Positions 1 through 64,000 of a stretch of 64,000 nt of DNA are shown piece by piece. The position numbers and the translations under genes are program-made. The stretch comes from Chrysemys picta bellii (lineage: Eukaryota), in the NCBI RefSeq assembly GCF_011386835.1, contig NC_088793.1, positions 172,732,001-172,796,000 of the forward strand, written 5' to 3'. Numbering within the stretch: position 1 is the stretch's first letter; every line of letters begins with the position of its first letter. Below the pieces are notes generated by a model. That model had not been told where the DNA came from. It searched no databases and saw only the letters and a program-made list of their open reading frames with translations.

Positions 1-337
1 GCATCAGGTGCTGGCTGCGCTCGCCATTCTCGCTGAACGAGCGGTCCCGGAACTTGTTCTCCTTGTTGAGCAGCGCGGTGGGGCTGCTGCTCCCTCCGCC
101 TCCCCCCCCGCCCGTGCCCGTCTCCTTCAGGCTGCCGAACGAGGAAGAGGAGGACGAGGACGACGAGCTGGAGCCCGAGGAGCCTGGGAACTTGGAGCTG
201 TTGGCCAGAGCCTGCAGGTTGCTGGTCGAGTGCCTTCGCAGAAACCCCGGCGCGAAGCTGGAGCTGGGGGAGGTCACGGGGGTCCCCACCGCCTTCTTGT
301 CCAGCATGCTGCTCAGGTTGGTCAGGGCTTTTTCACT
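1..337 (-). CDS. ZFP36L2: ZFP36L2 (TIS11D) coding exon 2, 5' part; continues beyond window start
   Basis: Minus strand reads [44 protein letters not shown]...[26 protein letters not shown], matching the recalled ZFP36L2 N-terminus ([29 protein letters not shown]). Acceptor tttccag| at 338-339, phase 0. Confidence 0.96.
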
Positions 338-1028
338 CTGGAAACGAGAGGGGGAAAGGAGGAGAAAGAGAGTTTGCAAAGTGACTCGGCCGGGTAGCAG
401 TTCTGCAAGTTGCCAGCGCCCCCTGAGACTGCACGGGGGTAAAACGCCCCCTCGCAGCACATCTGCAGGGCGAGCGTGGGACATCTTAATGTCTCCCCTG
501 CAGCCTGAGAGCTATGCACTAACCCTTACTTCTCAGCAGTGTCTTTAACAAGGTGACACAGCTCCAGGTAAAGCTTCACCTTCACAGCACAAGCCTAAGG
601 ACTTCCATTGCCAGAGTTCGAAGTTTTGGGGGAGATCTAGTACTGACTTCAGCACATTTAAAACTAAAAGCTTTAGAGACCTTAAAGCTCCCCACTGCAA
701 CACAACTCGAACTCTTTGATAAACTTCCAGTCAACAAATCTACTTAGAACCCTGTGCCCAGAGAACTGCAGATCAGTTTGGGAGGGATGAAACACCAACC
801 AGGCAAACTGTCACAATTTAAATGTTAACTTGATCACAGAGTAAGTTACGTGCAAAATGCAGCCCACATGGAAAGCAGCACCCCTCCCCCAACAAGAAAA
901 AGGAGTTAATTTCACTTGTTAAATAGTCACACAAACTTCGAAAGAAAACACTCAAGTGCTCAGATTTGCTAAGAGCCATTTAAAACGTTCAAAGTGCTTG
1001 GCAGACAAAATGCAAACTCTTCCCCTAC

Positions 1029-1079
1029 CTTGCACAAGAAGTCGATGTCGTAGAAGGCAGATAAAAGTGTCGTAGACAT
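1029..1079 (-). CDS. ZFP36L2: ZFP36L2 coding exon 1 (17 codons)
   Basis: ATG at 1077-1079, MSTTLLSAFYDIDFLCK, donor |gtaggg at 1027-1028. Splices in frame to exon 2 across a 691-bp GT-AG intron. Confidence 0.96.
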
Positions 1080-1279
1080 TTCGAGATCCTGTAGTGATCG
1101 GAAATACAGGAAGGACCGAAAGATCCCGCTTTCCTCGGAGGCTTTGGAAAAGCCACGACTAGATAGGAAAGGGCTGATTACTTGAGATCCGAAATGGTCC
1201 AATCACTTTCCCGGCAGGGGTGGGTTAGCGGGTGCCCGGCGGAGGCGGTGGCTACTGCTGCAGCGAGCTGACTGCTGGA

Positions 1280-1445
1280 ACTCTGCAAGCCCTGTGCTCG
1301 GCACATATATAAACGCCGGACAGTGCAAGGGGCGGGACCCAGCCGGGCCCGCCGGGGTCTCCCAGCAACACCGCCCAGTCGTTCTCACCCAGCCCTGCCC
1401 CCTCCTCAGCCGCTCCGCTGCTTCTCATTGGGCGCCGCCAATTTC
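1280..1445 (-). promoter_or_regulatory. ZFP36L2: ZFP36L2 core promoter in CpG island
   Basis: TATA-like TTTATATAT (minus) at 1305-1313, GC boxes GGGGCGGGA at 1329-1337 and CCGCCC at 1371-1376, CCAAT boxes at 1427-1431 and 1438-1442. CpG-rich. A TSS near 1275-1285 is inferred from TATA spacing only. Confidence 0.7.
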
Positions 1446-1994
1446 TTTCAGGGGCCTGGAGTGCAGGGAGGTGCTGTGGGGCTGAGCGGCAGAGAAAGAG
1501 CGGCGGGCGGGGTAGCCGTCGGCTGTACAGCTAGCGTCATGCTCACTCGGGGTTGCAGTGAGCCATTGGCTACGCGATTGTACTATACAGTCTTGTGACT
1601 CTGCTATGCATGGGGTTATAGAGTGGAAAGTATATAGAAAGCATTCTACAAGGCTTGCTACACAATGCACTGTGGGTAGCAGGCAGTCCACTATACACAG
1701 GGTGCACTGTTGTATACACTTGTATTAGTAAACACTGTGCAGTATATACAAGGCTGCTACAGATGAGTGTAGCTTGCTGCAGATTGTGTATAGAAAGCAT
1801 GGTCCTATACATGGAGATTTGCTATGGAAATACAGAGGGCACTTACTGAATGCACCGTGCATATAGGTTTGTTACAAATACAAACTGCATAGAAAACACT
1901 CAAAAGTAAGACTTGTTACAGAACGTACTACCTAGAAACCACGCTAACATTTAGGAGTTATTGACGCAAAAACACTGCAGACGTATCTAGGAGG

Positions 1995-2088
1995 TTGCAT
2001 CTGAAGAAGTGAGGTTCTTACCCACGAAAGCTTATGCTCCCAATACTTCTGTTAGTCTCAAAGGTGCCACAGGACCCTCTGTTGCTTT
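1995..2088 (+). mobile_element. Penelope-like element terminal (pLTR) fragment, family A
   Basis: Shares gaaagcttatgctcc...gttagtct...aggtgccacagga..ct.tgttgcttt with the copies at 60533-60726 and, more weakly, 29959-29999. Family assignment from recalled reptile PLE termini. Confidence 0.75.
1997..2037 (+). ncRNA. Minimal type-I hammerhead ribozyme motif with intact core, inside PLE fragment
   Basis: GCAT-CTGAAGA-A-GTG(A)GGT-TCTT-ACCCAC-GAAA-GC-TT-ATGC: stem I GCAT/ATGC, stem II 6 bp with one bulge, palindromic AAGCTT replacing helix III, predicted cleavage after CUU (2033). Confidence 0.7.
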
Positions 2089-2379
2089 GATCATTCGATA
2101 TTATTAAACTCCTGATTTTCTTTTAAAATGCCTCGGGAAAATCAGTGTCTCTTTTATTGCAAAAGACATACACGCACCATGTCCCTGACTAGGACTTTTC
2201 AACCAGCACATGTCGGAAAGGGTTTCCCTCTCACTTTAATATGCCTGGCGAATAGGCTGGGAAGCTTAAAAAAAGGAAGATGCACCCAAGTACCTCGGAG
2301 TGAAACGGGACACCTCTTCCTCCCTCCCCACCGAACATCAACTTTTGCCACGTAATTGATTTGAAACAAACTTTGGGTC

Positions 2380-3450
2380 CTTGCTTGCTGCGCCCGCGTA
2401 ACTAGCGGACGGTCGCTAGGGTGTGTTACTTTGCAACACAAAGCGCGGGTGGCTAAAGGGATCGGGTTTGGGGGCGGAGGGGGGAGAGGAGGGAAGAAAG
2501 AAAGAAAGAACCAGTTCCCCTCCCGGCGGGCGGCTCCTGCACAGCAAAGGGCCTCCCCGTCCCGCGCCGCCTGCACCATGCGCCCGCCTCCCGGAGCTTT
2601 CCAATAAGGCCTAGTCGATCACAGAGACTTGGCAGCCGGTCAAGGTCTTGTGATGCGATTAGCAAAGCCAATTTCTTCTCCTTTGACTTGGAGCCCCAAC
2701 GCCCCTCCCTGGGCAGCAGCACCGCAGGGCTAGAACGAGGACACAAGCGTCCGCAGCCCCGGCCGCTCGCTCGGTGCCCTTCCCCGGGCGGAGTGCGCGA
2801 GGGAGGGAGGCCGCCGCCCGGGGAAGTGCAGCCGAGCCGCGGCTGCAGAGCGGCCCCAGGCTCGAGCGCTGCCTAGCTTGTGCAGGGAGGAAGGAAGCCA
2901 GTGCTAGGGGTGAGTGGAAGGGGACGTAACCGTACTGTGCTCCACACCTCAGCCGGGGGAGGGGGGCACACGCACTGCCCGCATGGGTTCCTTGGCTACG
3001 CAAAATATACGCGCTCCTCAAGACAAATAAGCAATGAGCCTGGCCTATCTGAGTCTGCACGGCCGGGAGGGGAAGAGTTAACCCCGGGGCCCCTTTCTTT
3101 GCAGCACCCCTCCCCCCTCCCAGGTCACAGCTCTTTCTGTGCAACTGCCCGGCCAAGTTATCCCTTCCCCTGCAGCATTAATGCCCCTCCCTCCTAAAGA
3201 GCCCTTGTCTGGACAGTAGCTGGGACGGGGGGACAAAGTAGTGGTTAGAAGGAGCGAACGCCCAAAAAGGGAGCTAATCTCCCCACCCCCGGAGAAATAG
3301 CAGATGTTTTTAACCACACTGTACACGCCAGGTAACCCCGCTTGTCCCCCCCCCCCCCAGACATTCATAAATCTGGCCTGACTCCGACATCCAGGCTTGT
3401 ATAAACACGTTCGACAGCACGATTCTGCATTCCCAATACTTGCGTTTGCT
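2380..3450. promoter_or_regulatory. Second CpG-rich island upstream of ZFP36L2 (enhancer or divergent promoter candidate)
   Basis: Dense CpG/GC content with several GC boxes, no recognisable coding frame and no TE hallmarks. Confidence 0.55.
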
Positions 3451-4178
3451 AACAGTTGAAACATATACAAGGGGAAAATGGATGCGCGTGTAAAAGTTTC
3501 CCTGCATTTTATGGGTTACAAAAGCAGTGGAGACGTTTGATCCTCTTTCGGTTCTTTCTGAGCCGGGATGTCAAGCCCTGAAAATCCGAGGGCAAGTCTG
3601 CCCACGTCAGCAGGAAACCTGCACTTTGCAAAGAAATTTACCAAAGGAAAAGCAACTTCAACGGCGTTTTATTGGGACATTTTGCGCCGGGTCTTCACAC
3701 CAGTTTTTCGCAAAACGGCTCACGCCTCCATTTGGCTTCCTCCTCAGTGTGACTGTGTCCAGCCCCGCGGATAAATGCACTTCTGGGAGCGACTGCAGCT
3801 TAGCAACGTTTCAGCGCAGGAGCACAGTCCCTCCTCCTGCAAAAGGCAGCACAGGGTGCGATATTTCACCCCATTGCTCAATCTGTTAAAAGGTCACAAT
3901 TGCTAACAGTGTGTTAATAAACTATAAAGGACGAGAAACTCTAACGTAGGCCATTTACGTTTAAAAATAAAAGATACCCGAGGGGGGAAAAAAGCACCAA
4001 ATCACATTCCTTTCTGTACCACAGTCCTTCATGGGACAAATCTCTAACTCACCAAATGCACCTTTTAAACTAATCTGCTTGGCAGCGCTTTCTAACTCGC
4101 GGCTAAGAAGCTGCGTTGCTAAACTGGAGGTGGACGTGACATGTTGACATTTAGTCCCGCAATGGTTTTATGGTAATA

Positions 4179-4195
4179 TGTCACCCTCTAGTGCC
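4179..4195 (-). promoter_or_regulatory. CTCF-like motif
   Basis: Minus strand GGCACTAGAGGGTGACA is a partial match to CCASYAGRKGGCRSYA. Confidence 0.35.
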
Positions 4196-5821
4196 TCAAC
4201 CCTGCGAAGGCATCCCAGGTAGAGGAGGCAACAATATTCTATTATTTTCATCGGTATCCAAACAAAACTTAAGTTTTCCTTTAATATTTTCCTGAAGTTC
4301 TGTGAAAACATTACAGTTGCGAGTGACTTACTACGTAAGGAGACTCAGTTCCTCAAATGGGGAAAAAATTTAAACTGGGATTAACATTATATATTTCCAA
4401 TAATGTGTATTTTCTCCTTAGCTGCCTCCATTCATTTGGTTTCATGCTAATATGGTTAGTTCAAACTTCCCTCTCCTCCCCCTATTCAAAAACTAAACCG
4501 TGTAATAAGATTTGAAAACACCATCTAGGGGGCAGATCCTGCCCCTTAGTTGCCAGTCTAAGTAAATACATAGTTTATGAAGATAATCATGCAAGAAGCA
4601 GTGTATAATCAGCCTTTGAACGACAAATACTTTGATACATTGACTTAGATCAAATACATCACAGATAAGTACTCTCTACTAGACTGCTAATCCTGTACTG
4701 CAGCTGCTGTTTAAGGTTTAAAGGTTTCTGATTTAGTAGTTATACAGTAACCCAAGTCACCAACAATATGTGGTGAAATGTATGCAAGATGATGTAAAAT
4801 TATTTGCTCTCTATAAACTAAGAGATATTACTTAGTTTAAAGTTACACGTTTAAAAACATTGATAAGGAAGATTAAGATTTAAAGTAATTTTGTTCACTG
4901 ATTAACCATGTTCTTGAGGCTTTACGAAGTTACTTATGTTCTGTTATAAATCTTGTGGATATACTACTGTGCTGTTAAAAGTTGTCTTACTCATTTTTAT
5001 ACCATTCAAACTACCAAGCCCCACACAAGAAGAGCAGCAGTGAAGGATTTTTGAAATCCAGAGGGATTAATTTCTATTTGTATTATAGCATAAAAAGTGA
5101 ATAGCTACACCAGATGTTAAAAAAAAGTTGGAAAGGTGTGTAAAGTGACAGTTGCTAACTACTAGTGTTGAACAAATGTACTTACGAATAGCAGATAAAA
5201 TTTATGCTATTAATCTAATGAACAGAAAACAGCTTTTTCATAAAATAGATTTATGATGACTAATCTGGATTCTGTTTGTATTTATTTATTAGTAAATAGG
5301 AAAAAATGAATACCTGTGAACTGTCCTTTCATTGTAAACCAAGTTTTCCTTTGCCTCATTGAAATCTCATGGTTCTTTATTATTGTAAGTTATTTACATG
5401 AGAAATGCTGAATCATGAAACTGCAGTTACAGAAAATATTTATGATAAAAAGTCACTGAAATAAAAGATAATATTCTGTTTTGAAAATAAACCACTTAGG
5501 CTTTAATTTCAGCTTAGTACTTATGCAGTGGAAAGCAAATATTATGTCAAACTGCTCTCTTCCACTTTTAACTCTTAAATAAAAATGTTTAATTGTGACA
5601 ATCTAACACATTTTTTCAAAATATTTTTCAGAGCCTAGTTTAGCAGCCCATTCTAGTTATAACAGTATTATGAAAAATTAACAATGATACAACTAATACT
5701 TGCTAGAGAAATTCATTTTACATTAATCGAACTGGGCTTCAGGTTTACGTTGAAGATTAAGCTATATACATTAATGTGAAACCCAGCACTGTTTCACTAG
5801 TTCTTAGAAAATGTTGTATTA

Positions 5822-5837
5822 TAGTGCCACCTACTGG
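5822..5837 (-). promoter_or_regulatory. CTCF motif, full consensus match
   Basis: Minus strand CCAGTAGGTGGCACTA matches CCASYAGRKGGCRSYA at 16/16 positions. Confidence 0.6.
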
Positions 5838-5908
5838 GATACTAAGAATATAACTTAAAGCATCTGCAGTATTGAGCTTCAGAAAATCTTGTATTGAACT
5901 ATTAATTA

Positions 5909-6096
5909 CACCTCTACCCTGATATAACACTGTTCTCGGGAGCCAAAAAATCTTACCGCGTTATAGGTGAAAGCGTGTTATATCGAACTTGCTTTGATCC
6001 GCCGGAGTGCGCAGCCCCACGCCCCCAGAGCGCTGCTTTACCGGGTTATATCTGAATTCATGTTATATCGGGCCGTGTTATATCGGGGTAGAGGTG
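5909..6096. mobile_element. Tc1/mariner-pogo type MITE (188 bp)
   Basis: TIRs CACCTCTACCCTGATATAAC / GTTATATCGGGGTAGAGGTG flanked by TA on both sides. Same-length sister copy at 49956-50143. Confidence 0.85.
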
Positions 6097-7312
6097 TACT
6101 TTTCAGTAAGATTTCAAATTAACATTTACTAAAAGACAAGAAAGGGTGAAAGTGCAAATAAAGAATCACTGTTTGCTCATAACCCCATCACTCTTGCAGT
6201 GATAATTTAAAAATCAGTCTAAAGCAAGTTATATCTTTGTTTTGGTTACTGCATGCATTCTATACAGGTTTTAGCTCTTGATTAAATAATTCACTGAGTC
6301 TTTTAAATTATTTATTTGAACTTATTATTATCTTGGAACCAAATTCAAGAATTCAGGAAGAGAAATCTACAAAGCACACATAAATAAGAGAACTCCAGAT
6401 CTGTTTTGATGATTTGAGACAACACAATGCTATATTCCAAATCTCCTAAAACAGACATTAATGTCAAAATAAAATTATTCTGATCACCTTCAGAAGGTTG
6501 CTATCAGATTTGTAAAGGCCCGATTCTATTATCTTTACTCAGACCTTACTTACAGAGTAAAGCATACTCTAGGTGAGCAAGCATGACCTCATACGTTTTA
6601 TTTTGAACACAGTGGTCTTCATTCTGGAAAGGGCTTCAAACCCAGCCTCTGGTTTGAAGGCAAAAATGTTAGCACTCTGATACCTATTTTCTTTGCAGGA
6701 GCAATCAGGCAGCACTTACACATCTATTTGCACCTGCAAAACAAGAGGTCACTTTTAAAAATCAGGCTCCTTTACTTCCCCCTGGTTAAAAATGGAATGA
6801 AGTTCAAAACTCTGATTCAGGCTTGGCATAAGCAAGCAAGGGAAGCCAATATTTTTTTTTAGGAACAGTTTTAAAAAAAAATAAAACAGTATCAGGTTAA
6901 TACTCTGAGTGTGTTAAGAATTGCTACATGCTGACAAAAGAAAAACAAAGTCAAGAATTATGGCATTGGAGTAGAGGAAGAATAACTTGTGGGATAAAAC
7001 ACACCAGATTTGCAGGTGGCCTGCACCTGGATGAATGGAAAATATTAAGGTTAGCTGCTTTGCGTCCTACAGTAGCTGCAATAAACTATGCTGGTCTGAA
7101 TGAAATTAGTAAATGCATTAAAAAAATATTCTACAGCAATTCTGACAAAGCGTCAATGGACTCATGAAAAATGTGTTTTTAGCATGTACTATTAAAAAAG
7201 TTTACTACAGTCATTAAACAAATATATCCCGTCCAAACCTAGAGAGAATTCAACTCTTTGTTCACAATGTAGTAAAATGTATACAACCAGCACAGGACAA
7301 ACTGCCAGTGTT

Positions 7313-7657
7313 TCATTTTTCAGGATTTTCTTTGTTCTTGCAAGTATCATCATCAAGTTCAAGCAAGGTTAATATCTTAAGGCAAGTTGATATTCTTTCC
7401 TTCTGAATGGCTAATCTTGTGAATTCCACAGTTTTGGAAAATTCTGGAGTTGGAGGTAGCTCTTTAAGAAGCTGTGTAACAAGCTTCGCTTGATCAGATG
7501 CTCTTCTTGCCAATCGAAGGAATTCTCCTTGATCTGGCGAATTTAAGCGAGTGGCTGGTATGAGCAAGAACAGATGTTTACTAAGTTGTCTGACGTTAGT
7601 CAGCGTCTCTGCCCAAAAATTCACTTCCCCTTTATTAAACAGGTTGTCATCTTCCAT
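7313..7657 (-). CDS. THADA: THADA terminal coding exon
   Basis: MEDDNLFNKGEVNFWAETLTNVRQLSKHLF...ELPPTPEFSKTVEFTRLAIQKERISTCLKILTLLE...K* matches the recalled THADA C-terminus (EVNFWAETL, EFVKTVEFTRLRIQEER). TGA at 7313-7315, acceptor ttttcattgag|. Confidence 0.93.
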   Translation of the reverse strand: MEDDNLFNKGEVNFWAETLTNVRQLSKHLFLLIPATRLNSPDQGEFLRLARRASDQAKLVTQLLKELPPTPEFSKTVEFTRLAIQKERISTCLKILTLLELDDDTCKNKENPEK

Positions 7658-8833
7658 CTCAATGAAAAGAAAAACAACAATGATCAGTGGTTTGATGATA
7701 AAGGGGAAATAATCCAATATTAAACAACATTAAGGGGAAATAATGCGGATGTAAAATATTACTAAAACAGTTTATTTGCTGTTTCATGTGAGGGTAAGAA
7801 TTCATATACGTATCTTCAATTTATTCAAAGATTTGGGAAGCAAAAAACAAAGTTTCCCAGTGTGCCAATGAAATATCTCCAGAAATCAGGCGCTTATGAT
7901 GTAACTTTTATTTTTGAAATAGTGGAAGTAAAAAACAGCCTAAACATTAAAATGTGCATGTTGGGGAGTGCAGAATTAGCTTGCCTTCCGCTGTGTCACT
8001 GTCTTATATTATGCAGAGCCCTCTGTAATCAGCATGGTAATTGGGCATATCATGGAGCTTTTGGAGTAGATTAATTAATAAAGGAAAATTACATCAGTCA
8101 ACAAAACAGTAGTAGAACATCAAAAAGACATACCTAAACCAAATGCTTAAGAAAAGTTTCATAAGACATTTGAATGGTCATTTTATCATATCAGTTGTCA
8201 GCCAGTGTTTCAAAGATGTAGCTGTTGCCACTACTACCAGTTTACTTTATAGTATTATATTCATATTGCTTGGCCTTTCAAAGGCAAGTTAGCTCCTAAC
8301 ATACAATATTAAGTTCTGTAGGCCCAATCCTGCGAAGTCTTGTTTATGCAAATAGTCCTACCTACTGAAGTCAATGTTTCAATGAGTGAGAATGATTCAT
8401 GTGCGTAAGATTGTGTAGTATTGAGCCCACAGAATATAACAAAATTTGAAAGCTCTGGAAAAACTAGTACAATAGCATGAAGCAAACCAATAGTAGCAGG
8501 AGTAATGGGCTTGGACTTCAGATATGCTGAGCATCTAAAACAGCTATCAACGTCAATCAGTTTTATAGATGATCAGCACCTCTGAAAATCAGGCCCTGCA
8601 TCTTTGAAATGTTGGGTGACAACTGATATGTTAAAATAACCCAGGAACTTCATTAAACTTTTTTTAAAAAGAGTATGGTTTAGTGTTGACATCAATGGGA
8701 CTACTTATATGAGAATTGCAGGATCAGGCCCAATTTATTTATTTATTTTTAACAGACCGTTGTCACTGTGAATGTTTTACTTTAAAGTTTAAGTCTGTTC
8801 CATCTCCAGAAATTAAGTAGTTATTAGAATTAC

Positions 8834-9000
8834 CAGAGTTGTAGTCTCCAAATCTTTTTTTAGTTCATCCTCTCCCAGCAGCCACTCCAGTAACACTGGG
8901 ACACCAGCACTGGTTTGATTCCACTGCTGAAGCAGCTCACACAGTATGCCAAATGCTAAATCCAAGGCCATGGATGCATTTACTACACGAAAGGCAAACT
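8834..9000 (-). CDS. THADA: THADA penultimate exon (167 bp)
   Basis: (E)FAFRVVNASMALDLAFGILCELLQQWNQTSAGVPVLLEWLLGEDELKKDLETTTL. Acceptor ctctccgcag|, donor |gtaatt, phase 1 to 0. Not present in the ORF track. Confidence 0.92.
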
Positions 9001-10465
9001 CTGCGGAGAGAAAACAGGAAGACTAATGTAAATTGAGACCAAACATCATTTTACATTTACAGTGGCATATAAGTGAGTTCTCATATGAATACCAAGGCTG
9101 AACTTACAAAAGCAAATTTAGAATGCTAATTTACAGTCACAAGTAGTTAGAAATCTATGCTTAGCCAACTGTCGGGGTTGGGCTCTTTTCTTATTTCAAA
9201 ATAATACATGAAACACCTAAGACAATTACGTTTAAAAATTACTATTGTGCATATAGTAACATTCAGTATTACGGATCTAAGTATACGAACATGTCCCTTG
9301 CTTTCAGACAAGGTCATCACATGGTAGACTGTGACTGTATGTTAAGAGTAATACACAAAATGCAGCTGTGTTTTAAATTACATCTAATGACACCATGGAT
9401 CTCAGTACTCACAGCATAGTGGCATGCTTTTCAACCAAACCTCCATAAAATAAATCAAATTACAAATATAGACAAAACAACAAAGGTTAAAATAAACCCA
9501 TAAAAGCCAGAAAAATTCAGGCCCTGTTTACATAAGAGTTCAAGGCATCTTTTGCCAGAATTGGGTTTAAACACAGGTCTTGCTAGCAGGATGCTAATAT
9601 AGTTTCCCTGGACAGTGGAGAAATGGATGAACCACCATGCTATAAACTGTACCCATGCGCTCTTATCTACACTGCGTTTCTTCCCTAGATTTCCAGCTGG
9701 TGCAAATTACTGTGTTTGCTTGCTCTCGATGACTGTGGTAAAAATGCCAGCAACCTTCTAGAGCTCTGTCTACAATAGAGTTCCCATTGTTGCTATCAGC
9801 AGTAGAGCTCACTAGTGGTAGCAACAGTGGGAAAATATAGGGGGGAAATCCTAATGCAGGCAAATTCCCTGACTAGAGCATGATGTAAAACGGATTTTAG
9901 CACAGTTCATCTATATTCACCAGAGAAAAGCTATTCATGCAAAGGGCTTATTTTTAAAGTAATGCTATTCTCCTAGACACCTTTTTACCAGGACAAAGGA
10001 AGGTGCAATGATGTAATCACAGCTACCCAGAAAGTCAGTCACACTTGGAGGCTGGCACTGACTTCCTCTTTCTGAGGATTCATTTCGTCTGGTGAAGGAA
10101 AAGGATTGTTGAGATTAAAAATGAACAAAAATGCAGACAGAAAAAGACTAAAACATTGGAAGCAACTCCCTCTGAGCTGCAGCGTGGATCTCTATTGTGT
10201 ATTTTTAACTTACTTTATGGCTGATTTTCAGATATGCAAATTAAACAACAGATCCACAATGGAGTTTGACATCTGCACTAGGACTAGGCAAACACAAATG
10301 CAAAGGAAGGAAAGAAAGCAATGAGACTGTTGGGCAAAGGAATGTGAGGGTGCAGGCAAGGCTACTGTGGGCATAGAGACCTGACAGGAAATGAGAGGGA
10401 GAAGGGGCATGATATTAGACAGGATAGGGCAAGGTACTGAAAGGGGAGACTGGACAGGAGACTGT

Positions 10466-10735
10466 GAACATAAGAATGGCCATACTGGGTCAGACCAATG
10501 GTCCATCTAGCCCAATATCTTGTCTTCCTACAGTGGCTGGTGCCAAATGCTTCAGAGGAGTAAACAGAACAGGGCAATTTATTACGTGATCCATTCTCCT
10601 GTCATCCAGTCCCAGCTTCCAGCAGTCAGAGGTTTAGGGACATCCAGAGCATCAGGTTGTGTCCCTGATCATTTTGGCCAATAGAATTGATGGACCAATC
10701 TACCATGTACTTATCCAATTCTCTTGTGAAGGGAG
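10466..10735 (-). mobile_element. CR1 LINE 3' end fragment
   Basis: Minus strand ends ...ggtctgacccagtatggccattcttatgttc, a CR1-type 3' UTR/tail. Confidence 0.7.
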
Positions 10736-23900: not shown

Positions 23901-24769
23901 TATAAAATATGGAGTAATTTTGCTTTTTGGCAAATCTTCAATATGTAATTAATGAGATATTTGAACTACCCGGAGAATTCTTAAGTTGCAACATGCTTTG
24001 ATCTTGATCTGTATTTTTCCCTGAACATTAATTTACATTGTTATGGCTTCTCTTTCCTCTTCAACTGGCTCACTTCTAAAGTATGGGACAATGCAGTTTC
24101 AGATTCATTGTGAGCTTTAGTTAAATTGAGCGTGTCCGACTAGAGAAGACACTATCTAAATTACTATGCAACATCTGAGCCTTGAATGTCTGTGACTAAC
24201 TGAATGCAGACACTTTGAGTACCAAGTAGAACGGGAATTCTGGACCTATGACTCAGTCTTGATGTCTCTTGAGGTGTCTTATAATTTTAATAATGCTAGA
24301 GACCATTTTTTTAAATAGAGGTGATTTGCTTTTGCATTTTACACTTGTTTTATTTTCCCCCTTTAAAAAAAGGAAGACATTTAACATGAACTGATTATGA
24401 TTTTGTTCTCCTAGAAAATAAAATAAATCTGGTGCAGTAAAAATTTAAATCAAATAGTTTCACGCCTGCCTCAAAATAAAAATATTTTGCCATATTATGC
24501 TGGTCTGTTCTCAAAAACGGCAAAAATTTATTTTCTAAATAGTTATTAGGGTGTAAAATAGGGTTATTTATTTATAGTACAGTAGTTCCTACAGGCTAAT
24601 CACTGTGCAAACACATGGTGAAAGCCTGACTAGCTTCCAGTATTCACAGACAAGACAAAGGGTGAGAGAGAGGGATGCAAAATACAAGTACAGGGATGGT
24701 TGGAAGGCAACATGTTAGTTCCATATTTTTGTATGCATGTGCATACACACACAAAACTTTGTTAAAAAC

Positions 24770-25860
24770 ATTATTAAGGCTGCAAAGTCAAGCATTCAGA
24801 AGTTAGGAAATGCCAGAATTAAGATTGCCCGTGGAACCTTAAGTTGGCCCCTCTGTGTACATGCACAATGATGCATTCTTTAATTGTATGCTCACATACT
24901 ATTTCCCCTCCCCCCCCCAAGATTCCTTGTCCTAGACCCATTCTTCTTGCCTACTCAGTCCTTGTCTCCACTCCTCAAGCATCTCATCCCAGTCCCAGTC
25001 GACTTGCCCAACCAGGCCTAGTGTCCCCTCCAGGCTCACTGGCCAAGCCCCAATTTCCCTCACAGCTCAGTACAGATCTCCTTATCAGCCCAGTTCCAAT
25101 CTCCCCTCCCCCCAACTCCTTGTACCCAAGTCTCTTTGCCCAGCCTAGTCCCTGATCTCTTCTCCTGGCTCCTCATCCAATCTCTCTCTTCCTCCCCCCC
25201 CACTGCCTCCCAGTCCCAGTCTGCCTCCCTGGGTTCCTCATCCAAGCTTGGTCTGCTCCCATGTCCTCCTTGGCTCCTTGTCCTAGTTTATTTTCTCAAC
25301 ACTCAGCACTAGAGCAGCTGAGATCAGGTTAGAAAATCATTCTGAGCCCCCATAGCTCTGGGCTGGAATATGCTCATCACTGTGTGGATGATGCATGCAT
25401 AATCTGGTCAGCACTCAGAGCTCTGAGAGGCTGCAGCAGCATGCCCAATGGGGACAGAATCTTCTGAGTTTTAAGCTGCAATCTCTAGCAATCTTCTGAG
25501 TATGTGTGAACTGCGATTTTTCAAAGGCTTATAACTTGGCCACATTTGGGGTGATTTTCACAGGGACGGCAAAAGGCACAACCCCTCCATCCTGCCAAAA
25601 AAAAAGTCCCTGCTGCAAAGCATGGGGGCATTAGAGCATTTTAAAGAAAAGGTCTCAAGAATTTTTTTTTAAACACTGGCAAAACCACATATTTTCCCCC
25701 AGCTTCATTCTTGGAAATGGGAACCATTTTGGCTGAAATTTTCAAAAACATTCAGCTTGAGGCAGACATCCAGCATGGGAAATTTCAGTCCAAATGAGTA
25801 AAGTTTGGCAAAGTGATAAGCAACTGAGAACAAGATCTTATCATGAGAAGTGTCAGTATG
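24770..25860. mobile_element. Composite turtle-type interspersed repeat (DNA-transposon-like), family unresolved
   Basis: gcaaagtcaagcattcagaagttaggaaatgccagaattaag head, (cccag)-rich middle and ttttcaaaggcttataacttggcc segment. Recalled as common turtle repeats. Confidence 0.35.
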
Positions 25861-27386
25861 GGGGCCAGTGACCTTCAGAGAATGCAGCAAACATCTATTT
25901 TCCTGGGTATTTCTGGAGTGAGTGGGCTGAGGAATTGGGGAAGGTTAGATAAGGGAGGTTATTTGTTGTAGGCTGTTTTATTTGAGCAATTTATATTTTG
26001 TGATTGAGGATTAGATTAGCAGGGAAGTTGTATTTTGGAATTTTATCCCTATTTTTGTATATTTTAATATTCGCAGAAGTGATAACCACTTCTAAGAAAC
26101 ACGAAGAAAAACAAAAAACACAATAACATAGGCTTTCTGATGAGGTTTACCAGATTGAGCTTTCTACGTTTCTCAGAGTAGCAATAAAACATGTTTAGTA
26201 AACTTACTATCAATTCAGAGGGCACTTTCTCAGAAATTTTGCAACTCCTGCATGATTTGTTGAGCTTAGGCTGTGTATGCCTTGTTTAACTACATATGTA
26301 TGCATGTATATGGCACAATTTTTAATGCCTTTTCAACAGTGTTTATACTTCTGTTTGTTATGGAAGTTTACTTACTTGTGTTAAAGAGTAAGGATAATTC
26401 TGTGATTAAGACACAGGCCTGGAAATCAGTCAGTAAGAACTGCTAGTTGCTCAACACCTGAAAGTCAGGACACTTATTGAGGTTCTTATGTTATGGATTT
26501 AAGAATCTAACTTTAAACATCTATTTTTTAAATTGCGGCATTAGAGTCTAACAAGTCTGCTTTTGGAATGAGGGAGGGGAGAAGGTTTGGATTAATTTGA
26601 TTTGTTTGGGTGTGAATTTATAACACAAAGTATAAGCCTAAAATATAATTGTGGTATTCAATGCAAAACTGAAATAGGCCTCTGTTGTGTGTCTGCGCAT
26701 GAGAGAGAATGAGAATGTAATTAACATACTAAATGAAAAAAATGAATGGGGGTTTATTGGTGCTGGTAATAAGATATTGTAAGCCTAACCTCTCCTGTGA
26801 TATAGCCAAGTGTTTAAGTTAATTTAGACCTCCACTAAAGTATTTCTGTTAACACTTTCATCTTACCATTGGGAATTATTTATAAAAAAAAAGTTTTCCA
26901 CTGCTAGCATGACAAGGTGATCATTAACATAGAACAGATCATGCCAAGAGAACAAAATTAAAAACATGCAAAGGTGCCACCGCAGTGGTAGAGTAAGCAA
27001 CTGCCATAAATAATTCTGGCCCTCAAAATAGTCTCAACATAGTCTTAGTCTTTTAAGTATGATAACAATCAAAAGCACTTTACAAAAACTCAAACAACAT
27101 CTTTAAAGTTAAGATTCTAGTCTTTTCTTGCCAAAGATTTTTTACTTGATTTCCTTATACATGAGAAATCAATTTGCTCAACAAAGTCAATTCTTGACTT
27201 TTCCTACAGCGAGAGCTCATTTGGAACTGATTACAGGAAAAAGAAGTGTAGTTTAACACATTTCAGGGTTTGAAGTAAGAACCCATTGTGTCCCATGACT
27301 GCTTTTAAAAAACTAATGAAAAATAACTAAATTTGGTGGGAAATCTATGGCACAGGAAATTAATAATCCAATAAAAAACATTTTAT

Positions 27387-27488
27387 TCTAGGTCACTGCT
27401 TTGACTCTGACCCAGGCGATATTATCTCCGTCATTACCAATTGATGGCTGTTTGGTAGTCTAGTTCTTAATGGACAAGTATCCACATC
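27387..27488 (+). mobile_element. LF-SINE-like remnant
   Basis: aggtcactgct...cccagg...gtcattacca.ttgatggctgtttggt...ggacaagtatccacatc resembles the LF-SINE core. An opposite-strand relative lies at 45527-45680. Confidence 0.5.
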
Positions 27489-28640
27489 TGTCCCTTTCAC
27501 ACATACAATCCTAGGTCTCTCTAGTGAGACTGCTAGAGAGACCTAGGATTGAATGGACCTGCAGACTTTACTACCATATCATTGCTGGTGAAAGGATCTT
27601 AAGGAATCACCTCAAGAAGGATGAAATTCACCTCTGTGCAGAGAGAGGACTATCACCACTTAGGCCTATGCATCACTTAAGTTGTGCATAGATTTTTTGC
27701 TGGCCCTCTGCACAGGGATGAATTTCACTCTTCTTGAGATGGTTCCTTAAGGTTGAAGTGAACATGGAGAGAAAAGACTGAGGAAGCTGAACACTATATC
27801 TGCAGCACGTGTGTTGCAGAAAAACAGAACGTCAGGCTCCACAAGTGTCAATTATGCACTTTTCATGAGTATTAAATTCAATGGAAAAAGTTATTTAACC
27901 CACTCCCTGTTTCCTACAACATTAAAAAAAAATCCATCTCTCAAGAGAAGTTATTACATTTGTTTTCTTCAAGTGTGTAGTAGGACATGAGTTTTTTAAA
28001 TCAAATGTTTATTTAACCTAAGCATGAACAATTTACAAATTAGAAACGATCACAGTACAAAGATATATTAAAAGGTATATCTCTTCTATGGCTGTGAGAT
28101 AGCAAAGGTGCAGAAATAATTAACAAGAAACTTGTAAAGTTTTGGGGGTTTCCCAGCGTGTCATTTGTTCTCACTTAGTATTCTAGCTAACTGTTTATAG
28201 AACATTTAGAGAGACACACGCAGAGCGTGTGTACTACTCTTACAATCTTACATTATTTAGTGCAAAACTGGCAAATAAAGGCTTATTATACATCAAAGTG
28301 CATAACATTTTAGGATAACTTGACTATGAAAGACAACTGGGCCAGATTCTCCAGTCTGCTTCATCCACTTTGCAACGTTTAGGCAGTGCAATGTGGGCAG
28401 GTTCTGACCCCTTAGAAATCTTATGGTAGGGGTATAAATTAGAGTAGATAGAGCTCTGCTGTAATTTCTGTCAGGGCTGGGTGGCACAGGATTAGGGCTT
28501 TGTAACCAGCTATGTCCAAGCTCTGCTCTGACACTATGGAGAGTTGATCCCACCATAAACTAAGTCAAATGTAATGTTTTTACATTATGTAAACTGCCTT
28601 ATATGCCCTACAATATCCATATTTGCAATTTTCCTCTCTT

Positions 28641-28930
28641 CTGGAAAAAGGGGTAAACAGTGAGGTTGAAAAGTTTGCAGATGATACAAAATGACTCAAT
28701 ATAGTTAAATCCAAAGCTGACAGCAAGGTGTTACAAAGGGATCTCACAAAACTGGGTGACTGGGCAACAAAGTGGCAGATTAAATTCAAATGTTGATAGA
28801 TGCAAAATAATCCATATTGGAAAACATAATCTCAACTGTACATTCAAAATGATGGGGTCTAAATTAGCTTTTACAACTCAAGAAAGATCTTGGAGTCATT
28901 GTGGATAGTTCTCTGAAAACATCCGCTCAG
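28641..28930 (+). mobile_element. CR1 ORF2 RT fragment
   Basis: Encodes KFADDTK (RT catalytic motif) and DLTKLGDWATKWQIKF. Confidence 0.8.
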
Positions 28931-29003
28931 GCGGACTGGGGCAAGGATTACATACTTCTGAACAGGAGGAAAAAAGAACTGGATTCTTTTGCTTCCTGGC
29001 TTC

Positions 29004-29019
29004 CCAGTAGATGGCACCA
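29004..29019 (+). promoter_or_regulatory. CTCF motif, full consensus match
   Basis: CCAGTAGATGGCACCA matches CCASYAGRKGGCRSYA at 16/16. Confidence 0.55.
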
Positions 29020-29958
29020 CAATGCTAACGGTCCAGAATGCTTCTTACAGGAAAGGATAAACCAGATGTACATACATTTCCCCTCAATTTTCATTAACAT
29101 ACACTATTCTTCACTGCCTGTTCTAAACCGCTCTGTAATGTTCCAACACACTGCTAAACAGCTGCTACATTTCAGGAGGGAAATGTAGCAACTGTACTGA
29201 GGAAGGAGTGGGCTGAAGTGGCTGTATTTATGGACAGTCCTTTATTTTGTAATTTTTCATTTATGCACATTGCACATGTACTGGAGAAGCTGAATTTATA
29301 TAGTAACCTGTTATGGTTTGCAAAGAGTTCTTTGATCAATGTGGATGATAAGATCTATATAAAAGTAAGACAATTACCACTGGCATTTGCTGTTCCTGTA
29401 AGCAGTCAGGGTGGTGGAAATTAACATGAAAGAGTAACAAACTAAGATACAATTTCAATCCTTTATCAAAAGCAAAGGGCAACTGAGTAATAAGCCAGAA
29501 AGGTACATCATGAGGACAAAGATTTTTTTTACACTCTACTTCCAAAATGACAAGACATTTACTCTACATGCGGTCAGAAATCCCTCATTCACAAATTGAA
29601 CAAGAATGTTCATCTTGACCTCCATGAAGTGGTCATTCATTAACATTTTACCCAGGCACAGCGAATCTGAACTTCCTGGGCAACTTCCTGTGGATATAGT
29701 AGCCTTGCTTTAATCTGGCTTTGTAAATAAAGGTGAGGTACTAGCAACAACTGAAAATAAAAACAAAGGTGTGAGCCACAAACTGCCTATCGAATTATAA
29801 AAGAGGTTTTCTGAGCTAAAATGTTTTAAAGATGCACAAATATATTTATTAAATATTAATCTGGTTCTGTCCTCTCCTAATTTATTGAAAACATTTGACC
29901 ATTGCTCCGCAATGTGTTTTAGTCACTGTTTGACTATGGAAAGAATCATATTACCACA

Positions 29959-29999
29959 AAAACAACGAGAAGTCCTTGTGGCACTTTAGAGACTAACAA
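29959..29999 (-). mobile_element. 41-bp PLE micro-insertion with target-site duplication
   Basis: Minus strand tttgttagtctctaaagtgccacaaggacttctcgttgtttt (family A tail), flanked by the direct repeat attaccaca (29950-29958 / 30000-30008). Confidence 0.65.
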
Positions 30000-30543
30000 A
30001 TTACCACAGAAACCATAATTGGTAAAAGACTGCCAACTATTTACAAGTAATCCTGGATACTCTGAGGAATGGTTTTGATAAAAACAATACAAAATATTTT
30101 CTACAGCACATTAACAGCTACAAACAGCATAGCACATCACCAAAAATATTACTATAAAGACACAAAATATATTTATTAAGGCTAACTATGAAACAAATGA
30201 AAGAAATGGGCCAAATGCCACCACTGAATTTCCCCAGTATATTTACATATTTAACACTTAAGCAGTAGTACCCACTGCTTTCACCTCACAATGTTTCGAC
30301 ACTAGTACACTGGACCAAAAGCCACCTAATGATGCCTTCCAGCCATGTTCAATCTTTCATAATTGCTACCACATGTCACTTTGCTGTCTGGAACAAACTT
30401 CTTAAGTGTAGGACCAACATCATCATCAGGTAAGCAAAATCTATTACAAATGTATTCCTTTGAATCCATGATGGGTTAAATCTGTCATTTGTGCTGCAAT
30501 TTCTCCTTAAATTCCTAATCTGCTCAAATATGTAAATAAAAGC

Positions 30544-31630
30544 ATTGACATGAACTGGGACCGTATAGATCATTGTTGCAACCAAGGTCCTGTAGTGGCA
30601 CCAAATCTTTTATAAAGGAGGCAAAATAAGGTGTTTAAAACAAGGTTATGGTTTGCTGGTTATAATTATGCTGTCTATATGTGTGTATCATTTTGTAGTT
30701 GAAGTTATGAATATTGGCTCTATACTGTCTGTATTTCAAACTTATGCTATGCTTCTGGGTGTTGGTGTCAGACAAGTTGGTGTCAGCTCTGCCTAGCCTG
30801 CTTGATGGCCCATTAAGGACCATTAGCTATACAACTGACCCACTGAGAGAAGGCAGACACACCTTGTGACTCAACAAAGTATGCAGGGACATGCCTATGG
30901 ACAGAACTATGAAGTTTTTCCATGCCACGTGATGGACAGCTTGTCTTGGGGACAAAGAAAGCAGAGACCACATGGCAAGAGACTATACAAAGCTGCTGCA
31001 GCTCCTCCATCTTGTCTTCAATACTGCTTCATACCTCTGGAGGGACTTTGCTACAAACGAAAGCTCTACACAAAGGACTGATGACCCATCCCAGCTGTGG
31101 ATGTACTCCAGAGACTTGATTTGAACCTGCTGTTTATTCTATCATTGCTACAAGCCTGAACCAAGAACCTTGCCATTACTGTATGTCATTGATTCTATTT
31201 AACCAATTCTAGCTCTCACCTGTATCCTTTCCCTTTTATGAATAAACCTTTAGATTTTAGATTCTAAAGGATTGGCAACAGCATAATTTGTGGATAAGAT
31301 CTGATTTGTATATTGACCTGGGTCTGGGGCTTGGTCCTTTGGGATTGGGAGAACCTTTTTTCTTTTACTGGGGCATTGGTTTTCATAACCATTCGTCCCC
31401 ATAACGAGTGGCACTGGTGGTGATACTGGGAAACTGGAGTATCTAAGGGAATTGCTTGTGTGACTTATGGTTAGCCAGTGGGGTAAAACCAAAGTTTTCT
31501 CTGTTTGGCTGGTTTGGTTTGCCTTGGTGTGCACAGAAACCCCAGCCTTGGGCTGTAACTGCCCTGCTTTAAGCAATTTGTCCTGAATTGGCACTCTCAG
31601 TTGGGTCCCACCAGAACCAGCATCGTTACA
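30544..31630 (+). mobile_element. Solo LTR (Gypsy/ERV type)
   Basis: Ends ...cgttaCA, AATAAA at 31241-31246, non-coding, LTR-like composition. Left boundary and TSD not resolved. Confidence 0.6.
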
Positions 31631-33709
31631 GCTCACTATAGTGACAGGAGGATTCTCCCACCGCTGTAGGTAATCCACCTCCCTGAAAGGGAGTAGCTAG
31701 GTCAGCAGGAGAATTCTTCTGTCAATCTAACCTGACTACACCTGGGGTTAGGGCGTCATAGCTACAATGTAAATTTTTAGTGTAGACCAGTCCTCAACGT
31801 GCTGTTGTTTCTCTGCAGGGAATCTCTTTTTTACTACACTCTCAAGCATCACTAAAAATACCCATGCAGGTCTTTGACCCTTATTTTCCCTTATCCTCAA
31901 CCTATATTATCTGAAGTACCCAAGAGAGATTTTAACACCTCAGTGTGTCTCTAATATGAAAGTCCTGCAACAACATTAAAGAATTGCCTAACAAATTCTG
32001 CTGTTGAGTAACTCACTCCTACTTGGCCAGCATTTCCCATCAAGGTTATTCACATCACTGGGGGAGTTGCAAGAGACCATGTTTTACTTAGTCACTACAG
32101 CATCCATAGGGATCGGTGAAGATGAGTTATCTTTGGATGTATGCTTTATTTAATTTGCAACTGTGGTAATGAAAATATTGGGAAGTACTTTGAAATATCT
32201 AGCTCTGTATGCAGATGTATGGTAAAGTATTGATATTTTATTCATAGAGCTACAGCATCTAGATATTGTTTTTTATTTCCTCATTTAGGCTGGGGTTTTT
32301 TGTCCAGTTTATCTTAAAACAAATTACATGAAGTGATGGTGCTCCCATAACTTCCCTTAGGAGGTAATTGATCTCTGTCTTTGGTATCTTCTGGTATTTA
32401 TAGAGTCAGACTATTATGTCCCTTATTCCTGCCTCTCTTCTAAGATAATCTCTGGCTCCCTCTATGTCCTCATATAAGGCATGGAGGCAGGGACATGTTA
32501 TGTTAGAACAATGGGTCCTCAATTTTGATTGCAGTCTTTAGGTGCTACTGTAATGGTGGGAAACTACAAATAATGCATACTGGCATGTGAGCAATGGTAT
32601 TTTAAAAGGCATAGACAGAACCACTGGAAACATGGTATTTGAAACAGTGGAGGACCAAAAGGTAGTGGTGTTGCAGGGTCAGCTGGAATAACTCTTATCT
32701 ACTTCACTAACAACTAGAGCTGATTAGATTTCAGGCACTTGTCTTGAAATTCTTCATGGATCAGCAGTAGAGGACAGCTGGGTTGGAAGTTTTGCAATCA
32801 CACCAGCCACTATTGATTTGCTGACATCACCTGTGGTGGTGGTGATGAATGCCAGGTCCATGGTGTAACATCAACATCACACAGACTCCATTATCTATTA
32901 TCTCTCTTTGAAGTGATTTACTAGGTCCCTCCAAGGGTGTGTGAGTGTGAAAAACTTCGCCACATATTTATATTAGTTAAGGGAAAGTTTTCACAGGAAG
33001 GTGAGCGGACATGCACATTTCAGCAGGGTTTTTTCTTTCCTCTTCTCTTTCTATGTTAGTATACTTTCATCCCAATTCTCTCTCCACTTTCTCCCATTTC
33101 TTACCTTGACTACAAGTTCTAGCACGAACACATGCAGCTACACCTCTCTGACTCCAATCTCTTCTACCATCTCTTTAGCAGGGTGTACTGATAATACCAA
33201 TAAAAGTTACTTCCCCTCTTCCATGTTAAACAGCACTTTGGCAATCCTTATGTCTTGAAGTCACCAGGGCCTGATGAAATACATCCTAGAATTCTTAAGG
33301 AGCTGACTGAGGAGATATCTGAGCCGTCAGCGATTATCTTCAAAAGTCATGGAAGATGGGAGAGATTCCAGAGGACTGAAAAAGGGAAAATATAGTAGTG
33401 CAAATCTATCAAAAGGGAAATAAGGACAACCCAGAGAATTACAGACCAGTCAGCTTAACTTCTGTACTCAGAAAAATAATGGAGCAAATAATTAAGCAAT
33501 CAATTTGCAAACACCTAGAAGATAATAAGGTGATAAGTAACAGTCAGCATGGATTGGTCAAGAACAAATTGTGTCAAAACAACCTAGTAGCTTTCTTTGA
33601 CAAGGTAACAAGCCTAGTGGATAGGGGGAAGTAGTAGATGTCATTTAGTAAGGTTTTTGATACTATCTTGCATGACCTTCTCATAAACAAACTAGGGAAA
33701 TACAACTTA

Positions 33710-33902
33710 GGGTATGTCTTCATTACCAACGTTAAAGCACTGCTGTGGCACAAGCACCCCCGCGAGGGGAGTAGGTACCAGCACTCGGAGCTGCTCCCAG
33801 TGCTGGTATACTGTCTACACTTGCATCAATCAGGGGTGTGTTTTTTCACACCCCTGAACGAGAAAGTTTCAGCGCTGTAAAGTGACAGTGTAGACAACGC
33901 CC
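33710..33902. mobile_element. PIF/Harbinger-type MITE inside CR1
   Basis: Imperfect TIRs GGGTATGTCT / AGACAACGCCC with ta flanks. Interrupts CR1 sequence aaatacaac...tagatgg. Confidence 0.65.
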
Positions 33903-34884
33903 TAGATGGAGCTACTAAAAGGTTGGTGCATGACTGGTTGGAAAACCGCTCCCAGAGAGTAGTTATCAATGGTGCACAGTCAAGCTGGAAGGGCATATTG
34001 AGTGGTGTCCTGCAGGATCAGTTCTGGGTCCAGTTCTCTTTAATATCTTCATCAATGAATTGGATAATGACAGAGAGAGTACACGTACAAAGTTTGCAGA
34101 CAATACCAAGCTGGGAGGGGATGCAAGTGCTTTGGAGGACAGAATTAAAATTCAAAATAATCTGGACAAACTGGAGTAATGGTCTGAAGAAAATAAGATG
34201 AAATTCAACAAGGACAAATTCAAAGTACTCCACTTAGGAAGGAATAATCAGTTGCACATGTACAAAATGGGAAATGACTGCCTAGGAAGGAGTACTGCAG
34301 AAAGGGATATGGGGTCATAGTGAATCACAAGCAGAGTCAACAGTGTAACACTGTTGCAAAAAAAGCATCATTCTGGGATGTATTAGCAGGAGTGTTGTAA
34401 GCAAGAAACAAGAAGTAATTCTTCTGCTCTACTCTGTGCTGATAAACCCTCAACTAGATTATTATGTCCAGTTCTGGGCGCCACATTTCAGGAAAGATGT
34501 GAACAAGCTGGAGAGAGTCCAGAAAAGAGCAACAAAAATTATTAAAGGTCTAGAAAACATGACCTATGAGGGAAGATTGAAAAAATTGGGTTTGTTTAGT
34601 CTGGAGGAGAGAAGATGGAGAGGGAACATTATAACAGTCTTCAAGTACATAAAAAGTTGTTACAAGGAGGAGGGAGAAAAATGATTCTCCTGAACCTTTG
34701 AGGACAGGAGAAGAAGCAATCGGCTTAAATTGCCACAAGGGCAGTTTACGTTGGACATTAGGAAAAACTTCCTGTCAGGCTGGTTAACCAATGGAATAAA
34801 TTGCCCCGGGGAGGTTGTGGAATCTCCATCACTGGAGCTTTTTAAGAGCAGGTTAGACAAACACCTGTCAGGGATGGTCTAGAT

Positions 34885-35653
34885 CAGACGTGGGCAAACT
34901 ATGGCCCGCGGGCCACATCCGGCCCGCAGGACCGTCCTACCCGGCCCCTGAGCTCCCAGCCGGGGAGCCTAGTCCCCACTGTTCCCCTGCCGCCACGCCG
35001 CCGCCCAGGCCGCACTCTGGCCCGCCGCTCCCACTGGGCAGCGTGCGGACCACAGCTGGCTGTGGCCGGGTGTCGCCGCTGCGAGCTCCTGCTGCTGGTA
35101 AGGGGGGCAGGGAGCGGGGGTGTTAGGTAAGGGAGCAGGGAATCCTGGGGGACAGTCAGGGAGTAGGGGGCAGTTGAATGCGGCGGAGGTTCTGGGGGGG
35201 CAGTGAGGGGATGGGGAACAGGGAGGGTTGGGAGTGGGAGTCCCGGGGGGCCTGTCAGGGGGCGGGGATGTGGACAGGGATCAGGAGGGCAGTCAGGGGA
35301 CAGGGAGCAGGGGGGGTTGGATAAGGGTGTGGTATCCCGGGGGGAAGTTAGTGGCGGGGGTTCCCGGGAGTGGGTGGGCAGGGGACGAGGAGCAGAGGAC
35401 GGTTGGATAGGGGGGTGAGAGTCCCAGGGGGGCTGTCAGGGAACGTCAGTGTGGATAGGGGTCGGAGTAGTCAGGCGACAGGGAGCAGGGGGGATGGACG
35501 GGTTGGTGGTTCTGAGGGGGGAAGTCAGGGGGTAGGAAGTGGGAGGGGGTGGGGGCCAGGCTGTTTCGGGAGGCCCAGCCTTCCCTACCCGTCCCTCCAT
35601 ACAGTTGTGCAACCCTGATGTGGCCCTCGGGCTAAAAAGTTTGCCCACCCCTC
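34885..35653. mobile_element. Non-autonomous hAT element inside CR1 tail
   Basis: TIRs CAGACGTGGGCAAAC / GTTTGCCCACCCCTC and perfect 8-bp TSD gtctagat. Confidence 0.88.
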
Positions 35654-36262
35654 GTCTAGATAACACTTAGTCCTGCCATGAGTGCACAGCATGTGAAGGA
35701 TGACCTCTTGAGGTCCCTTCTAGTCCTACGATTCTATGATCCAAACAATGAAATCAGCAATACTGCAGCGGCCCTAAAAAAAATCTCGTTTTCTTCATGC
35801 TTGCTTTTAGATCAAGCTGTAGTTTTAGTTTTTAATTTCCATTCCAGCTTCGTCACCTATGAAAAACTAAATTGTTGTATTTTTTAGAGAACAGCGCATT
35901 GTGCAACTTTTTGTGGGTACGGGGGAGAGTGCGGGCAGACTAGGAAGGTGATTCACAGGTAGAAAAGTTTTATAAAAACAGTTTGATTCTGTCAAGGAAT
36001 TGAGATTTCCCACACATACATTTTCTGTGAATCTGCTGAAAATGATTTTCACTCATTTTTTTTTCAGTACCACACTTTTTTTATTATATCCCGGACCCTG
36101 TTTACATTTTCTAATCACTATATACAAAGTAAGGGTTACTCAAAGGCTGCTAACCTGTAGGCAAACTTTTAGTTTGATGCAATAAAATAGAACTGAGATA
36201 ATGTTTTCAAGCCAGAACCCCTAATCACATTACTAAACCAGGCTGATATTGTTACTGATATT

Positions 36263-36704
36263 TAGGGTGACCATATATCCTGTTTTGGCTGGGACAGTCT
36301 CTTTTTTAAGCCCCATCCCGGCCGTCCCAACTTCTATGACAAAACTGGACATTGTCCCATTTGCTCTTGCCAACTGATCATGAAACTAAAGTGGGGTGTG
36401 GATGAATGTGCAGGGGGGGGAGCAGCAACGCCAGCCCTGTGTGGGAGTGAGGGCTCAGGAGAGCGGCGTGGGCCAGGCTAGCCCCATGTGGACAGGTGGC
36501 AGGGGGCCTCGGGCTGTCCTCTTGTGGGTGGGCGGCAGGGGGTGGCTTGGGCTACCCGGCCTGCAGGAGTATATGGGGGCCTCAGGCTGTCCCTGTGTGG
36601 ATGGGCAGCAGGGGGGCTCAGGCCGGTCCCACACGGGGGGGACGGGGCTTTGGGCCGGCCACTGCGGTGTCCTGTTTTTCCTTTGGGAAATTATGGTCAC
36701 CCTA
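36263..36704. mobile_element. hAT MITE (TAGGGTGACCATA TIR)
   Basis: TIRs TAGGGTGACCATA / TATGGTCACCCTA and TSD ctgatatt / ctgatatg. Confidence 0.85.
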
Positions 36705-37173
36705 CTGATATGGTATTGAGCACCCTAATGATCTTCAGTGATACATCCTGGGATAACAGCATCCAAATCTTCTCTCTAGTATGGTGATTTCTATTCCTCA
36801 GTGGGCACTGCCAAGGAAGTGAGTAAGCCTTCAGTGGAACTCAATCAGCATGGCTGGGGGTGCTTTGTTCCTCCAGGCCCGCTCCACAGTGAAGCAACCA
36901 GTCTCATTTCCCTCTTATCCTCTCTGAATGTGAGTTTTCTGATGAGGGCATGAGAGGGGGAAAATTGAGATGGACTGACGGCTTCAGAATAGCCTGATAA
37001 AATGTGAATTCAATGGAAAAACAACAAAAAGTCTAACACTGACTCCCATAGTCTGCATTTTATGAGTGACAGTGAAACTAACATCCCAATAGCTGAAGAA
37101 TCTGTGTTGGTGATTCAAAGGTTGGGATATTAGTCATTTGCACTGGGTGACCACTTTTCCTAGATGACAGAGA

Positions 37174-37297
37174 TAGGGTGACCAGATGTCCCGATTTTAT
37201 AGGGACAGTCCCGACTTTTGGGTCTTTTTCTTATATAGGCTCCTATTACCCCCCACCCCCTGTCCCGATTTTTCACATTTGCTGTCTGGTCACCCTA
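37174..37297. mobile_element. hAT MITE, sister of 10963-11085
   Basis: TIRs TAGGGTGACCAGA / TCTGGTCACCCTA, degenerate TSD gacagaga / catagaga. Confidence 0.82.
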
Positions 37298-38808
37298 CAT
37301 AGAGACACAGCAGGGAGCAGCACTGAAATCAGCAGAGATGGCTTTGAATTGCCCTGTGTCAAATGAGGACTTCTGGCACATTCATGTTATTTGTTGATAC
37401 TTCCTTAATGGTAAAAAATTGGAATTGTAGGTTCAGATTAGGATTAAGAGGTCTAAATTTTTGGCCTACAGAACAAAAATTATTATAGGCCTGGGACAAA
37501 ATTTTCAAACACACCTACATGACTTAGGAGCCCTGGTCCTGTTTTCAAAAGTGATTTAGGCATTTAGGAGCCTAAAAATCCCATTGATTTTCAACGAAAC
37601 TTAGGCTCCTACATAGCTATACTACTTTTGAAAAAGTGATTTAGGCTGCTAAATTACATAAACCCGTCTAAAAAATTTAGCCCCCTTTACAGCTCAACCC
37701 CCCAGTCTACTACAATGTATCTAAACCAATGTTAAATCAATCTAGTTAATCTGGTTTTAGGTCCTAATGTAGATACACTTACATGGGTCTTAAATTTACC
37801 AATATTAGGGCTAACCTATTTAAGGGCATCTACATTAGAGGTTTGCAAACATTTAACCAGAACAATTATAAAATTATTTATTTAAACAGGTCAAATTTTT
37901 CTAAATCTCGACAAGCCCACAGCCTCACTCAAGACATTTCTTCCTTTGTAAACAAAAGCCAAACTGAAAATGATACAGTAATAGATGCAGCTTTCATTCC
38001 AGCCTTGAATTACCTGAACATCTCAGGACATTCAGGAAAATGACCATGAGTATAGGAAGGAAGGTCCCTGTTCCTTGATTTAAATCATCTTTCTTTTAAG
38101 GAATAAACTCTGGGATAAGCAATAGGGCTGTGAATGGGTCTAGACAGTACACAGCCATGGGTCACTAATTTAATTAAATTTCAAAGAAACTATTATACAT
38201 TTACACTGAAAACAATACTTCTTGTGCCCTCCCTCACACTAACAGCAATAAAAAAATCTCACAGAAGTTTACACCTCAATGCATGAGGAAGCAATAACAA
38301 AGTCAGTATACATCCAATAACTTTAGTCATTGACTGGATTTGTAATGGGGAGGTCATTAGTAAGACCTTAACTACCTGACAAGCTTCCATTTTAGGCAAA
38401 CAAAACAATAATTAATCTTACTCCTAATTAGACAGTTTGGTTTCCATGTGTCATGACTTTCTCAGAAAAATGGCAGCAGCCATCCGTATCTGAATCAATT
38501 TTTGCAACAAAATTAAATCCAGCTTTTCACAATAAATTAAAATATATATAAAATGAACTTCAGTCTACTGACAGTATTGGAAAGTAACACTAGTCTATAA
38601 AAAAGAAATGTGTTTTTTTGGTTTAGCACCATCTCTCTCAAAAAAATGCTCTTCTTTGCACTTTTCCTTCCAATCTACAAGAGGGACAAAAGTTTTATTT
38701 ACACACCAGTGTCATGTTGGTAACTGCTTTATATTATCCTTATTAATTTGTCTCTATTTCTGCCACTCCCATCTAAAACTAACTCTGATATGCAGCTGCA
38801 TGGATTAG

Positions 38809-38824
38809 TCAGCAGATGGCGCTG
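38809..38824 (+). promoter_or_regulatory. CTCF motif
   Basis: TCAGCAGATGGCGCTG matches the consensus at 14/16 with the core intact. Confidence 0.45.
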
Positions 38825-38857
38825 AGCACTGCAATCATCAAAAACCATGGAGTATAG

Positions 38858-39254
38858 CAATGGTTTTCAACCTGTGATCCGCGAACCCCTCAGGGTCCAC
38901 AGACTATGTCTAAGGGGTCTGCGAAAGGTGACTATGAAAATGAAGTTTCAGATCACAGAAAAGGCATTCCGTTTTTCTGATCAATCTAGGGTATGTGATT
39001 ATCTCACCTACAGGTAAAACTCGGAAGTGTTGTCATTACCATAGAAGCCCACACCTTAGCACCCCTTCTCGTACTGAGTCAAATGCCATGCCGAGCACGA
39101 GCAACATTCATAGCTGAATTCTGTTTAGTCAGTTTTCAGTCTAAGACTTCTATGGTAGTGGTCCGCGGAGCACAGGCTAAATTTCCAAAGGGGTCCATAC
39201 CTCCATTTGAAAATTTTTAGAGGTCTGCAAATGAAAAAAGGTTGAAAAACAGTA
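38858..39254. mobile_element. hAT-type MITE
   Basis: TIR-like CAATGGTTTTCAACC / GGTTGAAAAACAGT. TSD not retained. Confidence 0.6.
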
Positions 39255-39632
39255 CTAAATTATAATGCATTTGTTCTTCAAGGAGGTCATTTAATATATC
39301 AAAGAACTGTGTAAGGTTGTAGTTGTTATTGGGCATAAAACCATATACTGAAACGTACAATAAGATCATTTACCTCTGATCTCATTATTCTAGAAACACA
39401 ATGCATAACCTAAAAGAGGTACATATGGTCTCACACCAGCCCACACTTGCCACACGTGTGGGGTAACACAGACATCACTAATGTGGCAGAAAATATGGGA
39501 AAGTGCACCATAACTGTTATATGCATGTCCCAACCAACCAATCTCATAATTTGCTACTAATATGTAGACTCAAATTTCAAATATCTCATCTGGTAGAAGC
39601 AGAGTCAAAGTTAAGATTAGCTCTATCTTGAT

Positions 39633-40711
39633 ACATGCAACCTAGATGGAGCTACTATAAGGTGGGTGCATACTGGTTGGAAAACTGTTCCCACAGAGTA
39701 GTTATCAGTGGTTCACAGTCAATCTGGAAGGGCATATTGAGTGGTGTCCCGCAGGATCAGTTCTGGGTCCAATTCTGTTCAATATCTTCATCAATGATTT
39801 GGATAATGACAGAGAGAGTACACTTATAAAGTTTGCAGATGACACCAAGCTGGGAGGGATTGCAAGTGCTTTGTAGGATAGGATTAAAATTCAAAATGAT
39901 TTGGACAAACTGGAGGAATGGTCTGAAGTAAACAGGATGCAATTCAATAAGGACACATACAAAGTACTCTACTTAGGAAGGAACAATCAGTTGCACATGT
40001 ACAAAATGGGAAATTACTGTTTAGTAAAGAGTGCTGCAGAAAAGGATCTGGGGGGTCATAGTGGATCACAAGTTAAATATGAGTCAACAATGTACACTGT
40101 TACAAAAAAAGCAAATATCCTTCTGGGATGTATTAACAGGAGTGTTGCAAGCAAGACACAAGAAGTAATTCTTCTGCTCTACGTGCTGATTAGGCCTCAA
40201 CTGGAGTATTGTGTCCAGTTCTGGGCACCACATTTTAGAAAAGATGTGAACAAACTGGAGAAAGTCCATAGAAGAGCAACAAAAATGATTAAAGATCCAG
40301 AAAAGATGACCTATGAGGGAAGACTGAAAAAATTGGGTTTGTTTAGTTTGGGGAAGAGAAGATGGAGAGGGGACAATAAAAGACTTTTCAAATACATAAA
40401 AAGTTATTACAAAGAGGAGGGAGAAAAAATATTCTTAATCATTGTGGATAGAAGCAGCAGCAATGGGCTTAAATTGCAACACAGCTGGTTTAGGTTGGAC
40501 ATTAGGAAAAACTTCCTGTCAGGGTGGTAAGCAATGGAATAAATTGCCTAGGGAGGTTGTGGAATCTCCATCATTAGAGATTTTTAAGAGCAGGTTAGAC
40601 AAACACCTGTCAGGGATGGTCTAGATAATACTTAGTCCTGCCATGAATGCAGGGGACTGGACTAGATGAACTCTTGAGGTCCCCTCAAGTCCTACAATTC
40701 TATGATTCTAT
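39633..40711 (+). mobile_element. 5'-truncated CR1 LINE
   Basis: KFADDTKL motif, 209-aa open ORF2 segment (39901-40530) and (ATTCTATG)-type tail ending at 40711. Confidence 0.9.
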
Positions 40712-42894
40712 ACAGAGACACACACTCCCCACTACTGTACTCTTTGGTAGGGAAAAACGGGATCAGTTTGAACCTTATATGAACCTTCAGGAATAGCTAT
40801 CATGCCATGAATAGCCTCCTTGGATATATTACATTAATCGAACATTAAAGGAGAAGCTGTCCTGTTAAAGAGTTCCAGCACTGCCTCTTCACAGGATACT
40901 TAAATATGTCCACAAAAAAAGTAAACTCAGAGCAGGTGATTGTGCAAAATGCTGGTACTAGTGATGTTCACAAAAAAAGAAGGTAGGGATGGTGGTTGGC
41001 ATTGCCAGCACCAAACAGCCAGATTTCTGACAATTAGAAAAAATAATAAAGAAGAGGGATTTCAGTATGGTGACTTTTGTATAACCATGGTAGATAGGCA
41101 CAGTATTCTAATAAATGGGAAATCCTGTTGACATTCTTTCCATTTAGGCTTCTATTGGCAAAATGACATCAATTATATGTCTTACAGGGTCAGCAAGAAA
41201 TGCTAGACGTTGCAGCTATATCAATCTCCAGGGAATAATACATTGGGTTTTAGAGCTGGAGCAAGGCTTGATGAACTAAACAAAACAGATGTCTCTTTAA
41301 ACTGAAAATATAAGAAGCCATAATCACTCACGTTAACTAGTGTTTTTGGAGAAGAAGAAACATTACAAGGTTTAACAATAAGCTTTAAAAGCTTTCATTG
41401 CAGGACCTGAAAAATCACAAAATGTATGAAAACAGAATGCTTGCCACCCATTTCTCATTCTGATCTATACAGAAATTAAACTTTCATGCTCAATTACTTT
41501 CATTTCCATTGTAAGATATGATGCCAAAGAAACAGGATTAGTCAAAATAATGTAAGATACCATCGAAGATCTATGGAATAAGATTCAAGCTTAGTTAAAG
41601 CTAATAATAGTCTTTGAGCTTTTTTTGTAAACTAATAAACATAGTACAAATGAGCAAACTGAGGCAGAGAGAACATAAGGGACCTGTGATGATTTGGGGA
41701 ATCTATATACAATTTATGAATTCTAGTTGCTATTATGAAGTAATTGCTGTATTATGGAATGCCTCTATATGTGTATCCATCATGGTCAGGTAGGACCTAG
41801 CACATACGCAGCCCTAGGGACAGTGGCGAGTACTTAACTTTAGTGATTGTGCTTTAGTTACCAGGCAATAGACATGTTAAGAAGGTTTGCTGGACCTGAG
41901 AGAAGATAGTTTCTATTTGTATGCAGGGGAAGGGGAAGAGAAGAGAGTGGAAAGTTAGAAGCAGCAAGACGAAGGGACAGAGGCAACAAAGGAGGAGTTT
42001 TAAAAGGAATCACAGAAGGAAGACTCAGACATACACATAGGAAGCATGGGGCAGAAGAGGAGAAGGGGATGGATGGATGGCCCCATATGACTCCGACCCC
42101 AGCCCATCAAATGCTTTTGTATTGGTGAGGAAACTTCTGGGAGAAGGTATTTTGAAGCTACAGGGGGAGTCTGAGCAGTCAGCACTGGTCTAGGGGCTGG
42201 GCAGGGGGCCACATGGTCACAGCTTTCAGGAGAAGGTGCCAGACCAAAGATTCACACTCTAAAAATGTGTCCAGAGGCCCTAACACAGCAACAGTGGCTA
42301 GGCTCCATTCAGACTCTGTGTGCTTAAAACACTGCAGGTTCAGCAGCAGGCTCCCTTCACAGCAGTCTGGGAAGTGAGCACGTGAGGGGGCTCTTCCCAG
42401 GGTCCCACCAATGAATCAGTAGCTAAGACAGGAACAGAGCCCAGGAGCATTGTTTCCCAATCCCCTGCCATCTCATGTTAGAGTATTTTGGCTGTACTGC
42501 CCTGGGGTCTAAGTAGCCTCTTCCATTCCTTATCTCCAGTTATGATTTAATATAAATGGATCAGGATTTCCAAAATTACTACTTATACCAGAGCCAGTCT
42601 GACTCATGACAGGAAGAACCATCTCTAAGTACTGTAGCAGTCTATCCTAAAAAAACACCTAACTATATTCACATTATACCAAGAAATGTAAAAAATAAAA
42701 AATGTGGGTGTTAAACCTCCATAATTGACCATTTTCTTCTACAGTATGTGATGTCACACTGTGATAAGAGATGTGAGAGTCACTTTACAATTATTAAGCA
42801 TTAAAGCACTGCCCTTTGTGCTGAAAAGGGAAATATTTTCTTCTCTCAAATACCCAGTAATGTCCAAGTCAACAGAAAAATTATCAAACTGTAC

Positions 42895-43026
42895 CTGTTT
42901 TGTTACAGATATTGCTTTGAGACTGGGCCACCCTTATGACATCAGCAGCTGTATCCCTTACTATCAGCTCTTCACTCTGCAACAGCAGAACTACGCATTT
43001 CCACATGGCGAGTGTACTGGAGAGAC
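42895..43026 (-). CDS. THADA: THADA exon (132 bp)
   Basis: (G)LSSTLAMWKCVVLLLQSEELIVRDTAADVIRVAQSQSNICNKT(E) matches recalled TLALWKCVLTLLQSEEQAVRDAA. ttcag| and |gtacag, phase 1 to 1. Confidence 0.93.
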
Positions 43027-43875
43027 CTGAACATTTACAAAGAGGCAAGGCATTTAGAATTTTGCTTCTTACAGATAAATCAGAACAGTTACAGAAATAT
43101 TTATTCTCACATCTAAAAATGACAAAATTTAATGAAACACGCACAAAAAAAGGGGGTGAAGGGGAGAAAAGAGGAGGACTTGTGGCAATGCTGTTTGCTC
43201 TATAATGCTGAAGTCTGAACAGCCAACCTATTTTTCCCATCTTTTCTTCTCTTTTATCTCCCCTTGATGGTTGGCCGTGTCTGGTCCTAGGAGTAGGTAG
43301 CTGGTGAGAGGGAAGACCATCTTCAGCATCAAGCCAATACTGGGATACTCTTGGGTAACCACTAATGCTCTGAAATTTTTGCAGTTCCTGTGAGTGTGGA
43401 ATTCTTGCTGGGCATTAGTAGAGTGCTGCTAATGTGCAGGTGAGGATCCAACAGGTCCTTGAAGTAATGACTTTTGGCTGGAGGTTCTGTCTGGAGGTGT
43501 CTGGGGAACAGCAGTATGTTGGGTTGACACTAAGTGGCTGTATTAAGAAAGCTTGCTTGATCGTACTGCTCTCTGGAGCACCTCAGCTGAATGTATTGCT
43601 CAGGTTGTGAATATCATTGATGATAAAGAGAATATACTAGGACTTCTCTTGAAAAAATGACTAGCTGCTGACCACGCCATATCACAGATTACACTCTGGA
43701 GATTGGGGAGCAATGCAGTGGTTGCCTAGGTTTATTTCTACCACATTGCTGTAGGGGAAAGCACTTTTCTGTCAGGTTCTCCCTCAGAGGTTTGTGTGAT
43801 GGAGGTTTAGGTGGAGAGTTAAGCCCATGTTATTGCTTGCACGTAGTGGGAGATTCTTAGGTCTTCTGTACCCAG

Positions 43876-44660
43876 TAGTGTTGCCAACACTCCAGGTTTT
43901 GCCAGGAGTCTCTCGGAATCAGGTTAGCGCAGCGGGGCTAAGGCAGGCTACCTGCCTGCTCTGGCCCTGTGCCTCTCCCGGAAGTGGCTAGCATGTCCCT
44001 GCGGCCACTGGGGGGAGAAGGGGGCTCCATTCGCTGCCCCCACCCCAAGCACCAACTGCACAGCTCCCATTGGCCAGGAACTGCGGCCAATGGGAGCTGA
44101 GGGGGTGGTGCCTGCAGGCAGGGGCAGGATGCGGCGCCTCCTGGCCCCTCCCCCAGGGGCCGCAGGGACATGCTGGCTGTTTCCGGGAGACACGCGGGGC
44201 CAGAGCAGGCAGGGAGTCTGCCTTAGCCTCACTGCACCGCCAACCAGGAACCGCCCAAGGTAAGTGCCGCCCGGCCGGAGCCTGCACCCCAACCCCCTGC
44301 CCCAGCCCTGAGTCCCCTCCCAGAGCCAGCACCCCAAACCCCCTCCTACACCCCAACCCCTCCCCCAGCCCTGAGTCCCCTCTCGCACCCAAACTCCCTC
44401 CCAGAGCCTGCACCCCGCACCCCAACCCTCTGCCCCAGGCTCAGCCGGGAGCCCCCTCCCACACTCTGAACCTCTCGGCTCCAGCCCAGAGCCCGCACCC
44501 CAACTCCCTGGCCCAGCCAGGTGAAAGTGAGTGAAGGTGGGGGAGAGCGTGCGACAGAGGAAGGGGGGATGGAGTGAGTGGGCCTGGCTTTGGTGAAGGG
44601 GCAGGGCCTCGGGGAAGGGGTGAGGCAGGGCAAGGGTATTTGGGTTTGTGTGATTAGACA
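43876..44660. mobile_element. GC-rich non-autonomous hAT element, right end truncated
   Basis: Starts TAGTGTTGCCAAC, has the cagctcccattggcc core and (cccaaccccctgccccagccctgag)-type internal repeats. Confidence 0.65.
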
Positions 44661-45526
44661 GGGAAACTGGCTGTGATACTGTATCAGAATAATTATTCTA
44701 GTATAGCTATTTCAGTATAGCTTCCCTCGCATACATACACTTGGAGACTCTATTTCAGAATAATAACTCCACTTTAATAACTCTAGAATCAAGGCACTTT
44801 TATTCTGGAATAGTTTCCACACAAGGGGGCGGGGGAAACGCATTGCACCAGAACAGCTATAGTTGAATGATTATTCTGCTATAACTATGCCAGCCAATTT
44901 CCCTGTGTAAACAACTTCTTACAGTGTTCTCAAAAGAGATGTGGCAAAACTGAAAATGGTCTCTCTGGAAAGGCTTCTTTTCTTGACTCCTCAGGCAACA
45001 CTAAGCAAAGGCAGAGAGGAGAGTCCCGATCATTCCCTTGAGTACTACAATCAGTTTCCCTCTAAGAAATATTTTCTTGTATTTATTTCTCTGATTGGCT
45101 GAAGTTGTTTATTATTAGCTTTTTTTTAACATCTATCTTAGAACATCAGCCATTGAACAAACTGATAGTAGAATCAGGAATAAATTGCCAACCTCTCCTT
45201 TACACAAGTTTCACACAAGCGCAGCTCCACAATCTTCAAGAGAGTGGCTCCTGATTGACACCTGTGTAACTAACAGCAGAATCAGGCCCTTTACTTGGTA
45301 TCATTTTTGTGTGTGATACATTTAGTGTTTGTGAAAGATGCCAGACTGCCCGCTCTCTAGAAAACATTCAGGATGAACAGACGCTCCTCCTGTCTTAACT
45401 CAGGCCTGCTTGGGCCCTCTTCTTGGGGAGAAATGCTAGGTCAGAATGCCTACTCTTCAGGCCTTGGCCTCGTTGATAAGACTATCAACCAGGGTGCCAA
45501 TTAATGCCAATTTTGGCTTCAAGTGG

Positions 45527-45680
45527 GACATATCTGCCAGAAAAGGACTGGAATTACTGATTCATTTCACATTGCTACTTAACAGACACCAGATAGGAAA
45601 ATTTTGATCACTGCTAACTGTAGCCCAGTTCCTACCAGTGACAGAGATGAAAACTTCAATATTCCAGTACCAGTCATTCA
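45527..45680 (-). mobile_element. LF-SINE-like remnant
   Basis: actgattcatttcacat...acagacaccagat...accagtgacagagatgaaa resembles the reverse complement of the LF-SINE core. Confidence 0.5.
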
Positions 45681-47432
45681 AACACCCCAGTCTCCCTCAT
45701 TTTATATTAGCTCTAACTTTGGTTCTAGGAGTCAAGATTTCCAAATGTGATAATCTCAGGCACAATACATAAATGCTGCATCTACCTGGTACCAAAGGAT
45801 TAGCATAGATTTAGCCTAGCTAAATGGTATCAATACCATTTAACAGACACGTTTCCAAACAAATAGTTTATTGTCTCATTTTTAGCTCGTCCGACATCTC
45901 AGAAAACAAGATATGTTCATTTTATATATTAAGCAAAAATATGTTAATTTCTATTCTCACTTTCTTTCAAAATTAATGTACCTTGAAAGTCTATGAGTCA
46001 ATGCAAAGTTGGCATTACATCAAAGCTAAGCTTTCAAAGGCTCTGTATATGTTATCAAACATATGGAATACATATACTCTTCATATGTTCTTAATGGGTT
46101 GAGTAAGTTTGTTTATTATCTGATCAAACCCCACCATCCAGCTCTCACATCATTTTATTATGTTGTATATTATGTTAAACAATTTAACAGCCAGAGTCTA
46201 AAAGTTTCCGGTTAGGCCAAGGCAAGAGATGACATACTACAACTAGCTAGGATACCCACACACTTCATGTTGAGGATCCAAGCTGATTGTTTGAGAAGGT
46301 CAAGGTGGAATTTCTTTCTCCCACCTCCTATGCACAACACTGCACAGATGACTAGACACATTATGGAAATTTATCACTTTCATCTGAACCACGAGCTACT
46401 GGTCACTGGTGGAGGCTGCATGCCGGACCCACATTCTGCACCAGTATGATAACGCCTATGTCCTTATAGGTAAATTAAAAAGTGAGAGAAATAGCAGTGT
46501 AAGTAACTTAAATGCTGAGGGGCGGGAGGGTGGAACTGTACCAGGAAAAACAACTAAAAGAAGTCTTTAAGAAGGTGTACAATAAAGTAGGGGCTAGAGG
46601 GACAAAGGGCAAAAAACAGGATTCAAGACACTGCCTGGCTCACAGAAGTGGCAATGGGATATAGAGTGTCAACTAAGAATCATTTATTCAAATCCATTTC
46701 AGCAGCAAGTGAAAATAGCTATCATCTGAAGGCTGCTTCACGACTTGAGTAAAAGGAGTTGATGGTATAAATCCAGTTCTAAGGACACCTGTGTTCACAG
46801 CACACAAAACTCACCACCATGAAAGTTGGCAGCACTGCTGGAAATCTAAGCAGAAAGGCCAAAGAAAGTCTGGGCATGGAGATCAGATTCACCTCTCACC
46901 CACCTCACTTTGGCTTGTTTGTGAGAGAAAATTGGCAATGCCACTATTTATGCTGTGTCTGTTTTGTGTATCACTAAAGAATATAGATTTTCAGGACTGT
47001 CAGTGTGGCACCCTTTTCTGTAAGCACTAACTTCACTCTCTCCCAACCATTTATTTATTTAAAGAACTTTGAAGCCAAGCCAGACCAATACAATCTTCAT
47101 TGCATATCCCCGCCATCCTGTTGTAGACACGCGATCAGGGATGATAGCTTTTAGATGACAGACTAATGTGCAATGGATAAATATCTATTTTATAGATCCT
47201 TAACTAGAGCTGGGCAAAAATTTTTGGATGAAGAGTTTATTTATAGAAATATGCAGTTTGGGGTCATCCAAAAATGATTTGTAAATTCACTGCCTTATAG
47301 CATTGTGATTATAGCACTCCCTGGAGATGTGGGAGATCCAGGTTTAAGTCCCTATTCTGCCTGATTTGGAGTAAGGATTTGAACTTGTGTCTTCAATATT
47401 GCAGGGGACTACCCTAACCACTGGGCTTTGGG

Positions 47433-48479
47433 TAACACTATGTTTTAGTCACAGGTATTTTTAGTAAAAGTCATGGTTAGGGCACGGGCAATATACAAAA
47501 ATTAATGGCCTGTGACCTGTCCATGACTTTTACTAAAAATATCCATGACTAAAACTTGCGGGGGGGAAGAGGGTGGCACTGTCAATGGATGCCACTGGTG
47601 CTAATGGAGGGTGGCCTGAGTGCTGGAGGGGGGCGGGCAGTGGCGTGCGGATCGGGACCGACGCTGGTGCTGGGGGAGGGGGTTGGTGGGGCTGGCAGGC
47701 TCCCTACCTGGCTCCTTGCCTCTCCCCACGCCCCAGCAGCAGCAGAGTTTGGGTGTGGGAGCGGGTAGGGGCACGGGACGGGGTGAGGTGGGCTTTGTGG
47801 CAGTCTTGGGCCACCGCCCCCACCCCCTGCAGCAGAGTTTGGGTGTGGGAGGGGTTTGGGGTTGGGGAATGGGACGGGCTCTGGGCGGCGCTTACCTGGG
47901 GGACTCCCTGGAAGCGGCAACATCCCCCTCGCTCAGCTGCTAGGTGGAGGCGTGGCCAGGCAGCTCTGCGTGTTGCCTCCGTCCAGACCATGGCTTTGCA
48001 GCTCCCATTGGCCGGGAACCACAGCCAATGGGAGCTGAGGGGAGGTGCCTGCAGGCGGAGGCAGTGCGCAGAGCTGCCTGGCCACACCTCCACCTAGCAG
48101 GTGAGCGAGGGGAATGTCGCCTCTTCCAGGAAGCCTCCCAGGTAAGCGCCACCCAGAGCCCGTCCCATTCCCCAGCCCCCTACCCCCTCCCACACCCAAA
48201 CTCAGCTGCAGGGGGTGGCGGCGGTGGCCCAAGACTGCCACAGAGCCCACCTCGCCACAGAGCCCACCTCACCCCGTCCCGTGCCCCTACCCGCTCCCAC
48301 ACCCAAACTCTGCTGCAGGGGGTGGGAGCGGTCGCCCAAGACCGCCCCAGCCGCGGCCAGTGCACCTGGCACAGGGGCTGCCTGAGCTGCCCGAGCTAGG
48401 TGCACCAGCCACTGCAGCAGTCACAGAGGTCACGGAAAGTCACGGAATCCATGACTTCCATGACAAACTTGCAGCCTTC
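47433..48479. mobile_element. Non-autonomous hAT element with long internal inverted repeat
   Basis: 8-bp TSD gctttggg / gctatggg, subterminal (gtcatgg/ccatgac) repeats. Inserted into an older repeat. Confidence 0.75.
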
Positions 48480-49388
48480 GCTATGGGATATTGTGGGGTG
48501 GATCTCTCTCAATCTCTCCCATTGAAGCTGTTCCACTTTCCATGCTAAATATTCAGGGACTGGAGCAGGAGCTGGAACCTGGATGTCCCCCCTCCCAGGT
48601 AATCACCCTAATCAACATGCTAGAGAGTCATTCTCTTCTCTCTTTCTACATGGTAACAACAGTATTTTATAGGAGGAACCAAATATGGGGCAAAAGCAAA
48701 AATATTTTCAGAGATGTTCATGCACTAATTTGTGGGCTCAAAACTTTTCCAGCTACTTTAATACAACCAGATAAATAAAGTAGCAAAGGAATGGCTGACG
48801 TTGCAGGCTTCTCCATGCTCACAGATTCCTAAAGTGAAATCCTGATCCAATGAAGTCAATGGAAATCTTACCATTGACTTCAGTGAGGCCAGGATTCCAC
48901 CCATAGATTTTCATGGTCAGAAGGGATTTCCTGATTAACACAAACGATAGAACTTCATCTAGTAATTCCTGCTTTGAATGCTATAACCTGTGGTTGAACT
49001 AGAGCATATTTTTAAAAAAGACATCCAATCTTGATTTCAAAATTTCAAGTAATGGAAAATTCACATCTCTTTGTAAGGTGTGCCGGTGGTTAACTGAATT
49101 TTCACAGTTTCAACTTTCAGCCATGTCTTTTTCTGCTACACTAAAGAGCCCTCTAGTAAATTATTGTTCCACATTAATTCAGTAAGCTGAAACACGCAAT
49201 CAGTGGTTCCAATATTGAAAGGGTCAATTTAAAGTGCATGATACCCTTTTAAGTCTTTCAAAATAACTGATTGACATGATTAAAACACATTCAATATATA
49301 AAATATCATGTGCTGTTGAGTTTCATTTATTCCAGTCTCTAAAGTGTTCCATGAGAATACTGGTGCTTAATCCTAGAAATTTACTCAC

Positions 49389-49533
49389 CAAGGATAAGTT
49401 TCTGATTGGTCAGGAAAAGTGGTGTAATATTTATGAGGACTTCTGCAGCTGCCAATCGTATATCTGTTTGTTCCTCATCTCCACAACAAGAAGTTACTAA
49501 CTGAATCCACTGTCTCATTTCGGATTCTATAAT
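49389..49533 (-). CDS. THADA: THADA exon (145 bp)
   Basis: IIESEMRQWIQLVTSCCGDEEQTDIRLAAAEVLINITPLFLTNQKLIL(G). tgctttcag| and |gtgagt, phase 0 to 1. Not in the ORF track. Confidence 0.93.
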
Positions 49534-49955
49534 CTGAAAGCACAGAAATGCATGTGAGTATTTTATAATACAATTTAGAACGGATTCTGGATAACACTAA
49601 ACCACAAACTGTTAAATTAACTTTTTTCTAAAGCAGCAGTCCAAGTCCTCCCTGCCAATAATGAGCCATTGAATGCAAATCAAATAAAAAGAACAACTTA
49701 AATAGATGCAAATCACTCATCATGCTTTAGTAATGAATATAAAATACTCCATATATAGGTAACAGTTTTAAGACTCCATGATTTACACTGATTATCATAG
49801 CAATTCTTGTCAGCATTGCTATAGGTTGGGTTGTGCCAACAGTTCCACTATAAGCTTCTTTTTTCAAGGTTCATCATAAATTTCATTGTAACAATATATT
49901 CCAGATTTAAACTTGGCAAACTCCTGTGAAATGAGGTTTACACAGTTATTTAATA

Positions 49956-50143
49956 CACCTCTACCTCGATATAACGCTGTCCTTGGGAGCCAAAAAATCT
50001 TAGTGTGTTATCAGTGAACCTGCGTTATATCGAACTTGCTTTGATCCACCGGAGTGCGCAGCCCCACCCCCCCGGAGCACTGCTTTACTGCATTATATCC
50101 GAATTTGTGTTATATCAGGTCGCATTATATCGAGGTAGAAGTG
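49956..50143. mobile_element. Tc1/mariner-pogo type MITE (188 bp)
   Basis: TIRs CACCTCTACCTCGATATAA / TTATATCGAGGTAGAAGTG with TA flanks. Sister of 5909-6096. Confidence 0.85.
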
Positions 50144-51269
50144 TATTTCAAAATCTGAAAAATGTACATTCTGCCATTTTTTAAGCTAAGAGGATGCAAA
50201 AAATAAGTAATTGTTTCAATTCTACTTTTTTTTTTTTAAATGAGACACTGCAGGCCATTAGCACACAGTGTAGACCACTTCTGCCGGGTATTCTGGTATA
50301 TTTTTGAAAAGTTTTCCATTTAGAAAAGCAATTACTGTACATGGAACATTTTTACAATGAAAAAATGGTGGTATTTCAATACGTTTTAAAAATAACCCAA
50401 AATCTATATCTATCTATTTATCTGCACATGTATTTACACGCATGGACATCTGACAGACATTAATATCTCCAATAACACTGTTCTTTATATATTAATGGAT
50501 TTGCAAATTACCAATTCAAAATGGAAGTAAATCTTCTGGGTTAATAATCTGTATTTGTATAGTCTACAGTTTACAAATTTAAAATATTTACAAGGGCAGA
50601 TAACATTATGAGTTACCTCTCTCTAATATTTTAAACACCAATATTAAAAGGCAATTAAGTCTGCATCTCTGTACATAGCTTCACCTGCTGTTCCTACAAT
50701 ATGACTCAAGGTCTTAGGCATACAGCAGGTGATATTGCATATGCTGGGGATGGAAAGGGCAGCAGTCAAAGCTTTGCATTTCCTTTTTTCCCCTAAGTTT
50801 GAGTCTCAATATTCATTTCCCAGAAATACAATATACTTTGAGCTACGTGGATGATTACTGGATTCATGTTATGGATATGCATGTTAATTATTTTTTTTCT
50901 CTCCAAGGCAGAGTGACTATTAATGAGGACAATAAATTGACCATAAAAGGAGAAATCAGAAGTCAGATGCACATTGAATCCACTAGCACTTAAAAGATGT
51001 GTTTTATGTATTCAAATTCAAGTTACTGAGAGACTGAAATATTAAAATGATGCTGATATGGCTTCCAGTTCATAATGTGGAAGTGTGTACAGAGGGAGAG
51101 ACACACTAACATAACAAAGAGCAACTAACACGACAGGCACAATTAAACCAAAAGGGCGTTAAAGGGATTTCTGTCTAAGAAAAACCATTCATCCCTTCTA
51201 TCACAATAAAACAAACTAACAAAACATTAAAAAGCAATATGCTTGGGATTGAGAAACAAATCTCCTTAC

Positions 51270-51342
51270 CTCTTGGCAATTCTGTACAAGATGGGTGACC
51301 AGCTTTGAGGCTAATTTGAGAGCTACACTTTGAACTTTAATG
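51270..51342 (-). CDS. THADA: THADA exon (73 bp)
   Basis: (S)IKVQSVALKLASKLVTHLVQNCQE matches recalled EIQSVALRLASKV. tttttacag| and |gtaagg, phase 2 to 0. Confidence 0.92.
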
Positions 51343-53050
51343 CTGTAAAAATAAGGTAAAGAACACATCATAAAAATACAGTACATTTTGCCATAGCCTC
51401 ACATCTAAAAACACTTGGTAATCATCACTGGCAGCAAATATTAAAATACCTTCTCACTTGCTGAACACATTATACACTGTTAGCTGCAGCCAGCTTGAAA
51501 CCCAACCCAATCAAATCGGTTATGAATGTTCAGCACCTGAACACACATCCAGATGAGAAATAACATTTGTTTTTTTGGTTTAGTCATGAGGATTTGTGTT
51601 TCATGAATATAAACCTGCCTGTATCATGATACATCAGGTATTCGTCATGTTCAAATAGGTTTTTTTAAAGGTTAGATTACAAACTGAGCACACAATGGTC
51701 TTTACAGTTCTCAATTTTTGTTGCGTTTAAAGTTAATATGCAAATGGACATAAACTGTTCTTTCAACTTCCCTAGAACCGATTTTCTTCCTATCTAGCCA
51801 CTTTCTTTAGAGTATACATAACACATACCTATGCAGATTCCAAGTCAACATACAAAGACAGTAGTATTCTTTCATGCTCTTTCAAGTGATAAATGAAGCA
51901 CAGACCTTTTAAAGTTTTGTCTACGCCAGCAGTTTTCTTGAAGAGTCCTATCATTGCTCTTCCGCGAGCGCTAGAAATGGTGGAAGTGCTGATGTAGGTC
52001 AACTGCCTGAATTTTAATCACAAAGTCCACTAATATGGTTAGATGGCACCATAGTTGAAATGCTGGCAGTGAGTCTTGACAATTGCTTTCACTATTGATT
52101 GCATTGGTAGAGTTGCAACAGTGAGAGTAGAATAATGGAAATTTAAGGGGAAAAAGGTTAGTGTAGGCATAAATGGAGGTTACTTACCTGTAACTGGGAG
52201 TTCTGTGAGATGTGTAGTCCCTATCTGTATTTCACATGTGGCTTCACATGTGCGCCATGCGCCCAAGTCCGGAAGTTCTAATAAGCAGTGTCCGTTGGCC
52301 TGCACATGCACAGTAGATCTCCTTGTCCCGACCAAGGGCACAAGAGGCAATGTGGACCTATGCCTCTCCAATTCCTCTTCTGACCAAGAATCCAATAGGG
52401 TCCAAAGCAGAAGTGATGGAGGGCAGATAGCGGAATACTGATAGGGACCACACATCTCAAAGAACTTCCAGTTACAAGTAAATAATCTCCATTTCTTCTT
52501 CAAGTGCTGGTCCCTATGTGTATTCCACACGTTGGTGATTGACAAGCAGTGCTCAGACTGGAGTAAGAGGTGGAGGGGAGTTGGCAGCAAAGATGCTTGC
52601 AGTACTGCAGTTCCCACGGCTGAATCCTGGAGCACCATCCACACGTTCGCTAGACAGTTCAGGCCTCTGCTGTGGATATTGCTTGACCTCATGATCTTTC
52701 TGCTATGGCAAGAAAAAGTCTTGGTGATTTTCTTATAGGTTTAGTCCTTTGCAGATAGAATGCCAGGGCATGTCTGAGATTGAGGAAAAGAAGTTTATTC
52801 TCTTTAGCAAAAGTGTGGGATTTTCGATAAGGGACAGATAATTGGATATTCTAGTTGACATGGAATTCAGAAATAACCTTGGGGAGGAACTTAGGATGGA
52901 GATGAAGGGATACATTTTCCCTGTGAAAAAACATCTAAAAAGAGTCTGCCACAAGAGCTCCCAATTCACTCATCCCTCCTGGCTGAAGTGATAGCAACTA
53001 AAAATTGTTGTATTATGCAGTGTGTTGTGGACCTGTCAGTCCCAGGATAT

Positions 53051-53565
53051 TAGAGAGACAAGCTGGGGGAGGTAATATCTTTTATTGGACCAACTTCTGT
53101 TGGTGAGAGAGACAAGCTTCTGAGCCACAAAGAGATCTTTTGCAGGTCTGGGAAAGATACTCACAGCATCTGACCTATTAGTATCATCCTCAGAGAAAAC
53201 TTGCACAACACTTTCAAAAGACAAACTTGGGAGCTTACATTCATTTCTCTGCTAGACACTAAAAATCATGACTTGAACAGAGACATTGGATTTATGGCTT
53301 ATTACAACAATCTTTAACCCACTAACCCACTCTTTTTGTCCAAGGGCCGCAGAGGTGTTAATGGGTCACTCTACTTTGAATGTTCCCTTACAATATATGC
53401 TAAGTGCTTTTGCTAAACAATCTGCTCCACATTACATTTTGCTGTGACGCTGGGAGTACCTTTCCCAGACCTGAAGAAGAGTTCTGTGTGGCTCAAAAGC
53501 TTGTCCCTCTCACCAACAGAAGTTGGTCCAATAAAAGATATTACCTCACCCACCTTGTCTCTCTA
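53051..53565 (+). mobile_element. Penelope-like element, family B: GIY-YIG C-terminus with inverted pLTR pair, inserted in DIRS
   Basis: FKRQTWELTFISLLDTKNHDLNRD (GIY-YIG tail) near 53215-53285. About 120-bp repeats at 53051-53170 (minus) and 53446-53565 (plus). Confidence 0.8.
53468..53505 (+). ncRNA. Minimal hammerhead motif with mutated core (CGAAA to CAAAA)
   Basis: GAC-CTGAAGA-A-GAGT...GCTC-AAAA-GC-TT-GTC: stem I GAC/GTC, stem II GAGU/GCUC, G12 lost. Confidence 0.55.
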
Positions 53566-56229
53566 GCAACTAAAAATGAAACTTTCATGACCAGGTGAGA
53601 CATGAAGCATGTCACCAAGGGTTCAAACAGTGGTCTGATGAGTGCTGACAGGACAAGATTGAGGTTCCATTGAAATGTAGGTTTGACCACTGGTGGAATG
53701 GTCCTGATTAGGCCCCTCATGAATCTTCACTGGGTGGTGAAAACAGAATGTCTTCTGGCACTAATCGCTGCAAGATGGACTTGCAGCTCACTAATGGAAA
53801 GGCCTGAGTTTTTGGAGACAGGAGATAACCTAAAACAACCAGAGTATGTGCAGTGCCTGGAGAAGGTTGATTATGCTGCACCCAGGTAGAGAAACGTCTC
53901 AATTTAGCTAGGCGGCAGATCCTAGTTGAATATTTCCTACTTTGTGTAAGGATAGCCTGAATGGGTGCCGAACAGGGGCGGTCTATTTCTGATGACCATC
54001 CACACAACAGGCTATGAGATGGCGGGAGTCCAGACTGGGGGTGTCTGATTCTGCCCCCACTTCTGAGTTAGGAGGTCCAGGAAGGGGCAGATTCTGCTTG
54101 GGGGAAGGGAGGCTGATGTTTTCAAGAGTTCTGGGCACCAAAGCTGCTTGGGCCAACTGGGAGCTAGGCAAATGACTCTGGCCTTATCGTACCAGATCTT
54201 TCTCAGGACCTTTGGTAGCAGGAGAAAGGGAGGAAAGGCATAGCTGAGATTGGTTGTCCATGACAAAAGGAGAGCATCACCCTGGGAGTTGTGGCCAATA
54301 GCTCCTCAGGAGCAGTACGAGGGAAGCTTCTGTTCATTTGGGATGCAAAGAAATCTCATTGAGGTATAGCCCACTGAATATTTCACTCAGGACAGTCATG
54401 AATCTCCCACTTGTGGTCTGCAGAAAAGTGCCTGCTCACATTGTCTGCTGAAGAGTACTGAGCACCTGGGAGGAATGTGGCTACAATAGTGATGCCATTT
54501 CTGATTCACCAGTTCCAAAGCCTAACTGCTTCCAGGCAACGGGGAAGAGATCTTGTTAATTAGTTTATACGAAAGACTGAGGTGATGTCTGACATCACTT
54601 GGATATGGAGTGAACGTATAAGTGGGAGAAAGGCTCTGCAAGCCAGGCATTCTGCCCTCAGTTCTACTATGCTGATGTGCAGTCTGGCCTCCCAAGGGTC
54701 CCTGTACATTGTGCAGTGTGATTGTTCAGGTGAGCACCTCACTCAGAAGGGAAGCGTCTGTTATGATGGTGGCAGTGGCACTGTTGAAGGGAATGCCCAT
54801 TCTCACTCTCCCCAGGTTCGGACACCACATGAAGGAGGTGATGACTCTGGCAGGAACAGTCATACTAGAGTTGATGTGATCTTTGTCTGGTGCATAGATC
54901 GATCGGAGCCAGGCATGTAGACATCGTAGATGAAGCCTGGTGAATGACATCACATAAGTGCATGAAGCCATATGGCAAAAAGCGAGGGCCACATTCTGAC
55001 TGTAGTCCGTGGTCTGCGAGTAATCCATGCAATCAGGCTGCTCATTAACTGAAACCATTCTGTGGGAAGGAAAACTCTTACAGAAACAAACAGAGCCCAG
55101 TGTTACTCCAATGAAGTTTATCATCTGTGCGGGTGATAAAATGGACTTTTCTTTGTTTATGCAGATGCCTAGAGCTGCTAGAAGATGGAGCAGAAACTCT
55201 GTCGACCTACCAAGAGCCAATCGTCCAGACATGGGAAAACTGTAACTCTGATGTCTCATAATGGGCTCCCACCAAAGAGAAAACTTTTGTAAATACACTG
55301 GCTGCTGTTGCTAGTCAAATGGAAGGACTCTGAATAAGACATGTTCTTGGCCCACCATAAACTGCAGGAACCTTCTGTGGGAAGGATAAATGCCTACATG
55401 AAAGCATGGATCCTTCATGTCGAGAGCCACAAACCACATTCTCTCCTGTAAGGAGGGGGATTATCGATGCTAACATAACCACCTTGAATTTCAGCTTTCA
55501 AATAAACATGTTTAGTTGCTGAAGGTCCAGAATGGGTCTCCATCCTCTGTCTTTTTGGGACACTAGGAAACACGGCGAATAGAACTCTCTCCCTTATAGT
55601 GAGGTGAGATATGTTCTATTGCCCCTCATTGTAGGAGGGAGTTCATCTCTTGATAAAGAGTCACCTAGAGAGAGTGGTTCCTGAAGGGGGACCAGGAAAG
55701 GGTTTTGTGAGAGCAGAGGGAGAGGAACTCAATGGAGTATTGTTGATGGATAATTTCCAAGAGTCAACTGTCTGTTGTGACAAGGAGATCTACTGAGCAT
55801 GTGCAGGCTAAAGGATACTGCTTGTTAGAATATCCGGACTTAGGTGCATGGCACCCATGGACCTGCACTCGAAGAAGAACCATAGTCAGGTTCTTAACAA
55901 TTTCATTCAACAGTGGTAGCCATGCAACCTTGGTTTCAGGACATGTATTCAATTGAAAAGCTTTCTGCTTCAATTTATCCATTTAAACTTTGACAACTTT
56001 TAAGCAATCTGCATATTCTGTAGCAAGCTAATAGGATCAGTATAATGAAAATATATAAACCGTTGTGAAAAAAATTACAATTCTAAGAAGATATTATGAA
56101 ATGACAGAGAGAAACAAATAATTACAGTGTTTGCCATTAAAAAGCTAGACTATTCCAGTAATTATTACACAGTGGTATCGGAGTTACCGGTTAACATGCC
56201 TATTCCTCTCTCAAGTCCTTTCTGAAACA

Positions 56230-56437
56230 CTGCCTCTAACTCCCCGTTTACACTGGAGCACCAGCATCTCAGCCACTCCGCACCAGCTGCTAATCCTCTC
56301 GGGGAGGTGGAGTACCTGCAGCGCTGCAGCTACGGAGGTACAGCACTGTACGTGCCTTGCCAGTGTGGACAGGGAGTGAGTTACAGCGCTGGGGGCGGCT
56401 TTAGTGCACTGTAACTCTCAAGTGTAGCCAAAGCCTA
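56230..56437. mobile_element. Harbinger-type MITE remnant
   Basis: Ends ...caagtgtagccaaagcctaa with internal cagcgctg palindromes. Left boundary uncertain. Confidence 0.45.
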
Positions 56438-57510
56438 AGAGTCCTAAAGGCTCTTGGCTTTGAGACACATTTGCCCCACCCAAATTGGGTAATGTGCCAA
56501 AGACAGTACAGCTCAGATGAGCCCCACATATCTAGACCATACAGTGCTTCATGAAAGCATCTTACATGTTCTCAGAAGCTAATGAAAGGAAGAGAGCATG
56601 ACAGTTTGTACCTACTCGTATGCCTTGTACCTACTCAACTGTAGGCATGTATTTAAGTATATGGGATTCCAGTTCATTCAGAAAACATCTGAAAGTAGTA
56701 TCTGCCTGATGGCCAGAATTTAACATTATAATTATACAGATCTATATCTATCTATCTATATATCTATATAAAAACAAGTGACCAATGTGAAAACACAGCA
56801 ATAAAACTGAATGCCAGTAGCCTTTGGGTTAAACCTTCCCTCTTTTAAAATCTCTTGGTGGCCTATTTTAGATAATAAAGTCATGAGCAATCCTGTCAAT
56901 TCTTGCAATTCCAGTAAAAATCTTAAATCACCAGTATAGTTTCTTACAAACAATACTGTTGTGAACTACAGAATTTGATAGTTTCTAGGCAGATCCACAG
57001 ATGTGAAACTGTAGAATAGAACCTTTTTAATCTACACAAATGAGTGAGAGACCCAGTGTGAATCAGAGTGCATTTGGGGAGAAGTAATTGTACGTGACAT
57101 GGTGTTCACTGATTACTATTTGGGAAGTGTCATATGATATACACTGGTCCCACCATCTGACAGCTGCAGCATCTTGCTAATTCCCAATTGATTATTATTC
57201 ACTCATTTATAGAATGTTCGCTTCCTGGTCTGGGGCCGCTTTAAATAATTCAAAGCCAGATACACTCCTTCAAAAATACAGCACACATACTTCCTATCTC
57301 TCTGTAATAACCACTCACTTCTGTGAAACACCAATTTTGTAAACAGAAAGAAAACCTTTTTTTAATTGTATTTTTAGGTTTGGGGTTTACTGAAGTACTG
57401 AATTATTTCTTTCCCCATTAAAGATTCCTTCAATTCTGAAGAGACTTATTTAAAACTGCAAACAATGTATATTTTAATAGATTGGTAAAATGCAAAGATG
57501 GAGACTATAC

Positions 57511-57632
57511 CTGTCAGAGGCACTTATGATATTCATAGCCCAGTTTAAGAACTCTTTTGGATTCATTTTTATAGAATCTTCTGTCCTTGGAAGCACATTT
57601 CTGAGATCCATACAATAAAGAATTTCTAGGGC
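57511..57632 (-). CDS. THADA: THADA exon (122 bp)
   Basis: ALEILYCMDLRNVLPRTEDSIKMNPKEFLNWAMNIISASD(S) matches recalled ILHCMD...LTPKEFLIWTM. catgcag| and |gtatag, phase 0 to 2. Confidence 0.92.
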
Positions 57633-58171
57633 CTGCATGTATAATCCACAAACAAAATACTGGTAAGTAAAAAAACAGTGACGCCAGCTGTATTTTTTTT
57701 TCTGTTTTATCAGCAATGAATTTATCACAATTATATTTTAGATGTATTGATCTATATACCTATCTATATATATATAGTAACTGGGTAATGGGCTTCAAAA
57801 TGATATTGTAGTTTATGTAAAATAAATACAAGTCCACATATTTTGTATTTAATTCTCAAATGCACAGATTCACTTCTAACAAATTGTTGAATTAATATAC
57901 AGGCAGCAAACCATGGTGAAAAAATGCAGATTTCCCAGTAGGACTAGAAAAGTGATAAGAATATAAATATCAGACAGTGGAAGTTTTACTTTTAAGCAAG
58001 AAAATGGACTTCTAACTCTCTATTACAAAATCAAAGTAAAATTCCTGGGTAATATTAAGAGAAAGAGACAAAAAAGTCATGATCAAAAATACAGCAGGAG
58101 CATTTTTTGAAAAGAATTAGACACATTTACTGAAAACATTTCAAATCTTGAGAAAACTGAATGGCTCCTAC

Positions 58172-58584
58172 CTTATAAAAACATTCCGGATGCTTTTCCT
58201 TCATAGCCATCCTAAGAAGAGTCACCTCCAAATCAGAAAGTAAGGACAATGGACCTCTCTTTTCCTCTGTAGCCTGCTTAGAATTTACCTGCTTCCACCA
58301 TAGCAGCACTGCTTCCAACATTGGCAGACGCACTTCATGAAAGTCAGATTGAAGCAAGTGAACTACCATTGAAGAAGGATTCATCATTTGCTCTGCAACA
58401 GGTGAACTACTGTTTGAGAAGTCAGGATCTGCGGCCACTGAGAGCACAGAGATTACAAGTTTGGTGATACTCTGAAGATAGTGTGTGAATCCTGGTACTG
58501 CAGAGAAGTAGTGGATACCTGTCATCAGCTCAGAAGCTGAGATAACCCTACTTATTTCCTCCCAAAAGCCAAATAACTCTATTC
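58172..58584 (-). CDS. THADA: THADA exon (413 bp), most 5' THADA exon found in the window
   Basis: IELFGFWEEISRVISASELMTG...VPGFTHYLQSITKL...FHEVRLPMLEAVL...MAMKEKHPECFYK matches recalled GFWEEVRGIISGSEL...KENHPECFCK. ctatttcag| and |gtagga. Confidence 0.94.
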
Positions 58585-60532
58585 CTGAAATAGAATGTAA
58601 AAAAATAAATAAATAAAAATACAAATTGATATTATACATGTATTCTTGACAACTAAAGGATTCTATGTAATTAAAAACCCTGAGGTTTGAAAAAATGGCC
58701 AGAACATAAATGCAGATACTAAAGTGAAAACAAAGTTATTTTCCTTCTTTTCTTTGAAGTGATCTGATTTATAAAATTACTGTCACAGATGCCTTGTCAT
58801 ATGTATTTATGTTTACAGACTAATAACTCAAAAAATAAAATAAACATTTTTATAAACTGTCATAATATAGTACTAAACTCTCTCAACTGTACAGTATAAA
58901 CCAATCAGATAAATGAGAAAAAGTTTCAAGTTCAAGCATTTTGGTTCCAAAACTGAAAAAGGCCTCATATTTAGAGAGTCTGTGTCCCCAGATTGCTTCA
59001 GAGCTGTCCTCAATGGTATTTTAGATATGCAAAATTCCACTTGCCCCCTTGCTCAAGTAAGTAATAATTTTTTTCAGGGACATATGAGTTTGTCATGGTA
59101 CAACAGGGTGAGCAGATTTTACACCTAGTCAGTAAGCTTTCATTATAACTTTGCAAGGCTGTAGGGACAGCATTAGCTTATGGAGTAAATGCCCATAGAT
59201 TTTGAGGGGAATTATTCTGATACCTTAAAAATGCAGGGCCAAACATCTATCGGGCTTACACTGCATGTTGCAGGGGGATAATGCCATTCTGGTATCTCTC
59301 TCCTTTTTCTACACATACCAGACACTTTTTCTGTATTTGGATGATTTCCGGCTTCCCTGTGTATGGTGGGAGATTGGATAATTTGGACCTAATTCTTCAT
59401 GTTTCAAATAATGTCCTGTTAGTATTGGAAACCTTAAAACAGGAACTGCAGGCCCACTTGGTAATATCTTTGCATATTTGCTTTGCCTTAGGATACCAAC
59501 AATGCTCCATATTCTCTCCAAAATTCTTCTCCACAAAAATAAATACCTCTTATCTCAATATAGTGAAAATATTCTTGTTTTTATACCTCGGCATGAAGAA
59601 ATTTTTCCAGGCTTTCATGGAAATATTTATTTTTCTGCTTAACTCTTTTCTTTGGCCAAACTCAAAACTTTTGACTAAACCGATAAACACATTAATTACC
59701 AAAGTAAATGTCTGTCTCTGTTATTAAAATACCAAACAAACAAAAACATTCTGCATAGTCCGGGTGATCAGCTGCTGCAGGAGGGAACAGGAACCACCCA
59801 TGGCTGACTAAGCAGTGATGTTTGCAAGCAGCAAAGGGAGTTTTGTTGAGTCCTCCTTAACCCGGATGGTGACAGATGCAACAAGGAGCCTCAAGAATGA
59901 AGGAGGAAGTACAAACAAGGAGCAAATGAGGTGACCCTCAGTACTTGACTGGGATGAGAAGGAACTGCCCCTCTCCCACAGAATATTAACATGGTTCCCG
60001 TCATTGTAGTATCTGAATGCCTCAAAATCTTTTAATGTATTTACTATATATGGGGAAAATAGATACTACTTCACCCAAGGACATCGGATTTCTAAATGAA
60101 AAACACAAATTCCATAAAATATCTTGGGAAGGCTCCATGAAGTCATGGACATATTAGCATCTCCCACAGCAATGCTGGTAGGTGTTTTCCTCTCACTTGT
60201 GATCTACTCACATCTAGCCAGCCAGGAAGTGAAGAATCCCTTATTCATTTGAAACTGCAGAGGGAAATAAGGATGGCAGAATGGAATTAACAGAGCTAGT
60301 CAACATGATTAGAACTGGTTAGGACCCTGGATTCACAACTAAACTGAAACACATCAGCTACAGCAGCACACTGTCCCCTACCATCACTGCATCAGTACTA
60401 ATTTGGAAGGAAGAATAGCACCTGCTGAATCACCAGTAGCACTTCCTGAAGCATTCAGGTGTTCCTTGGATAGCTCCCATTCAAGTTGTTTTCTAGTCAC
60501 TTCCTGCTTTGTTTATAAGATCACACAGATTT

Positions 60533-60726
60533 AAAGCAACAAAGAGTCCTGTGGCACCTTATAGACTAACAGACATATTGGAGCATAAGCTTTCGTGGGT
60601 GAATACCCACTTCGTCACCCATGAAAGCTTATGCTCCAATATGTCTGTTATTCTATAAGGTGCCACAGGACTCTTTGTTGCTTTTTACAGATCCAGACTA
60701 ACACGGCTACCCCTCTGATACTTGAC
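60533..60726. mobile_element. PLE family A insertion arranged as an inverted duplication
   Basis: 70-bp arms 60533-60602 and 60615-60684 (2 mismatches) around a 12-nt spacer. The plus arm continues ttacagatccagactaacacggctacccctctgatacttgac. Confidence 0.85.
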
Positions 60727-61034
60727 AGATTTAAAGCTCAGGATTAAAGCTCAAGGTGGTGTGGCAATAAAGACAGAAAGAATGATTACAGTTTGCATAT
60801 TGAGAGCTCAAAAATAGTACACGTTTACTCCACCCTGCCTTATGAAGCCTTCCAAAACCACAGCAATACCTAAATACTGTTAGTAACAGCATTTGAATGC
60901 TTTTAAAGGCGGAAAAGGCAACTCCTTAGGAAGTGTGGAATGATACATTATGTGGTTATGTCAGAATCAGGAGCCACTATGAAATAGCCTTCAGTGAATA
61001 TTGAGCCCATCATTTCAAATGGGTGAAATACAAG

Positions 61035-61385
61035 AACTTGTAAAATAGCTCCAGCTGTCAGCTCCCGAAAACCGGACATATGGTAACAACTCCCCCATAC
61101 CCTGCAACCCTCACTTCCACGCTGCTGCTGGCAGAGGCTCTGGCTTTAGAGCTGGGTGCCTGGCCAGCATCCTTCCTCTCTAGCTGCCCAGCTCTGAAGG
61201 CAGTGCCCCTGCCAGCAGCAGGGCAGAAGTGAGGGTGGCAATCCCATGACCCACTTGCAGTAGCCTTGTGACCCTCCCACTCTGCTCGCTTTTTGGTTCG
61301 GGACCCTCACAGTTACAACACCATGACATTTCAGATGTAAACATCTGATAACGTGAAATTGACCAAAATGAATCATTAATTTGGT
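61035..61385. mobile_element. hAT-type non-autonomous fragments
   Basis: ggacatatggtaac end followed by cagctctgaaggcagtgcc...ggggccctaa, motifs recalled from turtle hAT elements. Confidence 0.45.
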
Positions 61386-61899
61386 GGGGCCCTAATTATA
61401 AGGAGGTATAGAGTGAGTCTTTTCTGAAAGCTAACAACACACTGGTGATTTATATCATTGTGAAATGTATTTATTAACACTGTATGAGGAAATATGCCAT
61501 TATACCACACTAAAAATAATCTATTTGTAAGACTTCCTTCAGGTCCACCAGTTATCAGCTCTTTGGGAACTCATGCAGGTCTTAACAGCGATAGTAGTTA
61601 AAGTCTCTAGGAACTTCTCTGTACCCATTCCTAAATGTCATCTTCATTTGAGCATCACTGGTTGGGTGTCTCATTGAAAGATGCAGTGGACTCTGAGCAT
61701 GCTCCAGACTTGTGTGTTCTTAGTGGTTTTATTCCCTACACAAAAGATATAGGGGAACAGGAGCTCACAGAACAGTAGCATCATTGTCTATCTATATCTA
61801 CAGTTACCTAGGCTCTGGGTCTTCTGCATAGACAAGGCTAGAACTCCACAGATTTATTCTTGCCCTTTGGAATCAGTCTAAGGATCGAATATCTCCATG

Positions 61900-62330
61900 G
61901 ATGATCCATTGTCTGCTGTGATGGACCATTAGAAATATCACAAGTCCCCTAGTTACACCAATCCCCAGAGTCTTGACAATAGATGCAAGAATTCTAGGTA
62001 GAGGAGCAAACTCAGGGAAGATGTTCAAGGACCAAAAATCTACGCAGCATACATCTCTTGGAAGAGATAGATGCCTATCTGTAAAATGATGACAATATAA
62101 TTGGGACAAATTATGCTATTTGTATACATCATCCATCAAGGATGGGAAACAAATTCAAGTCTAAATGTAGAAACAACTCAGACACTTTCCTGGGCAGAGT
62201 GTCCCCTAGCCTCACTCCACGTGGAACATAGTAAGGGATCTCTGAGATGGAAGACTGGCTAATTAGCCAACCATTTAACAACTTAGTGGTCACAGATATT
62301 CCAGTCTATATCATAGCTGGGAATGGATGG
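61900..62330 (+). mobile_element. Possible ancient LINE RT remnant (L2/RTE-like)
   Basis: Scattered weak motifs across frames (KIYAAYIS, MEDWLISQ). No intact catalytic motif. Confidence 0.25.
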
Positions 62331-62940
62331 CCTACCTCACTCTTGGTCAACTATGCCTTTCCTCCACCACCACTGCTGAGAGTAGAAGGAAAGAGGAATG
62401 TGGAACTGCCCTCAGTTTTACCAGGTCCAAACTCCATGCTCTCCCTAGTCAGTTCTGAAACACTACCACATGGAGGGTTCCCACAGCCACAACAGCAGCA
62501 GAGTGTGGCTTGGTGGTAGTTGCACCAAAAAGTGGCAAGAGTGGCAGCCCTCATAGTATTGATTATGTTTGGGTCACATTTTCAAGCTTTTCTTTACAAC
62601 CATAAGGACAACAAACAATTTTTTTTAAATGAAAGCTTAGATCCTGACATCACATGACCCAGGAAGCCGGGCCCTAGTGACACTACTCTTCTGCCTATGC
62701 CTTAGTCCAGTCCTGCCTATGGGTGTATTCAAAACCCACTGAGAGTGAGCAATGCCTGAGGACTCCAGTGAAACCCAGCAGAGCTTGCGTGATGATAGTG
62801 ATCAGCACTGTCTACTGTTAGGTGGAGCTTGGCTTATGAGAGAGTTTAGGAGTACCTTTTTTGAATTAATTCAAACTGTTTATAACTAAAATAATAGAAA
62901 ATTTTAGTTCTACTAGTCCTATCTAGAAGCCTATGGCGAT

Positions 62941-63542
62941 CAGGGCCGGCTCCAGGCACCAGACGACCAAGCATGTGCTTGGGGCGGCACCTGGTAAGGG
63001 GCGGCCAATCTTGGGGTGGCGGGGGGCGCTCAGGGTTTTTTGTTTTTTTTTTTGGGGGGGGGGTTCGGTCAGGAGGCGCTGGGGTGGGTTGTTTTTGTTT
63101 TGGCGGCTGGGGGGGGGCAGCGGCGCTCTGGGGGGGGGGTGGCGGCGCGGTGGGGCGCTCCGTGGGGGGAGAAGGGGGGATGTTCAGCAGCACTCGGCGC
63201 GCTCTGCGGGGGGCTAGGGGGTTCGGCGGGGGGGGGTTCAGCGGCGCTCCGCGGGAGGTGTGTGTGGTGGTGGGAGGGTTCGGCAGCGTGGTGCTCCGCG
63301 GGGGGGCTGGGGGGATTCGGCAGTGCTCTGCGTGGGGCTGGCGTGTTCGGCAGCGCTCCGCGGGGGGGTTGGGCGGGGGTTGGCCGCGCTCCGTGGGGGG
63401 CTGGGGGGTTCGGCGGTGCGACGCTCCACGCGCGCAGGGGGAGAGTGGCAACGCGGTGCTGAGGGGGTGTGTTATGGCAGCGCTATGGAGGGCAGCACTC
63501 TTTTTTTTGCTTGGGGTGGCAAAAAAGTTAGAGCCAGCCCTG
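62941..63542. mobile_element. GC-rich non-autonomous hAT element with internal tandem repeat
   Basis: TIRs CAGGGCCGGCTC / GAGCCAGCCCTG, TSD atggcgat / atggcaat, repeated gggttcggcagcgctccgcgggggg units. Confidence 0.85.
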
Positions 63543-63821
63543 ATGGCAATGTCTTCACTGTATAGTTAACTCAAGTTTTATATGCTTGAGTTAACTCCTC
63601 TTGAAGTTAGCCTAGCTCGATTGAGAGCAGCCACACTGTAAATACCACTCCAGATGTACAGTGATTGGATCTGCAGCTGATAAATTGTGCTAACTTGAGC
63701 TGTAACCTGTACCCCCTGCACCACCACACTTGAGTTCAGAATGTGTATGTATCGATGGGACTCAAGTTAGAGGCAAGACTCGAGTTATAAATCACGTTAA
63801 CTCTGCAGTGAAGACAAGCCC
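63543..63821. mobile_element. PIF/Harbinger-type MITE
   Basis: TIRs GGCAATGTCTTCACTG / CAGTGAAGACAAGCC. The preceding hAT element inserted at its left terminus. Confidence 0.7.
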
Positions 63822-64000
63822 TGTGCACACTGAAATTAATGTTTAAAACTTAAAGTATAATACACTAATACAGATACTTCTGTTGCTCTATCTAGTCTAC
63901 GGTCTGATTTTTTTCACCTTTTGGAGGAAGCTGTCTACTCCCAAATAATAATCTCCTATGATAATTTCACGTTCAAAGTTCACACACACAAAATGTGACC

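What the first reader, a model, noticed from the sequence alone, without database searches (positions are those of the whole stretch)
1997..2037. Intact minimal hammerhead ribozyme about 0.7 kb upstream of ZFP36L2, on the divergent strand
Seen: all core boxes are present (C3UGAAGA9, G12AAA, CUU site), with stem I GCAU/AUGC, stem II GUG(A)GGU/ACCCAC closing a UCUU loop, and a palindromic AAGCUU where helix III should be. There is one extra A between A9 and stem II. Established: Penelope-like retroelements carry minimal type-I hammerheads lacking helix III that self-cleave as dimers. Inference: this is the only copy in the window with an unmutated core (its CGAAA CpG has survived inside a CpG-island domain). 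It lies where divergent transcription from the ZFP36L2 promoter would read it in sense, so it could cut or delimit an upstream antisense RNA. Activity of a solitary copy would need trans-dimerisation and may be weak.
Basis: partly seen in the sequence, partly recalled or inferred. Interest (0 to 1): 0.7.

Follow-up and report, generated by a model that had tools for sequence, protein, structure and literature searches.

The report
Young Penelope fragment beside ZFP36L2
This is an ordinary jumping-gene scrap: a published type of tiny self-cutting RNA motif, present in over 9,000 identical copies in this genome and missing from this spot in a close relative, so it is likely intact because it is young, not because it controls the neighbouring gene.

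Summary
The motif is real and as described, but it is not special. The exact 41-mer occurs 9,425 times in this genome. It lies in a 90-bp insertion identical (94/94) to the end repeat of intact 2,880-bp Penelope-like elements with an RT + GIY-YIG frame. The published painted-turtle minimal hammerhead differs at two stem II/loop letters. About 40 genes should have such a copy within 1 kb by chance. The copy likely arose by internal priming on an uncut element RNA and run-off at its start: 51 of 70 sampled copies begin within 8 nt of stem I, and copies starting at the cut site are not in excess (43 against 57 control). The scan noted such 5' ends before on other genomes. One weak hint remains: RNA contigs of two carrier runs reach from ZFP36L2 exon 1 into the insertion and stop, unstranded and with other explanations.

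The parts
1995..2088 (+). Short fragment of a Penelope-like element's pseudo-LTR (pLTR). 90 bp are new relative to the empty site (1994-2083 or 1995-2084); 2085-2088 (CTTT) are shared by element and target; no target-site duplication; no 3' tail; the element's own TATA-like motif is not included
   Evidence: 94/94 identity to the junction between units of intact elements; contig joint 1993->2084 in runs X18 and X19; ends mapped
1997..2037 (+). Minimal type I hammerhead motif (stem I, core, stem II, palindromic remnant of helix III)
   Evidence: two letters different from the Chrysemys picta row in the supplement of PMC4209133
2033..2034 (+). Predicted cleavage site after C-U-U (not shown to be cut)
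   Evidence: hammerhead numbering on the sequence; no genomic footprint of cutting
1029..1079 (-). ZFP36L2 exon 1, coding part
   Evidence: translation; spliced join to exon 2 seen as a loose end in runs X3 and X7
1..337 (-). ZFP36L2 exon 2, 5' part (continues beyond the window into L024)
   Evidence: Tis11B_N E 4e-26; zinc fingers in L024
1305..1313 (-). TATA-like motif, likely the ZFP36L2 promoter
   Evidence: sequence only; start site inferred, not mapped
2103..2108 (+). ATTAAA polyadenylation-signal variant in host DNA just past the insertion; could end a divergent RNA without any ribozyme
60533..60727 (.). More diverged (86-91%) head-to-head pair of the same kind of fragment, both cores broken

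Best explanation
The motif is the minimal hammerhead of an active Penelope-like retrotransposon, carried in a 90-bp fragment that is absent from this site in a close relative and is likely a recent, functionless insertion. Shown: full elements are 2,880-bp head-to-tail units, each with this exact motif just before an RT + GIY-YIG frame. Most dispersed copies start 2-5 nt before stem I and end about 50 or about 90 nt after it. Inferred: the element's RNA starts at an initiator about 4 nt before stem I, 28 nt behind a TATATA motif. The element's reverse transcriptase primes at one of two internal sites in the first pLTR, copies through the uncut ribozyme and runs off the RNA's 5' end, leaving 90-130-bp scraps; this copy is the tail-less form. 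In the parent tandem RNA two motifs 2,880 nt apart could pair through the palindrome and cut, perhaps helped by the element's protein. The lone copy has no partner in cis and no promoter of its own, so it likely cuts rarely or never.
For: 9,425 exact 41-mers and 14,638 matches to a looser intact-core pattern. 100% identity over 94 nt to junctions flanking 919-codon frames; neighbouring units 100% identical, units at two loci 99.5%. RVT_1 E 3e-11 and GIY-YIG above cut-off. Empty site in organism D in two studies, with 6 substitutions in 911 flank bases. 51 of 70 cores in 60 loci start within 8 nt of stem I (41 at 3-4 nt); 3' ends cluster at +44 to +59 and +85 to +95, matching the two internal start sites and the 30-40-bp tail reported for the anole element (PMC11167929). 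No excess of copies beginning at the cut site: 43 against 57 at a control position, and only 15 of 30 inspected truly begin there. Published: a single minimal motif from Schistosoma showed no cleavage; the anole ribozyme cut only with element protein, and uncut RNA was the main template. About 40 genes are expected to have such a copy within 1 kb on a given strand (assuming 20,000 genes).
Against: Both junctions are seen in organisms B and C (runs X2, X9) and the left junction in another sample of organism A (X10; the right flank has no cover there), so the copy is shared, not private to one individual. In RNA runs X3 and X7 (organism B, two studies) one contig runs from exon 1 into the insertion and cover stops there, whereas in X19 (empty site) a low-depth contig crosses to beyond 2700. 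Youth does not exclude a recent effect. The start site of the element RNA was not mapped from reads. The excess of G before the 5' end (56 of the first 100 listed; p about 1e-7 against an assumed 31%) fits copying of a cap, but can also come from inverted arms.
Confidence: 0.9

Rival explanations
1. One reading: the divergent (plus-strand) RNA from the ZFP36L2 promoter reads through the motif and is cut at 2033/2034, by pairing in trans with other element RNAs or with help from element protein. The insertion would shorten the upstream RNA in the species that carry it.
For: Orientation fits. Stems I and II are predicted to form in context. RNA contigs in X3 and X7 cover the region up to the insertion, with none over 2120-2546, while X19 without the insertion is covered across. 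Family sequence is plentiful in those RNA runs, so partners in trans may exist.
Against: Contigs are unstranded and break at any high-copy repeat. DNA run X10 has a similar hole at 2112-2451. A host ATTAAA at 2103 could end a plus-strand RNA anyway. The cleavage-competent dimer scores -15.9 kcal/mol against -19.2 for two monomers. No cut footprint in the family. Organism D does without the insertion.
Confidence: 0.06
2. The insertion, read backwards, supplies or marks an upstream start for ZFP36L2 itself, giving a longer 5' leader in carrier species; the ribozyme is irrelevant.
For: In X3 and X7 the exon 1 contig is continuous from 1029 to 2042/2070, while in X19 it stops at 1212 with a gap to 1445. 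Bidirectional pLTR promoters have been proposed (PMC3846280 passages).
Against: The fragment lacks the TATA-like motif of the pLTR. Contig depth is a mean and cannot separate exon 1 from upstream cover. Tissue, species and library differ between runs. X3 also has low-depth cover at 2570-2700.
Confidence: 0.04

Closest known systems
Minimal hammerheads (min-HHR) of metazoan Penelope-like elements, including the Chrysemys picta row (Cervera and De la Pena 2014, PMC4209133; seen: parts 1-2 of 4 of the text, term passages, and passages of supplement file 2; file 1 could not be searched)
   Same: Same architecture, same unpaired base between positions 9 and 10.1, same G10.1-C11.1 pair and palindrome. 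Stem I and core are the same as in the published turtle row. The paper reports most motifs as dispersed single copies or opposite-strand pairs.
   Different: Two letters in stem II and its loop differ (one gives the bulged A), and so do the flanks: a sister subfamily. The paper does not treat this locus.
Poseidon element PAc of the green anole (Frangieh et al. 2024, PMC11167929; seen: parts 1-2 of 4)
   Same: Tandem units, a hammerhead at the pLTR-ORF junction, two internal reverse-transcription starts that give an optional tail, and an uncut RNA as template.
   Different: This family has the Cys-rich linker of the Neptune/Nematis type, and its first Met codon lies downstream of the ribozyme. 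In the two parts read, the paper does not describe a pile-up of copy 5' ends just before stem I.
Neptune/Nematis clades of endonuclease-bearing PLEs (Craig et al. 2021, PMC8557442; seen: term passages)
   Same: One frame with RT and C-terminal GIY-YIG, a C-x4-C-x2-C linker motif before the endonuclease, partial tandems, inverted 5' copies, and a 30-40-bp tail.
   Different: No tree was built, so Neptune and Nematis were not told apart.
Animal non-LTR retrozymes (bioRxiv 10.64898/2026.07.22.740005; seen: term passages)
   Same: Non-coding, PLE-related sequence with a hammerhead.
   Different: Retrozymes are tandem arrays of at least two ribozyme-bearing units. This is a single dispersed fragment of an autonomous element.

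Membership tests
Minimal type I hammerhead of PLEs | Core boxes CUGANGA, GAAA and NUH in type I order | tested here: met
   2001-2007, 2026-2029, 2031-2033
Minimal type I hammerhead of PLEs | Unpaired base between 9 and 10.1; G10.1-C11.1 pair; stems I and II | tested here: met
   A2008; G2009-C2025; pair probabilities 0.81-1.0; features as listed in PMC4209133
Minimal type I hammerhead of PLEs | No helix III within one copy; palindromic 15.2-16.2 | tested here: met
   AAGCTT 2028-2033 is its own reverse complement; intramolecular 2029-2032 pair probability 0.0
Minimal type I hammerhead of PLEs | Lies in the pLTR of a PLE | tested here: met
   The same 94 nt stand before and after 919-codon RT + GIY-YIG frames at 2,880-bp spacing
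Minimal type I hammerhead of PLEs | Self-cleavage (as dimer or protein-assisted) | not testable with these tools
   Needs an assay. The indirect genomic footprint is negative: 43 against 57 control
Endonuclease-bearing PLE, Neptune/Nematis type (parent element) | Single frame with RT and C-terminal GIY-YIG | tested here: met
   L040:1591-4347, RVT_1 and GIY-YIG both above cut-off
Endonuclease-bearing PLE, Neptune/Nematis type (parent element) | CX2-5CxxC linker motif | tested here: met
   C-x4-C-x2-C ahead of the GIY-YIG motif in the translation; definition
Endonuclease-bearing PLE, Neptune/Nematis type (parent element) | Placement in an RT tree | not tested
   No reference PLE proteins were at hand
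Host-domesticated regulatory ribozyme | Kept at the orthologous site across related species | tested here: not met
   Empty site in organism D (runs X18, X19); present in A, B and C
Host-domesticated regulatory ribozyme | Core better kept than in neutral sister copies | tested here: not met
   Identical to 9,424 other copies, so no contrast is possible
Host-domesticated regulatory ribozyme | Transcribed in sense with RNA ends at the cut site | tested here: inconclusive
   Only unstranded contigs were available
Non-LTR retrozyme | Tandem array of at least two ribozyme-bearing units | tested here: not met
   Single copy; no such array in 1-5000; the nearest other family matches in the window are at about 60.6 kb

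The most novel reading that the evidence does not exclude
A Penelope ribozyme that landed recently 0.7 kb upstream of ZFP36L2 now sets the end of the promoter's divergent RNA in the species that carry it, cut with help in trans from the element's own abundant RNA or protein. That would be a ribozyme caught in the act of becoming a host regulator, with a natural empty-site control in a close relative.
Probability: 0.06. Interest if true: 0.65.

Novelty: already known. Interest (0 to 1): 0.13.

Why it matters
The locus matters little: it is one of thousands of identical scraps of a published motif. Two by-products have some value. First, the copy ends in this very active family support a model in which Penelope RNA starts at the ribozyme and is copied uncut from internal priming sites, which would explain why such genomes are littered with 90-130-bp ribozyme fragments. 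Second, filled and empty alleles in close relatives give a ready test of whether a lone minimal hammerhead can affect a neighbouring promoter's RNA.

Tried and rejected
Rfam scan of the whole window: 26 matches at E up to 10, none a hammerhead and none at the site. Folding z-score of the motif alone: not significant. The stem II pair probabilities used wrong coordinates and were redone. 'CpG survived in an island': rejected, because the flank is CpG-poor and most family copies keep that CpG (C>T about 16-18% and G>A about 12-14% of summed contig depth). Cut-site footprint: looked for and not found; copies preceded by a target T would be missed, as would those preceded by A in the control. Lack of RNA cover past the insertion in X3 and X7: not counted as evidence, since DNA run X10 has a similar hole. 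Run X20, the only run on record as RNA, covers only the repeat and says nothing about this locus. L021, L022 and L026 were fetched as possible full elements and were not. Earlier findings by sequence and by place: nothing. Literature: 'ZFP36L2 + turtle' listed 7 papers, none relevant by title or abstract start; 'hammerhead + turtle + Penelope' listed 3, one relevant.

Full report
Observation. Numbering gives stem I 1997-2000/2034-2037, C3-A9 2001-2007, an unpaired A2008, stem II 2009-2015/2020-2025 with a bulged A2012, G12AAA 2026-2029, a self-complementary AAGCTT 2028-2033, and a predicted cut at 2033/2034. In four sequence contexts stems I and II are predicted with probabilities 0.81-0.99 and 0.94-1.0, and helix III does not form within one copy. 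By itself the motif is not statistically striking: folding z -1.56; 10 core-pattern hits in the window against 6.2 expected; no hammerhead among 26 Rfam matches. The neighbouring minus-strand gene is ZFP36L2 (the synonym of the PDB name is recalled), with a spliced exon 1-exon 2 join seen in two RNA runs.

It is a repeat. A search of the own genome returned 62 matches from 40 scored candidates, most of them 98-100% identical and covering about 95 nt, often as head-to-head pairs. The exact 41-mer occurs 4,768 + 4,657 = 9,425 times in 2.37 Gb, with 0 for the reversed control. A looser intact-core pattern gives 14,638. That is one exact copy per 252 kb, so about 40 of an assumed 20,000 genes should have one within 1 kb on a given strand. 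Nearness to a promoter needs no special explanation.

The parent element. In L005 and L023 the same 94 nt follow frames with RVT_1 and/or GIY-YIG matches. A protein search listed 150 scored matches of 13,532 candidates at 98-100% identity, many in 919-codon frames spaced 2,880 bp apart. In L037-L040 the window's 94 nt are 100% identical to the junction between units. Neighbouring units in L037 are identical, and L037 and L040 units are 99.5% alike. [quoted passage not shown] I built no tree.

Age of this copy. Contigs of four DNA-like runs were laid on 1500-2500. Organisms B (X2) and C (X9) have both junctions; another sample of A (X10) has the left junction and no cover on the right flank. 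Organism D (X18) has one 5,934-nt contig that joins 1993 to 2084, with 6 substitutions in 911 flank bases (0.66%) and one 13-nt indel. A second study of organism D (X19) shows the same joint. The insertion is therefore 90 bp with no target duplication; its last four letters coincide with the target. I infer that the empty state is ancestral, because a precise loss at the element's borders is far less likely than an insertion from a family this active; no species tree was available.

How such copies likely arise. I fetched 60 loci from the first part of the exact-match list on contig C1. They were selected for a whole core, so copies cut inside it are excluded. Of 70 cores, 51 begin within 8 nt of stem I (41 at 3-4 nt), 7 at 9-100 nt, 8 at 101-599 nt and 4 beyond 600 nt. 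The 3' ends cluster at +44 to +59 and +85 to +95. The window copy begins 2 nt before stem I and ends at +51. The two 3' clusters match the two internal priming sites and the 30-40-bp tail shown for the anole element (PMC11167929). In full elements a TATATA motif lies 28 nt before the A at -4, which sits in an initiator-like word (the initiator consensus is recalled; TATA and initiator-like motifs in a pLTR are described in PMC3846280). 2,330 copies have a non-element letter right before that A. Among the first 100 listed it is G 56, C 33, A 11 (counted by hand; p about 1e-7 against an assumed 31%). This fits copying of a cap, but inverted arms and target duplications supply some of these G, so it is only suggestive. 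Copies with a break at the cut site number 43, against 57 at a control position four letters upstream; of 30 inspected, 15 really start there and 15 are point changes. So nearly all insertions were copied through an uncut ribozyme. The simplest reading is internal priming in the first pLTR and run-off at the RNA's 5' end. I reached this before looking at earlier findings; the scan's notes report the same pattern in other genomes, and one reports the opposite.

Can the lone copy cut? Not tested. Published results point to no or little activity. A single Schistosoma minimal motif did not cleave and multimers did so weakly. The anole ribozyme cleaved only with element protein, and no RNA-seq reads ended at its site. 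A two-strand calculation puts the cleavage-competent dimer at -15.9 kcal/mol, against -19.2 for two monomers; this ignores tertiary contacts.

Evidence against my reading. In X3 and X7 (organism B, two studies) a single contig runs from exon 1 (1029) to 2042 or 2070, and there is no cover at 2120-2546. In X19 (empty site) the exon 1 contig stops at 1212 and a depth-5.6 contig runs from 1445 across the site to beyond 2700. This shows sequence upstream of the gene in RNA-like libraries, and it would fit either a divergent RNA that ends at the insertion or an upstream start for ZFP36L2. But contigs carry no strand, break at high-copy repeats and may include DNA. DNA run X10 has a similar hole, and a host ATTAAA at 2103 offers an ordinary end. 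I give these readings 6% and 4%.

Comparison with what is known. Cervera and De la Pena 2014 describe this motif class in PLE pLTRs, including the unpaired base before stem II, the palindrome, dispersed single copies and opposite-strand pairs, and name turtle. Their supplement lists a Chrysemys picta motif with the same stem I and core, differing from this copy at two letters of stem II and its loop (file 1 of the supplement could not be searched). It works like, and is a member of, that class on every sequence feature tested; cleavage is untested. It fails the two tests of a domesticated regulator that could be decided here.

Verdict. Observation confirmed; interpretation partly supported. 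Already known motif, recent and probably neutral insertion. Interest 0.13.

Noticed in passing
G000, 60 loci L041-L100 and genome-wide patterns: Most dispersed copies of this family start 2-5 nt before stem I, 28 nt behind a TATATA motif, and end at two sites about 37 nt apart; G is over-represented just before the start.
   Followed up: partly
L037-L040 (e.g. G000:C1:335134000-335153999): A very active PLE family: head-to-tail 2,880-bp units with intact 919-codon frames, neighbouring units 100% identical, often followed by an inverted copy.
   Followed up: partly
window 1029-2070: RNA-like contigs in two runs of organism B are continuous from ZFP36L2 exon 1 to the insertion; in organism D there is a gap at 1213-1444 and low-depth cover across the empty site.
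   Followed up: partly
window 60533-60727: More diverged head-to-head pair of the same fragment type; the right arm carries the 3' tail. Its hairpin gives a spurious MIR5048 match.
   Followed up: yes
window 29959-29998 (-): Short 80% match to the 3' part of the fragment, probably a still older piece.
   Followed up: no
window 48830-48905: A hairpin that matches mir-1677 on both strands below the gathering score; probably a small inverted-repeat element.
   Followed up: no
L003, L013, L018, L064: Some copies have a short piece of the ribozyme's own core repeated just before their 5' end, which suggests template jumps within the RNA.
   Followed up: no
L026:4208-7999: Gag- and pol-like retroviral frames next to a PLE fragment pair (judged by eye from the translation).
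   Followed up: no
L006:2-1573 and L021:1-1681: Long frames of other mobile elements beside PLE fragments: one transposase-like, one CR1-like LINE (judged by eye).
   Followed up: no
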